The notes: generated by a model not told the origin, from the sequence alone. Positions 1 through 64,000 are shown, counted from the first letter of the stretch. The stretch: DNA of 64,000 nt from an uncultured Planctomycetota bacterium (GCA_963841915.1 CAWJEN010000006.1:320001-384000), one strand, 5' to 3'. Translations and numbers: made by a program.

Positions 1-140
1 CTGACATCAACATTGAGAGCTTCGAACGAAGGTGATGCAACGTCTCCGTCGAAGTCAAAAGCTGCAATGGTCGCAGCAGAGGCAGCGGCGGCAGTTGCGA
101 AGGTCGCCAGTGCGGCGGTGGTCAGAATCTGCTTGGTCAT
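1..140 (-). CDS. Secreted protein, N-terminal part only (runs off window); probably PEP-CTERM type
   Basis: Manual translation from ATG at 140 gives MTKQILTTAALATFATAAAASAATIAAFDFDGDVASPSFEALNVDV, a clear signal peptide. Purine-rich GAGAGAGA lies upstream. Not in the ORF track. Confidence 0.65.
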   Translation of the reverse strand, partial: MTKQILTTAALATFATAAAASAATIAAFDFDGDVASPSFEALNVDV

Positions 141-260
141 AGAGTATCTCTCTCGCCCCTCGGGGCAGGTAGGTCGGAGGCGGACACGCACGTCGCGGCC
201 GCCGGCTCCTCCAGCCGTGAAAACCTATCGACCACGCCTTCTACGTGCATTCGCATCTGG

Positions 261-1823
261 TTAAAACTGTGAGAAGTCGCCCAGGATCAACTCGCACGTG
301 ATCTTGCCGCTCAACGCCACCAGCGGCAGGCCGCCGCCGGGGTGCGTCGCTCCGCCGACGAAGAACAGGTTCTTGATCTTCGGATCACGGTTCGGCGGCC
401 TCAGGAATGCCTGCTTGCGACCGTTGCCACCGACGCCATAGATCGCACCGGCGTTGGCCCCGTACAGCCGCCCCAGCTCGGGTGGCGTCCACGTGTCTTC
501 CACAACCACCTTCTGTCGCAAACCTGTTAACCCGCAACGATTTTCGAGGATGTCGAGCACACGATCCCGATAGCGGGGACCTTCAATTTCCCAGTCGATC
601 GCTTTGCCAGGTCCGTGCATAGCAGGAGCGCTGACGAGCACAAACAGGTTCTCACAACCCTCGGGGGCGACCGTCGCGTCCGTTGCCGTCGGGCGGCAGA
701 CGTAAACGCACGGGTCGTCAGGCACGCGGCCGTCGACGAACATCGCCTGCAGGTCACCGCCCGGCCCGAAATAATTGTCGGGCATGTACTTCGTGTGGTG
801 TGCCACCTGCGGAAGCGTCCCTTCGACGCCGAGCAGCAGCACCATGCCGCTGCCGCCGGGGTCTAGGGCGTCGAGCTTCTTGTCCTGCCAGTGCGGCCGA
901 TGCTCGGCGTCGATCAGGCGTCGGTAGGCCGTGATCGTGTCGGCGTTGCAGACCACCGTGTCGGCCTCGACGTGCCGCCCATCGACGTTCAGACCGTCAG
1001 CGACTCCTTCTTTAACGGTCACCTTCTCGACCGGCGTTTCCGTGTGGATCTCAACGTCTTTCTCGACGGCCAGCTCGGTCAATGCCTCAGCCAGCTTGTA
1101 GAGCCCGCCTTTGATGTACCAGCCGCCGAAGTGCGTCTCGGCGTGCGGGATGACGCACAGCGTTGCAGGCGCTTTCCACGGGCTGGCACCGCTGTAGGTC
1201 GCGTACTGGTAGAGGACAGCCCGCAGGCGTTCGTCCTTGACGTGACGGTCGACGAGCTTGCTGTAGCGGCCGAACATGCCGATGCGGAACGGCACGGTGA
1301 GCAGGCCCAGCCCTTGCTTGGGCCCCAGCTTGCCCTTAAGCAGTTGCTCTGGAGCGTTCTGGAGGAACAGCTCGCCTGAAAGATCCCAAACGTGCTTGCC
1401 GCGGTCGAGGAAGCGTCGGAACCCGTCGACGTCTCTCGGCGCAAGGTCGTGGACGCTGTCAAGCGTGTCGTTGCGGTCCTTGCGGAGCTGGAGCGACGAG
1501 CCGTCGGGCCATTCAAAGCGGCTGACCGGGTCGAGGCGGATCAGCTCGAGCCGGTCATGAAGATCAACCCCTGCCGCGGCGAAGAGTTGTTCGAAGACAA
1601 AGGGCAGCGTGACAAGCGATGGCCCGGTGTCGAAGCGGAACGGCCGATCGTTCGGCCGATCGGGGTGAGGGACGGTGCGAAGGTTGAGCTTGCCACCGAG
1701 GGTGGCGTTTTGCTCGTAGAGCGAGACGCGGCATCCGCCGATCGCGAGCCGGATCGCCGCCGCCAAACCACCCACGCCACCTCCAATAACGGCAACGCGT
1801 CGCGACGCGTCGGTGGGCAACAT
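261..1823 (-). CDS. Phytoene desaturase family (CrtI/CrtN/CrtP-like) FAD oxidoreductase
   Basis: VIGGGVGGLAAA dinucleotide fold, FRFDTGPS and C-terminal LFFVGGATHPGGGLP motif. Start at ATG 1823 is inferred. Confidence 0.85.
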   Translation of the reverse strand: MLPTDASRRVAVIGGGVGGLAAAIRLAIGGCRVSLYEQNATLGGKLNLRTVPHPDRPNDRPFRFDTGPSLVTLPFVFEQLFAAAGVDLHDRLELIRLDPVSRFEWPDGSSLQLRKDRNDTLDSVHDLAPRDVDGFRRFLDRGKHVWDLSGELFLQNAPEQLLKGKLGPKQGLGLLTVPFRIGMFGRYSKLVDRHVKDERLRAVLYQYATYSGASPWKAPATLCVIPHAETHFGGWYIKGGLYKLAEALTELAVEKDVEIHTETPVEKVTVKEGVADGLNVDGRHVEADTVVCNADTITAYRRLIDAEHRPHWQDKKLDALDPGGSGMVLLLGVEGTLPQVAHHTKYMPDNYFGPGGDLQAMFVDGRVPDDPCVYVCRPTATDATVAPEGCENLFVLVSAPAMHGPGKAIDWEIEGPRYRDRVLDILENRCGLTGLRQKVVVEDTWTPPELGRLYGANAGAIYGVGGNGRKQAFLRPPNRDPKIKNLFFVGGATHPGGGLPLVALSGKITCELILGDFSQF

Positions 1824-2019
1824 GGCGCGCCTGCCGTTCTGGTGCGATTGCGCCACTTGATGAGGGTAGGTTGGCCCCTCGTTAACCGAATATTAACGGC
1901 TTGCGCTCTAAGAAATCGCCTCACCGGCGGTAGGGTTGCAACCAGCCAACCCGGGTGGGCGTACTGAGCGCTGCCGCCCGGTTCACCCGCCCTGCCGCGA
2001 CCACACCACCAAGCTCTTC

Positions 2020-3123
2020 ATGACCAGCCCTAGCCGTCGCAGATCTCGTTTCGGATTCACGCTCGTCGAGCTGCTGGTGGTGATCGGGATCATCGCCCTG
2101 CTGATCGGCATCCTGCTGCCGACGCTGTCTCGGGCACGGGAGAGTGCAAATGCTGTCAAGTGCGGCTCGAATATGCGGCAGTTCATGTCGGCCGTCGTCA
2201 TCTACGGCAACGAGAACGACGGCTTCCTGGCCGGTCCGCACACGAGCGGGCAGGTCTGGGGTCCGTCGGGCCTGAGAATCGCCTCGGGTGTTGAGTCGGA
2301 TCCGGAGTCGCCGTTGCAAAACGTGGACTGGATGAGTCCCAGCCTGGGACTGGTGCTCGGCGACCTGCCGTCGAACGATGTCGAGCGACTACAACGGCTG
2401 TTTGAGACGGACATGGAGTGTCCGACGGTCAACCAGGTGTTCAGCAGCTACTACCTCGGCGACGACATCGCGGGCATCAACGCCAGCGACATTCGGTACA
2501 GCAGCTACAGCGCCATCATTCAATTCCACACCGATCCGGCTCGCGAGCGAAAGCTCGGCTCCATGGTCCCGAGGATCAGCGCGCCGATCTCCGAATACAG
2601 CGGCACAAGCTACCCGTACGCCGCGCCGCCTCCCGGCTACTCGCCGAAGCTCGCCAAGGTCGGGCCGTCCAGCAGCAAAGCGTTTGCGATCGAGGGTGCG
2701 CGTTACCTCGAAACCAGCGGACCGGTCAACGCCCTTACCGTTGCAGACATTTCTTTCAACGCCCTGCGATATCAGGTGCAAGGCGGCAACTACATGGTCC
2801 GCGGCCCCTTCTACTTCGCGGATCGTCAGCCGCACCAGCTTATCACGAACAACGGCCTTGCCGCCGGCAACTACACACCGTCGGGCCCCAACCAAGGTGT
2901 CACCGAACCCTCGCTGGCCCTGGGCTGGCGTCACGGCGGTCTCATGAACATCGCCTTCTTCGACGGCCACATCGAGAAGCTCGCCCCGGCCGAGTCCATC
3001 GATCCGTCGATGTACCTGCCCAAGGGCTCGCGGGTCGGCTTCCAGCTGCCCGGTGGCCGCGTGGTCAATGGTTCGCAGTTCACCTACGACCCCGACGATT
3101 CCGACGTGTACGAGGTCGAGTAG
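2020..3123 (+). CDS. Prepilin-type N-terminal cleavage/methylation protein with H-X9-DG motif (DUF1559-like)
   Basis: GFTLVELLVVIGIIALLIGILLPTLSRARE at the N-terminus and RHGGLMNIAFFDGH near the C-terminus. Confidence 0.9.
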   Translation: MTSPSRRRSRFGFTLVELLVVIGIIALLIGILLPTLSRARESANAVKCGSNMRQFMSAVVIYGNENDGFLAGPHTSGQVWGPSGLRIASGVESDPESPLQNVDWMSPSLGLVLGDLPSNDVERLQRLFETDMECPTVNQVFSSYYLGDDIAGINASDIRYSSYSAIIQFHTDPARERKLGSMVPRISAPISEYSGTSYPYAAPPPGYSPKLAKVGPSSSKAFAIEGARYLETSGPVNALTVADISFNALRYQVQGGNYMVRGPFYFADRQPHQLITNNGLAAGNYTPSGPNQGVTEPSLALGWRHGGLMNIAFFDGHIEKLAPAESIDPSMYLPKGSRVGFQLPGGRVVNGSQFTYDPDDSDVYEVE

Positions 3124-3126
3124 GTT

Positions 3127-3771
3127 TCAGCCCAGCTTCTCCAGCAAATCGCCCGCCAGCCACGGGTGACGGTTGGCAAGCCATAGACGAAGGCCGTCGA
3201 CGTTGTCCTGCCGGACAACCTCGGCGGCCTCTTCGCTGGCGGCGTCGGCGAGCGCCTCGCGTCGCTGCTGCGGGTCTTGCGTCGCCCCGATGACCGTATC
3301 GCGAAGCGCAGCAACCGCCGTCGCGTGGGCGGCGTGCGGGGCCAGGACGCGTTGCACCTCGTCCGCCAGACGATTTGTCAACGCCGGGCTGCCCGCCGTC
3401 ACCGCCGCCGTCATCGGCCCTTCGTGCACCGCCACCGGGAACGTGAAGTCCCCCGCCGACGCGTCATCCGCCCGGCAGCACAACACGCCGTGCAAGTCGC
3501 ACGCCGCCCCAACCGCGTCGTTAACGTCCCACGCGTCCGTTGCAGCAATGACGAGTGTAAAGCCCACCACGTCGATCGGGTGAAACGGCCGTTCATCCAC
3601 CGAGCACGCCTCGGGCAAATCAGGTGACAACGACGGAGCGACGACACGCACACTGGCCCCGGCATCGAGGAGCATCGACGCCCGCCGTACAGCCACGCCA
3701 CCACCACCGACGATCAGCACCCGCAGCCGCGAGGCATTAAAGAACAGCGGCAAGACGTGGGTGGCAGACAT
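3127..3771 (-). CDS. Precorrin-2 dehydrogenase / sirohydrochlorin ferrochelatase (CysG N-terminal/SirC-like)
   Basis: LPLFF, VLIVGGGGVAVRR, LVIAATD and DFTFP motifs. Confidence 0.85.
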   Translation of the reverse strand: MSATHVLPLFFNASRLRVLIVGGGGVAVRRASMLLDAGASVRVVAPSLSPDLPEACSVDERPFHPIDVVGFTLVIAATDAWDVNDAVGAACDLHGVLCCRADDASAGDFTFPVAVHEGPMTAAVTAGSPALTNRLADEVQRVLAPHAAHATAVAALRDTVIGATQDPQQRREALADAASEEAAEVVRQDNVDGLRLWLANRHPWLAGDLLEKLG

Positions 3772-3867
3772 CGAAAAGCCTAAGCGTCACGACCGACCGC
3801 GTGCGGTGCATTCCCGTGGGCCTGATTCTGAAAGCAGCACGCACGCCGTGCCCTCTACCGTCGCGGC

Positions 3868-4770
3868 ATGAGCGATATTCCCCGCCGCAAGCTCGGCAAA
3901 ACCGGGTTCGACGTCAGCGTGCTTGGTTACGGCACGGCCCCGGCCGCGTTCCTCAAAGAACACGACTCCGCCGCAGACCTCATCAACTCGCTGCTCGACC
4001 GTGGCGTCAACGTGCTCGACACCGCCACCGGCTACCCCGGAAGCCAGGCCTTCCTCGGCGAGCACTTCGCCTCCAGGCGCGACGACTACGTCCTCGTCTC
4101 CAAAGTCGGTAACAGCGGCAACCCCGACAGCTTCAAGGCCGACCGCGTCCACAAAGACGTCGACAACGCGCTCAAATTGCTCAAAACCGACAGCATCGAC
4201 GTGATGCTGCTCCACTCGTGCCCGCTGGATGTGCTCGAAGCCGACGACGCGCTGGGCGCACTTGTTGAAGCTCGCGACGCCGGCAAGATCAAGTATTGCG
4301 GCTACAGCGGCGACAACGAGGCGGCAGCGTTCGCGTGCCGCCTGCCTGACATTGCGGTGATCGAGACGAGCGTCAACATCGCCGACCAGGCCAACATCGA
4401 CAAGGTGCTCCCGCTGGCCCAGAAGCACGACGTCGGCGTGATCGTCAAGCGCCCCATCGCCAATGCCGCCTGGAAGGACATCGACGATCAAAAGGGTTTC
4501 TACCAGAAGTACGCCGCCACCTACACCGAGCGGCTGGCCAAGATGGACCTTGATCCCAAGGCTCTGGGGTTCGACTGGGTGGAGCTTGCGTTGCGGTTCA
4601 CGCTCTCGCAGGCAGGCGTCACGACGGCCATCGTCGGCACGACGAATCCGGACAACGCCGACGCGAACCTGAAGCTCGCGACAGCCGACCCGCTGCCGGA
4701 AGAGGTCGTGGCGAAGCTTCGCGAAGCCTTTGCAAAGGTTGCCGACGACTCGTGGACGGGCCAGACCTGA
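3868..4770 (+). CDS. Aldo/keto reductase
   Basis: RRKLGKTGFDVSVLGYG, LDTATGY, SK, IDVMLLHS and GKIKYCGYS motifs. Confidence 0.9.
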   Translation: MSDIPRRKLGKTGFDVSVLGYGTAPAAFLKEHDSAADLINSLLDRGVNVLDTATGYPGSQAFLGEHFASRRDDYVLVSKVGNSGNPDSFKADRVHKDVDNALKLLKTDSIDVMLLHSCPLDVLEADDALGALVEARDAGKIKYCGYSGDNEAAAFACRLPDIAVIETSVNIADQANIDKVLPLAQKHDVGVIVKRPIANAAWKDIDDQKGFYQKYAATYTERLAKMDLDPKALGFDWVELALRFTLSQAGVTTAIVGTTNPDNADANLKLATADPLPEEVVAKLREAFAKVADDSWTGQT

Positions 4771-4965
4771 GAACTCGACAGTCGCACGGTTACGACGATC
4801 AAGCTACGTTGATGCCGACATGATCCGACCGCACGCCTTGCAATGGCTTCGGGAAAGCAATGGGCGCACAAATCTTGTGTTGATCGTCCCACCACTCATC
4901 ATGTCGGTGCTCGTCTACGTCGCCAGCCGCAGCAGGTCCGCCACCAGCGAGTAACCTCGACCGAC

Positions 4966-6465
4966 ATGCCGCAGACGAACCGTGACGAACTCATCCGGCT
5001 GCTCACGTCGCGGCACGCGCTGATCAGCATCGTCACAGGCGACGAGGATCACGCGCTCGACGTTGTTCGCGAGGCGGCCCTCGAGACGCGGCAGCAACTC
5101 TTCGTCTGGGACTGCGTCAACGGCCTTCGCGACGGCTTGGTCGCCAAGCAGGCGCCGCTGCCCGACACGCAGACGGCCGGCGGCGGGCTTGCGTGGGTCG
5201 AGAAACACCTCGACGGCCAGGCACTCTTCTGCTTCCTTGACCTCGTTGACCACCTCGACGGAGAGCCGGCGACACGGCGGATGCTCAAGGAGGCCGTCAA
5301 TCGGGTCGAAGCGGGTGGCGGTGCGATCGTTCTGATCGACCACAAGACGCCGCCCCCGCTCGTGCGGGAATTGGCGACGACGCTGGACTTGGCTTACCCG
5401 AGTGAAGAGGAGCTGCACGAACTCGTCCGCCGGGTCGTTCGGCAGCACCACCGCTCGGTCAAGCCGGTCCACACCCATGTCACCGGCAGCGACGTCCGCG
5501 GCATCGTGAGCAACTTACGCGGGCTCACCCGACGCCAAGCACAGCAGGCGATTCTCGATGTCGTCGCCATCGATCAGCGGCTTGACGCAGACGACGTCGA
5601 GGGTGTCTTGAAGCACAAAAAGCAGTCCCTCGCCGGCGGCGGATTGCTGCAGTTCGTCGACGCCCCGCTCGACCTCGACGACGTCGGCGGCCTGGCAAAT
5701 CTCAAACGCTGGCTCGCCCTGCGCGACGAGGCCGACAGTCAACGGGCTATTGACTTTGGCATCGAACCGCCACGCGGCTTGCTGCTGCTCGGCGTTCAAG
5801 GTGCGGGTAAGAGTTTGGCCAGCAAAGCGGTCGCAACGGCGTGGCGGAGGCCGCTGGTTCGGCTTGATGTCGGTGCGCTCTACGACCGATACGTCGGCGA
5901 AAGCGAGAAGCGTTTGCGCGACGCGCTCAAGCAGGCGGAGATGATGAGCCCGTGCGTGTTGTGGATCGACGAGGTGGAAAAAGCGTTCGCCGGTGCCGCC
6001 GCCCAGAGCAATGACGGCGGCCTGTCGCGTCGCATGTTCGGGGCGCTGCTCACGTGGATGCAGGAGCACCGCGAGCCGGTCTTTCTCATCGCGACGGCCA
6101 ACGACGTGACCGCCTTGCCGCCCGAGTTGTTACGTAAGGGGCGTTTCGACGAGATTTTCTTTGTCGATCTGCCCGAAGCCGAGGCAAGGCGGCGGATCTT
6201 CGAGATCCACCTCGCCAAGCGCAAGCGCGACCCGGAGGCCTTCGATTTGTCTCGCCTCGTCGAACTCAGTGATGGCTACACCGGTGCCGAGATCGAGCAG
6301 GCGATCTTGTCGGCGTTGTACGACGCCTTTGCGTTGCACGGCGAACTGACGACGGACGGCATCGTCTCGACGCTACGGGCGAGTGTGCCGCTGTCGGTGA
6401 CGCGACGTGAGCAGGTAATGGAACTACGGGCATGGGCACAAGATCGGTGCGTGCCGGCCGACTGA
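4966..6465 (+). CDS. AAA+ ATPase, Ycf46-like
   Basis: DVGGLANLKRWL, Walker A GVQGAGKS, Walker B LWIDEVEK, LPPELLRKGRFDEIFFVDLP. Confidence 0.88.
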   Translation: MPQTNRDELIRLLTSRHALISIVTGDEDHALDVVREAALETRQQLFVWDCVNGLRDGLVAKQAPLPDTQTAGGGLAWVEKHLDGQALFCFLDLVDHLDGEPATRRMLKEAVNRVEAGGGAIVLIDHKTPPPLVRELATTLDLAYPSEEELHELVRRVVRQHHRSVKPVHTHVTGSDVRGIVSNLRGLTRRQAQQAILDVVAIDQRLDADDVEGVLKHKKQSLAGGGLLQFVDAPLDLDDVGGLANLKRWLALRDEADSQRAIDFGIEPPRGLLLLGVQGAGKSLASKAVATAWRRPLVRLDVGALYDRYVGESEKRLRDALKQAEMMSPCVLWIDEVEKAFAGAAAQSNDGGLSRRMFGALLTWMQEHREPVFLIATANDVTALPPELLRKGRFDEIFFVDLPEAEARRRIFEIHLAKRKRDPEAFDLSRLVELSDGYTGAEIEQAILSALYDAFALHGELTTDGIVSTLRASVPLSVTRREQVMELRAWAQDRCVPAD

Positions 6466-6573
6466 CGGAGCGTTTTCGTCGTCAGCGGATCGGGTGTGAT
6501 AACCTGTTTGCGACGCAGGGGAAGATGTCCGGGAACCTCCCGGCAGCCGGCGCGTCACAGGAGGCAAGCGATC

Positions 6574-7266
6574 GTGCACGAGCAGACCGCCGCAACAGCC
6601 AAGCCACTAACTGCGCAAGCGGAGGGTGCGTCGGCCGAGCGTGACGGCGAGCTCGATCCGCAGGACCAGTTGGGTCGAGCGGCCTTTGCCAGGGCACGAG
6701 CGGGGGATCGCCAGTCATTCGGCACCGTTGTCCGGATGTATCACGATCGCCTCTACAACGCCGTGTATCGCCTGGTCAACCATCACGAAGACGCCGCCGA
6801 CCTGACGCAGGAAGCGTTCGCCAAAGCGTTTGAGAAGCTGAGCGAGTTTCGCGGGGAAAGTGCTCCTTACTCGTGGCTGTTCCGCATTGCGGTCAATGCG
6901 TCGATGACGCACCTGAGGAAGGGCAGGCGTCGGCGGAATCTGCTCAAGGACGCCGCCGCTGACCCGACGCTGGGCGGTATGACGGGTGACGGCACGGGGT
7001 GGCGGACCGGCTACGCCGCCAGTCCGTCCGACGCCGCCGAGCAGTCCGAAGACCACCGTGCCGTTGTCGAGGCGCTTGGCCGACTCGACGCGGAGTATCG
7101 GGCGTTGCTCGTCATGCGAGACCTGGAGAACTTCGATTACAAGCAGATGGCCGACATCCTCGAGTTGCCGCTGGGCACGTTGAAGAGTCGGCTGTTTCGG
7201 GCGCGTGTGGCGTTGCGCGAGCTGCTGAGCGACCACTTCAACACGTCCCGCCGCCCCGGCCGATGA
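6574..7266 (+). CDS. ECF RNA polymerase sigma factor
   Basis: Region 2 (DAADLTQEAF, SWLFRIAVN) and region 4 (YKQMADILELPLGTLKSRLFRAR). GGAGG precedes GTG 6574. Confidence 0.92.
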   Translation: MHEQTAATAKPLTAQAEGASAERDGELDPQDQLGRAAFARARAGDRQSFGTVVRMYHDRLYNAVYRLVNHHEDAADLTQEAFAKAFEKLSEFRGESAPYSWLFRIAVNASMTHLRKGRRRRNLLKDAAADPTLGGMTGDGTGWRTGYAASPSDAAEQSEDHRAVVEALGRLDAEYRALLVMRDLENFDYKQMADILELPLGTLKSRLFRARVALRELLSDHFNTSRRPGR

Positions 7267-7309
7267 TGGCCTGTTTTGTCTCGCTTTCCTTTTTCCCTGC
7301 CCCGCTTCC

Positions 7310-9049
7310 ATGACGGACGAACGCATCGAAGCCGACCTTGCCGCGTACGTCGACGGAGAGCTTGCGCCGTCCGAGGCCGGCGAGATCGAGGCCATGCTGG
7401 CCGGGAACCCTCGGTATGCGCGGATGGTGCAGGAGATGCAGCAGGCCAAGAGCTGGCTGACGTCGCTACCCGCCGTGGCCGTGCCACCGGGTGCCGCCGA
7501 TCTGGCCGACCCGACAATCGCCCGTCTGGAGCGCGAGGGCTTGCTCGATGAGCAGGAGCCTGACGGATACCGACGGTTCCTGACGCCCAACATCCTCGGG
7601 CTGGCGGCATCGCTGGTCGTCGTCGCGACGCTGGCGGTGACGGCGTACATCATGTTGTCGCCGAATGAGACGGTCCGTCTGGCGGGCGAAGCGAAGCCGC
7701 CTTCCCAGATCAGGATCGGCGACGAGATTCGCCAGGCACCGACGCCCTGGCTGGACGATCCGACAGACGCACCGGCCCAGACGCCACGGGACCCCGTCGA
7801 GCCGGCCGCTCGTCCCAGTGAACGACCTCTGCCCACCGACCCGGACGGCATGGCATCGGCGGTCGTGGTCGATGAGCCACCGGTGGTCGAGCCGGAGGTG
7901 TCGCTGCCTTACGTCAACGGCGAAGCGGTGCTGATTGTCGCCGAAGCCGACGCCGCCGAGGAGGCCGCCGGTCGCGTCGCCGCAGCCATGGCCCGTTCGC
8001 AAGTCGCCTTTGCCACCCGGGCGGCAACGCTCGACAAGCTGCAGCCCAACGTCGGTGAGATGCTGTGGGATCGCCTCGAGCGGGCCGATGTTGCGCCGGA
8101 CGGTGCGGCCGTGGCGTTTGCCTTTGTCGCCGCCGACGGTGTAAAGCGTCGCGACGTCACCGCCCTCGTCGCCGCCGCAACGGGCACCAGCAGCAAAGCC
8201 GTCGCTCTGTGGGATCAGGCAGCCGAACGTCAAGAGGGCTCGGCCATGGTGCTTGAAGGCGGGCCCGGCGGCGGACCGGGTGAATTTCGTGGCTTTGGCA
8301 TACCGCAACCGGCCGAGGAACCGGCCGACGACGCCGCACGACGCGTCTTTCCCAATGACGGCCTGATGCTCTACCTGCGGCGGACGTACCCCGACCGCGA
8401 GCTGCCGCAAGACCTGCCGGCGGAAGTTGCCGAGCAGCTGGCCGGAGCGGCGGCCCAACTCGCCATCACCGTGGATGCCGACGGCTTTGCCGACTTGTCA
8501 CCGCTGGGCTTGGGTCGCATAGACGCCCTTGGCATGACGACGCGTGAGCTGGCCGGTCTCGTGGAACTGGAAGTGGCACGCGAGTTTCTCGTTGCCATCG
8601 ACGGCAGCGTCGTGACGAGTCGCAAGAGCGAGGTGCCAGGCGGCAGAAGCACGCCGGTGCTGGACTTGCTGCGTGTCGATCGCAATCCCTTTACCATCGG
8701 TGACGCCGTGCGAATCGCCTTTGACGACGGGCGTCGGACAGAGGCCGTGGTGGCTCAGGACGGCCTTGTCGATCTGGGCGAGCTCGGCCGCGTCGAAGCC
8801 GACCAGAAGACGGCAGGCCAGCTGCAACGCGACCTCTTTGGTCAGGTGGATGCCGACGCCGACGAAGTACCACCGGCCGTGATGAATGTCTCCAGCCGTC
8901 GGGCTGCCGAGAAGGACGACACGGCCGACGAGGCCGTGCCCGTCTTCGTTCTTATTCTCGAAGCACCTGCCGCCCCTGCGACACGAGCGACGACCCAGCC
9001 GGTCACGCAACCCGCCACTCAGCCGTCGACTCGGCCGGTGGCGTGGTAA
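7310..9049 (+). CDS. Membrane-anchored anti-sigma factor with two polysaccharide-export (Wza-like) repeats in the extracytoplasmic part
   Basis: Lies directly after the ECF gene. N-terminal LAAYVDGEL anti-sigma domain, one TM helix, then two repeats: VDADGFADLSPLGLGRIDALGMTTREL and VAQDGLVDLGELGRVEADQKTAGQL. Confidence 0.7.
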   Translation: MTDERIEADLAAYVDGELAPSEAGEIEAMLAGNPRYARMVQEMQQAKSWLTSLPAVAVPPGAADLADPTIARLEREGLLDEQEPDGYRRFLTPNILGLAASLVVVATLAVTAYIMLSPNETVRLAGEAKPPSQIRIGDEIRQAPTPWLDDPTDAPAQTPRDPVEPAARPSERPLPTDPDGMASAVVVDEPPVVEPEVSLPYVNGEAVLIVAEADAAEEAAGRVAAAMARSQVAFATRAATLDKLQPNVGEMLWDRLERADVAPDGAAVAFAFVAADGVKRRDVTALVAAATGTSSKAVALWDQAAERQEGSAMVLEGGPGGGPGEFRGFGIPQPAEEPADDAARRVFPNDGLMLYLRRTYPDRELPQDLPAEVAEQLAGAAAQLAITVDADGFADLSPLGLGRIDALGMTTRELAGLVELEVAREFLVAIDGSVVTSRKSEVPGGRSTPVLDLLRVDRNPFTIGDAVRIAFDDGRRTEAVVAQDGLVDLGELGRVEADQKTAGQLQRDLFGQVDADADEVPPAVMNVSSRRAAEKDDTADEAVPVFVLILEAPAAPATRATTQPVTQPATQPSTRPVAW

Positions 9050-9164
9050 GTGTCGGGAAGTCCCTTGCCGTCTGTTGACCCAAGGCCCGTACCAGCGCTA
9101 TGGTCCCGACCGCGTCCGCCGAGGCCGCGACCTCTGATTCTCCGCCGGCCTCCTCCCGACCGCC

Positions 9165-9356
9165 ATGCTTCCCGCACAACGCACCAGCAAGTCCCGCAAG
9201 CGCAGCCGCCGTAGCCACCAGGCCCTGAAGGTCCCGCACTACGTTCGCTGCAACCAGTGCGGCAATGCCAAGCTGCCCCACGCTGCCTGCGGCAGCTGCG
9301 GCTTCGTCAACCCGAAGCTGGCCCTGAAGATCGACGGCCTCGACACCGAGGCCTAG
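9165..9356 (+). CDS. rpmF: 50S ribosomal protein L32
   Basis: MLPAQRTSKSRKRSRRSH followed by CxxC and PHAACxxCG. Confidence 0.95.
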   Translation: MLPAQRTSKSRKRSRRSHQALKVPHYVRCNQCGNAKLPHAACGSCGFVNPKLALKIDGLDTEA

Positions 9357-9389
9357 TCGCCAAGGCTTGGGCCTAGTCGCTAAGGCTTG
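9350..9389 (+). repeat. 20-bp tandem duplication overlapping the rpmF stop codon
   Basis: GGCCTAGTCGC(C/T)AAGGCTTG occurs twice with one mismatch. Confidence 0.85.
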
Positions 9390-9437
9390 AACCAGGCATC
9401 AGCCGCGAGCAGGCTGCTCGCGGCTTTGTCGTGCGCT

Positions 9438-9848
9438 TCAGTTGGTCGGCAAAACTTCGGAGCCGCCCGCCGCGTTGCGTGCCTTGCGGGCGGCGATGAA
9501 CGACTTCACACCGACGACGATGAAGGTGACGCAAAGCGCGAACATGCCGATCAGGCTGAACGCTGCTAACCCCGAGGCCTTGCCGGGCAACACGCGGACG
9601 ATGATCGGGAACAGCGTCGCCAGCGAGCCGAAGACGGCCACGAGCAACGCCACGTGCATCGTGTGCATGAGCCAGCCCGGCTTGGCCGCGGCGAGAGCGC
9701 CGAGTAGCACAATCGGCAGGCCCGCCATCACGGGAATGAGGGCCGTCTTCGTCGACCAGTCGGCCCCACCGGCGACAAAGCCGATAAGCCCGAGCGCGAT
9801 CAGCAGTCCACCGATGATCATCGCCGTCCGCGGCATGTTCGTTGTCAT
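9438..9848 (-). CDS. Hypothetical membrane protein, about 4 TM helices
   Basis: Hydrophobic ORF with TALIP and C-terminal SFIAARKAR. Confidence 0.75.
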   Translation of the reverse strand: MTTNMPRTAMIIGGLLIALGLIGFVAGGADWSTKTALIPVMAGLPIVLLGALAAAKPGWLMHTMHVALLVAVFGSLATLFPIIVRVLPGKASGLAAFSLIGMFALCVTFIVVGVKSFIAARKARNAAGGSEVLPTN

Positions 9849-9902
9849 GCACAGACGGTAGAGCGTCCGCGCATGTCCGCGTGCGTCACTTCATCCGGGC
9901 CG

Positions 9903-10829
9903 TCACCCCAACTCGTTCAATGCGTCCTTCAGCACGCGAGCGCTTGCCCGTAGTTCGTCTTCTTCCGACGGTTCGAGGTGCGGCGTGAGCACTTTCATCA
10001 CGCCCCGCCGCCCGATGATGCACGGCAGGCTCAGGCACACGTCCTTGATCCCGTAAGGCCCGTCGACCAGGGTGCTGATCGGGAAGACCTCCCGCGTGTC
10101 CTGCACGATCGCCCGCACGATCATGCTCGCACAGGCGGCAATGGCGTAGTCGGTGTACCCCTTGTGCATGAACACCTCGTAACCCGCCTTACGTGCCTTG
10201 TCGAAGCGTCGGCGGATGTCTTCTTCGTCGGCAGGCAGCTTCATGCCGGCCACCGTCACCTGGCTCAGGGCAGGCACCATCGAGTCGCCGTGTTCGCCGA
10301 GGATGTAGGCACGGACGTCCAGCGGGTGCCCGCCGACGAGTTGGGCGAGCAGCTCGCGGAACCGGCCGGTGTCGATGAGCGTGCCGCTGCCGATGACGCG
10401 ACGCGGCGAAAGCTTGGCCGACCGGATGGCCACGTGCGTCATCACGTCGACCGGGTTCGTCAGGATCAGAAAGACCGCGTCCGGACTGCCGTCGGCCAGG
10501 GCGGGTAGCAGCTTCTGGAAGACCTCGTAATTGCCCTGTGCCAAGGCCAAACGATCCAGCGGCCGATCATCATTCGTCGGCGGAGCGGGAACGGAATTGG
10601 TGACGATGATGAGGTCGCTGTCGTGCGAATCCTCAATGGTCCCGCTCGTGATTTTTGCCGGCCGTGGGTTGAGGAACACGCTGGCGTGCGACAGATCCCG
10701 CGCGTGCCCCTCGGCAATCTTCGACGGGTCGCGGCTGACCAGCACCAACTCGTCTGCGAGCCCTCGCGTCACAAGCGCAAAGGCCGTCGCGGTGCCGGTT
10801 CGGCCGATGCCTGTGATGGAAATCTTCAT
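9903..10829 (-). CDS. Lactate/malate dehydrogenase family protein
   Basis: GIGRTG, LTNPVDV, IGSGTLIDTGRF and LGEHGDS motifs. Confidence 0.9.
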   Translation of the reverse strand: MKISITGIGRTGTATAFALVTRGLADELVLVSRDPSKIAEGHARDLSHASVFLNPRPAKITSGTIEDSHDSDLIIVTNSVPAPPTNDDRPLDRLALAQGNYEVFQKLLPALADGSPDAVFLILTNPVDVMTHVAIRSAKLSPRRVIGSGTLIDTGRFRELLAQLVGGHPLDVRAYILGEHGDSMVPALSQVTVAGMKLPADEEDIRRRFDKARKAGYEVFMHKGYTDYAIAACASMIVRAIVQDTREVFPISTLVDGPYGIKDVCLSLPCIIGRRGVMKVLTPHLEPSEEDELRASARVLKDALNELG

Positions 10830-10862
10830 ACGTCTGGTGGCACCCTACGAACCCATCGAAGA

Positions 10863-10997
10863 CAGAAACGCGAAGAGGCGAAGAGGCGAAGCCGGAGCGA
10901 AGACAAGGGAAAGAAGATGTAGGAGATGGGTTCGTCACCCGTCACCCGTCACCTGCACTTCGCTCCGGCTTCGCCTCTTAGCTTTTTCGCGTTTCTG
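10863..10997. repeat. Intergenic long inverted repeat (40-bp arms), REP/MITE-like
   Basis: 10863-10902 is the reverse complement of 10958-10997 with 3 mismatches. The spacer contains CGTCACC three times. Confidence 0.85.
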
Positions 10998-11004
10998 ATT
11001 CCGC

Positions 11005-12012
11005 TCATTCGCTCTGATTCTCTCCGCGTTCCAGCGCGAGCGGCTGTTTGAAGGTGAGCGTGCGGTACGGGAACGGAATCTCGATGCCTGCGGCGTCGAG
11101 GGCCTCCTTGACCGCTTCCACGACTTCGTCACGGCTTTTGCGGACATCGAGCGGCGTGCTGCCGGTCCACCACGTGACCTCGAAGTTAATCGAGCTGCTG
11201 GCAAACTCCTGGGCGAAGATTTGCACCGGCCGGGCGGCACTCTTTTGCACCGTCTCGCACGCCTTGACCGCCTTCATGATCACGCCACGCGACTCCTTGA
11301 CGCTCTCGTCGTAGGCCACGCCGACGATGATCGTCGTGCGGCGGACCTCCAGGTTGGTCCAGTTGATCGTCGGATTTGTGAAGATGACGGCATTGGGCAT
11401 GAGCACGAGATCGCCATCGACCTGGCGAAGTTCGGTCATGCGGATGTTGATGCGTTCGACCTTGCCGCAGATGCCTTCGACTTCGATCCAGTCGCCGATC
11501 TCGATCGGGAATCGCCAGAGAATGAGGACGCCTGCGATGAAGTTCTCAACAATGTCCTTGAAGGCAAAGCCCAGGACGATACCGGTGACGCCCAGGCCGG
11601 CCAGCAGGCTGCCGGGCTTGATGCTGGGGAAGATGATGGTCAGGGCGACGAGGATGCCCAGCACCCACATTGCGGTGTAGGTCAGTTGGCCGATGAGGTC
11701 GCGCAGGCTCTGCCGGAGGTGGGCGCGTTTTGCGAGATTTTTCGCCAGGCGAGAGGCAAACCGCGCCAGCACGGCGAAGATAATCAGCGCGATAACGCCG
11801 AGAACGATGTTGGGCAGAATGCGGAGGAACCCTTCCCACATTTCGTTGAGCCGGTCGAGGATCACCTTCTGGCCCTCGCCGTCCAGCAAGCTCGCCTCGT
11901 CGCCTCCGCCGGCCGGTTGGCTCGTCGGCTGCGTCGTCGCCCCGGCAGCGGCGTCCGCGCTGTCGCCGCCGGCACCGTCACCTGTGAGACCGACCAGTGC
12001 TTCAGCTTGCAT
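11005..12012 (-). CDS. MscS-family mechanosensitive channel
   Basis: TM helices, LGFAFKDIVENFIAG, PIEIGDWI and GIEIPFP motifs. Confidence 0.92.
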   Translation of the reverse strand: MQAEALVGLTGDGAGGDSADAAAGATTQPTSQPAGGGDEASLLDGEGQKVILDRLNEMWEGFLRILPNIVLGVIALIIFAVLARFASRLAKNLAKRAHLRQSLRDLIGQLTYTAMWVLGILVALTIIFPSIKPGSLLAGLGVTGIVLGFAFKDIVENFIAGVLILWRFPIEIGDWIEVEGICGKVERINIRMTELRQVDGDLVLMPNAVIFTNPTINWTNLEVRRTTIIVGVAYDESVKESRGVIMKAVKACETVQKSAARPVQIFAQEFASSSINFEVTWWTGSTPLDVRKSRDEVVEAVKEALDAAGIEIPFPYRTLTFKQPLALERGENQSE

Positions 12013-12102
12013 CCGTAGGTTCTAGGGGCGGCTGAACCCGCGCCTCCGACTGACGACTTAGAGGAGCGGCCATCTTGCGTGGCTCTACGGTCACCCGCGT
12101 CC

Positions 12103-12753
12103 ATGCCACCTCTGCCCGCTGCCCTTCGCCCGATTCGCCTGACCGGCGGGTGGCGTGGCGTGGCTTGCCTGCCGGGTTACAACGACTTCGACCCGACCGA
12201 CACATCGGGCCCTGTTTTGAAAGACGACGGCAACAGCCGCGTCATGCTCCGGAACGGCCTGGTCATCAAACGCCCGGCCCTTCCGACCGGTACTCGAAGA
12301 TGGCTGGCTCCTTTTCGCAAACCGCGGGCGGTGCGGGCGTGGCTCAAGACCCTCGCGCTGCAACGCATCGGCCTGCCGGTCGAGACGCCTGTGCTGTTCG
12401 CCCGGCGTGGCCGCGATGCGATCGGCGTCTATCGGCTCGTCGAGGGAACGACACTGGCTGATCTTGATCTGGACACGCTGCGCAACCGTGGCGAAACCTT
12501 TGCCCGCATCGGCCGCGTGCTTCGTCAGACGGCACGGCTCGGCTGGACGCATCTCGACGCCAAGTCCACGAACTGGATCATCACGCCCGACGAGCGGCCG
12601 GTCATGATCGATTGCGACGGCTTGCGAAAGGCGGTGTTTCGCGCGAGAAGGCGTCGCGGCCTGGAGCGCTTGCTCCGCGCCCTGCGCGAGCACCCGCAGC
12701 ACGAGCTGTCCGACGAAGCGGCCGTTCTTCGCGGGTTTGCGGGACTTCCGTAA
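12103..12753 (+). CDS. Lipopolysaccharide kinase-like protein (Kdo/WaaP/InaA family)
   Basis: VIKR, HLDAKSTNWI and MIDCDG kinase motifs; adjacent to a GT9 gene. Confidence 0.7.
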   Translation: MPPLPAALRPIRLTGGWRGVACLPGYNDFDPTDTSGPVLKDDGNSRVMLRNGLVIKRPALPTGTRRWLAPFRKPRAVRAWLKTLALQRIGLPVETPVLFARRGRDAIGVYRLVEGTTLADLDLDTLRNRGETFARIGRVLRQTARLGWTHLDAKSTNWIITPDERPVMIDCDGLRKAVFRARRRRGLERLLRALREHPQHELSDEAAVLRGFAGLP

Positions 12754-12799
12754 GGAGCCGTCGGCCGGCTCGCCGATAACCCGCTACGGTCGCTTCGTT

Positions 12800-13822
12800 G
12801 TGAACGAGGGGCCGCGTCGCATCGTCATCATCAAACCGTCGGCCCTGGGCGATGTCATCGGCAGCCTGCCCGTCGCGGGGCTGCTCAAAAGGCGTTACCC
12901 GGCAGCACGGCTGGCGTGGGTCATCGCGCGGCCTTTCGTGTCGCTGCTGGAAACGCACCCGCACGTCGACGAAACGATCCCGTTCGATCGCTTGCGGGAC
13001 GGCACCGCCGTGCAACAGCTCCGCTCGACCCGCCGCCTCGTCGGCGCGCTTCGCGAGGGCAAGTTCGACATGGCGATCGATTTGCAGGGCTTGTTCCGCA
13101 GCGGCTGGCTGACGTGGCGGAGCGGCGCACGGCGGCGGATCGGCTTCGACTACGCCCGCGAAGGCTCGCCTCGATTCTACAACGAGCGGGTCGCCAGCCG
13201 CGGCGAGAACCGAAACGCGGCCGAGCGATACCTTGATGTCGCCGAACACCTCGGCTGCGGCCGATTGCCCGCAGAGGCAGACATCACCACGACGCCCGAC
13301 GACGACGCCGCGGCCGATGCCTTGCTCGCCGGCCTCGACGGCAATCGATTCGCATTGCTCCTGCCCGGCACGAACTGGTCGACGAAACGGTGGCCGGCGG
13401 CGGCGTTCGAGCAGCTCGCCAGACGACTCGAGGCCGACGGCCTGGCGGTCGTTGTCGCCGGGGCCGACGATGCCAAAGACGCCGCGGCATGCATCGGTGG
13501 GCTCGACATCGTCGGCCGCACGAGCGTCCGAGAACTTGCCGCGGTCATGCGGCGTGCGTCGCTCGTCGTCGCCAACGACAGCGGCCCGATGCACCTGGCC
13601 GCGGCGCTCGGTCGCCCGCTCGTCGCGCTCTTCGGCCCGACCGACCCGCACCGCACGGGTCCGTGGCGGTCGCCCCGATCCGTCGTTCGGCTGGATGTCG
13701 TCTGCAGCCCGTGCTTCAGCCGGACGTGCGAGCACAACACTTGTCTGACGCACTTAAGCGTCGACGACGTGCACAGGCGTTGTATGCAGCAGATCGACCG
13801 GACCCTACTTACATCGCGTTGA
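12800..13822 (+). CDS. Glycosyltransferase family 9 (heptosyltransferase-like)
   Basis: IKPSALGDV, IDLQGLFRS, KRWP, NDSGPMHLAAA and LFGPT motifs. Confidence 0.92.
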   Translation: MNEGPRRIVIIKPSALGDVIGSLPVAGLLKRRYPAARLAWVIARPFVSLLETHPHVDETIPFDRLRDGTAVQQLRSTRRLVGALREGKFDMAIDLQGLFRSGWLTWRSGARRRIGFDYAREGSPRFYNERVASRGENRNAAERYLDVAEHLGCGRLPAEADITTTPDDDAAADALLAGLDGNRFALLLPGTNWSTKRWPAAAFEQLARRLEADGLAVVVAGADDAKDAAACIGGLDIVGRTSVRELAAVMRRASLVVANDSGPMHLAAALGRPLVALFGPTDPHRTGPWRSPRSVVRLDVVCSPCFSRTCEHNTCLTHLSVDDVHRRCMQQIDRTLLTSR

Positions 13823-14285
13823 TGGCCTCGAGCACTTCGGCCTCGTGACCGGCCGGTTTGACCTTCTCGAAGACCTTGGCGACGTTGCCGTCGGCGTCGA
13901 TGACGAAGGTGGTGCGTGCGGCGCCCATGTACTTTTTGCCGTACATGCTCTTTTCCTGCCACACGCCGTACGCCTCGCACAGGGCGTGATCTTCGTCGGC
14001 AAGCAGCGGGAACGTCAAATCGTACTTGTCAGCAAACTTCATGACGTTCTTCTCCGGGTCGGGCGAGACGCCCAGGATGGCGACGCCGGCTTTCTCATAC
14101 TCGGCGGCCGAGTCGCGGAAACCGCACGCCTGCGTGGTGCAGCCGGGCGTGTCGGCCTTGGGGTAAAAGTAGAGCACCAGCGTTTTGCCCGCGTAGTCGG
14201 CGAGCTTGATCGACTTGCCCGTGCTCGACGGCAGATCGAAGTCGGGGGCGGCCGTGCCGGGCTGCGGATAGGGGGAGTCGCTCAT
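13809..14285 (-). CDS. bcp: Thioredoxin-dependent thiol peroxidase (BCP)
   Basis: LYFYPKADTPGCTTQACGFRD. Confidence 0.95.
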   Translation of the reverse strand: MSDSPYPQPGTAAPDFDLPSSTGKSIKLADYAGKTLVLYFYPKADTPGCTTQACGFRDSAAEYEKAGVAILGVSPDPEKNVMKFADKYDLTFPLLADEDHALCEAYGVWQEKSMYGKKYMGAARTTFVIDADGNVAKVFEKVKPAGHEAEVLEAINAM

Positions 14286-14294
14286 GGGGCAAGC

Positions 14295-15473
14295 TTAGTC
14301 GAGGGGCGAGCCGACCTTCGCCAGCAGCCACTGCTGATACGCCTCGGTGTCGAGCGGCAGATCGACCGGACGCCTTTCGTCGCCGCTTAGCAGCATCGCG
14401 TTGGCGAGTTCCACCGATGCCAACCCATCTGTGCCCTGAGCTACGACAGGCGTGCCGTCGCAAATAGCGGCGGCAAAGTTGTTGAAGATGCCCAGACGGA
14501 AAGGCGTCTGGTTTGTGTACGTCGGGCTCCCAGTGCCGCCGGGTGTCTCAACGCGTTCGGCAACGTCAACCGTGCGCAAGTTCGCCTCGCCGGTGGCATT
14601 GTGGTCGCTGATGGGTTGGTCGAGCAGGCGAAGGCGCAACGTGCCGTCTTCGGCCACGACGGTGCCGCGGTCGCCGACGACTTCGAGACGATTGGTGCCG
14701 GGCGCTTCGCCGGTCGTTGTCAGGAACGTGATGACGGGGCCGTACCGCTCGGCGTCGCGTGGCCGGCATTCGATGATGGCTGAGACTTCGTCTTCGACTT
14801 CAATGTCGTGAAACCGCCCGTACCGCGTGACGGCGGTGACGCGTTTGGGCGAGAGGCCGACCATCCACAAGAGCAGGTCCAGGTTGTGCGGCGCCTGGTT
14901 CATGAGCACGCCTCCGCCCTCATGTCGCCACGTACCGCGCCACCCACCACTGGCGTAGTAGGCCTTGGTGCGAAACCAGTCGGTGACGGTCCAATGGACC
15001 CGCTGGATCGGCCCCAGCTCGTTGCGGGCGATATCGCGAAGCCTTTGCCAGACGGGCATGAGTCGCTGCTGGAACATGGCGGCAAACACAAGGTCGGGCC
15101 GCCGTTGCCGCCCCTGGACAAAGGCGGCATTGACGCGGGCGGCACCGTCGACGCTCATCGCCACCGGCTTCTCCACCAGCACGTGCAGGCCACGCTGCAA
15201 AGCCGGCTCGGCGAAACAAATGTGCCGCGAGTGCGGTGTGGCAATGACCACCGCATCGAGCGAGGCGTCGGCAATCAGAGCGTCGGCATCGTTGTGCACC
15301 GTCACGTCGCCAACCCCATTGGCCACCGCACGGGCAAGAGCCGGGTCGTGATCACAAACCGCTGCCAGCGTCAGGCCCGGCACGTCGCCGGCGATCATCT
15401 CTGCGTGACGTCGCCCGACGTTACCGAGGCCGATGACACCAGTGCGGACAGGCAGTTCATGAACATCGGACAT
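14295..15473 (-). CDS. Gfo/Idh/MocA family oxidoreductase
   Basis: GVIGLGNVG, IATPH, HVLVEKP and GGGVLMNQAPHNLD motifs. Confidence 0.9.
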   Translation of the reverse strand: MSDVHELPVRTGVIGLGNVGRRHAEMIAGDVPGLTLAAVCDHDPALARAVANGVGDVTVHNDADALIADASLDAVVIATPHSRHICFAEPALQRGLHVLVEKPVAMSVDGAARVNAAFVQGRQRRPDLVFAAMFQQRLMPVWQRLRDIARNELGPIQRVHWTVTDWFRTKAYYASGGWRGTWRHEGGGVLMNQAPHNLDLLLWMVGLSPKRVTAVTRYGRFHDIEVEDEVSAIIECRPRDAERYGPVITFLTTTGEAPGTNRLEVVGDRGTVVAEDGTLRLRLLDQPISDHNATGEANLRTVDVAERVETPGGTGSPTYTNQTPFRLGIFNNFAAAICDGTPVVAQGTDGLASVELANAMLLSGDERRPVDLPLDTEAYQQWLLAKVGSPLD

Positions 15474-15511
15474 AATGAACAACGTAGCCGCCACCGCGCC
15501 TTGAATAAATC

Positions 15512-15976
15512 GTGACTGCTTTGCTCGATCGCCTGACCCGAATCGTGCCGACGCTTTCCCCGGGCAGGCGGCGGATCTACGTCCTCAGCTTCTACGCGGC
15601 GGCGGTGTACAACCTGATCTGGGGCCTCGTCGTCATCTTCCTGCCGGCGGCGACGCTGAGCATCGCCCAGGTCGAGACGGACGCGGTCGGCCTGCTGTTC
15701 TGGCAATGCATCGGCATGTTCGTGCTCGTCTTCGCCATCGGCTACCTCGCCGCCGCCCGCCAGCCCGAACGGTTTGCCGTCTTCATCCTCATCGCCCTGC
15801 TCGGCAAAATCTTCGGCCCCATCGGCTTTGTCTACGGCGCGTTCTGGCTCGACGTGCTGCCCAAGTCACTCGGCTTCACGATTCTCACCAATGATCTCGT
15901 GTGGTGGCCCGTGTGGTTCCCATTTGTTTACGACACGTTCTTTCGAAAGACCTGCGCATCAGGCAAAGCCACCTAA
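15512..15976 (+). CDS. Hypothetical membrane protein
   Basis: About 4 TM helices; YNLIWG, WQCIGM, GKIFGPIGF and TNDLVWW segments. Confidence 0.75.
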   Translation: MTALLDRLTRIVPTLSPGRRRIYVLSFYAAAVYNLIWGLVVIFLPAATLSIAQVETDAVGLLFWQCIGMFVLVFAIGYLAAARQPERFAVFILIALLGKIFGPIGFVYGAFWLDVLPKSLGFTILTNDLVWWPVWFPFVYDTFFRKTCASGKAT

Positions 15977-17115
15977 GTGGCATTGCCCACGAGCATCAGA
16001 TCCGCTGACGCTTCGGGTGCGAAAAAGACGGGTGACGACGGGTTGAGCAGTTCGCGCAAGACATCACCCTCAAGCTCACGCGTCCCGCTGACGAACCACG
16101 GACATGCCGGTGCCTTGAGCCCGTCGTCGCCGATGTCGCCCTGCCCGCCGAACACCCACACGCGGTCGGCCAGATCGTGCGACATCAAATCTTTGGCCAG
16201 CTTCGGGCCCGGCTCGACGAGCAGGTGGCCCACGCCGCGTCGGGCGAGGTCGCGGTAGGCGTCGAGCATCGAGAACCGGCGTCCGCCGAGGCCGTTGTCG
16301 GTGGCGGGCAAACCAACGACGTCAACGCCGGGGCCGGTCACATCATGCCGTTCCCCCTCGACGGTGTAGATCAACGTCGGCGTCTCATCATCGATCAGTC
16401 GACGCTTGCCGCCAAAGTCGAGGCTGTTGCTGAACACGACGCGCAGCGGCGTCCGCATCACCGTCTCACCTCGGGCCGTCAGTTGCGGGTCATCATTCCT
16501 CACCGTGTTCGTCCCGACCGCGACCGCGTCGCATCGGCCGCGAAGGTTCTGCACGACGCGATCACTCGCGGCATTCGTGATCCGCACAGGTCGCCCTGCC
16601 TTGCCCGCGACCTTGCCGTCACGGCTGACGGCCCATTTCAGCGTCACGTAAGGGCGCCTGTGCTCAATCCTCGCGACGAACGGCGCGATGAGCTGTCGGC
16701 AAGCGCTGCCCAGCACACCGGCCTTCACCTGCACGCCGGCGTCGTGGAGCATGTCCACGCCGCCTCCGTCGACACGCGGGTTGGGGTCGAGACAGCCGAT
16801 GACGACGTCCTTCACGCCCGCCTCGATCAGTCGCGGAGCACAGGGCGGCGTCCGCTTCTCACCGCCGCTGTGGCAGCACGGCTCGAGCGTCACATAAGCC
16901 GTCGCACCACGCGCCCGCTCGCCGGCCATCGCCAAGGCCGTCGGTTCGGCATGATCGCCCCCAACTTTGGCGTGAAAGCCCTCGCCGACGATCTCGCCGT
17001 CCTTAACCAGCACGCAGCCGACCATCGGGTTCGGCTCGACCCCGCCACGCCCACGCATGGCCAGCCCGATCGCCCGCCGCATCAGCTGCTCGTCTCTCGT
17101 CGCCGCGTCATTCAC
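15973..17115 (-). CDS. ribD: Riboflavin biosynthesis bifunctional deaminase/reductase
   Basis: PNPMVGCV, HAE, TLEPCCH...PPC, LKWAVSRDG and DDPQLTAR motifs. Confidence 0.95.
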   Translation of the reverse strand: MNDAATRDEQLMRRAIGLAMRGRGGVEPNPMVGCVLVKDGEIVGEGFHAKVGGDHAEPTALAMAGERARGATAYVTLEPCCHSGGEKRTPPCAPRLIEAGVKDVVIGCLDPNPRVDGGGVDMLHDAGVQVKAGVLGSACRQLIAPFVARIEHRRPYVTLKWAVSRDGKVAGKAGRPVRITNAASDRVVQNLRGRCDAVAVGTNTVRNDDPQLTARGETVMRTPLRVVFSNSLDFGGKRRLIDDETPTLIYTVEGERHDVTGPGVDVVGLPATDNGLGGRRFSMLDAYRDLARRGVGHLLVEPGPKLAKDLMSHDLADRVWVFGGQGDIGDDGLKAPACPWFVSGTRELEGDVLRELLNPSSPVFFAPEASADLMLVGNAT

Positions 17116-17749
17116 CGTCTGCCACCTGCTGTTTCGGCGGCTCGGGCGCGACGAGGCTCAACACCAGGATCAGTCCCACCCCCACGCACAGATACACGTC
17201 GGCAAAGTTGAAGACCCACGGAAACACCTCGCTGTCCCAAAACCGTTTGTTGATCGACGACCACCGCACGCCCGGCAGCATGTGCAGCATGTCCCGCACA
17301 TACCCGTGCACCACGCGGTCGTAAAGATTGCCCACGATGCCCGCCAGCAGGAGCGCCAGCGTCACGCGATAGACGCGACCGGCCACGCGGCCACTCCGCA
17401 GCGTCGGCGGCGGACCGCGCAGGCTGTGGGCAAAGAACAGCGACACCGCCACGACCGCCACCACGCCGACGATGAGAAACAGCGACCGTTTGCCCTGCCC
17501 CAGCCCCATGGCCGCCCCCTGATTGGCGACGGCTGTCAGGTCGAGCCCGCTCGGGATCACGTTCACGTGCGGCATCGGTTGCGGGTACAGCGTCACACGC
17601 CCGTCGACCCAACGGTCGTCAACGCCGAAGTAGTCCCACGCAGCCGCCTTCGTCCAGAGATCAACAGCCAAAGCCGTCGTGATGACCACGAGCGCGATCA
17701 CGACCGGCCCTGTCCATCGTCGCGTGGTTGTCGGCGTTGCATCGCTCAC
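17108..17749 (-). CDS. lspA: Lipoprotein signal peptidase II
   Basis: DLWTK, NQGAAMG, GNLYDR, VRD and FNFAD motifs. Confidence 0.92.
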   Translation of the reverse strand: MSDATPTTTRRWTGPVVIALVVITTALAVDLWTKAAAWDYFGVDDRWVDGRVTLYPQPMPHVNVIPSGLDLTAVANQGAAMGLGQGKRSLFLIVGVVAVVAVSLFFAHSLRGPPPTLRSGRVAGRVYRVTLALLLAGIVGNLYDRVVHGYVRDMLHMLPGVRWSSINKRFWDSEVFPWVFNFADVYLCVGVGLILVLSLVAPEPPKQQVADGE

Positions 17750-17908
17750 GGGACCATCACCCTATGACAACGTGTTCCGCAGCACCTGCAGCCTCACGAC
17801 TGACGCACCTGGTCGCCGGTTGACCGCCAGGTTTCACTATCTCGCGTCAGACCGTCGGCCGCACTTTGACCCTTCACGAAAGCGGGTCGGCCGATTAGCG
17901 TGAATTGC

Positions 17909-18714
17909 ATGAACGAGACGATCCCAAACACCCCGACCCGTCGAAACGTGCTCGCCGGCCTTCCCGCCGTTGCGGCCGGATTGGGGGCGTTCGGCGTCAC
18001 CGCCGCCGCCTCGGCCGACGATCACGCCGAGCCCGGTGGCATGAAGACGCACAAGAAGCTCATGAGCGTCCTCAGCTCCATGCACGACGGCAGCGAGTAC
18101 ACCCTGCCGCCCCTGCCGTACGCCTACGACGCCGTCTCCGACGCCATTGACGAGCAGACGATGCGGCTGCACCACGACAAGCACCACATGGGCTACGTCA
18201 CCGGCCTCAACAAGGCGACTGCCGCCTTGGACGAGGCGACGAAGAATGCCGACGCGCCGCTCGTCAGTGGCCTTAGCCGCGACTTGTCCTTCAACTACGG
18301 CGGCCACGTCCTGCACTCGATCTTCTGGGCCACCATGGGCCCGTGCGAGGACGGCGCTATGGGTGGCAAGCCGATTGGCGCGCTGGCGACGGCCATCGAC
18401 AAGAGCTTCGGTTCTTTCGACGGCTTCGTCACCCTCTGGACCAAAGTCGCCGGCACCGTCAAGGGCAGCGGCTGGGTCCAGCTCGTCTTCGACCCGGTTG
18501 CCGTCCGCCTCAACGTCGTCGGCGTGACCGATCACGACTTGGGCTTCACGCCCGGTGCCATGCCGCTGCTGCCACTGGACATCTGGGAGCACGCTTTCTA
18601 CCTGAAGTACCAGAACAAGAAGGCCGACTACGTCAAGGCCCACCTGACCGTCGTCGACTGGTCGTGCGTCGGCGCGTTGTACGAGATGGTCAGCGCCCCT
18701 ACCAGCGGGCTTAG
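17909..18714 (+). CDS. Fe/Mn superoxide dismutase with Tat signal; 3' end probably frameshifted (ORF as given runs to 18901)
   Basis: TRRNVL twin-arginine motif, LPPLPYAY, HHDKHH, GHVLH and DIWEHAFY. One extra C in the C-run at 18696-18699 would end the gene at TAG 18712-18714. Confidence 0.85.
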
Positions 18715-19151
18715 CAAAACGGGCAGTTACTCCCACGGCAACGCCACTTCAGTGGCTTTGCCTTCTTTTTGTCGACCGCCACGGCCACGCCGTTGGCCGC
18801 CGCAGGGGCATCGACGCCGTATGCGACGACGTGAAACAGCTGTTCGACAAGGAATAGTGGGCGACGCGGCTGTGTCGCTGGGGATGTCTAACGCGTTATA
18901 AGGCAACGGCAAAGCGGCGTGTGGCGTGGCCCGATGCGGTACTTGACTTGACCGAACAACTGGCTACCCTTCGCGGCCATCGACGGAGGCGTCTCGCCGG
19001 AGCGTCTCTTGCATCGGTATCAGGCAGCGGGGGTCACGCAACTATTGGGTGGCTCACGACTGATGCCGGCACGCCGGGCAACGTCACCTCGAACCGTCGA
19101 GACCGGGCGACGCCCGCCTCCCCTGTTCGGCGATCTACTTCCGAGGTACGT

Positions 19152-20132
19152 GTGGCCAAAAGCGTCAAGAAGACAACGAAGAAGGCTCCCGTCAAGGCGG
19201 CCAAGTCTGTGAAATCGGCCAAGACGGCCAAGAAGCCCGTCGCCGCCAAGACGTCGAAAACGGCGACGGTCGCTAAAAGCGTCAAGGCGTCTAAGCCCGC
19301 GCCTGCCGCCAAGACGTCGGTGAAGAAGGTCGCCAAAGCTCCGGCCAGGGAGACCGCTTCGGCCAAGAAGGTCGCTGCGGTGAAAAAAGTAGCTACGGGG
19401 AAGAAAGTCGCTAAAAAGGCTCAGCCGAAGAAGGTTAGCAAGGCGGCCAAGGTGACGACGGCCAAGCCCAAGGCAAAAGTCGCCTCGGGCAAGCCGGCCA
19501 AGGTCGCTACGCCGCAGAAGGACGCCGCCAAGTCGGCTGCGAAGAAAGCACCTGCGAAGAAGGCACCGGCCAAGAAAGCTCCCGCCAAGAAGTCGGCCAA
19601 GGCGGCCAAAGCCGTCGAAGAGGTTGTCGAGGCTCCAAGGAAGCAACCACCACCCAAGCCCGCACCGAGCGGTTTGAGCTTCCTGGCGGGCAAGCCCGGC
19701 AGCAGCGGCAACGAGCAGAGCGAGATCATCGAAAAGCCGCACCTCACCGTCACCAAGCTGCCGACGAAGGACCTGGAGCGGTTCCGCGACCTGCTCCACG
19801 ACCACCGCCGCCGCCTGCTGGGTGACATCGAGGGCATGGAGAAGGAAGCCCTGCAAGGCGAGGGCAGCAACCTCAGTACGCTGCCGCTGCACATGGCCGA
19901 CATGGGCACCGACAATTACGAGCAGGAGTTCACGCTGTCGCTGGCCGACCGTGGCCGCCGCGTCATCGAAGAAATCGATCACGCGTTGAACAAGATCGAG
20001 TCCAACACCTACGGCATCTGCGAGGGAACCGGCCAGATGATCGCCAAGGCACGCCTGCAGGCCCAGCCGTGGGTGCGGTACAGCATCGAGTACGCCCGCA
20101 ACCAAGGCCGTCACAACGGTCGCCGGGCGTAG
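19152..20132 (+). CDS. DksA/TraR family protein with long Lys/Ala-rich histone-H1-like N-terminus
   Basis: KKAPA repeats, HMADMGTD coiled-coil tip, IDHAL, YGICEGTG and RLQAQPW. GAGG precedes GTG 19152. Confidence 0.88.
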   Translation: MAKSVKKTTKKAPVKAAKSVKSAKTAKKPVAAKTSKTATVAKSVKASKPAPAAKTSVKKVAKAPARETASAKKVAAVKKVATGKKVAKKAQPKKVSKAAKVTTAKPKAKVASGKPAKVATPQKDAAKSAAKKAPAKKAPAKKAPAKKSAKAAKAVEEVVEAPRKQPPPKPAPSGLSFLAGKPGSSGNEQSEIIEKPHLTVTKLPTKDLERFRDLLHDHRRRLLGDIEGMEKEALQGEGSNLSTLPLHMADMGTDNYEQEFTLSLADRGRRVIEEIDHALNKIESNTYGICEGTGQMIAKARLQAQPWVRYSIEYARNQGRHNGRRA

Positions 20133-20368
20133 GGCGTTGCGCCGCCGCGGCCGCCGTCGCGCACGTGATGGCGCGTCTCACCGTGAAGTACCCACGCCGG
20201 AAAGTCGCGTGCAGCGCGTGTAATTGCTGCACGCTGCGGCTCGCAACGACCCGCAGCAGCGACGATCCGCCGACGACTGTGCACGAGCCGACAGAGGTCG
20301 GATGAGCAGTTTCGTCGGTCGATGATGCGTCCAAAACCTTCGCCGCAAGGCGCCAGACGGGTTGGCGA

Positions 20369-20384
20369 TGTTCCACGTGGAACA
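20369..20384. other. parS: parS centromere-like site
   Basis: Perfect intergenic palindrome TGTTCCACGTGGAACA matching the bacterial parS consensus; symmetry extends over 20368-20385. Confidence 0.85.
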
Positions 20385-20445
20385 TTCTGCCTTCCGCCGA
20401 CGCCCCAGCACCCATTTGGCCGCCGCCGCGCATCGCCAAATGCGG

Positions 20446-21324
20446 CTACGGCGAGACGAACTCGACATCACCGGCGGGCTCAACAAATCCCTGTTCGGCC
20501 CCTTCGGCGAGGAATCGACGGATCGCCTCGCGACCGCGGTCGCCGTAGTCGATCGTCCAGTCGTTGACGTACATGCCCACAAACTCGTCGGCGAGCTCGT
20601 GGTCGAGCCCGCGGCCGTACTTGAGGCTGTGGGCGACGCTGACTTGGCGGTGGTCGAGGCTGTATTGGATGGAGTCGCGGAGCACACGCGTGACTTCCTT
20701 CATTGAGCCTTCGCCGTGCTGCTCATCAAGGCTCTTGAGGATGCAGTTGCCCCCCAGCGGCAGCGGCAAACCCGTGCGGTCCTGCCACCAGACGCCCAAG
20801 TCGGCAATGAGGTGCAGCCCCATGTCCTTGTACGTCAGCTGCCCTTCGTGAATCAGCAGGCCGACGTCGCACCGGCCGCTCAGGACCGCGTCGGGTATCT
20901 CGTCGAACATGACGACCTCGTAGTCGAACGCCTCACCCGCCTTGCCGAGGCAAAGCTGGCACGCCAGGAACGCACTCGTCAGCGTGCCGGGGACGGCGAT
21001 CTTGAGCTTTTTATTCTTGAGGTCGTCGAGCGACATCTCGGTCTTGCTGACAAGCCGCGGGCCGTAGCCGTCACCCATAGAGCTACCGCAGGACGTGAGG
21101 GCATACTTGTCAGCCACCAGCGGATAGCTGGCGATGCTGATGGCTGTCAGTTCGAGCTCGCCGTTGCGGGCGCGGTCGCTGAGCGTCTGGATGTCCTGCA
21201 GCACGTGGTTGAACCGCCACCGCCCCGCCTCCACGAGCGGCGGCTCATGCGTCAGGGCGTAGAACATAAACGCGTCGTCAGGATCGGGACTGTGGCCCAG
21301 TTGCAGCGTGACTTGGTCGGACAT
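20446..21324 (-). CDS. mqnD: 1,4-dihydroxy-6-naphthoate synthase (futalosine pathway)
   Basis: GHSPDPDDAFMFYAL, GDGYGP, LLIHEGQLTY, LPLPLG and MYVN motifs. Confidence 0.9.
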   Translation of the reverse strand: MSDQVTLQLGHSPDPDDAFMFYALTHEPPLVEAGRWRFNHVLQDIQTLSDRARNGELELTAISIASYPLVADKYALTSCGSSMGDGYGPRLVSKTEMSLDDLKNKKLKIAVPGTLTSAFLACQLCLGKAGEAFDYEVVMFDEIPDAVLSGRCDVGLLIHEGQLTYKDMGLHLIADLGVWWQDRTGLPLPLGGNCILKSLDEQHGEGSMKEVTRVLRDSIQYSLDHRQVSVAHSLKYGRGLDHELADEFVGMYVNDWTIDYGDRGREAIRRFLAEGAEQGFVEPAGDVEFVSP

Positions 21325-21343
21325 GTCCATCGACCGTAGCGGA

Positions 21344-21359
21344 CGTTCCACGTGGAACT
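21344..21359. other. parS: parS centromere-like site (second copy)
   Basis: cGTTCCACGTGGAACt, a perfect 14-bp core upstream of mqnD. Confidence 0.8.
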
Positions 21360-21470
21360 TCAGATCGAACGAAAGCGGGTAACGCCTGGCCAGTCGAAGA
21401 TGAGCATCAGAATGTTGATGCCGTCGATTAAGATGTGGGCTCCCTGCCGCGTCGTGGGGGTGGAGCCCTT

Positions 21471-22721
21471 ATGAACCATCGCCTGAACCTTTCTGTTGCC
21501 TTCGTTGTCACGTCGCTCGCCGTACCCGCCTTCGGGCAGGCGACGCGGCCAGCGCCCTATGGCGGTCTGACACAGGGCATGACGCCGCTCGACCCTTACG
21601 GCAACAGCGGCCAACCCGTCGACGCGCCGCAGGTCGAACCGACACCCGCGCCCACCGACGGCAATGCCATCGACCTCGTGATCCTGCTCGATACAAGCGG
21701 TTCGATGAGCGGCCTCATCGACCAGGCGAGGGCTCAGCTCTGGTCGATCGTCAACCGCGCCGCCAGCGGTGAGCGGGACGGCAACCCCGTCGTGCTCCGC
21801 GTGGCTGTCTTCGAGTACGGCAACGACAGGCTGCCCGTCGGTGAGAACTATGTCCGCCAACTCGTGCCGCTGACCGACAATCTCGACGCCGTCAGTGCTG
21901 CCCTGTTCAGCCTCACGACCGACGGCGGCAGCGAGTACTGCGGCGCTGTCATCGACGACGCCCTCGGCACCCTCGACTGGGCCAAGGGTGACGACGCGTA
22001 CCGCACGATCTTCATTGCCGGAAACGAGCCCTTTACCCAAGGCCCGATCGATTATCGCCTGGCCGTGGGAGAAGCCAAGGGTCGCGGCATCGTCGTCAAC
22101 ACCATCCACTGCGGCGATGCAGAGACCGGGCGGGCCGGCTCCTGGGTCGACGGCGCAACCGCAGGCGGAGGCGAAGCCTTCAACATCGACCACGACCGCT
22201 CGGCCGTTCCCGTCATCATTTGCCCGCAGGACGAACGGCTCATCGAACTCGGTGCAAAGCTGAACGAAACGTACCTGTGGTACGGCGACAGAGACTTCCG
22301 CTCCGGTAACAGCTTCAACCAGGTAACGGGAGATGCCCGTGCACTCGAACAAGCCCCGTCGGTCGCTGCCGATCGCGTGGCGTCCAAAGCGGGGAACGCT
22401 TACCGCAACGTCGGCCGTGACCTGGTCGACACCTTTGCCGATGATCCCGAAGCGTTGGACGACGTCGCAAAAGACGAGTTGCCCGAGGTCATGCAGGAGA
22501 TGACCGAGGAAGAACGGGTCGAGCACCTCAAGAAGACGGCCGCAGAGCGAAAAGCCCTGCAGGACGAGGTAGCCACGCTCTCTGCCGAGCGGGCAACGTA
22601 CATGGCAAGCCAACTGGCCAAGCGGGCCGAGGCCGGTGAGGAGACGCTGGGCGGTGCGATCGTCGAGGCGATCGAGCGGCAGATGAAAGCGATCGGATTC
22701 ACCGTTGAAGATGGCCAATGA
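21471..22721 (+). CDS. Secreted VWA-domain protein
   Basis: Signal peptide, MIDAS motif LLDTSGSM and IFIAGNEPF. Confidence 0.85.
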   Translation: MNHRLNLSVAFVVTSLAVPAFGQATRPAPYGGLTQGMTPLDPYGNSGQPVDAPQVEPTPAPTDGNAIDLVILLDTSGSMSGLIDQARAQLWSIVNRAASGERDGNPVVLRVAVFEYGNDRLPVGENYVRQLVPLTDNLDAVSAALFSLTTDGGSEYCGAVIDDALGTLDWAKGDDAYRTIFIAGNEPFTQGPIDYRLAVGEAKGRGIVVNTIHCGDAETGRAGSWVDGATAGGGEAFNIDHDRSAVPVIICPQDERLIELGAKLNETYLWYGDRDFRSGNSFNQVTGDARALEQAPSVAADRVASKAGNAYRNVGRDLVDTFADDPEALDDVAKDELPEVMQEMTEEERVEHLKKTAAERKALQDEVATLSAERATYMASQLAKRAEAGEETLGGAIVEAIERQMKAIGFTVEDGQ

Positions 22722-22744
22722 GCCTGCCCACGACCTTCTACTTC

Positions 22745-22772
22745 TAAACGGCCGTTTACAAACGGCCGTTTA
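22745..22772. promoter_or_regulatory. Tandem palindromic operator, probably bound by the adjacent TetR
   Basis: TAAACGGCCGTTTA followed directly by CAAACGGCCGTTTA, ending 22 bp before the TetR start. Confidence 0.75.
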
Positions 22773-22794
22773 CGTCGTAGGCTGCGAATGATGT

Positions 22795-23466
22795 ATGGTG
22801 GCATCGACCGCACCAACTCCCAAGGCAGAAGCGGACGACGTCCGCGACCGCCTGCTCAAGGCGGCCGGGAAGGAGTTTGCGGCCAAGGGATTCGAACCGG
22901 CCAGCGTTCGAGCGATGTGTTCCGCCGCCGGGGCCAACGTCGCAGCCGTGAAGTACTACTTCGGCAGCAAGGAAGGGCTCTACGCCGCCGTCTGGGAAGC
23001 GGCCGTCGAACGCACCGTCAGCCACAAGTGCATGCCGGAGTTCGACACCCGGGGAGGCGACAATCTCAGCGATCCGGAGGCGGCATTACAGGCCTTTGTG
23101 CTGTGGTTCGTCGACCTGATGCTCTACCAGGACGTTCGCGCCACACCGTCGATGGGGCACTTGCTGTCGCACGAAATGCTCTGCCCCACGCCCGGCGGCA
23201 TCGACACCTTCATGAACCGCTGCTGCAAGCCGATCATGAGCCAGCTCCGGCAGATCATCCGGGCGATGGTCGGGCCCAGAGCCAGCGACCGGCTCGTCCG
23301 TCAGCTCGCCACGCACGTCATCGGCTTGTGCGTCCACCCGCATCAATCCCGCGAGATCCAGACGCGCGTCGGCGTCCCGCTGCCCCGCAGCAAGCCGACG
23401 CTCCGTCGCCTCGCGCTGGACATCAGTCGCTTTGCCACCGCCGGGATCAAAGCGTTCGCGACCTAG
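22795..23466 (+). CDS. TetR family regulator (YbiH/CerR-like)
   Basis: RDRLLKAAGKEFAAKGF and ANVAAVKYYFGSKEGLY helix-turn-helix. Confidence 0.9.
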   Translation: MVASTAPTPKAEADDVRDRLLKAAGKEFAAKGFEPASVRAMCSAAGANVAAVKYYFGSKEGLYAAVWEAAVERTVSHKCMPEFDTRGGDNLSDPEAALQAFVLWFVDLMLYQDVRATPSMGHLLSHEMLCPTPGGIDTFMNRCCKPIMSQLRQIIRAMVGPRASDRLVRQLATHVIGLCVHPHQSREIQTRVGVPLPRSKPTLRRLALDISRFATAGIKAFAT

Positions 23467-23551
23467 TCGAGTTGCTTTCGTCGTTTTCAGCCGCGCGTGC
23501 ACTGCACGCGCGGCTCGTACACATCCAAGCCGTCTTTCCTCTCTGCCACTT

Positions 23552-24736
23552 ATGACTTCGTCCGCCGAACCGCGTTCACCCAAAGATCAACGCAGGCGGC
23601 TTGTCATCCGCTGGACGACTCGTCTCGGCGTCGTCGCCTTATGCGCAGGCTTACTTGCCGGCGCGATGGCTCTGCGGCAGAACGGCATTGATGCGAAGCA
23701 GCAGGCAGCAGCGGCACGAGCCACGCCGCCGTTGCTCGTCCGCGTGGCACCCGCCGTCGCCGCCGAGGGGTACACCGTCGGTCGCTCATTCGTCGGTCGC
23801 GTCGAAGCCGGTCGACGCACGATGGCAGCATTCGAGCTGGTCGGCGTCGTTACCAGCGTCGGCCCCGATGACGGTGACCTCGTCTTGCAAGGTGATGTCA
23901 TCGCCGAGCTCGACACGGCCAAGTTCGAGGCGAGTCGGCAGGAGCTGCGGGCACGACTCAAGGTCGCCGAAGCCGACGCCGCCAACGCAAGACAGAGCTT
24001 CGACCGCACCACCGAAGCCGCCGAGCTGGATGCCGTGTCGGCTCAAAGCGTTGACGACGCGCAGCAACGCCTCGACGCCGCCGACGCCCAGGTTGATGTA
24101 GCCAATGCCGCCCTGGCTTCTGTGCAGGTCGACCTCGACAGGTCGCAGCTTTTGGCCCCGTACGACGCCGTCGTCGCTACGCGCATGATCGACGAGGGCG
24201 ACGTCGTTTCGCCGGGCATGGCAGCCTTCGAGCTGCTCGATCGCAACGCGCCCGAAGCTCGCATCGGCTTGGCGGGACCAGCTGTAGAAGCCGTCGAGGT
24301 AGGTCAGCAGCACTTCGTCACCGTCGGCACAGAACGCGTCGCGGCAACCGTTCGCCGCGTCATGCCCTCGCGCGATGACCTGTCGCGCACTGTCGACGCG
24401 ATCCTCGTCCTCGACCGGCCACTTGACGGCATTCGTCGCGGTGACTTGGTGACGCTCGACCTGCAGACGCCGATCGCGTCCAGCGGCTTCTCGCTGCCGT
24501 TGAGCGCCTTGACCGAGGGCACGCGCGGGCTGTGGTCCTGCTACGTCGCCGAGCCGACAGACAAGGTCGAAGACGCCACGCACATCATCCGCCGTCGCGA
24601 GCTGCAGTTGCTTCACCAGAGCGGCGACCGCGTCTACGTCCGCGGTACGTTGCAGCCGGGCGACCTCTTCGTCACCGACGGCATCCACCGCCTCGTGCCC
24701 GGCCTGCCCGTGCGGATCGAGCAGGTGAGCCGATGA
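23552..24736 (+). CDS. RND efflux periplasmic adaptor (MFP)
   Basis: N-terminal TM, lipoyl halves (GDLVLQGDVIAELD; LLAPYDAVV...GDVVSPG) and a coiled coil. Confidence 0.9.
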   Translation: MTSSAEPRSPKDQRRRLVIRWTTRLGVVALCAGLLAGAMALRQNGIDAKQQAAAARATPPLLVRVAPAVAAEGYTVGRSFVGRVEAGRRTMAAFELVGVVTSVGPDDGDLVLQGDVIAELDTAKFEASRQELRARLKVAEADAANARQSFDRTTEAAELDAVSAQSVDDAQQRLDAADAQVDVANAALASVQVDLDRSQLLAPYDAVVATRMIDEGDVVSPGMAAFELLDRNAPEARIGLAGPAVEAVEVGQQHFVTVGTERVAATVRRVMPSRDDLSRTVDAILVLDRPLDGIRRGDLVTLDLQTPIASSGFSLPLSALTEGTRGLWSCYVAEPTDKVEDATHIIRRRELQLLHQSGDRVYVRGTLQPGDLFVTDGIHRLVPGLPVRIEQVSR

Positions 24737-27700
24737 ATCTCCCCACGCTCTACTTTCGCAACAAGTACCTGCTGGTCCTGACGATTCTCGTCCTGCTGGC
24801 CACGGGAGGATTGGCTGCTTTGACGCTGCCGGTGATGGAAGACCCCATCATCACCAACCGCAATCCGCTCATCGTCACGCCCGTGCCGGGTGCCAGTGCA
24901 GAGCGTGTCGAGTCGCTCGTGACCGAGCGGATCGAAGAAGAAGTCCGGAAAATTCCCGAGGTCAAGCACGTGACCTCGACCAGCCGGGCCGGCGTGAGCG
25001 TCGTCAGCGTCGAGCTTGATGACGCTGTCGTCGAGGGCGAGAACCAGCGCCTCTTTAGCGAGATTCGCGACAAGCTGAGCGAGGCCGAGCGACAATTTCC
25101 GGCCGAAGCCGGCTCACCCGTGCTCGAAGACGACCGCGGTGCGACGGCCTACACGATGCTCGTCGGCTTCACCTGGAAAGCGGGTGGCGAGCCTGATCTT
25201 GGCATCCTGACCCGGCACGCCGACGCACTGGCCGACCGGTTGCGAAATGTCGGAGGCACGCAGTTTGTCGAAATCTTCGGCGACGCTGTAGAAGAAGTGT
25301 CCGTGGTCGTCGACCCGCGCGAGCTTGCGTTACTTGGCCTGAACACAAGCGACGTCGCCCGTGCGACGCGGCTCGCCGATGCCAAAAGACCGGCAGGCGT
25401 TTTTCGCGACAGCGACGATGCGTTACCCGTTGAGGTGGCCGGCGAACTCGACTCGGTGACCCGGGTGGCCAGCGTGCCGATACGTCGCGGAAGCGACGGC
25501 GACGTGCTGCGCGTCGGCGATGTCGCGACGATCCGCAAAAGCGTCCTCGATCCGCCGACCGACATCGCGATGATCGACGGTGAGCGGACGGTGCTCGTCG
25601 CCGCCCGCATGGGACGCGGCAGCCGCGTCACCGACTGGACGGACAGTGCTCGCGATGTCGTCGACGACTACCGCCAAAGCATCGGCCAGGGCGTCGGCCT
25701 CGACGTCGTCTTCGATCAGTCAACCTACACCGTCGCACGCCTCGGCGAACTCGTCGGCAACCTGCTGCTGGGCGTCACGGTGGTCATCGCCGTCATCTTT
25801 TTCTTCATGGGATGGCGATCGTCGCTGATCGTCGGGGCGACGTTGCCCGTGGTCTCGGGCATGGTCTTGTTCATGCTGTTGCTCACCGGTGGCGAGCTGC
25901 ACCAGATGAGCATTTTCGGCATGATCATCGCTCTCGGCCTGCTGATCGACAACGGCATCGTCGTCACCGAAGAGGTCAACCAGCACCTTGCCCGCGGTGA
26001 TTCGCGGGTTGACGCGGTCGCCAGCGTCGTCCGGCTCTATTTCGCCCCGCTGCTGGCCAGCACGCTGACGACCATCCTCGCCTTTGCACCCATCGCACTG
26101 TTGCCCGGTAGCGGCGGCGACTTTATCAGCGGCATCGCGATCAGCGTCATCTTCGCCATCGCCGGCTCGTTCCTCGTCGCGATCACGATCATCGTCTCGC
26201 TTGCCGGCCTGTTCGGCACACGGCCAACGGACAAGGACGAGCAAATGTGGACGCTGCGTCGCTGGCTCCGAAACGGCGTGCAAAGCGACGCCGTGACGAG
26301 CCAGTACCGCAAGCTCCTTCGGCTCGTCGTCGCTTTTCCGGTGCTGGCGTGCCTGCTCACGCTCACGCCACCGGTGGCGGGCGTCATCGTCGGCACGTCG
26401 CTGGGTCAAAGCTTCTTCCCGCCAACCTCGCGGGACATGTTCGACCTGAAAGTCTGGCTGCCACAGTCGGCCTCTGTCCATCAGACGCACGAGCTGACGG
26501 CGGAGATGGAGGCATTCATAAAGGAGACAGAGGGCGTCGAGCGGCTTGACTGGCTCGTGGGCGCCAGCTTCCCCAGCGTCTACTACAACCTCGTCATGAA
26601 TCAGGACAACAGCCCGCACTACGCGCAGGCTGTCGTCCACACGACCGATTCGGCGACGACGGAGCGGCTCATCCGCCCGCTGCAAGACAAGATCAACGAC
26701 CGCTTTTCGAATGCACGCGTCGTGCTGAACCAGTTCGGCCAGGGGCCACCGGTGCAGGCGGACATTGAGTATCGCATCTTTGGTGACGACCTTGCGAGGC
26801 TGCAAGATCTCGGCGAAGTCGTTCGCGAGCGCCTGCAGCAGCACCCGCAGGTCGTCTACGCGAACATGTCCGTGTCCCGCGGCACGCCGAAGCTTTGGCT
26901 CGACGCAAGTGAGGACGAGACTCAGTTGGCCGGTCTGCAACTGACGGATCTTGCCGCCCAGCTCAACGGCAACCTGAGCGGTGTCGTCGGCGGGAGCGTG
27001 CTCGAAGGGCTCGAAGAACTGCCCGTCCGCGTCCGGCACAACAGCGACGGTCAGACGACGCTAGACGCCATCGCCTCGACACCTTTTGCCTTGCCGAGTG
27101 GCGGATTCGTACCGCTCGAGGCGCTTGGCGAGCTGAACCTGCGGCCGACCGAGGCGGGCATCAGTCACTACGACGGCCTGCGGGTCAACACGATCGAGGC
27201 ATACACCCGCGACGGCGCACTGCCCATCGACCTGGCTTACGACGTACTTGCCGAGCTCGAGGCGGACGGCTTCGTCATGCCGCCCGGCTATCGCATCGGC
27301 CTCGGTGGCGAGGTCGAGCAGAGCGGCCAGTCGCAGGACAACTTGGCCACGTTCGCCCCGGCGTTGCTCATGGCGATGCTGGCGACGCTCGTCCTCACGT
27401 TCCGCAGCCTGCGGATGACAGGGCTGCTGCTCACCATCGCCGGCTCCTGTGTGGGCTTGGCCCTCTTTAGCACGTGGTCGGTGTCGCTGCCGTTCGGCTT
27501 CAACACGATTCTCGGCACGCTCGGCCTCATCGGCGTCGCACTCAACGACTCGATTGTCGTCATCAGCGCCATCCGCGGCAACGTTCTCGCCCGCAACGGG
27601 GACCACGAAGCGCTCGTCAGCGAGATCGTCTCGTCGACGCGACACATCTTGTCGACCACCCTCACGACCGTCGGCGGCTTCGCGCCGCTGCTGCTCCTGG

Positions 27701-27876
27701 CCGAAGGCGACTTCTGGCCGAGCCTCGCGATCGTGCTTTTCGGTGGCATCATTGGTGCCATGCTGCTGGCCTTGTTCTTCATCCCAGCGGCCTACGTGCT
27801 CGTCCACCCACGCAAGTTCGGCCTCATCGGCACGAAGCGTCACACCTCCGCCTTTTCACCAGCCATCGCCGCATGA
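24733..27876 (+). CDS. RND efflux permease (AcrB/AcrD/AcrF family)
   Basis: PGASAERVESLVT, ALGLLIDNGIVV and GVALNDSIV; ATGA overlap with the MFP gene. Confidence 0.93.
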   Translation: MNLPTLYFRNKYLLVLTILVLLATGGLAALTLPVMEDPIITNRNPLIVTPVPGASAERVESLVTERIEEEVRKIPEVKHVTSTSRAGVSVVSVELDDAVVEGENQRLFSEIRDKLSEAERQFPAEAGSPVLEDDRGATAYTMLVGFTWKAGGEPDLGILTRHADALADRLRNVGGTQFVEIFGDAVEEVSVVVDPRELALLGLNTSDVARATRLADAKRPAGVFRDSDDALPVEVAGELDSVTRVASVPIRRGSDGDVLRVGDVATIRKSVLDPPTDIAMIDGERTVLVAARMGRGSRVTDWTDSARDVVDDYRQSIGQGVGLDVVFDQSTYTVARLGELVGNLLLGVTVVIAVIFFFMGWRSSLIVGATLPVVSGMVLFMLLLTGGELHQMSIFGMIIALGLLIDNGIVVTEEVNQHLARGDSRVDAVASVVRLYFAPLLASTLTTILAFAPIALLPGSGGDFISGIAISVIFAIAGSFLVAITIIVSLAGLFGTRPTDKDEQMWTLRRWLRNGVQSDAVTSQYRKLLRLVVAFPVLACLLTLTPPVAGVIVGTSLGQSFFPPTSRDMFDLKVWLPQSASVHQTHELTAEMEAFIKETEGVERLDWLVGASFPSVYYNLVMNQDNSPHYAQAVVHTTDSATTERLIRPLQDKINDRFSNARVVLNQFGQGPPVQADIEYRIFGDDLARLQDLGEVVRERLQQHPQVVYANMSVSRGTPKLWLDASEDETQLAGLQLTDLAAQLNGNLSGVVGGSVLEGLEELPVRVRHNSDGQTTLDAIASTPFALPSGGFVPLEALGELNLRPTEAGISHYDGLRVNTIEAYTRDGALPIDLAYDVLAELEADGFVMPPGYRIGLGGEVEQSGQSQDNLATFAPALLMAMLATLVLTFRSLRMTGLLLTIAGSCVGLALFSTWSVSLPFGFNTILGTLGLIGVALNDSIVVISAIRGNVLARNGDHEALVSEIVSSTRHILSTTLTTVGGFAPLLLLAEGDFWPSLAIVLFGGIIGAMLLALFFIPAAYVLVHPRKFGLIGTKRHTSAFSPAIAA

Positions 27877-29336
27877 AGCGACTGACGATCATTTTCGCCG
27901 TCGCCTTGGTCGTCGGTTGCACCGTCGGGCCCGACTACGAACAGCCGACTGCTCAGACGCTGTCGATGCCGGCCGGCTACGCGACGACGCAACCCGCCAC
28001 ACAACCGGGACCACTCGTTTTTCCCGACACCGCGTGGTGGCAGCGGATGAATGATCCGACGCTTGACCGCCTTGTCGCGCAAGCGACGGTCGCAAATCTG
28101 GACGTGGAAGTCGCGCTCGCTCGACTACGCGAAGCCCGTGCGCTGCGACGTGCTTCACGCGCCGGTTATCTTCCGCAGCTCAGCGCTGGCGCTGACTACC
28201 GACGGACGCGGCTCAGCGAAAACGGTGCCGGCATTGGCCAAGCAGCCGTCAACCTGCAGGCCATCGAACTCGAACAAGATCTGTATCAGGTCGGCTTCGA
28301 CGCCTCGTGGGAACTCGACGTCTTCGGCGGCATCCGACGCAGCGTGCAGGCCGCCGACGCACGCGAGGCCGCAACGCTCGAAGCGGCTCGCGACGTGCTG
28401 CTGAGCGTGCAGGCTGAGGTCGCCCGCAATTACGCAGAACTTCGCGGGGCACAGTCCCGGCTGTCGGTCGCGAGGCGCAACATCAACATCCAGGAGGATT
28501 CCCTCGATCTTGTAAAACGCAAACGGTCGGCGGGACTTGTGCCGGAGGTCGACGTGGCACAGGCGCAGACACTGCTGGAAACGACGCGGGCTGGCCTGCC
28601 ACCGCTGCGGGCGGCTACGCGGGCAGCCGCTTATCGGCTGGCCGTTCTGACTGCCGTACCACCGGCGGCCATGGCTCCCTCGCTGCTCGACGACGCTGAC
28701 ATGCCAAGTTTGCCCGCTCTCGCGTCGCTCGATCTGCCTGCCGAGCTGTTGCGTCGACGCCCTGACCTGCGCCGGGCCGAACGACAGCTCGCCGCCGCGT
28801 CGGCAGACGTCGGCGTAGCGACCGCTGAGCTCTACCCAAAGTTTCGCCTGCTCGGCAGCCTCGGCCTGGAATCCGTCGAAGCAGGCGACCTCTTCGACAC
28901 AGGCAGTCGCGTCTGGTCGATCGGGCCCGGCGTCACCGTGCCGCTCCTGACCGGTGGCCGCTTGCGGGCCGTCGTTGATGCTGAACAGGCGCAGCTCGAC
29001 GCAGCGCTTGCGACATATCAACAGGCCGTACTGCTCGCACTCGAAGACGTCGATGCCTCACTCGTCCGCCGCCTCGAAGCGGAGAACGAGGTCGAACAAC
29101 TCACCCGCGCCCGCGATGCAGCAGTGCGTGCTGTTGGCTTGGCGACGATCTTGTACGACCGCGGCTTACGAGACTTCCAGGTCGTGCTCGACGCACAGTC
29201 GTCGCTCGCCAACGTCGACGACCGCCTCGCCACCGCTGAAGCGCGGGTGGTCATCGAGGCGATCGCGCTGTTCAAGTCGCTCGGCGGCGGTTGGGACACG
29301 CCCGACGCCGCCAAGCGGATGGCCGCAGCACCATGA
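27873..29336 (+). CDS. Outer membrane efflux lipoprotein (OprM/NodT family)
   Basis: Lipobox VVGC-TVGPDY, SWELDVFG, ELLRRRPD and LFKSLGGGW. Confidence 0.93.
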   Translation: MKRLTIIFAVALVVGCTVGPDYEQPTAQTLSMPAGYATTQPATQPGPLVFPDTAWWQRMNDPTLDRLVAQATVANLDVEVALARLREARALRRASRAGYLPQLSAGADYRRTRLSENGAGIGQAAVNLQAIELEQDLYQVGFDASWELDVFGGIRRSVQAADAREAATLEAARDVLLSVQAEVARNYAELRGAQSRLSVARRNINIQEDSLDLVKRKRSAGLVPEVDVAQAQTLLETTRAGLPPLRAATRAAAYRLAVLTAVPPAAMAPSLLDDADMPSLPALASLDLPAELLRRRPDLRRAERQLAAASADVGVATAELYPKFRLLGSLGLESVEAGDLFDTGSRVWSIGPGVTVPLLTGGRLRAVVDAEQAQLDAALATYQQAVLLALEDVDASLVRRLEAENEVEQLTRARDAAVRAVGLATILYDRGLRDFQVVLDAQSSLANVDDRLATAEARVVIEAIALFKSLGGGWDTPDAAKRMAAAP

Positions 29337-29339
29337 TGT

Positions 29340-30755
29340 TCACTCACCAAAGTACTGCCGGGCTGACGGCTGCATCGCCGTGGGGGGCAGGTTTCTCTCT
29401 TTCAGCGCCTCGACGCTGTCGGCAAAGAGCGGGCTGATCTCGATCACCGCGTCCGGCTCGCCGTGCGGGTCACGCGGGACCTCAACGCCGCACGCCTTGA
29501 GCCATTTGGCTGCACGTCGCACCTGATCGCGACGGCTCGTCGCCGGACTGTCATTGCCGGCGGCGTTCTTGACCGGGCTGAACTCTTCGCCGCGGTCGGT
29601 CTCGTAAACAATCGGGTTGCTCGCCAGCGGGATCGCGTCGAAGACGAACTGCTCGAGCTTCACGCCGTTGGGTGACGACGGCTCAGGCTCGCCCATGTGC
29701 GGCACCTTCTTGTCGGCTCGGTGCCAAGGCAGCGACAAGTCACTGCCGCTCGTCAGCCGATCAATGAAGTCGACGCTGATGACGTGAATCGCGATCGAGC
29801 CGGCGTTGTACTTAAGATTGCCCTCAGTATCGGTCTGCTCGGCCACCTCGTCGGGCAGGTCGCTGTACTCGATCACCATGAGCTTGCCGTCCCCGACGGC
29901 AAAGTTGCCAACCTTCTCCTTGGCAGCGGCCTTGGGCAGTGACTTGCTGCTCATCTCGCTCCCGAAGTTTGCGTGCAACCCGATGAACAGCGGGTCGAGC
30001 ACGCGGACGAGCGGGTTGTCGACCTGGAAGTAGCTCAAATGCTCGATGCCACGCTGCTTCATGTCGGCCAGTGCGCCGGTCTTCTGCAGCGCCCGCAAGC
30101 TTCCGCCGTGACCGTCGGCACTAAGGGCCAGCGAGTCCTTTTCAGCGAGCAAGAGCTTTCCGTCGGTGCCGAAGGCAGGCATCATGCCTTGCGTAAAGAA
30201 CGTGACGTTGGCCTTATCGAGGCCGAAGTAGTCGCGCTTTTCGAAGAACGTGCGGGTCGCTTCGTCGTTGACCTCGCTCGTCATGATGTACCACGGGACG
30301 GCCTTGCCGTGCCGCTCACCGGCCGCCTGGATCTGCTCGGCAAAGGTCTGGAAGAGCGGCTTGTCCTTGACGGGCGTGACGGGGAACTCACCCTTGGGCC
30401 CGTCGTAGCCGAGCCTTGTGCCTTGGCCGCCTGCGACGAGGAAGGCAGCGACCTTGCCCGCGTCTAGAAGTTCACGCCCCTTCTTTGCCGCCGCTTCGTA
30501 CAACTCGACACGACCGGCGTCGGCCATGTGAGGCAACACGTTGGGCGGCGACATCTCGGCCGGCAGCTCAGCGTCGGGCTTCTGCTTCACGTGCGACTCG
30601 GCCAGCTTCGACAACTCGTCGAGATCCAGCGCGTCGATCTGCCCCGCAAGCTTGGCCTGCCCGGCGTCGTCAAGCTCGTCCCAGTACTGCAGCAGGTGCT
30701 CCTGCCCGTGGGCGGCGAGGCTGCTTTTCAGGTCGTCGTAACTCGGCGTGCTCAT
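29340..30755 (-). CDS. UDPGP-family nucleotidyltransferase (UAP-type UDP-GlcNAc pyrophosphorylase-like)
   Basis: AGGQGTRLGYDGPKG, DGHGG, QVDNPL, IEYSDL, KLEQFVFD and EFSPVKN. Confidence 0.88.
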   Translation of the reverse strand: MSTPSYDDLKSSLAAHGQEHLLQYWDELDDAGQAKLAGQIDALDLDELSKLAESHVKQKPDAELPAEMSPPNVLPHMADAGRVELYEAAAKKGRELLDAGKVAAFLVAGGQGTRLGYDGPKGEFPVTPVKDKPLFQTFAEQIQAAGERHGKAVPWYIMTSEVNDEATRTFFEKRDYFGLDKANVTFFTQGMMPAFGTDGKLLLAEKDSLALSADGHGGSLRALQKTGALADMKQRGIEHLSYFQVDNPLVRVLDPLFIGLHANFGSEMSSKSLPKAAAKEKVGNFAVGDGKLMVIEYSDLPDEVAEQTDTEGNLKYNAGSIAIHVISVDFIDRLTSGSDLSLPWHRADKKVPHMGEPEPSSPNGVKLEQFVFDAIPLASNPIVYETDRGEEFSPVKNAAGNDSPATSRRDQVRRAAKWLKACGVEVPRDPHGEPDAVIEISPLFADSVEALKERNLPPTAMQPSARQYFGE

Positions 30756-30795
30756 GGGCCGACACGCTATGAGGTCCGTTGATCCCACGCAATGC

Positions 30796-32547
30796 TCACG
30801 CCATCCGCGGCACCGCCGCCAGCAGCTTTTTCGTGTACTCGTCCTGCGGGTCGTTCACGATCTGCTCTGTCGGCCCACGCTCGGCGATCTTGCCCTTGTA
30901 CATCACCAGCGTCTCGTCGGCGAGGTACTCTACCACGCCCAGGTTGTGCGTGATGAACAGGTACGTCAGCCCGAGCTGATCGCGCAGGTCCAGCAAGAGC
31001 TGCAACAGCTTGGCCTGCACGCTGACGTCGAGTGCGCTCGTCACCTCGTCACAGACAATGAACCGCGGGTTCGGCACGAGCGCCCGCGCGATGCCGATCC
31101 GCTGCCGCTGGCCACCGGAGAACTCGTGCGGGTAGCGCCGCAGCATGTCGGGCTCGAGCTCGACCCGTTTCATGAGGTCAGCGGCGAGGTCACGCTGCTC
31201 GGACTTGTTGCTGCCGATCTTGTGGACGTTCATGATCTCCTGCAGCATGCCGCCGATCGTCATGCGCGGGTTCAGCGCTGAATACGGGTCTTGAAAAACG
31301 ATCTGCATGTCCCGCCGCATCGACCGCAGCTCCCCGCCCGGCATGCCGACGAGTTCTCGACCTTCGAAGGACACCTCGCCACCTGTCGGCTCGACCAGCC
31401 GCAGGATCGCCCGGCCCAGCGTCGTCTTGCCGCTGCCCGACTCGCCAACGACCGCCAGAATTTGCTTACGCGGCAGATCGAAGCTTACGCCGTCGACGGC
31501 TTTAACGTGGTCGACCACACGCGAGAACAACCCCTTTCGCACCGGGAAGTGCACCTCCAGGTTGCGCACGCTCAGCACGTTCTCTGGTACGTCCTTGACG
31601 GCATGCTCGACGTGCACATGCTCGCTGGCATCTTGCTCCTGGACCACCTTCGCCGCCGCCCGCTGCTCGTCGCGACGCTTTTTCAGGTTCCGCGGCAGCG
31701 CGTCCAGCAACTCCCGCGTGTACGGGTGCTCTGCCTTGCGAAGCACTTCGTCCTTTGTGCCCTGCTCCACGACCTTGCCGTACCGCATAACCGCCACGTG
31801 CTGGGCGATCTCTGCGACGACGTCGAAGTCGTGCGTGATGAAGAGCACGCTCATGCCCTTGCGATCCTGGAGCTCGCGAATGAGCCGCAAGATCTCCGCC
31901 TGAATCGTCACGTCTAGGGCCGTCGTCGGCTCGTCGGCGATGAGCAGCTCCGGCTCACACGCCATCGCCATGGCGATCATCACGCGTTGCCGCATACCGC
32001 CGGAGAAGCGGTGCGGGTATTCGTCGACGGTGCTCTTGGCATCGCGGATCTGGACCTGCTCGAGCAGCTCGATGGTGCGGTCGCGTGCCTCGCGGCTGTT
32101 CATGTCGAGGTGCAGGCGAAGCACTTCTCCGATCTGGTCGCCGATCGTGTAGACCGGGTTGAGCGAGGTCATCGGCTCCTGGAAGATCATGCCGATCCGC
32201 CTGCCGCGGATAGACCGCATCTGCCGCTCGTTGGTTTGCATGAGGTCAACGGGTGCCGCCCCGCCTTCCCCGCGGAGCAGAATCTGCCCACCCGCATAAA
32301 ACCCCGGCGGCTGCGGCACGAGCTGCATGACGCTCAGCGCACTGATCGACTTACCGCTGCCCGACTCGCCGACGCAGCAGAAGGTCTCGCCCGGCTTGAT
32401 GTCGAACGAAACCCCATCGACCGCCTTGAGCGCATCCGCGGGCTTCTTGACGTCCCCAAAGTAGGTCCGCAGGTTCCGCACGGAGAGCAAAGGCCCTTCA
32501 GGCGCAGCGACAGCGGGCGACGTTACAGGCTCGGCCAGGACAGTCAT
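30796..32547 (-). CDS. Peptide/nickel-type ABC transporter ATP-binding protein with two fused ATPase domains
   Basis: Two GESGSGK Walker A motifs; FSGGMRQR and FSGGQRQR signatures. Confidence 0.93.
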   Translation of the reverse strand: MTVLAEPVTSPAVAAPEGPLLSVRNLRTYFGDVKKPADALKAVDGVSFDIKPGETFCCVGESGSGKSISALSVMQLVPQPPGFYAGGQILLRGEGGAAPVDLMQTNERQMRSIRGRRIGMIFQEPMTSLNPVYTIGDQIGEVLRLHLDMNSREARDRTIELLEQVQIRDAKSTVDEYPHRFSGGMRQRVMIAMAMACEPELLIADEPTTALDVTIQAEILRLIRELQDRKGMSVLFITHDFDVVAEIAQHVAVMRYGKVVEQGTKDEVLRKAEHPYTRELLDALPRNLKKRRDEQRAAAKVVQEQDASEHVHVEHAVKDVPENVLSVRNLEVHFPVRKGLFSRVVDHVKAVDGVSFDLPRKQILAVVGESGSGKTTLGRAILRLVEPTGGEVSFEGRELVGMPGGELRSMRRDMQIVFQDPYSALNPRMTIGGMLQEIMNVHKIGSNKSEQRDLAADLMKRVELEPDMLRRYPHEFSGGQRQRIGIARALVPNPRFIVCDEVTSALDVSVQAKLLQLLLDLRDQLGLTYLFITHNLGVVEYLADETLVMYKGKIAERGPTEQIVNDPQDEYTKKLLAAVPRMA

Positions 32548-32841
32548 GGGTGTCAGCTTAGGACAAACGACGCCTGATGCCTCACTGGCTGGTCAATACC
32601 TCGTCTGACGTCGCGCCGATTGCCACGTCGATCTGGATCGAGCCTCGGCGACCCGGCCGGCGGCAAAGCATCACCCCAGGACCTCTGCCGAGAGAAGCGC
32701 GAAAGAGCGAAGGTCTGAGGAAGGGGCGTTACATCACGACGCTTCGCCCGCCGACAGGCGAGGCGATGCGGGTGAAGAGGTTCGCAGAGGCTTCGGATGA
32801 TTGCCGGCTGCGTGACGGAACCCATTCGTTACACTGCGGCT

Positions 32842-34787
32842 GTGACAATTTCAGACGTCCGGCCGAACAGTGGCTGGCTGGGCCGATACCGCATCGTCGC
32901 TTGGACCGCGTTGGTGCTCCTGGCCGCACAGTTGATCCTGCGGTGCTTGCTTCTGCTTCGGTTTGCAGACACGACGGCACCGGGCGATGTGGTCCGGGCG
33001 ATGCTCGCCGGTTTGAGGTTTGACCTGCTGGTGACCGGGATTGTCGTATTGCCGCAGGTGCTGCACATGACGCTCCAGGGCGACGAGCGGGTGCGCGGGC
33101 GGCTGAGTCGCGTGTTGATTCACGTCGGGCTCGTTGTGTCGTTCGCGGTGCTGCTGTTCGTGATGGCCTCGGAGTACCTGTTTTTCGAGGAGTTCAGCTC
33201 GCGGCTCAACTACATCGCGTTCGAGTACCTCGTTTATCCGACGGAGGTGGCGACGAACATTTGGGAAAGTTTCCCGGTCGTACCGATCCTGCTGGCGGTC
33301 ACGATGGTGGCGGTGGCGATCTACTGGCCAATGCGGCCGATGATCCGGCGGGCGCTGGCCGTTGACGTGCCGGCCCGGCGCCGGTGGTCGGTCCTGGCAA
33401 TCTGGTTAGCGGGCATCGTGCTGCTCTGGACGACGACGACGCGGGCCACCATGAAGGTCGGCGAGGACCGCGTGGTCAACGAAATCGCCGGCAACGGGCT
33501 GTGGACGTTCGTCGAGAACGCGTGGACCAGCCGGTTCGACTACGACGCGTTCTACCCGACGCTGCCCGCGGCAGAGGCTGAGGCCATCGCCGCCGCCGAG
33601 GTGTTTCGTCCGGGCGAGGTACCTGCGGCGAATCCGGTCAATGTGCTCGACCGCATCGTCGACCCCGGCCGTCCCGCCAACGCCTACAACGTCATTGTCG
33701 TCCTTGAAGAAAGTCTCGGCTCCGACTTCATCGGCGTCCTCGGCGACGACCGCGGCCTGACGCCCAACCTCGACCGTCTCTCCGACGACGCCCTGCTGTT
33801 CGACAACTTCTACGCGACCGGCAACCGGACCGCGCGGCGCTCGAAGCCGTGATGACCGGCCTGCCGCCGATCCCGACGGAGTCGATTCTCAAGCGCGATC
33901 ACTCGACGAACGTCGAAAGCCTCGCCCGCATACTCAGCGAGCGCGACTACGCCACCACCTTCGTCTACGGCGGACGCGGCGTGTTCGACGGCATGCGCTC
34001 ATTCATGCTCGCAAACGGGTTTCAGAGGTTTGTGGAGCAGGCCGACTTCGAGAATCCCGGCTTCACCAACGCGTGGGGCGTCGACGATGAAGCCATATTC
34101 GACAAGGCGCTGCGGGAGTGTGACGACCGCCACGCCGACGGCCGGCCGTTCTTTACAACGATTTTGACGGTCTCGAACCACCGCCCGTACACCTACCCCG
34201 ACGGCCATATCGACCGGGCGAGCAGCGATCAGAAACGCGACAACGCGGTGAAGTACGCCGCCTACGCGGTCGGCCGCTTCTTCGAGAAGCTCAAGCAAAA
34301 GCCGTACTTCAACGACACGATGGTCGTGGTGCTGGGCGATCACGGGGCACGCGTGTACGGGGCTCAGCAGTTTCCCATTGAGAGTTATCGCGTGCCGGTG
34401 TGGCTGTTCCTGCCGAACCGGGAACAGGCCGGGGAGCGCAACAGCATCATGTCGTGCGCCCTCGACATCGCGCCGACGCTCCTGGGCCAACTCGGCGGCA
34501 CGTACCGCACCACCATGTTCGGCCGCGACGCCACGAGCGTTTCGCCCACGGAAGGTCGCGCGCTCATGCAGCACAACCACGAGTTGGCGTTGCTACGGCA
34601 CGACGGCCGCATGACGGTGCTGTCGCTCGCAGAAGCACCTGCGACCTACACGGTCGACGAAGTCACACGCGAAACCGAATCAGCGCCCATTGACCCGGCT
34701 GATGAACATACTGCGACGGCCATTTTCCAACTCGCCAACAGGCTCTATTACGACGACGACTATCGACACGGCGTCGACGTTCCGTAG
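32842..34787 (+). pseudogene. LTA synthase family / sulfatase-like membrane protein split by a 1-bp frameshift near 33836 (real lesion or sequencing error)
   Basis: About 5 TM helices, then VVLEESLG, TGNRT, SNHRPY and GDHG across two ORFs. Adding one G restores TGNRTARALEAVMTGLPP. Confidence 0.8.
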
Positions 34788-34898
34788 AGCCATCGAACGC
34801 AGATTGAGGCGGTAAGTCTTTGTCCAAACAACAATGAGCAAGGAACGACGTGGGCGCGGCACCGATGTTGCCGGTACCTTTCGGCTTGGTTGAACAAA

Positions 34899-36413
34899 AT
34901 GACAAGACTGGCGATGCCGTTGGAAGATTCGCCTGCCACATTTCAATGGCTTTGGACCTGGATTGTGTCGCCGTCGCTTCGGGTCGGCTTGTTGGTGGTG
35001 CTTCTGGCGTTTGCGTTTCAGGGGACGCAAGGTCTGTGGGAGCCCGACGAGGGTCGTTACACGGCCGTCGCCTCAGAGATGCTGCGGACAGGTGACTGGA
35101 TTCACCCGCAGCTCAACGACTGGACGCCGCACGACACGAAGCCGCCCTTGACGTATTGGCTGCTTTCGTCGAGCTTCGCAATCCTGGGCCGCAACGAGTG
35201 GGCGGCGCGGCTTCCGGGAGCGGCGGCGTTTGCGGGAACAGCCCTGCTCATGTGGCCGCTCGCCCGACGTCTGCTCGGCGACTCGGCGGACGCTGCTCGA
35301 CGCGTTCTCTATGCGCCGCTGCTCTACGCCACGACGGCAGGACCGTTCGTCGCTTCCAATGTCGTCTCGACGGACGGCATCCTGACGTTCTTCGAAACGG
35401 TCGCTTTGACCGGCTTTGTCGCCCATGAATTCAAGCCGTCTCACCGGGGGCCAAAGGCCCTTGGCTTGATGTGGTTCGGCTTCGCATTGGCGTTCCAGAC
35501 CAAGGGGCCACCCGGCTTGTTGCCGCTGTTGGCCATTCTGGTGTTCGTGCTGCGCGTACACGGCTGGCGAAGCGTGATGCGATTGTTCTGGCTGCCCGGC
35601 TTGGCGCTCTTTGCAGTGCTGGGCTTGGGATGGTTTGCCGTCATCTGCTGGCAGCAACCGAACATGCTCGGGTACTTCGTCGGCTACGAGTTCATTGACC
35701 GCATCGCCACCGGCACGCACGGCCGGCACGCTGCCTGGTCTTACGCCCTTACGATTTATGTTCCCGCACTTCTTGGTGGGTCGCTGCCGTGGGTGCCCGT
35801 CGCTTTAGTCCGCGTTCTGTGGCGGCGACGCGTTCATGGGCCAAGGGCGTGGTCGCCGGCCTCGAAATTCCTGCTGTTGTGGATTACGATTCCGCTGGCG
35901 GTGTTTCTTGTCTCAAAATCTCGAATGTATCTGTACGTGCTGCCGCTGATGGTGCCGTTGGTGCTGGTGGCGGTCCTGCATTGGCCTCACGCGGCGTTGT
36001 CGCTTCGGCGGGAACGGTGGTTTGCGACCGGCTGGGTCGTGGTTCTTCTTTCGTTTCGGTTAGGGCTTGGTCTGCTCAACGACACAAAGGACTCGTCGCG
36101 TCTGGCCGAAGCCTTGCCGCCGTTACCTTCCGATGTGGGTGCCGTGCTGGTGATCGACGACAAATGGCGGTACGGACTGGCGGTGCCGCTGCGACGGCAG
36201 ATCCGCCTGGTGTCGCCGGATTTGTCGTCGTCCGAAGAGCCGACGCTGGACGAGGCGTTGAGCGACTGCCGAAAGTCGCAGATCCGGGCGGCAGTGCTCA
36301 TTGGTCGGCGGGGTGAACTTCCCGCAGCCCGATCCGTCGCCGACGACGCGATAACTCCTTATGCCGACATCGACGGGTGGAAGGTGTACCTCACCGACTC
36401 CTTGACAAAGTGA
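34899..36413 (+). CDS. ArnT/PMT-like (GT-C fold) glycosyltransferase
   Basis: LWEPDEGRY, KPPLTYW, EWAARLP, TKGP and YVLP; polytopic. Confidence 0.88.
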   Translation: MTRLAMPLEDSPATFQWLWTWIVSPSLRVGLLVVLLAFAFQGTQGLWEPDEGRYTAVASEMLRTGDWIHPQLNDWTPHDTKPPLTYWLLSSSFAILGRNEWAARLPGAAAFAGTALLMWPLARRLLGDSADAARRVLYAPLLYATTAGPFVASNVVSTDGILTFFETVALTGFVAHEFKPSHRGPKALGLMWFGFALAFQTKGPPGLLPLLAILVFVLRVHGWRSVMRLFWLPGLALFAVLGLGWFAVICWQQPNMLGYFVGYEFIDRIATGTHGRHAAWSYALTIYVPALLGGSLPWVPVALVRVLWRRRVHGPRAWSPASKFLLLWITIPLAVFLVSKSRMYLYVLPLMVPLVLVAVLHWPHAALSLRRERWFATGWVVVLLSFRLGLGLLNDTKDSSRLAEALPPLPSDVGAVLVIDDKWRYGLAVPLRRQIRLVSPDLSSSEEPTLDEALSDCRKSQIRAAVLIGRRGELPAARSVADDAITPYADIDGWKVYLTDSLTK

Positions 36414-36508
36414 CAGCAAAGCCACGTTGTTTAGCGGGTTACGCCGGAAGCGTCGGAGACGCTAACGGTGCTGCTTGCCCTGTCACGGCAGATAGCGACG
36501 ATGACATC

Positions 36509-37735
36509 GTGTTCCGCCGCTTGAACGAGTCCGAGCCGATCCCGCGAACGGTCCTGCTGATCGTCGTGGGTCTTGCGATCGCGTTGCGGGTCGGGTGGTC
36601 GATCGCGATGCCGACGTCACTGGAGGCGTTGCCGGATCAGCAGGAGTACGTGGCCCTGGCCGAGTCGGTGCTGGACGGGCGCGGGTTCGCATTGACAGAC
36701 GAGCGGTACGCGGTGCCGCAGACGCTGCTAGCCCAGCGAATGCCGGGGTATGCGGCGTTCGTTGCGGCCTTAGGGGCAAGTCCGACGCTCGTGCGGATCG
36801 CCCAGGCCTTGATCGAAGCGTCGACGGTGCTGGCGACGATGTTGCTCACGCGGCAACTGGTGGGCGGACGCTGCCTGCCGATCCTGGCGGGCGCGGGCGT
36901 GGCGTTGCACCCGTATCTGGCTTATTTCTCGACACTCGTCCTGACCGAGACACTCTTCACCGCCCTGCTGACGTGGGCCATGTGGGCGCTGGTGCGTTCA
37001 CGGGACGACGGCAAGTGGTGGTGGTTGGCGGCGGTGCTCATGCTGACGGCGACGTACCTGCGGCCTTCGGGGGCAGCGTTGTGGCTGACGATGGCGTTGG
37101 CGGCCGCCGTGCTGCCGACGCGGGTGAAGCTGCCGATCGGGCCGATGGCGACGGCGATGGCTGTGTTGCTGGTCGGGCTGTCGCCGTGGATCGTCAGGAA
37201 CGCGCTCGTGCTGGAGGCATGGGTTCCGACGACCACCAACAGCGGCATCACGCTCTACGACGGCTGGAATGCCGACAACACCACCGGCGGCAGCGACCAG
37301 GCGTTCGTGCCGCTGATGCCCGAACTGTCGCTGATGAGCGAAGTCGAGCGGAACAATCACCTGCGGGACAAGGCGGTCGAGGCGATGCGGCGTGATCCGT
37401 GGCGGACGGTCGAGCTGGCGGTGAAGAAGGTCGGGCGAACGTGGTCACCGGTGCCGCTCAGCGAGCCGCGGCTGCTCGTGCGGGTCGTCGGTGGCGTCTT
37501 CGTCGGGTCATTGTTCGTGCTCGCCTTGATTGGCCTGATGCGTGGTCCGGGCGGGTGGCGGATGAAGGTGCTTCTGCTGACGCCGATCGTGACGCTGACG
37601 CTCCTGCATGCCGCCAGCGTCGGGTCGATGCGGTACCGACTGCCGATCGACCCGTTGTTGTGCGTGCTGGCGACAGGTGGATTGGCGGTGCTGACAACCC
37701 GCAGCGCCTCGGCTTCGTATGAATCCTCGACTTGA
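36509..37735 (+). CDS. GT-C fold (family 39-like) membrane glycosyltransferase
   Basis: DQQEY, RMPGY, LTETLF, LRP, PWIVRN and RYRLP; polytopic. Start uncertain. Confidence 0.78.
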   Translation: MFRRLNESEPIPRTVLLIVVGLAIALRVGWSIAMPTSLEALPDQQEYVALAESVLDGRGFALTDERYAVPQTLLAQRMPGYAAFVAALGASPTLVRIAQALIEASTVLATMLLTRQLVGGRCLPILAGAGVALHPYLAYFSTLVLTETLFTALLTWAMWALVRSRDDGKWWWLAAVLMLTATYLRPSGAALWLTMALAAAVLPTRVKLPIGPMATAMAVLLVGLSPWIVRNALVLEAWVPTTTNSGITLYDGWNADNTTGGSDQAFVPLMPELSLMSEVERNNHLRDKAVEAMRRDPWRTVELAVKKVGRTWSPVPLSEPRLLVRVVGGVFVGSLFVLALIGLMRGPGGWRMKVLLLTPIVTLTLLHAASVGSMRYRLPIDPLLCVLATGGLAVLTTRSASASYESST

Positions 37736-40700
37736 ACCTGCTCAACGTCCAACGCGGCCCGCGCGACCTGTTCACGGCAACGTGGCGGTCGTCGTGCCCC
37801 ATCAGGCCACGACGCGGCAGGCTTCGCAGGTTCGTCTGCCTCTCGCTGCTGGGCGTGCTGTTCTTCGCCAGCGTCGGCTACACCTACGCGACTGACGAAC
37901 AGCGCGTGCGACGACTGGCTCAGACGTACCTGGGCCGGTTGCTCGGTGCGGAGGTCACGGTGGGCGAGGCGTCGCTGGGACTGTTCGAGGGCTTGCGGCT
38001 CGGTGACGTAGAGCTTCGCACGCCGGCCGCTGCAGGGCTTGAAGACGAGGACCGCCTGCTCTTCACCGCACGCGGCGTCACGATTGATTACGACCCGTTT
38101 GCCTTGCTCGTCGGTCGGCTGACGGCAGACCGCATCGTCGCGGTCGACCCGCACGTGAGGCTTGTCGAGAATACGCGGAACGGAACGTGGAACGCCCAGA
38201 AACTCGGCATCGTGTCGCGGCCACGTAAGGAAGGCGCAGAGCCGTTCCGTCCGCCCGGCGAGTTGCCGGCGGTGGTGTTGAGGAACGCGCGGGTCGACGT
38301 GCTGCACCGCTCGTCGGGCGGACTGACCACGCAGGGCGGCTTCGGCATCGAGGCGAATTTGCGGCCCGACCTGTCGGTCGAGCACGACGGGGCCGAGTAC
38401 GCGTTCGACGTACAGACCCGCAACATGCTCGCACCCGACGGCAACGACCTGGGCGGACTCGGCCCACGTGCACGCGGCAAACTGAGCATCGGCGGAAGCG
38501 ACCGCTCGTTCGATGTGGCTGCAGAGCTGACCGATGCGGAGTTCAACGAGATTCTGGGGCTTCTTCCTGAACGCGTTGCCGACTGGGCGAGGCGGCGTGG
38601 ACTGACGGGCGAGATGAGCGTGCCGGTGCTGGCCTACGGGTACAACCCGTCGGCGCCGCGTGGCAAGCGGACGACGTTTAACGTTCGGGCCGACCTCACC
38701 GGCGGGTCGGCGACGGTGCTGCCCGATCTGTGGCTCGGTGCCGACGAGATGCAGCTGCGGACGAACGTGGCCGATTGGCTTGGCCAGGCGGCGACGCGAC
38801 TGATGGTGCAGCCGCGACTGGCGGCACGTTTCGCCACCGCGGCAGGTGAGTGGCAGCCAAAACCCATCTGCCTCGATGACGCCCGTGGCAGCGTCACCTT
38901 CACGCAGGCAGGTATCGGAGAGGCGATGCTGTCGGGCGAGCTTGAAGGTAACCGCATCATCCTCACCGCGCTCAGCGAGGGGTATGCCCGGGATGGCGAG
39001 ATCAAGTTACGCGTTCGCACACCCGAAGATGACCCGCTGCAATTGCCGGCAGTCGCGCCGTACCTGGCGTCGATGCCGCGGCAGGTTCGCGAGGTGTACG
39101 ACCGATTCCGCCCGCGGGGGACGGCCGAGTTCGACTTCACGATTGAGCGACCTGCTGGCGATCCGCGGATTCGCGCGACGGGCGAGGTGCGCGTGCTCGA
39201 CGGATCATTCGCCCTCGACCGGTTGCCCTACCGGCTCTACGACGGACGCGGCACGCTCGACATCGTGTTCGACGAGGCCACCGAACGGCACGAGCTTCGG
39301 ATTGAGCGGCTCACCGCACGCGGCAGACCCGGCAGCCCAAATGCCGACACGTACGTGCGGGTCGACGGCATCATCGGCCCGCTCGAACGTGCGCCGGGCT
39401 TCGACATCGCGGTGCTGGCCCGCGGCGTGCGCGAAGAGCCGGACTTGGTCCAAGCCCTGCCACCGCCGATCCGCAGGAGTGTGCGGCTGTTCGACCCGGA
39501 CTATCACGCGGTGAAGAAGCCGGGGCTGCCGGCACTCGATTTTCGCGGAGACTTGAACATTCGCGTCGTCCGTCCGCCGGGCCGTGACAAGCGGTGGACC
39601 TTCGACATTGGCGTGCGGGCGGCATCGTTCAGCGGCGCGTTCGAGGCCTTTGCCTACCCCATTCGCAACGCCACTGCGGAGTTGGAAGTGCGTGAGGACG
39701 GTCTGACGCTGACGCGCAGCAGGCTCGCAAATGCGGGTGGCGGGTCGGCGGGTGTGGCCGGTGAACTGACCTGGGGCAGCTCACTGGCGAGCGGGCTCGA
39801 CTACGACTTTACAATTGCCGGGAGTAACCTGCCGCTCGATGACGCACTTCGCGCAGCCCTTCCCGATGCGGCCCGCGAGGCAGTTCGACAGCTCGGCCTC
39901 GGCGGTCGCTCGGGCGTGACGGCCACTGTCCGCGGCAATACGCAGCAGCCACTGGGATACGACATTCAGCTCGACGTGACCGAGGGCTACGTCTGGCCCG
40001 ACGGTACGATGTTTGCCGTGCAGGACACACGTGGACGCGTTCGGTTGCAGCCGGGCCTCGTCACGCTGACCGACATCACAGCCACGCGCGACGGGGCCGA
40101 CGTCGCGATGAGCGGAACGATCGGGCTCGACGAGTCAGGCACGAGCGCCCTGAGCGTGACAGCCGCGAATGCCGCAGTCGATGCCGGCTTGTACGACCTG
40201 CTGCCCGTCGCGGCACGGGATGCGTGGGATTGGCTGCAACCCTCTGGCAGAGCCGATGCGGCAGTGACGTATCGAGGCCCGACGGCCGCGTTGTTGCCGC
40301 AAAGCGAAGAGGCCGAGGCGTTCGATCCTTCGGCGCTGGCGTACGACATTTCGCTCAAGCCCTTGGGCATGGAAGCAACACCGCTCGGCCTGCCTTACCC
40401 GTTCGGCGACATCCGCGGTGAGATTCGCATCACGCCCGGCAGCGTCAAGCTCGACGGTGTCACCGCTGGTCGCCGAGACGCTGACGAAGGAGTCGCTCCC
40501 ACGTTCCGGATCGACGGCACCGGTGACTTGTCTCGTATCGATGCACCGGCTGGTCTTTGGCGAGTCGGCGTCAAGGCCGGTGACCTGCCTGTCGACGACG
40601 CGCTCAAAGCGGCCTTGCCCAACGCGCTGCGTGAGGGTGTTGAAGCAATCGCTCTGGCCGGCGTCGTGTCGCTCGACATGCCGCGCCTGACGATCAAGAC

Positions 40701-41598
40701 GCGAAGCGATGACCTGCCACCCGACACCGAGTTCGCCGGTACTGCGATTCTACAGAAAGCGACGCTGGAGCCGGGTGTTCGGCTTGACGACGTGGTCGGC
40801 CGCGTGAGTGTCGGCGGTGTCTTTGCAAGCGGCGAGCTGCAGAGCCTGACGAGCGGGTTCGTGGCAGACACCTTCCTCGCCAGCGGTCGCCCGGGCCAAA
40901 CCTTGTCAGCCGACCTTCGCCTCGACAAAGAGCTCGGTGAGCTTCGGATCGAGAACATCACGGGCGGCGTGGCGGGTGGACTGCTCGAAGGCAATGCCTC
41001 CATCGGCTGGGCGGCGGTGGGTCAGGAAGATCTCCCGCAGCCCTTCGACGCCCGAATCCGCGTCGAACGCGTTGAGGTCCAACAACTACTCGGTGACGGC
41101 TTTGGTAACGGCAGCGTCTCGGCAGAATTGCAGCTCGGTGGCAACATCGGCGAGCCAGCTTCGAGGCGTGGCCGTGGGTCGCTGCGGGTCGTCGGGCGCG
41201 ACTTGTACTCGCTGCCGCTCGTTGTCGGGCTGCTGCAGGTGACGAACCTTGCTTTGCCAGGCAACCTTGCGATCAGCCGCGCCGGGGCCGAGGTCGCCAT
41301 TGACGGACAGCGGATGGTGCTGAGCGATCTGTCGATTTCAACCGGTGTGCAGAACGCAGAGAACGCGTTGCTCGTCGGTGGCGGTGAGTTCGATTACGAC
41401 AAGCGAACCTGGCGACTCTGGCTCCGGCCCGGTCGCGGCGGATGGGACAAGTTCCCGGTGCTCGGACCCTTCGCCGACTTCGCCCGCGGCGAACTGCTTG
41501 GCAGTGAGATCGGCGGAACGCTCGAAGAACCCGAAGTCCGCGCCGGGACGCTGCCGACCGTTCGGGCGACGCTCGACCGGACACTCAAAGACGAGTAG
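37732..41598 (+). CDS. Large AsmA/TamB-like envelope protein
   Basis: One N-terminal TM, about 1250 aa of Gly-rich beta-type sequence and C-terminal IGGTLEEPEV resembling AsmA-family ends. Confidence 0.65.
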   Translation: MNLLNVQRGPRDLFTATWRSSCPIRPRRGRLRRFVCLSLLGVLFFASVGYTYATDEQRVRRLAQTYLGRLLGAEVTVGEASLGLFEGLRLGDVELRTPAAAGLEDEDRLLFTARGVTIDYDPFALLVGRLTADRIVAVDPHVRLVENTRNGTWNAQKLGIVSRPRKEGAEPFRPPGELPAVVLRNARVDVLHRSSGGLTTQGGFGIEANLRPDLSVEHDGAEYAFDVQTRNMLAPDGNDLGGLGPRARGKLSIGGSDRSFDVAAELTDAEFNEILGLLPERVADWARRRGLTGEMSVPVLAYGYNPSAPRGKRTTFNVRADLTGGSATVLPDLWLGADEMQLRTNVADWLGQAATRLMVQPRLAARFATAAGEWQPKPICLDDARGSVTFTQAGIGEAMLSGELEGNRIILTALSEGYARDGEIKLRVRTPEDDPLQLPAVAPYLASMPRQVREVYDRFRPRGTAEFDFTIERPAGDPRIRATGEVRVLDGSFALDRLPYRLYDGRGTLDIVFDEATERHELRIERLTARGRPGSPNADTYVRVDGIIGPLERAPGFDIAVLARGVREEPDLVQALPPPIRRSVRLFDPDYHAVKKPGLPALDFRGDLNIRVVRPPGRDKRWTFDIGVRAASFSGAFEAFAYPIRNATAELEVREDGLTLTRSRLANAGGGSAGVAGELTWGSSLASGLDYDFTIAGSNLPLDDALRAALPDAAREAVRQLGLGGRSGVTATVRGNTQQPLGYDIQLDVTEGYVWPDGTMFAVQDTRGRVRLQPGLVTLTDITATRDGADVAMSGTIGLDESGTSALSVTAANAAVDAGLYDLLPVAARDAWDWLQPSGRADAAVTYRGPTAALLPQSEEAEAFDPSALAYDISLKPLGMEATPLGLPYPFGDIRGEIRITPGSVKLDGVTAGRRDADEGVAPTFRIDGTGDLSRIDAPAGLWRVGVKAGDLPVDDALKAALPNALREGVEAIALAGVVSLDMPRLTIKTRSDDLPPDTEFAGTAILQKATLEPGVRLDDVVGRVSVGGVFASGELQSLTSGFVADTFLASGRPGQTLSADLRLDKELGELRIENITGGVAGGLLEGNASIGWAAVGQEDLPQPFDARIRVERVEVQQLLGDGFGNGSVSAELQLGGNIGEPASRRGRGSLRVVGRDLYSLPLVVGLLQVTNLALPGNLAISRAGAEVAIDGQRMVLSDLSISTGVQNAENALLVGGGEFDYDKRTWRLWLRPGRGGWDKFPVLGPFADFARGELLGSEIGGTLEEPEVRAGTLPTVRATLDRTLKDE

Positions 41599-41607
41599 GT
41601 TGCGATC

Positions 41608-41988
41608 ATGTCACTGCTGGCCCTGCTGTTCGTCGCACTTGGTGGAGCGACGGGCGCGGTCACTCGCTATGCGACGGCGGAGCTTGCTGCACAGGTGCTA
41701 GGCCGAACCTGGGTGCCGGCGGCGACGCTGCTCGTCAATGTCATCGGCTGCCTGATCATCGGTATTGTCGCAGCACGGAGCGGACGCAGCGAGGCATCGT
41801 GGATCATCGACAACAAACCGCTCATTGCTGTCGGGTTTTGCGGAGCTTTGACCACGTTCAGCACGTTCGGGCTCGAGACGCTTGACATGCTGCAGCGTCG
41901 TCCGGTGCTGGCGGTCGCACTCGTGGCGGCACACGTTGTGCTGGGCGTGGCGGCGGTAGCGGTCGGCTTCAAGCTGGCGGCGGCGTGA
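41608..41988 (+). CDS. crcB: Fluoride efflux channel
   Basis: GGATGAVTRY, TLLVNVIG and GFCGALTTFSTF. Confidence 0.93.
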   Translation: MSLLALLFVALGGATGAVTRYATAELAAQVLGRTWVPAATLLVNVIGCLIIGIVAARSGRSEASWIIDNKPLIAVGFCGALTTFSTFGLETLDMLQRRPVLAVALVAAHVVLGVAAVAVGFKLAAA

Positions 41989-43051
41989 CGCGGTCGACCG
42001 CTTGCAGCACGGCTTCGACCGAGATCTGGCCGACGCAATACGGCGGCTTGCAGCGAACGTGCGGCGTTGTGCGGCGGTGCGGATAGTCGAAGCACGGCGC
42101 GCAGGTGGCGGGCGTCTGGACGACGAGGTGCCGGTAGCCGAACGGCGAGACTTCGTCAGGCCGGGCGGGACCGAACAGCGCGACGGGTGGCGTCCCGACC
42201 GCAGCGGCGAGATGGGCCAACCCGCTGTCGCTGCCGACGTACAGGTCGCAAACCGCCAGCACCGCCGCCGCCTCGTGCAACGGGCCGGCCAACGGCACCA
42301 GCGGCAGATCAACGTGCGAGCGGATCAAGTCTCCAACACCCGCGTCTTCCGGGCCTTCGAGCAGAATCGGCGTCAGGCCACGTGCCCGCAGCCGCGGCAC
42401 GAGGCGGGCGTACTGCTCGGGTGGCCAGCGCTTGCTGAGGGCAAAGACGGTCGCCCCGCTGCCGGCGTGGATCGCGCAGAGGCGCGGCCCTGGACCTGCG
42501 TCGTGCGGCGAAACGGCGGCCGAGAGCTGATGTTTCGCATTCTCCAGATCGCCGGCCGACAGCGGCAGCGTCGGAGGCATAGCGACGTCTGGCTCGATTG
42601 CGAGCGGCGGCAGCAAGTCGAGGTTCGTCAGCACGTCGTGACGTCCTTCGACCGTCGCGACCCGATTGCCGACGAGCCCGTGCAACGCCCTGACGCGGCC
42701 GACCGGGTACGTGTGCAGGACAACTCGTTTTGCATCGGCCAGGCAAGCGAGCAGCGAGTATTGCCAGCGATTGGACGGGTACGGCACGACCAGCAGATCG
42801 GCCTCGTATCGGCGGAGTTGCCGAAGCAAGCGGGCAAACTGCCTCGGCTCGTTGCCGAAGACTTCGACGCGGGTGACGTCATCGAGCCGCTCGAAGACGC
42901 CGGCGATGGATCGATTCCTCGCAAAGACGACGAGGTCCGCGCCGTCGTGAGCTGCGGCGAGCTGCCGAATCATCGGCTGGGCCATCAGCGCGTTGCCCAT
43001 GCCGGCCAGCACCGGCACCACGATACGACGAACAGCCGTGCGGTCATTCAC
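41969..43051 (-). CDS. Glycosyltransferase family 9
   Basis: GMGNALM, KRWP, DSGLAHLAAAVG and LFGP motifs. Confidence 0.88.
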   Translation of the reverse strand: MNDRTAVRRIVVPVLAGMGNALMAQPMIRQLAAAHDGADLVVFARNRSIAGVFERLDDVTRVEVFGNEPRQFARLLRQLRRYEADLLVVPYPSNRWQYSLLACLADAKRVVLHTYPVGRVRALHGLVGNRVATVEGRHDVLTNLDLLPPLAIEPDVAMPPTLPLSAGDLENAKHQLSAAVSPHDAGPGPRLCAIHAGSGATVFALSKRWPPEQYARLVPRLRARGLTPILLEGPEDAGVGDLIRSHVDLPLVPLAGPLHEAAAVLAVCDLYVGSDSGLAHLAAAVGTPPVALFGPARPDEVSPFGYRHLVVQTPATCAPCFDYPHRRTTPHVRCKPPYCVGQISVEAVLQAVDRVTPPPA

Positions 43052-43953
43052 CGCCGCTCGACGTCGAGGCAGAACGGCGCGACTTTGCGGAAGCCGCCCG
43101 TCCAGCCGTGCCCGCGATACAAGTCGTACAACGCCTGCAGCTTCGGGTACTTCCAAGGCAGGTGCTGCGGCTCACGTGCCTTGACTTCGGGCGTCGACAG
43201 CAAGCCCGCACAGTCGTCGTACGCCTGACCGGCTTCTTCCTTCATCTCGGCAGCGTCGGCATCGAAGTGCTCAGCGACGGCGGAAAAGACGTCGCTGCTG
43301 CTGGCACGCGTCAGCTCAAACTTCTCATCGAGCGACAGGTCGAACGTCAGCACCAGTCGCCCGCCCGGCTTGACGACGCGGGCCATCTCGGCCACGGCGT
43401 TGACGTAGTCGCCTGTGTGCTCGAGCACGCTCACGCACATCATCACGTCGAGCGAAGCGTCATCAAACGGCAGCTTCTGGACGGCGGCCTCCCGAAACGT
43501 CACCCGCTCGTGGCCGACGTTGCCGGCGACGGCCTTGAACATCGGCACGTACTTAGTGTTCGTGTCGACGCACGTGAACGAAGCACCTTCGAGCCGGTCG
43601 CACAAGTAGTAAGGCAAGAACGTCACGCCGCTGCCCGCGTCGCAGCAGGCAAGGTCGGTCCGCCCCGTCCGGGCAGCGTGGGCCAAGACCGAGCGGGCGG
43701 CGAATGGGTACTCCCACCGTCGCGACCACAGGTGCATGGGGTCTTCACCCCAGTGCCGGCCGTACCCGGCTAACGCGTCGGCGTGTGCCTTAAGAAAGTC
43801 GTCGCTGTACTGCTTGAAGTCGCGGTAGTACGCGACAGTCCGCAGCGCGTCGAGTTCGGCGAGTGTCGGCACACCCGCCCGCATGGCCGGAAGGTCCGCA
43901 AAGGCGGCTTGACTGTCGCCAGGGGTCAGTACGTCGGCCGGTGTCGTCGTCAC
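43048..43953 (-). CDS. Class I SAM-dependent methyltransferase
   Basis: DAGSG, LPFDDASLD, SVLEH and RVVKPGG motifs. Confidence 0.88.
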   Translation of the reverse strand: MTTTPADVLTPGDSQAAFADLPAMRAGVPTLAELDALRTVAYYRDFKQYSDDFLKAHADALAGYGRHWGEDPMHLWSRRWEYPFAARSVLAHAARTGRTDLACCDAGSGVTFLPYYLCDRLEGASFTCVDTNTKYVPMFKAVAGNVGHERVTFREAAVQKLPFDDASLDVMMCVSVLEHTGDYVNAVAEMARVVKPGGRLVLTFDLSLDEKFELTRASSSDVFSAVAEHFDADAAEMKEEAGQAYDDCAGLLSTPEVKAREPQHLPWKYPKLQALYDLYRGHGWTGGFRKVAPFCLDVERR

Positions 43954-43992
43954 GATGCAAGCTCGTTCGTCACGTCAAGAAGCTCCGGCAAG

Positions 43993-44065
43993 TACTCCCA
44001 AGGGGAGTCGAACCCCTGTTTCCGCCGTGAGAGGGCAGCGTCCTAGGCCACTAGACGATGGGAGC
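43993..44065 (-). tRNA. tRNA-Glu (anticodon CTC); CCA not encoded
   Basis: Reverse complement GCTCCCATCGTCTAGTGGCCTAGGACGCTGCCCTCTCACGGCGGAAACAGGGGTTCGACTCCCCTTGGGAGTA folds as a cloverleaf. Confidence 0.96.
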
Positions 44066-44114
44066 GTGGCGGCGGCTAGCATAGGCCACCGCTCCAGAGG
44101 GTCAAGACTATCCA

Positions 44115-44633
44115 TTATGGTGTCGCAGCCGACGCTTCCGCCTCACTGCCACCGGCAATAGCCTGCTTGAAAGCGCCCGCTGAAACACGTGCCGCTCGCG
44201 TCGGAATGGCCGACTCGATGATGACATAGTTCTCACCCGCACCCAGCGGGACGCGATCGACACTCAGCGCTCGTTTCGGCGTCGCCGCCATCTCGCCCAG
44301 TGTCCGCGCGCTGCCGAAGACGGCCAGGATCGGCTCGTTGGCTGCATCAAATCTGCCCCGCCTTGCCCCCGTGCCGAGCAACTCGCCGGGCTTGAGCTCC
44401 ATGGCCGGCAACTCGCTGATGGGCGTATCCATAGATCCCGAGGGCCGGACGGCTGCAAAGGTTCCAGGCGACATGAGGTGCGACTCGACATCCCCGCCCG
44501 ACTTATAGAACCACAACACGACAGGCTCGGACGCGTCGTTGTAGACGGTCATACTCACGTCGCTGGCTCGCGTGCCGCAACCGCCTAGCAGCAAGGCAAT
44601 CAACAGCCCAAGTGTGATCGGCAGACACGTCAT
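44115..44633 (-). CDS. Hypothetical lipoprotein
   Basis: Hydrophobic leader ending in lipobox LGGC. Confidence 0.7.
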   Translation of the reverse strand: MTCLPITLGLLIALLLGGCGTRASDVSMTVYNDASEPVVLWFYKSGGDVESHLMSPGTFAAVRPSGSMDTPISELPAMELKPGELLGTGARRGRFDAANEPILAVFGSARTLGEMAATPKRALSVDRVPLGAGENYVIIESAIPTRAARVSAGAFKQAIAGGSEAEASAATP

Positions 44634-44660
44634 GGACGACCTTACGACTGTGGTCAGGCA

Positions 44661-45689
44661 TCAGAAGATCGAGACCTTCACGCCTTCGCTTTCGACCTGC
44701 TCGACGAGTCGCTCTGCCGCCTTGAGCACGCGGCCCAGGATTAGCAGATCGTCACGCAGAGCCTGGTACGCCTGGGGGTCATTCAGCAGCATCGCCATGG
44801 TGCCTTCACCTTGATCAACTTTGGCAGCGATGGCATTGAAGCGGGCGAGCAGCGCGTCAGCCTGACGCATCCGGGCGACGGCGTCGTCGCTGAGCGTCTT
44901 GACGGTGCCGCGGGTGTCGTCGACGAGTGTCCGGACGCTGGCGGCGGCGGCTTTGGCGTCGCCGGTGATCTCGCTGGCGTCGGCCAAGACCGATTCGGCC
45001 TGATCGCCCAGCAGGTTGGCCCGCTCACCGAGCTTGCGATATTCCTCGGCCGCCAACGCCGCCTCCTCCGTCGCGCGGCGGGTGTTGACCACCGTCTCTT
45101 TCAGGTTGTCTCGAAACTCGCCGTCACCGGCGACGGCATTGACCGACTCGACCAGCTCACCCAACCGCTCGGCCTGCTCACGGATCGTCGCCGGCAGGTT
45201 CTGCTCACGCATCTCTGCCACCAGCCCGCGAATCTCTTCCGCCAAAGCGGGCAGCTCTTCCGGGATCAAACCGCCCGTGGGTGAACGGCCGGGAATCATC
45301 TCCGGCCCGTCAGACAGCTTGCCCGATGCCATATCGCCCTGGAGCGTGAGCTCGATGGCCGCACCGCCGCTGATGGGGTTGGTCGACTTGACCACACCTT
45401 CGACGTTGCTCGGCACGAAATCGTCCTGGAGCATGAGCACGACGTCGAACGCGATGCGCGACTCGTCGGGCGCGATCGAGGCGACTCGGCCGACGCTTTG
45501 GCCTCGATACGTGACGCGTGCGCCTTCGCTGAGCCCGTCGACGCGTGGCAGGCTGAGCCGTACGTCGTAGCCCGAACCGGCGGCGAGCCCGCCGAGCGTG
45601 CCGCCGAACTGCACGATCATCCAGCCCAGTGCCGCCAACGCCGCAAGGACGGTGACAGCGACGACCACATTGCTCTTGCCACTACCCAT
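44661..45689 (-). CDS. MlaD/MCE family protein
   Basis: N-terminal TM, GLSEGARVTYRGQSVGRV, helical region and GEGTMAMLLND. Confidence 0.88.
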   Translation of the reverse strand: MGSGKSNVVVAVTVLAALAALGWMIVQFGGTLGGLAAGSGYDVRLSLPRVDGLSEGARVTYRGQSVGRVASIAPDESRIAFDVVLMLQDDFVPSNVEGVVKSTNPISGGAAIELTLQGDMASGKLSDGPEMIPGRSPTGGLIPEELPALAEEIRGLVAEMREQNLPATIREQAERLGELVESVNAVAGDGEFRDNLKETVVNTRRATEEAALAAEEYRKLGERANLLGDQAESVLADASEITGDAKAAAASVRTLVDDTRGTVKTLSDDAVARMRQADALLARFNAIAAKVDQGEGTMAMLLNDPQAYQALRDDLLILGRVLKAAERLVEQVESEGVKVSIF

Positions 45690-45920
45690 AGGTCCCACAG
45701 TACGGTGCGGCCGACGCCTCAGCACTGCTCATGTTGAAGATGGGCAGACGTTACCGCCTGAACCATGCGGCGGGCAGAATGTGAAGGCGGAAACTCGTTT
45801 CAGAACTTCGCATCGCCCAAAGCGGGTGGGGTGGTTGGCGATCGGCCTGCGACAACTTAAAGTACCCGCTCGTACGGCGCGACCGCGGCGTTGTCGGCTT
45901 GGCACTGTGGCCGAACCGAT

Positions 45921-46089
45921 GGACGCCCTTGATGGCGCCGGGCCGCCGATCGGGGTCACGCCCGCCTGGCTTCCTTCGTGGAGCTTTGTCGGGATCATCC
46001 TGATGGGCACCCCCCAGGCCGAAGGGTTATCCCTTCCGCTCTAACCGGGGACAGGCTCGGGCCACACCTAACGCCTCAAGGGTTCGTCC
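45921..46089 (+). ncRNA. ssrS: Probable 6S RNA (strand tentative)
   Basis: About 170-nt intergenic rod. Closing stem GGACG-CCCTTGA-GGCG pairs with CGCC-TCAAGGG-CGTCC; inner GCCTGG/CCAGGC helix; GGAGC and GGCACC motifs; side hairpin GAAGGG-TTAT-CCCTTC. Confidence 0.6.
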
Positions 46090-46168
46090 GCACCGCCTCG
46101 CTGCGTCCGCGGGTCGTTGCCGTACGTTTCGCACAACTGGTCGACGCCTCGCGTATCCTCTACGCAGC

Positions 46169-46432
46169 ATGGCCCGCCGACCCGTCTTACACCACCGACG
46201 ACCCGCCGCCCTTGCAGGTGGGCTGCTCGCAATTGCCTTGTGCGGGCTCCTCGTCGGATGCACTTCGAACGGCGGACGTCTCGAAACCGGTTACCGCTAT
46301 CGGCCCATCGGTGCAACGACGTTCGAACGCCGCGCGTTCTACACCGACCGCTTCAGCGTCGAAGCTCGGCAGGCCGATGCCTACCGCACGGCCGAAGAGG
46401 CTGTCGGCCGCCCGCGCGTCGGCGGACGCTGA
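46169..46432 (+). CDS. Small hypothetical lipoprotein
   Basis: Basic N-terminus, hydrophobic core and lipobox LVGC. Confidence 0.65.
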   Translation: MARRPVLHHRRPAALAGGLLAIALCGLLVGCTSNGGRLETGYRYRPIGATTFERRAFYTDRFSVEARQADAYRTAEEAVGRPRVGGR

Positions 46433-46444
46433 GTCCTAGCTGCC

Positions 46445-47368
46445 ATGGATCTCCGCGACACGTCCATTACGACCGCCTTCATCCGCCAAGTGCGGCGACG
46501 GTGGGTCTTGCAAAACCTCCTCTTCTCTGCCTTGACCGGCGGTGTTGGCGGTGCTGCGGTTGGCCTGCTCGTGTCGGGTCGGCTCGCGCTCCTGACCAGC
46601 GTCGCGGGTGTTATTGTCGGCCTCGTCCTGGCCGAAAAGCCCTCCCTTGCCAGGACGGCGGATTATCTCGACACGCTCTGGAATCTGCCGCAAACGCTCG
46701 GCACGTTCTGCCGCGCTAAAGTTGAGTCGCGTCCGCTGCTGGCTAATGCGGCGGACCGGTGCATCTCCGGCCGAACGGACATCACGCTCCCACGCAACCC
46801 GCGCCCGCTGATCCTCGCGATGACGGCTGCCTTCGGGATGGGTGCTCTTGCAGGTACCGGCTACCTGCCGACATTTCCCTCTAATGGCGGAGGAACCGAG
46901 GCCGAATCCGGTGGCGAGAGCATCGTTAGCGGCCTGATCGGCGAAACGGCGTCGGCCCGGCCGTCGCTACTAAACCGCCGTGAAGGCGACGCTCGAGATT
47001 TGCGGCTTGCCGCGTCGAGTGACGTCGCCGCTGGGTCAGATCAGCAGACGCGTAACCCGGCGGCCGGTGACGGCAGCCAAGCCGTGACGACGACAGGCAC
47101 GAAGATGCTTGATAACGCCACCGCCGCGCCGCGACGTGTCGAAGGCACCGAGACCGGCGACATCGCACCGGCTTCGACCGGCGCAGCCATCGAAGACGGT
47201 GAGGCTTCGGCCAGCGGCATCGGCCGCGTTGCATCAGTTCGACCACGATCCGATCCGCCAGGCGAGGTGGAACTATTGCGAGATGGCTCTCGCGAGACGC
47301 CACCGGCGTGGGCTGATCTGCCGGTCCGCTACCACGCCGTCGCTCGTCGCTACTTTGCCGATGACTGA
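46445..47368 (+). CDS. Hypothetical membrane protein
   Basis: About 3 TM helices, low-complexity linker and C-terminal LPVRYHAVARRYF. Confidence 0.65.
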   Translation: MDLRDTSITTAFIRQVRRRWVLQNLLFSALTGGVGGAAVGLLVSGRLALLTSVAGVIVGLVLAEKPSLARTADYLDTLWNLPQTLGTFCRAKVESRPLLANAADRCISGRTDITLPRNPRPLILAMTAAFGMGALAGTGYLPTFPSNGGGTEAESGGESIVSGLIGETASARPSLLNRREGDARDLRLAASSDVAAGSDQQTRNPAAGDGSQAVTTTGTKMLDNATAAPRRVEGTETGDIAPASTGAAIEDGEASASGIGRVASVRPRSDPPGEVELLRDGSRETPPAWADLPVRYHAVARRYFADD

Positions 47369-47383
47369 GTAACGTCTCAGCCG

Positions 47384-47947
47384 TTACGCCTTTACCCAGT
47401 CTGGTGCCATGGCCTTGCCTTTCACGTTCTCGCCTTGCCCGCCATCGAGTGTGGCCAGGACGGCCTTCATGAAGTGGCCCAAGTCGTCGGGGTGACGCGA
47501 GGTGATGATCGGGCCGTCGACGACGCAGGCCTCGTCCACCCACTCGGCACCGGCGTTCCGCACGTCATCCACGATGCTGAAGAAACTCGTGCAGCGACGC
47601 CCCTTGAGCACGCCTGCCGTGCAAAGCATCCACGGACCGTGGCAGATCGCGGCCATCGGCTTGTCGAGCTGCCCCGCCTCCTTCACGAACCGCACCATGT
47701 GTTCGTCGCGACGCATGTGATCCGGGCTGCTGCCCCCGGGAATGATGATCAGGTCGTAGTCCGCGGCCTTGGCTTCCTTGCTTGGCACGTTCGCGCCTTG
47801 CTTCGTCCCATATTTGCCTTCGTAAGTAGGCCCTACGTCTGGGGCAATGACATCGACATCGTGCCCCGCCTCGATCAGGCGGAGGCGCGGGTAGTGCAAT
47901 TCGTTGTCTTCGAACAGCTTCTCAAGCAGGATTGCAACTTTTGGCAT
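47384..47947 (-). CDS. PfpI/DJ-1 family protein (type 1 glutamine amidotransferase-like)
   Basis: FEDNELHYP, IPGG, AAICHGPW and ITSRHPDD motifs. Confidence 0.92.
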   Translation of the reverse strand: MPKVAILLEKLFEDNELHYPRLRLIEAGHDVDVIAPDVGPTYEGKYGTKQGANVPSKEAKAADYDLIIIPGGSSPDHMRRDEHMVRFVKEAGQLDKPMAAICHGPWMLCTAGVLKGRRCTSFFSIVDDVRNAGAEWVDEACVVDGPIITSRHPDDLGHFMKAVLATLDGGQGENVKGKAMAPDWVKA

Positions 47948-48185
47948 GTGAGTCTAGGTAAACAGGAGGGGACGAACGGGACGAGGACTCTATCTAACAC
48001 CCTCGACCTGGCGGCCGTACTCGAAAATTTTGACTTGTCAAGGATTTTGTCCCTTTGCAAGTTGCGGTTTGTCGATCAGAGTTACAGGGGTCTCGTCGGA
48101 GGAACCCGTCCATGCCGTGCAAGGAATGGCAAGACGGTGCGACGACAGTTCGAACCTGCCCCCAACTCAGAAAAGTCCGGAGAAA

Positions 48186-48884
48186 ATGCGTCACAACCAA
48201 CCCCTTCACCTCGCCGCGGTCGCGGCCACTGTCTGCTTCGCTGTTGGTGCCGCTTCGAACACCGCCGAAGCTGTCGACGTCGAGGTGCAAATCACCGGTC
48301 TTGACCTGTTCTTCGGGTTTGAGAACCGGGGCAACATCCAGACGGGCCCCAGTGCTGGTGACGTCGACCAAGTCGAATCTGCCACCTTCTTTGTTGATGG
48401 TGTCCCGATCCAGACGATCGTCGGCAACATTGAGGCCAACATCGGCATTCCCGGTTTCGTCATTCCCGCCGCTGGTGGAACGGCCATGAACGAACTGGAG
48501 TTTGGCTACTTCAACATCGATTTCGATGCTGACACGGCCGGCTCGGGTTGGCTCGACCTGGACCTTGACGAGGCCTTCAACGTCACCGCCTTCTACACGG
48601 GCAACGAGCTGGGTATCAGCCTCTTCGGCACTGCCGATGCCCTTCAGTCGGCTCAACCGATCGCCCGCGTCCCCGGCTTCCCCGGCTTTGGACCCGACGA
48701 CACGATCACGTTCAGCTTCGTCAGCTCCAACCTGAGCAACGTCGAGCAGGACGGTCACGATCTGACGAAGTTCCGCGCGAGCGGCACCGGAAGCATCCAA
48801 GGCGGAAACGTCGTGCCTGAGCCGACCTCGATCGCGCTTGCCGGCATGGCCTCGGTGGCCCTGCTGCGTCGCCGCCGCGCTTGA
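48186..48884 (+). CDS. PEP-CTERM sorting domain protein
   Basis: Signal peptide and C-terminal VPEPTSIALAGMASVALLRRRRA. Confidence 0.93.
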   Translation: MRHNQPLHLAAVAATVCFAVGAASNTAEAVDVEVQITGLDLFFGFENRGNIQTGPSAGDVDQVESATFFVDGVPIQTIVGNIEANIGIPGFVIPAAGGTAMNELEFGYFNIDFDADTAGSGWLDLDLDEAFNVTAFYTGNELGISLFGTADALQSAQPIARVPGFPGFGPDDTITFSFVSSNLSNVEQDGHDLTKFRASGTGSIQGGNVVPEPTSIALAGMASVALLRRRRA

Positions 48885-48908
48885 GCTACATCTGAAACTC
48901 TCTCCCCG

Positions 48909-48936
48909 CCCGCCCGCACTTGTGCGGCGGGTTTTT
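48909..48936 (+). terminator. Rho-independent terminator
   Basis: GC-rich hairpin CCCGCCCGCAC-TT-GTGCGGCGGG followed by TTTTT, after the PEP-CTERM gene. Confidence 0.75.
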
Positions 48937-48953
48937 CGTGCGCCTCGATCGGC

Positions 48954-50744
48954 TCAACTTGCCGCGGCCCACGCCGCCAGGGTCGGCAGCTCGTCGTCAA
49001 AGAACGCCACAAGGTCAGCCAGCCGCGCCTCGTCCGACGCCCACCGGTCAAGCATCGCCCCGCGCGTGCGCTCGGGCGCGTCGAGGAGTCGCTCCCGCTG
49101 TCGCTGCCGCCACGCCTCGAAGTGGGCGTAGTCGGCCGCTTGGTCCCGCTTGAGCTCTGCCTCTCGACGGAGCAGGAACTCTCGGTGAGCCGACACATGC
49201 GCGTCTTCATCGCGAGCGGCGATTACTGCCGGCACCTGCCTGGCCGCCAGACGTCGTTGCTCGTCTTGAACGAACCGGTCGCCGTGCGTCCTGGCAGCAG
49301 ATGCCACGCTCGGCGGCATCGCTGCGCCGCCGGTCGTCTGACGGTCCCGCAACACCCGCTGGCCCAGACGGTGCCCGGCCTCGCGCGGCTCGACGCTCGG
49401 CAACGCCTCGTGCAATCGCCCCGCCGCCCGAAGGTCCGCCGCCGTCGGCTCTGCGACCGTCATGCCGTCTGTAACCATTCCTGCCACTCCCGCGTAGAAG
49501 CCGACCGCCAGCGACGCCGCAGGTGTGTCCGCCACGCTCGCCGGCTCCGGCCAATCTTCGACTAAAGCCCGCCTGAGCAGGCCCAGCCGGTTCCGCGACA
49601 CCGAACGACGCGGCAACCAGGCGAGCTGCCGGTCGATCACGTCAGCATCGAGCTCGCCGGCCAGCCAGTCAGCCGTGGCCTGGTCAAATCCGGCACGAGC
49701 CAACGCCGTCGCAGCAGCATCGACCGTGTGCTGTTTGAGAGTGTTTTTGGGAGGTGTCTTTTCTTCCTCTACTAAGGCCGGTGGCGAAACTGTACCGACG
49801 CCGGTGGGATTCGTGGACCGAGGCCGGTGGGTCTTTTGGACCGCTGTGCCGGTTGCTTTTTTGGACCGAGGCGAGCGGGCAGGCCGGTCGCCTTTTTGGA
49901 CCGACGCGCCGGTGCGGGTCGGTGGGGTTTCTGAACCGACTTGCCACCGCACGCCGTACTCGGCTGCGGTGCTGCACCGCCCGCCGTCTGGATCAAACGT
50001 GCCCGCCTGGGCCAGCCGGATGTAGCCGACATCGAGCGCGGCGTGGACGGCTTTGCTGAGCGTCTTGCGGTCGCTGATCCCGCAACGGCGCTGTAGCTCG
50101 CTGAAGCTCAAGGCCGTCTGCTGGCGTCGGCCACCGAATTGGTTCTGGTAGCCGATGGTCTGCCTCAAGACGATGCCGACGACGCGGCTAGTGGCCAGCG
50201 GCTCGCGTTTGACGATGTCGTCGAAGTAGGCGTCGGGGATGGGCGATCGTCTGCCTTCGCCGGTGTAGAAGCCGCGGAACGTGTGCGGGTCGCTTTGCCA
50301 CTCGCCGCTGTCGTCCCATCGCAGCTCGTAGCGGGCCGAGGCCGAGTCTTTGCCGACCGACTTGGCCCGGCCGCGAGCGACGATGCGGACGTAGCCGGCA
50401 TCAACGGCTTCGGCGACAGCTTTGCTGATCCCGCCGCGACTGATGCCGGCCTCATCGATGAGCTGCCGCCAGGTCACGCTGATCCGCTGCTCGATGGGCC
50501 GGCCGTCTGCTCCAAGCCAGCCGAGCGTTCGGCGGAGCAGGTAGCTCACGAGGCGAACACACCCGCGCGACTGGTTCGGCAGGCACAGCTCGAAGAACTG
50601 ATTGGGTGTGTAGATGTAGTTGGCGTTGATCGGCCGGAAGCCGGCGAACGCCTTGGCGTCGCTTGTTTCGCTGCGCGCGCCGAGCCCGCGAGCGGCTTTG
50701 GTGCCGCCGACGCGGGTGGCGTGGCTGAGCGATGCAGAGGGCAT
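48954..50744 (-). CDS. Putative replication initiator-like protein with duplicated winged-helix-type domain
   Basis: Two homologous repeats: F.GF...TPNQFF...LLRRTLGW...ISRGGISKAVAEAVDAGYV...YELRW and F.GF...IPDAYF...VLRQTIGY...ISDRKTLSKAVHAALDVGYI...YGVRW. A repeat-encoded linker and a helical C-terminus (NRLGLLRRALVEDW) follow. Function is inferred. Confidence 0.65.
   Translation of the reverse strand: MPSASLSHATRVGGTKAARGLGARSETSDAKAFAGFRPINANYIYTPNQFFELCLPNQSRGCVRLVSYLLRRTLGWLGADGRPIEQRISVTWRQLIDEAGISRGGISKAVAEAVDAGYVRIVARGRAKSVGKDSASARYELRWDDSGEWQSDPHTFRGFYTGEGRRSPIPDAYFDDIVKREPLATSRVVGIVLRQTIGYQNQFGGRRQQTALSFSELQRRCGISDRKTLSKAVHAALDVGYIRLAQAGTFDPDGGRCSTAAEYGVRWQVGSETPPTRTGASVQKGDRPARSPRSKKATGTAVQKTHRPRSTNPTGVGTVSPPALVEEEKTPPKNTLKQHTVDAAATALARAGFDQATADWLAGELDADVIDRQLAWLPRRSVSRNRLGLLRRALVEDWPEPASVADTPAASLAVGFYAGVAGMVTDGMTVAEPTAADLRAAGRLHEALPSVEPREAGHRLGQRVLRDRQTTGGAAMPPSVASAARTHGDRFVQDEQRRLAARQVPAVIAARDEDAHVSAHREFLLRREAELKRDQAADYAHFEAWRQRQRERLLDAPERTRGAMLDRWASDEARLADLVAFFDDELPTLAAWAAAS
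49778..49938. repeat. Six 20-bp iteron-like repeats (CGGT-N11-ACCG) inside the initiator-like gene
   Basis: Units start at 49778, 49801, 49824, 49849, 49884 and 49919; example CCGGTGGGTCTTTTGGACCG. Confidence 0.85.
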
Positions 50745-50847
50745 GTGGACCTACGGCGCGCGCCGCGTGAGGCTTCACGCGGCGCAGCAGGCTGTGGTGG
50801 TCTTGTGAGGTAGCAGTGCCGCCGATGCGGCGCTGCCGAAGGGGCCG

Positions 50848-51057
50848 CTAACTGTCCTTCATCAGCGGCGGGAAGTGGGCGGCGTCGCAGAGGCCTTCCT
50901 CCTGCATGAGCCGGCGTACGAGCGTGTTGACCACGTACGACCGGTCTCGATCATGCCGGGCCATCAGCAGGTCGAGGTACGACCGGACGGCCGGCTCGAG
51001 GTTGACGGTCGTCACGACCTTCCTCCGCTTGGGTCGCCGCTTGGGGCTGGTGGGCAT
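50848..51057 (-). CDS. Small ribbon-helix-helix (CopG-like) protein
   Basis: VTTVNL beta strand, helix EPAVRSYLDLLMARH and helix RSYVVNTLVRRLM; sits just upstream of the initiator-like gene. Confidence 0.7.
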   Translation of the reverse strand: MPTSPKRRPKRRKVVTTVNLEPAVRSYLDLLMARHDRDRSYVVNTLVRRLMQEEGLCDAAHFPPLMKDS

Positions 51058-51208
51058 GGCAGGCTCGACGGGCTGGCTTGGTACATGCGGCGTCACACGG
51101 TGTCACGCGCTGCATTGCACTACAGCATGATACGAACCACCAGATGTTGTGGCCAAGATGATCGACGCGGCGCGCCAGGGGTGCAGCGGTTTCGCCTGAG
51201 ACGTGCGA

Positions 51209-51234
51209 AAGCCGCACCCGATTGGGTGCGGCTT
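51209..51234 (-). terminator. Hairpin downstream of dnaA, probable terminator
   Basis: AAGCCGCACCC-GATT-GGGTGCGGCTT, a perfect 11-bp stem about 60 bp after the dnaA stop. Confidence 0.65.
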
Positions 51235-51296
51235 CTGGTGGGGTGCTGGTCCGTCGTCGGATCGATCAAAGCCAGCGAAGTGGCTTTGCCAGCGGC

Positions 51297-52724
51297 TCAG
51301 GCTTTGAGTTGCTGCTCGATCCTGGCGACCTGCTGGGCGATGTCGGCGTTGGTTTCGATGAAGTTCTTGACCTGTCGAACGCCGTGGAGCACGGTGGTGT
51401 GGTCGCGACCGCCGAAGTAGCCACCGACCTCGTGCAAGCTGTAGCGGGTGTGCTTGCGAGCCAGGAACATGCACACCTGCCTTGGAAAGGCGATCGAGCG
51501 ATTGCGTCGTTTTCCTTGCAGTTCAGCCTGTTTGACGCCGTAGAACGTGCAGGCGGCCTCGATAATCGACTCGATCGTCGTCCGCCGCGGCTCGTCGACC
51601 ACCGTCTCGCCAAGAGCCTTTCGCGCCACCTCGAGGTCGATTGGACCCGGCTCTCCGTCGGGCGTGGCGTTGAGCAGGCTCATGCCCTGCAGCTTGCTGA
51701 TCGCCCCTTCGAGTTCGCGCGTGTTGGAGTCGATCCGGCCGGCGATGTAGTTGAGTACGTCATCACCCAGCTCGACGCCGCGGAGCCGTGACTTGCGCTG
51801 CAGGATGGCCACGCGTGTCTCGAAGCAAGGCTTTTCGATGCCGGTGACGAGCCCGCTGTTAAATCGACTGACAAGTCGCTCCTCAAGCTCCGGCACCTCG
51901 TTGGGCGGGCAGTCTGCCGACAGGACGATCTGCTTGCCCTGGCCGTGAAGCGTGTTGAAGGTGTGGAAGAACTCCTCCTGCGTCCGCTGGCGACCCTTGA
52001 GGAACTGGATGTCGTCGATCACCAGCACGTCAGCGCTGCGGTAGCGGAAGCGGAAGTTGTTCATGTCACCGTTCTCGACGGCGTTCATGAACTGGTTGAT
52101 GAAGGCGTCGCAGGAGAGGTACAGAATCCTCAGCGACGGGTGTTTTTCGAGGATTCTCTGGCAAATCGCCTGGAGCAGGTGCGTTTTGCCCAGCCCACAG
52201 CCGCCGTGCAGAAACAGCGGGTTGTACGCGCCGCCCGGCTTACTCGCGACGGCCACGCTGACAGCCTGGGCGAGTCGGTTGTCTGGGCCGATTACAAAGT
52301 TCTCGAACGCGTTGTCGGGCGACAAAGGCATGCCACCGATGCCGGCGGCAGTCGGATCAACCTTGGCCGGACGGTCGACGTACCCGTCGACCGTGCCCAC
52401 GACGCCTGCCGCACTGACGCTCTGGCAGTGGAACAGCACGACACTGAGCCGGTTGGTGACCGCCTGGGCGGCAGCGATGAACGCCTGCTGGCACGGGCCG
52501 GTGAGAAAGTTGAGCTGCGGGACCGACGTGCAGGTGACGTGGATCACGCCGTTGGGCAGCTGACGCGGGACGAGGTCGGTGAACCAGGTGCGATTAAGTG
52601 TCGGATTGGTCAGGCGGACGTGCGTCAGGACACGCTGCCACACGGCACGGTCCAGGAGCGGTGCCTCTCCGGCACCTGCAGAGGGTGAGAGGTCAGACAA
52701 AGGCGTGGCGGCAAGGGCAGTCAT
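51297..52724 (-). CDS. dnaA: Chromosomal replication initiator DnaA
   Basis: FENFVIG, YNPLFLHGGCGLGKTHL, IDDIQF, QEEFFHTFN, RELEGA and GGRDHTTV. Confidence 0.97.
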   Translation of the reverse strand: MTALAATPLSDLSPSAGAGEAPLLDRAVWQRVLTHVRLTNPTLNRTWFTDLVPRQLPNGVIHVTCTSVPQLNFLTGPCQQAFIAAAQAVTNRLSVVLFHCQSVSAAGVVGTVDGYVDRPAKVDPTAAGIGGMPLSPDNAFENFVIGPDNRLAQAVSVAVASKPGGAYNPLFLHGGCGLGKTHLLQAICQRILEKHPSLRILYLSCDAFINQFMNAVENGDMNNFRFRYRSADVLVIDDIQFLKGRQRTQEEFFHTFNTLHGQGKQIVLSADCPPNEVPELEERLVSRFNSGLVTGIEKPCFETRVAILQRKSRLRGVELGDDVLNYIAGRIDSNTRELEGAISKLQGMSLLNATPDGEPGPIDLEVARKALGETVVDEPRRTTIESIIEAACTFYGVKQAELQGKRRNRSIAFPRQVCMFLARKHTRYSLHEVGGYFGGRDHTTVLHGVRQVKNFIETNADIAQQVARIEQQLKA

Positions 52725-53175
52725 GGACAGTCGGGTCAACGGGGGCGATGAGACACAGCTGCCACGCCGGGCAGTTGCTTCAGGAACAAGGCGTACATTC
52801 CCGGTCACATCGGCGGTCGGTCATCACGCGTGGTGCTGCCGGTCGTCCCGGTGAGAAGTTGATCTACCTGCATCGCTTCGCTCCTTGAAGGGGTGCTGAC
52901 CACGGTTCAGGCCGAACTCACGTTGCCGACATGGGTGTCGTCACGTCGCCCTGCCACGTTTGACGCGGCAGGCTGGATTCGGCTGTTGCGGGGCGCCCGC
53001 CCCGCCTGCCATGCCTGTCGCTTTCGCCATAGGCAAGGGGTCGAAGATACGGACTCCCGCCAAAGATTCAACTGCCACGCCTCGCAAACCGACCTGACCG
53101 CCCGCATGGCCGCGCCAGACGTGTCAAGCGCCAATTTGTCCAAGGAACAACTTCCGAACGCTGCCGATTTCGCAT

Positions 53176-54117
53176 TCAGCCTTGAGACGCACCGTCCGCC
53201 AACGCTGCCATGACGAGCTTCAGATCGCCCCACACCGCCTCACGATTGGCCCGCGTGTAGCTCCGCAGCAGGTACGCCGGGTGGTACGTCGGCATGACCT
53301 TGATCCCGCGCCACGTGTGGAACTGCCCCCGCATCTTGCCCATCGCCAATTGACCGCCCAGCAGGTGACGCGTCGCAGGTAGGCCCAGCGTCACGATCAC
53401 CTTCGGGCGGATCAGGTCGATCTGCTCGTGCAGGTAAGGCGTGCAGGTGGCCGTCTCGCTCGTCGTCGGCGCGCGGTTGCCCGGCGGGCGGCACTTGACG
53501 ATGTTGGCAATGTAGACGTCGTCGCGGCTTAACTTCATGCCCGCAATCATCTTGTCGAGCAACCCGCCCGCCTTGCCTACGAACGGGCGGCCTGACAGAT
53601 CCTCGTTCTCACCCGGACCTTCGCCGATGAACAGGAGGTCGGCCTCCGGATCACCCTCGCCGAAGACGGTGTTCGTCCGGTTCTCGCAGAGCTTGCACTT
53701 CGTGCAGCCGGTCACTTCGTTAGCATCGAGTGCCCCCAGCAGCTCGATCCGCTTGCCGCGCGGTTGCGGCGGGCTGTCGAACGGCTCGAGGTCTGCACCG
53801 ATGCCCGCGGCCGGTTTGACGACCGGGTTGCCGAACAAATCAAGGGTCGGCGGTTCGGGCGACTCATCGTCGTCTTCCGGCGGCGACGGCTGGGCGGTCC
53901 GCCCTGACGTTTGCCTCGGCCGACGGGTCGGCGGTCGGGTTGCGTCGGCCGAAGCGTCAGCCGTCTCGGCAGACGTCGCCGCCGGGCTCTCGGGCGCAGC
54001 CATCGCCGCGTCGAGATCGATGGTGCCGATGACGCTACTGACGCCGAACGCCCGTTCGGCTCGCAGCGTCGTGTCCAGCCGCGCCCGTAGCGCCTGTCGT
54101 GCCTCGTCCGACGTCAT
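53176..54117 (-). CDS. Uracil-DNA glycosylase family 4
   Basis: CTKCKLC, GEGPGENED, PFVG, NIVKCRPPGNR and YHPAYLLR. Confidence 0.93.
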   Translation of the reverse strand: MTSDEARQALRARLDTTLRAERAFGVSSVIGTIDLDAAMAAPESPAATSAETADASADATRPPTRRPRQTSGRTAQPSPPEDDDESPEPPTLDLFGNPVVKPAAGIGADLEPFDSPPQPRGKRIELLGALDANEVTGCTKCKLCENRTNTVFGEGDPEADLLFIGEGPGENEDLSGRPFVGKAGGLLDKMIAGMKLSRDDVYIANIVKCRPPGNRAPTTSETATCTPYLHEQIDLIRPKVIVTLGLPATRHLLGGQLAMGKMRGQFHTWRGIKVMPTYHPAYLLRSYTRANREAVWGDLKLVMAALADGASQG

Positions 54118-54135
54118 GGAAGAAGCCTAAGAGCC

Positions 54136-55170
54136 TCATCGCCCGGCGTACTGCTGCTCGTAGTAGTCGCGGTACGCGCCGCTCTTGATGCTCTGCCACC
54201 AGTCGGTGTGCGTCTTGTACCACTCGACCGTCTCGGCAATCGCTTCGTCCCAGCGTCGCTTGGGCTCCCAGCCGAGCTCACGCTTGATCTTGCTCGGGTC
54301 GATCGCATACCGGCGGTCGTGGCCCTTTCGGTCCTCGACGTAAGTCACGGCCTCGTCCCAGCTTCGGCCGCACAGCTCGATGAGCTTTTCGGTGATGGCG
54401 CGGTTCGTCTGCTCGTTGTTGCCGCCGACGTTGTAGACCTCGCCGGGGGTGCCCTTCTCGAGGACGGTCAGGATCGCGTCGCAGTGGTCGCTGACGTGAA
54501 GCCAGTCGCGGATGTTGAGGCCGTCCCCGTATAGCGGGACCTGCTTGCCCTCCATGAGGTTCGTGACGAACAGCGGGATGAGCTTTTCGGGGAACTGGAA
54601 CGGGCCGTAGTTGTTGCTGCAGCGCGTGATAAGCACCGGCATCTTGTGCGTTTCGTAGTACGCACGACACAGGCAGTCGCCGCCCGCCTTGCTCGCCGAA
54701 TAGGGGCTGTTGGGCTGCAGTGGCGTTTCCTCGGTGAACATGACCTCCGGCTTGTCCTCGGGCAGCGTGCCGTAGACCTCGTCGGTGCCGACGTTGAGGA
54801 ACCGGGTGACCTCAGCCGCCTTGGACAGGTCGAGCAGGACCTGCGTGCCGACGACATTCGTCGTCACAAAGTCGGCACTGCCCAGAATCGAGCGGTCGAC
54901 GTGGCTCTCGGCCGCGAAGTGGGCGACGCGCTTAACCTTGTGCCGGTCAAAGACCTGCTTCATGGCGTCGGCGTCGCGGATGTCGGCCTTCTCGAACGTC
55001 AGCTTGCCGCCGTCGATCAGGTCGCTGATGTTCGCCAGGTTGCCGGCGTAGGTCAGCGAGTCGAGGGCGACGACGTCATCGTACCCGCGCTCAGCGAGCA
55101 TGCGGACGAAGTTGCTGCCGATGAAGCCGGCAGCGCCGGTGACGAGAAGTGTGCCAGACGAGTCGCTCAT
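54136..55170 (-). CDS. rfbB: dTDP-glucose 4,6-dehydratase
   Basis: GAAGFIG, LTYAGN, AAESHVDRS, TDEVYG, YSASK and RKGHDRRY. Confidence 0.95.
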   Translation of the reverse strand: MSDSSGTLLVTGAAGFIGSNFVRMLAERGYDDVVALDSLTYAGNLANISDLIDGGKLTFEKADIRDADAMKQVFDRHKVKRVAHFAAESHVDRSILGSADFVTTNVVGTQVLLDLSKAAEVTRFLNVGTDEVYGTLPEDKPEVMFTEETPLQPNSPYSASKAGGDCLCRAYYETHKMPVLITRCSNNYGPFQFPEKLIPLFVTNLMEGKQVPLYGDGLNIRDWLHVSDHCDAILTVLEKGTPGEVYNVGGNNEQTNRAITEKLIELCGRSWDEAVTYVEDRKGHDRRYAIDPSKIKRELGWEPKRRWDEAIAETVEWYKTHTDWWQSIKSGAYRDYYEQQYAGR

Positions 55171-55244
55171 GCACGCCAAGCATCGGCAAAACGGACCTGC
55201 ATGCCAAGCGCGTACGTCCGAATGTGCGATAAAGCCTCTGACGC

Positions 55245-56312
55245 ATGCCAAACACCCACCGCCACACCTGGGCCTTGGCCGTCGCGACCTATGAGCGGCG
55301 GGAGGATCTGTGCACCTGCGTCGAGCTGGCCCTGAGCCAGTCACGACCACCGGCCGAAGTCGTCGTGGTCGACGCGTCTCGCGACTTCGACGGCAACAAG
55401 GCGGCCATCGAAGCCGTTGTTGGTCAACAGGTGCCGCTGATCTACGTGAAGGCCCGGCGGCCCAGCGCTGCTGTCCAGCGAAACCAGTGCGCCGACCTGG
55501 CGTCGGCGGACGTAGTCTTCCTGATCGACGACGACTCGCTGCTCTTCCCGGAGGCGGCAGCCCGGGTCATGCAGGTCTACGACGCCGACGTCGAGGGCCG
55601 TGTGGCCGGGGTAGCAACAAAACTTGCCCCGACGCCGCCGCCTGTCGACGGACAACCCGTTGCCGAGCAACAGGATGAGCCTGTCGGGCCGCACGGCGGC
55701 ATCGCCTTCACCGCCTACGGCCACAACCACGGCAAGCTTGGTCAGTGGCTCCGCAAGGTGCTCAAAAGCGACCAGCTTTTCGTTCCTTACGACGATGAAT
55801 TTCCGAGCCACGAACTGACATCCGCCCTGCTCGCTCTGCCGGTCGGTCCGCGGACGCTGATGGCCGGCATGAGCATGACTGCCCGGCGGCAACTTGTTGT
55901 CGAAGAACGCTTTGACGAAGAACTTCCCGATCGCGGCCCGGAGGACAGCGACCTGTCATATCGCCTCAGTCGCCGCGGTGCGTTGCTCACGCGGTTTGAC
56001 GCCCACATCCACCACGTCGGTTCGCCCACGGGTCGTTTGGCCAGCAGCGTCCGGTCAGCGGTGGACGCGGTGGCCCCGCTGATGCTGCACGGCAAGTACT
56101 CGACCGACCGGAACCGTTCGCTGCGTCGATCTAAGTCAATGCTGCGCAGGAGGATGCTGATGGGCGTGCTCAAGGACCTGCGCTTCGGTCGCCTGTCGCT
56201 GCCGACCGCTAAGGGGTTTTGGATCGGCCTGCGGGCGGTTCAGCCGCTGCTCGGCCGACCACGCGAGGAAGCCGATCGCTGGTTCGCGGCGTGGAAGCAG
56301 CGGATCCTGTAA
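55245..56312 (+). CDS. Glycosyltransferase family 2
   Basis: ATYERREDL, VVVDAS, QRN, LIDDD and EDSDLSYR. Confidence 0.85.
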   Translation: MPNTHRHTWALAVATYERREDLCTCVELALSQSRPPAEVVVVDASRDFDGNKAAIEAVVGQQVPLIYVKARRPSAAVQRNQCADLASADVVFLIDDDSLLFPEAAARVMQVYDADVEGRVAGVATKLAPTPPPVDGQPVAEQQDEPVGPHGGIAFTAYGHNHGKLGQWLRKVLKSDQLFVPYDDEFPSHELTSALLALPVGPRTLMAGMSMTARRQLVVEERFDEELPDRGPEDSDLSYRLSRRGALLTRFDAHIHHVGSPTGRLASSVRSAVDAVAPLMLHGKYSTDRNRSLRRSKSMLRRRMLMGVLKDLRFGRLSLPTAKGFWIGLRAVQPLLGRPREEADRWFAAWKQRIL

Positions 56313-56327
56313 CGCTTTGGTCAGCAG

Positions 56328-57131
56328 CTACTTCGGCCAACCAGCGCGGTTGGGATGTTTGCCGAGCGTCGCCAGGATCTCGTCCTTGACGCCTGAGCCG
56401 CAGGCGAGCCAGTCGGGGCCGTGAATGTCTTGCTTGCCGTCCCAGTTGCCCGCCCAGCCGCCTGCCTCCCGCATGATCGGAGGCATTGCGGCACAGTCCC
56501 ACGGGCTGATTTTCGGGTCGATCATCGCCTCTGCACGTCCTGTGGCCACAAGGGCGTAGCCGAACGCGTCGCCCCAGCCGCGGTTGAGTTTGGCCCGGTC
56601 GGCCAGATCGCGGTAGCCGTCGCTGCGGTCGATCGCCCGCGTGATGCTGCCGGCCAGGACGGTTGCTTGAGATAAGTCCTTGACCTGACTGCACCTGGAA
56701 CGGCGGCCGTTGTGCCAGCACCCTTCGCCGTCGGCGGCGATGATCAGCTCATCGAGGGCAGGCAGGTAGATCGCGCCGACCCGGCTGACGTCGTCGATCA
56801 GGCACGCCACGAGCGTCCCGTACAACGGCACGCCCTGGACGAAGCTCTTGGTCCCGTCGATGGGGTCGATGTACCACGTGTAGCGCGGGTCGCCTGGGTG
56901 GTCCTCGCGCTCTTCGCCCTTGATCGTGTGGTTCGGGTAGCGACGCGCAAGTTCTTCCCTGCAAGCATCTTCGACCAAGCGGTCGGCAACGGTGACGGGC
57001 GTGGCATCGTTCTTGGCTTCGACGCCTAACTGCTCGCCTTTGAGCCCGAAGTAGGCCAGCGAGCGTCGACCCGACGCAACGGCGGCGTCGGCACAAACGT
57101 CCATGAGCTCACGCAGCGAGGGTTCTGACAT
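56328..57131 (-). CDS. Inositol monophosphatase family protein, probable histidinol-phosphate phosphatase (HisN-like)
   Basis: TPVTVADR, GEE, WYIDPIDGTKSF, GWGDAFGY and WD motifs. Confidence 0.85.
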   Translation of the reverse strand: MSEPSLRELMDVCADAAVASGRRSLAYFGLKGEQLGVEAKNDATPVTVADRLVEDACREELARRYPNHTIKGEEREDHPGDPRYTWYIDPIDGTKSFVQGVPLYGTLVACLIDDVSRVGAIYLPALDELIIAADGEGCWHNGRRSRCSQVKDLSQATVLAGSITRAIDRSDGYRDLADRAKLNRGWGDAFGYALVATGRAEAMIDPKISPWDCAAMPPIMREAGGWAGNWDGKQDIHGPDWLACGSGVKDEILATLGKHPNRAGWPK

Positions 57132-57183
57132 GGTCGCAGGCTATGCGACGGCGATGCGGGTCGACAGCGGGTAGACTGCTGGC

Positions 57184-58188
57184 GTGCTCGGACGTGTGTC
57201 CCATCGGCTGCTGGCCCTGCTCCAGCTCACGCGGATGGCGCTGGTCTTCACCGCCATCAGCAACGGCTTGGCTGCCTTGGCGTTACGTCACGCCTACGCG
57301 GGCGACGTGACGCCCAATCTCGTCGTCGCCACACTCGCCGTCGCGATCGGGCTGTACGGGTACGGGATGGCGCTCAACGACATCATCGACCGTCGGCGGG
57401 ACCGTCAGTTGCAGCAGGCCAGGCCCCTGCCGAGTGGTCGCATCGGACTCATTTCAGCCGTATTGGCCTGTGTGGTGCTGCTGGGCGTCGCTGGCGTCGG
57501 GGGTTGGATGTTCGATCACCACGACCCGACCCACGATGCAGGCCGGGCGAGCCTCCTGCTCGTGCTCATTACTGCAATTCTGATAGCGACTTACGACACG
57601 GTCGGCAAGTACCTCGTCTGGGTAGGCCTGCTCCTGTTGGGGCTCGTGCGGTTCTTCCACGCGGCCGTGCCCGCCCCGCAGCTGCCGGTCGTATGGCATC
57701 CGCTGTTCCTGCTCAATCACGTTGCGATCGTCTCGGCCGTTGCGTACCGGTGGGAGGCTAAGCGCCCACCGCTGAGCGTCTTACAGGCGACGCTGCTGGG
57801 CAGCGGGCTCCTGGTCCTCAACGTCGGCCTCGTGACGGCCTTGTTCCTGAGGCGTGGCGAGGGATTCGCCGAGTCGCTCAGGATCACGCCCGCCCTGGCC
57901 CTGCCCTGTCTGGCGGCGGTCGGGTTCGCCTTCCTCGGCCGGGCGATCAAGGCTCGCGCCAACGACCGACGGGCGGCGGGTAAGGGTCTCATCCTCTACG
58001 GGCTCTTGTGGCTCATCGTCTACGACGCCCTCTTCGTCGCCGGCTACGTCAAAGTGTGGTGGGGTGTCGTCCTTTTGGCGCTCTGGCCTACGTCATACGG
58101 CGCGGTTCGTGCGATGCGGGTATGGTCCAATGCGTTCGATTTAGCACGCCGGCCGCAGTACGTCCGCGCCGATGAAGGCACCGCCTGA
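57184..58188 (+). CDS. UbiA prenyltransferase family protein
   Basis: LNDIIDRRRD and RPLPSGRI; multiple TM helices. Confidence 0.85.
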   Translation: MLGRVSHRLLALLQLTRMALVFTAISNGLAALALRHAYAGDVTPNLVVATLAVAIGLYGYGMALNDIIDRRRDRQLQQARPLPSGRIGLISAVLACVVLLGVAGVGGWMFDHHDPTHDAGRASLLLVLITAILIATYDTVGKYLVWVGLLLLGLVRFFHAAVPAPQLPVVWHPLFLLNHVAIVSAVAYRWEAKRPPLSVLQATLLGSGLLVLNVGLVTALFLRRGEGFAESLRITPALALPCLAAVGFAFLGRAIKARANDRRAAGKGLILYGLLWLIVYDALFVAGYVKVWWGVVLLALWPTSYGAVRAMRVWSNAFDLARRPQYVRADEGTA

Positions 58189-58316
58189 GCGGGTGTCAGC
58201 CCGAGTTGTCATGCAGCGTCGCTTCTAATCAAGCGATAATTTTCTGCTCTTCCTACAATCTATAACTTAAAACAGAGTCATGCTGTTCATGCACGTCTCT
58301 GCTGTTCTGCTATAGT

Positions 58317-58335
58317 AGTGTGCCTCCACACTGCC
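58317..58335 (-). repeat. 19-bp motif identical (inverted) to 60482-60500
   Basis: AGTGTGCCTCCACACTGCC is the reverse complement of GGCAGTGTGGAGGCACACT. Confidence 0.85.
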
Positions 58336-58341
58336 CCACCG

Positions 58342-58968
58342 CTACGCCGCCTGGGCGAGCTTCGGGCCGGCCTTCTGAGCCTGGGCGCTGATGGCGTCGG
58401 CGAAGGCGTTCTTGAGGTGCTGCGGGAACTGACGAGCCGAGTCGTCGCCCCACTTGCCGCGGAGCGGGACGTCGCTGAGATCGAGCCGTCCGCGGGCGTC
58501 CCAGAGCAGGTCGACGAGGGCCTCGAACATCTCGCTGGCCTTGGCGTCGGGTTGGGGGCCGTACTCCTGGACGAGCCACAGCAGCTCGCGGGCGCGGTCG
58601 AGGGTCTCGGGCCGCATGTTGATCTGCTTGCGAGGCGGGCCGCTCCGCTCGAACTTCGACCGGGCCGACGCCGGCAAGGTGGTCGTCGACCCCCCCGCAC
58701 CGCCCTGCCCTGCCGCCTGTCTCCTGGGCGTGGTGCGACGGACGACCGGCTTTGCGGCAGGCTGCTCGGCTTCGATTGGGGCCGGTTTCGGCTCCGGGGC
58801 CGCCTCTTGTTTGACGGCCGGGGGTGTGGGGGCGTCGTCAAGATAATCGCCCAGTTGGACCGGCTGAGCCGGCTTGCGGCCGAGCATGGGCGAGCCCAAG
58901 CCGAAACCGGCCGGCAGCCCGCGGGCCTGGGCCGGGCGACGCTGCTTCGTGTCATTGGTGTCGTTCAT
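58342..58968 (-). CDS. Hypothetical ParA partner; putative centromere-binding adaptor (not ParB-like)
   Basis: Starts 5 bp after the parA stop. Long Pro/Ala-rich disordered N-terminus, then an RHH-like segment RKQINMRPETLDRARELL...KASEMFEALVDLL. Confidence 0.6.
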   Translation of the reverse strand: MNDTNDTKQRRPAQARGLPAGFGLGSPMLGRKPAQPVQLGDYLDDAPTPPAVKQEAAPEPKPAPIEAEQPAAKPVVRRTTPRRQAAGQGGAGGSTTTLPASARSKFERSGPPRKQINMRPETLDRARELLWLVQEYGPQPDAKASEMFEALVDLLWDARGRLDLSDVPLRGKWGDDSARQFPQHLKNAFADAISAQAQKAGPKLAQAA

Positions 58969-58972
58969 GGAC

Positions 58973-59989
58973 TCAGGCAACGGCGGCCTCCTTCTTGGTC
59001 TTGCGGGTCTGGGCGGTCGTGTGCTTGGCCACGACGTCAGGGTTGAGGGTCAGCTCGGCGGTGGGCTCGATCGTCTCGCCCCGCCGCTCGGCCTCCCACG
59101 AGTCGATGCGGCCGATGAGCTCGCGCGCAACCTTGGCAAACTGCTGGCTGGCCGGCTGGTCGGGGGCGTGCTCGAAGATCGTGCGGTTGTACACGGTCGC
59201 CTCGCGGTGCCGGACGCTGGTGTTGACCGTCGTCGAGAACAGGACGCCCTCGCCGTACGTCTCCTGCAGGCGGGCGTAGAGGTCGCGGTCGAGCCGGGCC
59301 ACATGGTTGAAGTTGCCCAGCAACACGCCCAAAAGCTCGAGGTCGGGGTTAAACCGCTGGCGGACCTTTTCGGCGGTGCGGGCCAGGTCGATGAGGCCCT
59401 TCATGTCGTAGCCGCTGGGGAACGTCGGGATCAGCAGCCAGTCTGCGGCGATCAGGCTGGTCGTCATCAGGTAGCCCAGCTCGGGCGGCGTATCGATCAC
59501 GACAAAGTCGTACCGGCCACGCAACGCGTCGAGCGACCGCTTGAGCCGGGTGCGGTGCGTGTCACGCAGTTCGTCGGCATCGAGCGGCGACGCCCCGCCG
59601 CCAGCGAGTTGGCCGTGCATGTCGGCCTCGAGCCGCTTTTCAACGGTGCCGAGACCGCGGTTGCCGGGGATGAGCGACGGCCGGATGCCGTGCGCACCGA
59701 AGGCCGGCTCTTCGCCGTCAGCGAGTGCAGGCGGGACGAAGATCTCGACCTCGGTGGCCGGCACGTCGGTGAGGTAGACGTCGGCGAGGCTCAGTCCGCC
59801 GGCGGCGGCGTGGGCGTCACGGTCGAGGCCGAGGTGATCGGTGGTGTTGCACTGCGGGTCGGTGTCGACAAGGCAGCAGGTGTAGCCGAGCTTGACGAAC
59901 GCCGCCGCCAGGGAGATTGCGGTGGTGCTTTTGCCGCAACCGCCCTTCTGGTTGGCGAGCGTGATGATCTGGGTGTGGTCGAGTTTCAT
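58973..59989 (-). CDS. parA: ParA/Soj family Walker-type ATPase
   Basis: NQKGGCGKSTT, LVDTDPQCN, YDFVVIDTPP and LGVLL; no N-terminal HTH. Confidence 0.92.
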   Translation of the reverse strand: MKLDHTQIITLANQKGGCGKSTTAISLAAAFVKLGYTCCLVDTDPQCNTTDHLGLDRDAHAAAGGLSLADVYLTDVPATEVEIFVPPALADGEEPAFGAHGIRPSLIPGNRGLGTVEKRLEADMHGQLAGGGASPLDADELRDTHRTRLKRSLDALRGRYDFVVIDTPPELGYLMTTSLIAADWLLIPTFPSGYDMKGLIDLARTAEKVRQRFNPDLELLGVLLGNFNHVARLDRDLYARLQETYGEGVLFSTTVNTSVRHREATVYNRTIFEHAPDQPASQQFAKVARELIGRIDSWEAERRGETIEPTAELTLNPDVVAKHTTAQTRKTKKEAAVA

Positions 59990-60151
59990 GCTGCTGTGCC
60001 TGGTGACTGCTGTGCCGATGGGCCGTCGTCGGTGTTGACCGGTGGTCCGTCGCGGCGGCGTCCTGCCATGCCACGGGACCACAGGTGTGTTATCGGCCGA
60101 CACCGGCGGGCGGCTCCAGTGGTGGCGCGGAAGAACGGGGTGGGGGTCAGA

Positions 60152-60303
60152 AGGCACGGAGGCACGGAGGCACGGAGGCACGGAGGCACGGAGGCACGGA
60201 GGCACGGAGGCACGGAGGCACGGAGGCACGGAGGCACGGAGGCACGGAGGTGCGGAGGCACGGAGGTGCGGAGGTGCGGAGGTGCGGCAGTATGGAGGCA
60301 CAC
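60152..60303 (+). repeat. 8-bp tandem array (AGGCACGG/AGGTGCGG) upstream of parA
   Basis: Twelve perfect AGGCACGG units (60152-60247), then AGGTGCGG, AGGCACGG, three AGGTGCGG, CAGTATGG and AGGCACAC in the same register. Confidence 0.95.
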
Positions 60304-60479
60304 TGTTGCAGTGGCGTGCGGATACGCCGGGATGCTGGTCCGGCGGATCAGCGGTCGGCTGCGATGGCGGATCAGGTGGCTGCCGGTCGGCTGCTGAAGC
60401 GGTGCTGCGGTGGGCCAGTGCTCCTCTGGGTGATCCGCTGCAGCGGTCGACCTGTTGGCGGCCATGGCAGCGTGGCACT

Positions 60480-60505
60480 GTGGCAGTGTGGAGGCACACT
60501 GCCAC
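60480..60505. repeat. Perfect 11-bp inverted repeat sharing the array's GGAGGCAC core
   Basis: GTGGCAGTGTG-GAGG-CACACTGCCAC. Confidence 0.85.
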
Positions 60506-60682
60506 GCCGGACTAGCGGCGCTACGGCATGCTGGGGCAGCGGTTTGGCGGTCTGCCGGATGTGCTCGATGCCGACGCAACGGCCTAGCGGCAGATCGTCA
60601 TGCCGTTAGTGCTCTGCAGCGGTCAAGCCGTGAGCACCTGCCTCAGAATCACTAATCCTCTTTGAAAAACGGCAAATCTAAC

Positions 60683-60910
60683 TCACTCGCCTTCGCGTTC
60701 GAGCCGCCGTTGGCGGGCACGGTTGCTGAGCAAGACTACGGCGACAGCAACGCCGCCGCCCAAGGCGGCGCCGGGCAGGACGAGAATGCGCATGTATCGC
60801 TTTCGCGATTCGGCCGTCTCCTGGGCACTCATTTGGGTTGTCGGCGGGGCGAACGTGCTCGGCTGGGTCGTGCCGACGGCAAGCGTTGCGGCAAGGAGCA
60901 GGGCGGACAT
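60683..60910 (-). CDS. Small membrane protein
   Basis: Hydrophobic leader, TTQPST motif, one TM helix and a basic tail. Confidence 0.55.
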   Translation of the reverse strand: MSALLLAATLAVGTTQPSTFAPPTTQMSAQETAESRKRYMRILVLPGAALGGGVAVAVVLLSNRARQRRLEREGE

Positions 60911-60944
60911 AAGATGACTCTACCGCTGTAGAGGCAGGGCGTTG

Positions 60945-61781
60945 TCAGTTCTGCGACGGCCCGTAGGCCGACTGGACGAGCTCGCGGATGATCGCAGCAA
61001 CGGCTGACGGGTCCTCGATCGGGCTCATGTGCCCGACACCTTCGAGAATGGACAGGGTGCCGAGCTTGGGTTGATCGGCGACCGCTTGGGCCTCGGCAAG
61101 CTGAACGATCTGATCCTCTTGACCGGCCACGACGGCTACGGGAATCCGCAGTCCCTTGAGCACGCCGGAATAATCCTTGCGATCTCCCATGGCCCTGGAC
61201 GCGCGGCCGATGGTCGGTGCGGGCGTGTCGAGCATCAGGCGCAGGAGGCTCTCGCTGCAACCGGGCGCGTTGCGGTAGGTGTCGTGGGCGAGCATCTTGG
61301 GGTGCATGCCGTCGACGACGGCCGCGGTGCCGCGGGCGTTGGCGAGGTTGGCCGTGGCGACCCGCGCCGCCTTGGCCGCTTCACCGTCGGCGGCCGACCG
61401 CGTGTTGACAAGGCCTAGCCCTAGCAGGTCGTCCGCCCACTGGTCGGCGAACGACTGGGCGACGTACCCGCCCATGGACAGCCCGACCATCACGCAAGGT
61501 AGGGCGTCGAGCTCGATCAGCAACGCCCGAACGTCGCCCGCCAGCTCCTCGATCGTAAAATCCTCGTCGGCGACGAAAGGGCCGAAGCCGCGCAGGTTCG
61601 GGCAAATAACGCGGTAGTCGGCCGCCAGGAGCTGGGCCACATCGTGCCAGATGCGCGCGTTGAGGGGGAAGCCGTGCAACAGGACGACCGTCTTGACCAC
61701 ACTGCCATCGGGATCGGCGGGCGACACGGGACCGTCGACGTGATACGTGGTGGTTCTGCCTTGAAGTACGAGCTTTTTCAT
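60945..61781 (-). CDS. Alpha/beta hydrolase
   Basis: LLHGFP, LRGFG, GLSMGG nucleophile elbow, ED and GHMSPIE. Confidence 0.92.
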   Translation of the reverse strand: MKKLVLQGRTTTYHVDGPVSPADPDGSVVKTVVLLHGFPLNARIWHDVAQLLAADYRVICPNLRGFGPFVADEDFTIEELAGDVRALLIELDALPCVMVGLSMGGYVAQSFADQWADDLLGLGLVNTRSAADGEAAKAARVATANLANARGTAAVVDGMHPKMLAHDTYRNAPGCSESLLRLMLDTPAPTIGRASRAMGDRKDYSGVLKGLRIPVAVVAGQEDQIVQLAEAQAVADQPKLGTLSILEGVGHMSPIEDPSAVAAIIRELVQSAYGPSQN

Positions 61782-61991
61782 AGCAGTTGGGATCTCGGTT
61801 GCCCGCGGGTACAAGAAGTGCACATCAAAAGTGCGATGTCGACATCCCGGCCGGGCCAAACTCGGTCTGTGAACGGTATAGACCGCTTGTGTCGGGCGTG
61901 GCAACAGGCAAAGTTTCGAAGCGATCAAGGTGGGGGCAGCATCCTGGGCTCCAGAGCGTCGACCATCTGCTGCGTCCCGTACGCTTGCGGT

Positions 61992-63329
61992 ATGGCTGAC
62001 CACCGGTACGAAGGCAATGCGACACCCGGCGGTGACGGGTCGGCTCGGCTGGCATGGGGGCTGTTCGTGGCCATCCTGGCGGCGCTGGCGCTGCGCGGGG
62101 CCGGCGGGGCAGGGGCGGTGACGGCCGACGAGGCCGACTTCGTCCGGACGCTCTTCGAGGTCAAGGATCGCGTCGAGCGCGACTACGTCCGAGACGTCGA
62201 ACCCGACGCCCTGCGACTGGCAGCCATTCAGGGCATGCTGCAGCTGGCAACCGATCGCAACACCATCTTCATCCCACCGGCCGATCAGGCGGAGTTCGAG
62301 AACCGCTTGCAGGGCACGTTCGTCGGCATTGGTGTCCAAGTCGAGCCGCTGGATCAGGGTGTCGGCGTGCTGCGCTCATTTCGCGGCAGCCCTGCCAGAG
62401 AAGCCGGTCTGACATCGGGCGATGTCATCATCCAGGCCGACGAGCACGATCTGGCCGGTCTGACGCTCGAAGATGCGACGGATTACATCAAAGGACCGGC
62501 CGGTACGACGGTGGACCTGAAGATACGCCGGCCTGAGGTTGAAGAGGCGATCAAGATGACGGTTGCCCGCGCTGTCGTGCCCTCGCCCGTGGTCGATGGC
62601 TTCGGCTACAACGACGAGGACGAGCCGACATTTCTCGTGACGACGCAGGTGCCGGAGGTAGGCACGGGGGAGCTGCCGCGGATCGCATTCGTGCGGCTGA
62701 CGGAGTTTGTGCCCGACGCCGCAGCCAAGGTGCGTGCCGCGGCCCAGCAGGTGGCCGACGGTGGGGGAATCGACGGATTGATTCTGGACCTGCGTGGCAA
62801 CCCGGGCGGGCGGCTGACCGAGGCCGTCGCGTTGGCTGACCTGTTCTTGCCCGCCGGACGGCTCATCACGTGGCAGGGCGGCAAACGCGTCGTTGCACCG
62901 CCTTACCTGTCAAATGACGCCACCGACGAGTTGGGCGCACGGCTCGAGGACATTCCGCTGGTGGTTCTTGTCGACCTCGCCAGCGCCAGTGCGAGCGAGA
63001 TTGTCAGCGGCGCGCTCGGCGAAAACGATCGGGCCACGCTTGTCGGTACGCCAACTTTCGGCAAGGGCAGCGTCCAGGGCGTGTTCGGCATCGGCAACGG
63101 TGGGCAGCTCGGCAGCCTCAAACTCACCGAGGCCTACTACCACCTGCCCGACGGCCGCGTGCTTGAACGCACCGCCGACGGTCGTTCGTTCGGCGTTCAG
63201 CCCGACATTTTCGTGCCGTACGCAGACGGCGACGCCCGGCAGCTCGGCGAGGACGGGCCGCCTTATCCCAAGCAAATGTGGCGGGCGTACGAGGTGCTGC
63301 TCGCCGAGTTGGCGTTGCGGAGCGAGTGA
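61992..63329 (+). CDS. S41 carboxyl-terminal processing protease (CtpA/Prc-like)
   Basis: PDZ (FVGIGV, SPAREAGL), LDLRGNPGG, SASASEIV and TFGKGSVQ. Confidence 0.92.
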   Translation: MADHRYEGNATPGGDGSARLAWGLFVAILAALALRGAGGAGAVTADEADFVRTLFEVKDRVERDYVRDVEPDALRLAAIQGMLQLATDRNTIFIPPADQAEFENRLQGTFVGIGVQVEPLDQGVGVLRSFRGSPAREAGLTSGDVIIQADEHDLAGLTLEDATDYIKGPAGTTVDLKIRRPEVEEAIKMTVARAVVPSPVVDGFGYNDEDEPTFLVTTQVPEVGTGELPRIAFVRLTEFVPDAAAKVRAAAQQVADGGGIDGLILDLRGNPGGRLTEAVALADLFLPAGRLITWQGGKRVVAPPYLSNDATDELGARLEDIPLVVLVDLASASASEIVSGALGENDRATLVGTPTFGKGSVQGVFGIGNGGQLGSLKLTEAYYHLPDGRVLERTADGRSFGVQPDIFVPYADGDARQLGEDGPPYPKQMWRAYEVLLAELALRSE

Positions 63330-63358
63330 CGTGGCTCACTTCTGACGTGGCTCACTTC
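63327..63358 (+). repeat. 16-bp perfect tandem duplication between convergent genes
   Basis: TGACGTGGCTCACTTC occurs twice. Confidence 0.85.
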
Positions 63359-64000
63359 TCGAAGATCGACGCCAAAGCCGCCGCATCGGGCACGTCGTCG
63401 GCCCGCGGTGAGGCGTAGAAGCGGCAGCGGGCGAGGTACAAGAGCTCTTCGTAGATGAGCCGGTGCCGGCTGACCATGTCGGCCAGCAGGGCCATCGCCA
63501 TCAGCAGCACGCCGATCATTGTGCCGACGAGCCCAAGGGTCAGGAACTGTGTGAACGGCGTGATGGTGCCCGTCCACAACGCCCAGGCGGCGGCGAAACC
63601 CAGCGTCAGCAGGCCCGGTAACAGCGCAATCGACGCCAGGACGCCGAAGAACTTCATCGGCCGACCGTCGCGGACCGCGCGGAGCAAGATGTGCGACAGG
63701 TGGCTGGCAAAGTAGACGACGTTGCTGGCCACGCGGCTCTTGCCGTGCTCGCGTTCGCCTTGCACGACGAAGGGCATTTCCTTGATCCGCAGGCCGCGGT
63801 TGACGAGGTAGACGATGCACTCTTCGGTGTACGTCCAGCGGCCGAACTGCAGCAGGCGGTAGGCCGACTCGCGGTTGTACGCCCGGAATCCGCAGGAGAC
63901 GTCGGTGAAGTTCGTGCCGCAGACGAAGTTGGCCAAGGCCGTGACGAGCTTGTTGCCGAGCCGCTTGACGAGCGGCATCTTGCCCGCCGGTCCGCCACCG
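63352..64000 (-). CDS. Glycosyltransferase family 2 (polyprenol-phosphate glycosyltransferase-like), 5' end outside window
   Basis: KRLGN, TDVSCGFRAY and REHGKSR; two C-terminal TM helices. Confidence 0.85.
   Translation of the reverse strand, partial: GGGPAGKMPLVKRLGNKLVTALANFVCGTNFTDVSCGFRAYNRESAYRLLQFGRWTYTEECIVYLVNRGLRIKEMPFVVQGEREHGKSRVASNVVYFASHLSHILLRAVRDGRPMKFFGVLASIALLPGLLTLGFAAAWALWTGTITPFTQFLTLGLVGTMIGVLLMAMALLADMVSRHRLIYEELLYLARCRFYASPRADDVPDAAALASIFEK

Follow-up and report, generated by a model that had tools for sequence, protein, structure and literature searches.

A candidate plasmid-type replication origin inside the gene of a tandem winged-helix initiator-like protein, likely stranded around dnaA in a planctomycete chromosome

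An array of repeats beside a T-rich tract lies inside an initiator-like gene of an uncultured planctomycete. The question is whether it constitutes a replication origin bound by the protein encoded around it, as the initial annotation had proposed on the model of lambda ori. The window, i.e., the whole stretch of 64,000 nucleotides analysed here (GCA_963841915.1 CAWJEN010000006.1:320001-384000), belongs to contig C6 of a genome in 6 contigs (G000), and the array is located at 369.8 kb of C6. We suggest that the repeats and the A+T tract are the oriV of a plasmid/ICE-type replicon, placed inside the gene of its likely initiator (Rep) and lying within an integrated small plasmid. As a full account of the locus this is probable; at the level of the family, the array can be called the cognate origin with high confidence. 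The features are collected in Table 1.

Table 1. Features of the rep locus, the inserted segment and its flanks (positions in the window).
Feature	Position	Strand	Basis
Left flank: PEP-CTERM gene and terminator	48030..48935	+	
rep gene, 596 aa (P0001): WH1, WH2, linker, 4-helix domain, helical tail	48954..50744	-	ORF and predicted structure
A-rich tract (T-rich on +), low stability, directly 3' of last repeat	49737..49776	-	40-mer stability
Array of six iteron-like 19-bp repeats	49779..49938	-	Motif and weight-matrix scans, G060 comparison
Winged-helix domain 2, aa ~166-267; R226 opens predicted recognition helix	49944..50249	-	Predicted structure, covariation
Winged-helix domain 1, aa ~43-142; G104 opens predicted recognition helix	50319..50618	-	Predicted structure, covariation
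CopG-like small protein, 82 aa, upstream of rep	50848..51096	-	Neighbour cluster, annotated counterpart
Sigma-70-like promoter match upstream of RHH-rep	51127..51156	-	Consensus scan
Chromosomal dnaA (one of two in the genome), in 12-kb inserted segment	51297..52724	-	
Rest of host block: UDG, RmlB-like dehydratase, GT2, inositol monophosphatase, UbiA-family gene	53176..58188	.	
ORF directly behind parA, candidate type Ib centromere-binding protein (CBP)	58342..58980	-	
Element-type ParA ATPase	58973..59989	-	AAA_31
16 tandem copies of AGGCACGG upstream of parA	60152..60298	.	
rep-parA spacer remnant	60293..60531	-	Alignment score 75 vs shuffled maximum 38
Right flank: alpha/beta-hydrolase gene	60945..61823	-	

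The 19-bp cores start at 49779, 49802, 49825, 49850, 49885 and 49920, with spacings of 23, 23, 25, 35 and 35 bp (35/35/25/23/23 read along the gene), which confirms by position the six CGGT-N11-ACCG repeats noticed initially. Their coding-strand consensus is CGGT(T/C)CA(A/G)AAANNNNACCG. All six carry A7 and C17, and a T run of at least three bases occurs in four of them, in line with the T-tract ascribed to most repeats. The window contains 7 matches to CGGT-N11-ACCG vs 2.17 expected, and at least 7 were found in 0 of 100 shuffles. Genome-wide, the motif is not enriched (113 sites; spacers of N5-N19 give 102-207), and the array is the sole cluster with more than two sites in the whole 3.63-Mb genome. 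A weight matrix was built from 71 homologous linkers, with neither the window nor its nearest relative (locus L059 of genome G060) among them. It gave 181 sites of at least 10 bits across the genome; the array was the sole cluster of more than two and included the three top sites. The G060 array has the identical 160-bp geometry, with an identity of 80% for the repeats vs 48% for the spacers. The T-rich stretch reported beside the array was also borne out: positions 49733-49775 are 60% A+T (20 T and 6 A of 43) vs 32% across the gene, and the 40-mer at 49737 is the least stable in the gene, below 99.95% of the genome's 40-mers. This A+T tract is likely the unwinding element.

Most homologous genes carry arrays at the same place, as the initial proposal implied. 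The genome scan yielded 114 relatives, 80 of which entered the analysis; eight with open frames of at most 400 aa were dropped, the window and L059 were kept out of the training, and 71 linkers remained. These linkers hold 296 repeats, at least four in 64 of the 71 and, by the family matrix, zero in three. The last two spacings are 23 and then 25 bp in 54 of 71 linkers, and the 45 bp after the last repeat exceed the gene in A+T in 67 of 68 homologues. Multiples of three are rare among the family spacings (16/228), so the repeats are conserved at the DNA level, as had been claimed. Reading the array as a peptide repeat is ruled out by the frame shifts between repeats. The family consensus (71 linkers) is C(G/A)GT(T/C)C(A/G)AAAANCNNAC(C)(A/G)G, with the A-tract on the coding strand. 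The original description of the repeats as dyad-symmetric held in part. Symmetry does not go beyond the outer 4 bp of the 19-bp core, and CGGT-N11-ACCG is exact in 51 of the 296 family repeats (17%). Thus, the repeats are polar direct repeats.

The structure of Rep, predicted from a 70-sequence alignment (mean pLDDT 83), contains two winged-helix (WH) domains followed by a disordered linker at aa 271-337 (pLDDT <50), which in the model coincides exactly with the array. A small 4-helix domain is predicted at aa ~338-401, and then a helical tail. Searched against 48,161 representative solved chains, the model matched iteron-bound pi best (2nra; Z 10.3, rmsd 4.3, 197 aligned). RepE (1rep) scored Z 9.7 and RctB (5tbf) Z 7.8; single WH domains reached Z 8.2 at most, and Foldseek against RepE gave an E of only 7e-3. 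The 4-helix domain predicted alone reached pLDDT 87, with a best fold match of Z 5.4, none clear, and no Pfam match. A PDB sequence search with Rep returned no match, and at E 0.01 none of the 70 members matched Rep_3 (PF01051), Phage_rep_O (PF04492), RepA_N (PF06970) or RPA (PF10134). The best Pfam match of the window protein is MarR_2, found in 10 of 70 members; HTH_36 was found weakly in three. PHROG O-like matches were weak (E 6e-4), and BFVD look-alikes include O-like phage proteins. In the ESM Atlas, the N-terminus resembles, among others, RepA_N, Phage_rep_O and HTH_36 clusters (0.92-0.93), which is a lead only. By sequence, support for an initiator family is weak. The MarR_2 match would suit another reading, in which the repeats would be bound without acting as an origin (as an autoregulatory roadblock, an incompatibility or a centromere-like site) and the protein would regulate the element. 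However, the best fold matches are initiators, the A+T tract is always on one side of the repeats and the 23/25 phasing is fixed.

The protein had also been proposed to bind the repeats, and residue-base covariation supports it as the likely binder. Four repeat positions were scanned against about 300 protein columns in 65 loci with at least four repeats, the window included. Base 17 is C with Arg226 and non-C otherwise in 63 of 65 loci (best of 300 columns; the next best has 11 mismatches). Base 7 is A with Gly104 and non-A otherwise, likewise in 63 of 65 (best of 300 columns; next best, 8 mismatches). The crossed residue-base pairs disagree in 36 and 34 of the 65 loci. In a tree computed with the recognition helices removed, both pairs show 6-7 changes each, on common branches, with 7 joint steps each. 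Residue positions 104 and 226 are encoded outside the array, both at the starts of predicted recognition helices (WH1 and WH2), and the window protein carries G104 and R226. The pairs were chosen by scanning, not predicted beforehand, and represent a correlation among loci that, where related, share states; it points to G104 of WH1 reading the left half of the repeat (base 7) and R226 of WH2 reading the right half (base 17). Covariation of this kind points away from a dimer on the dyad and towards a monomer reading a polar repeat, which fits pi/RepE-type binding and not the lambda O dimer on an inverted repeat. Since it supports binding as such, it would also serve the regulatory reading given above.

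Plasmid initiators bind direct repeats as monomers, with one WH per half, as described in the accessible part of PMC5043065. Like pi (R6K, 2nra) and RepE (mini-F, 1rep), the family has a predicted tandem WH pair over ~190 aligned residues, direct repeats of ~19-22 bp beside an A+T tract and a plasmid with par genes. Unlike pi and RepE, it gives no Rep_3 match in 70 members and shares 10-13% identity with them; its WH domains (WH1 vs WH2) are still 29% identical to each other, its repeats lie inside the gene, and there are extra C-terminal domains. For ori-lambda, the accessible part of PMC5043065 describes four 19-bp repeats and then an A+T tract of ~40 bp inside the initiator gene, a small repressor gene upstream, and O binding as a dimer to near-perfect inverted repeats. 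In the family, repeats (six in the window, exactly four in 49 of 71 members) are likewise followed by an A+T tract inside the initiator gene, and a small gene for a likely repressor precedes it. In contrast to lambda O, the dyad is 4 bp long and rarely exact, each chain has two WH domains, and PF04492 is not matched. There is no P gene and no phage gene; parA/parB stand behind rep instead. Hence, the claim of an origin inside an initiator gene stands as regards the iteron-like repeats and the A+T tract, present alongside them in nearly all homologues. Its lambda-type detail gives way to a plasmid/ICE-type system with pi/RepE-like tandem winged helices and a fit to monomers on polar repeats.

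Origins inside the rep ORF and coupled to a par locus occur in repABC and several Gram-positive plasmids, according to the accessible part of PMC3155836. The family resembles RepC of repABC plasmids and the RepA_N plasmids (pSK41, pAD1, pLS32) in both respects, while p42d repC, unlike the family, is without iterons. It differs from RepA_N/repABC in the lack of a PF06970 match and in the gene order RHH-rep-parA-parB. RepA_N initiators have a single WH domain, whereas the family has two, and RepA_N plasmids have a DnaD/DnaB-like C-terminal domain. In the accessible part of bioRxiv 10.1101/2024.01.22.576637, RPA and HTH_36 initiators are the only ones given for known planctomycete plasmid replicons. 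The family shares with the plasmids described there the phylum, iterons in or close to the initiator gene and type I par systems, but it has no RPA (PF10134) match and only the three weak HTH_36 matches. Unlike an integrative conjugative element, the window copy has no integrase inside the element.

The family comprises 348 clusters at 50% identity (E ≤1e-30) from Planctomycetota, Verrucomicrobiota, Armatimonadota, Omnitrophota, Chloroflexota and other phyla. It is patchy and often multi-copy: the gene was found in 4 of 41 relatives and in 25 of 141 genomes from the family to which the host belongs, and the metagenome scan gave one locus (L123). Neighbours in 86 sequences include ParA (40), ParB (31), a coupling-protein-like ATPase (29), a tyrosine integrase (11), DnaB (6) and Replic_Relax relaxase clusters (15, 6 and 5). 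A small RHH-like gene upstream of rep, with parA and parB downstream, forms the conserved order; toxin-antitoxin pairs and ArdC are further conserved neighbours, and an integrase lies beside rep in many other members. In the single-contig genome G130, two chromosomal copies each have parA, parB and a relaxase, with an integrase beside one rep. The DnaB helicase gene follows rep directly in six loci (L011, L016, L020, L035, L055, L071), which suggests that the initiator may work with a DnaB-type helicase. In 32 loci (among L008-L041, L055, L056 and L071; mostly Planctomycetia), an unnamed protein of 200-330 aa with a coiled-coil-like tail is encoded ~0.6-1.2 kb upstream of rep, and no parA/parB was found behind rep there. 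It is possibly a single-protein partition or control factor.

A tblastn search of PLSDB found no match in 72,556 plasmids. Among 50,697 phage records there were three matches, all to one 42,586-bp molecule (ON073792.1, PP438434.1, PP438404.1). ON073792.1 is a closed circle with RHH-rep-parA-parB, a recombinase and polysaccharide genes, and it carries the repeats; its 36 annotated CDS include no virion gene and no other replication gene. Therefore, it is likely a plasmid with the family Rep as its only initiator. The three records (locus L093) are filed as Aphanizomenon and Planktothrix phages. As the RHH gene of ON073792.1 matches the Fimbriimonadaceae locus L061, the host is likely a culture companion. 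Judged by its gene company, the family is of plasmid/ICE type and not phage. A reading as the O-gene origin left by a lambdoid prophage, with which the position inside a gene, the PHROG matches and the BFVD look-alikes would agree, is largely refuted and hardly credible: IMG/VR contained no relative in 125 candidate stretches (0/125), the sole molecule from the phage records has no virion gene in its record ON073792.1, and no phage gene occurs in the window or in the 32 conserved neighbour clusters scanned. As for the binding array without origin function, parA/parB directly behind the gene in many loci would agree with it, but Rep is the only candidate initiator of the closed plasmid, and the window has a distinct centromere-like array in front of parA. 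We consider that reading improbable and retain that of an origin.

In the window, the cassette is split. Its parA-CBP half is located 7.2 kb upstream of RHH-rep, with UbiA, IMPase, GT2, RmlB, UDG and dnaA between; the UDG-dnaA and RmlB-to-UbiA blocks are located elsewhere in relatives. The 82-aa protein has no Pfam match. Its BLAST-linked cluster immediately precedes rep in 19 of 86 sequences and its ON073792.1 counterpart is annotated as a ribbon-helix-helix protein, so it is likely a ribbon-helix-helix autorepressor. The region upstream of RHH-rep is conserved in G060 (alignment score 67 vs shuffled maximum 38). The window ParA, 8 kb upstream, was rejected as a chromosomal Soj because no more than 2 of 141 family genomes contain a close match. 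It shows 82% to the ParA that follows rep directly in G060. The ORF behind it, also without a Pfam match, occurs in 3 of 401 class genomes (61-67% to G060), and a homologue lies behind a ParA on a 41-kb mobile contig, G356:C2; it is likely a type Ib centromere-binding protein. The 16-copy 8-bp array is likely a centromere/operator, and related GTGGAGGCACAC copies are present at 60488 and 58318 and also behind the CBP gene in G060. On G356:C2 (L149-L151), the related ParA-CBP pair at 31269-34864 is accompanied by an integrase and ArdC, and an unnamed 493-aa helix-turn-helix-like protein is divergent from the pair; no match to the window Rep was found in G356. Elsewhere in the window (32797-34787), a sulfatase is apparently split over two overlapping ORFs by a frameshift or an assembly error.

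In a quick tree, the window Rep forms a well-supported clade with P0002-P0006, of which G060:C15 (L059) is the only member with context. There, RHH-rep-spacer-parA-CBP forms one 5-kb block amid housekeeping genes, with a frameshifted rep, and the counterpart of the window's spacer remnant begins ~130 bp behind the rep stop codon. The two loci can be read as different linear cuts of one circle, from which we infer a circular plasmid ancestor. In the congener G001, the PEP-CTERM and hydrolase genes are direct neighbours and the site lacks the 12-kb segment; this empty site was seen in one of five relatives examined, the other four being rearranged there. Because the cassette is split, permuted and brackets a host block at a site that is empty in G001, an integrated plasmid origin is likely. 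At the junctions, the longest word in common is 9 bp; no target repeat was seen there, nor any integrase or relaxase. The genome has four tyrosine recombinases, the nearest ~80 kb from the element, and the window ORFs include no relaxase or coupling protein; the genome search with PF13814 gave no match, and neither did the control genomes. Vertical inheritance of the cassette in G000 and G060, as judged from equal dS, was an unusable argument, synonymous sites being near saturation. A free plasmid (a plasmid-prime with dnaA) joined into the chromosome by the assembler would also give a circularly permuted replicon in a six-contig assembly, and the one DNA run with a small share of this genome yielded short pieces, none of them bridging the junctions. 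However, both flanks are collinear with G001, there is no repeat that could mislead an assembler and the composition is host-like, which makes an artefact of this kind very improbable.

If the plasmid is integrated, its origin may be active as a domesticated, second or substitute chromosomal origin, the replicon having carried dnaA there. All cassette ORFs are intact with host-like GC3 (0.79-0.90), the array geometry equals that of G060 with repeats better preserved than spacers, and the promoter region is conserved. The dN/dS values between G000 and G060 are 0.14 for WH2, 0.17 for ParA and 0.32 for CBP (those for parA, CBP and the rep C-terminal part being taken from automatic gene calls). 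As synonymous sites are near saturation, this selection may date from the plasmid phase. Both subtype copies with context (G000 and G060) are chromosomal and without mobility genes, and no DnaA-box cluster (≤1 mismatch) occurs near dnaA. A GC-skew minimum of C6 lies 18 kb from the array, with more minima on C5 and C6. On the other hand, the strand-corrected minimum of C6 is at 351.6 kb with a 95% interval of 333-368 kb, so that the array falls outside; in a two-segment model, such a shift has a chance of 0.03 were the switch at the array. No skew switch is seen over 80 kb around the G060 cassette. The skew is patchy in G001 too, and several minima can therefore arise by rearrangement. GC skew argues mildly against firing of the window origin in the chromosome, and we regard an active chromosomal origin as unlikely. 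The same degree of doubt applies to its fuller version, in which a replicon of new architecture took up dnaA as an autonomous 12-kb circle, re-integrated and is now an active, selected second origin. The window origin looks intact, yet is most likely repressed or secondary to the DnaA origin.

Strand-corrected GC-skew minima in the genome number three (C5 ~432-475 kb, C6 ~352 kb and C6 ~1330 kb). The second dnaA is at C6:510955, and a canonical DnaA-box cluster is present at neither dnaA. Reading the array as part of the chromosomal oriC was rejected: there is no DnaA-box cluster near dnaA, congeners have no such gene at dnaA, and the homologues lie away from dnaA. The parS sites are uninformative here because they are spread genome-wide. 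In G000, 129 palindromes which we take to be of the parS type (121 exact TGTTCCACGTGGAACA) occur on five of six contigs, e.g., at 20369 of the window (C6:340369). Outside called genes there are 122 of them, often in pairs 58-86 bp apart and in clusters every 11-132 kb, with one parB in the genome. Most of the 141 family genomes have 0-4 such sites, compared with 66 in G083, 29 in G048 and 19 in G085; the congeners have 0-2. This genome-wide expansion arose more than once and is possibly more surprising than the origin itself.

For the favoured reading, an integrated plasmid origin inside its initiator gene, the following mechanism can be put forward. One Rep monomer would occupy each repeat, its WH1 contacting the left half (CGGTyCA) and its WH2 the right half (ACCG), as in pi/RepE. 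The A-tracts may bend the array, and the Rep-bound array would melt the adjoining A+T tract, after which the small C-terminal domain may recruit host helicase-loading functions as a putative partner. Repression of the shared promoter and control of copy number would fall to the RHH protein, and partition of the circle to ParA, CBP and the 8-bp array. This circle, RHH-rep-spacer-parA-CBP, may have carried the host block from UbiA to dnaA already or received it later. It would have been opened between rep and parA and would now lie between the PEP-CTERM and hydrolase genes.

Taken singly, an origin within an initiator gene and an iteron initiator with tandem WH domains are textbook knowledge. 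Their combination, a lambda-like origin placement with a RepE-like tandem WH within a single widespread family, seems not to have been described in the sources we searched, and the literature covered, with most subscription journals outside its scope, contained no description of the family. We are likely dealing with an undescribed replicon family of PVC and related bacteria, whose copy in the window is stranded around dnaA. Planctomycetes lack replicative vectors, as stated in the accessible part of bioRxiv 10.1101/2024.01.22.576637. The 2.3-kb RHH-rep unit, which would hold its own origin, is a direct candidate for such a vector, and the two specificity residues predict compatible variants. 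Furthermore, the permuted cassette around dnaA indicates a way in which the initiator gene of a chromosome may be moved by a plasmid replicon.
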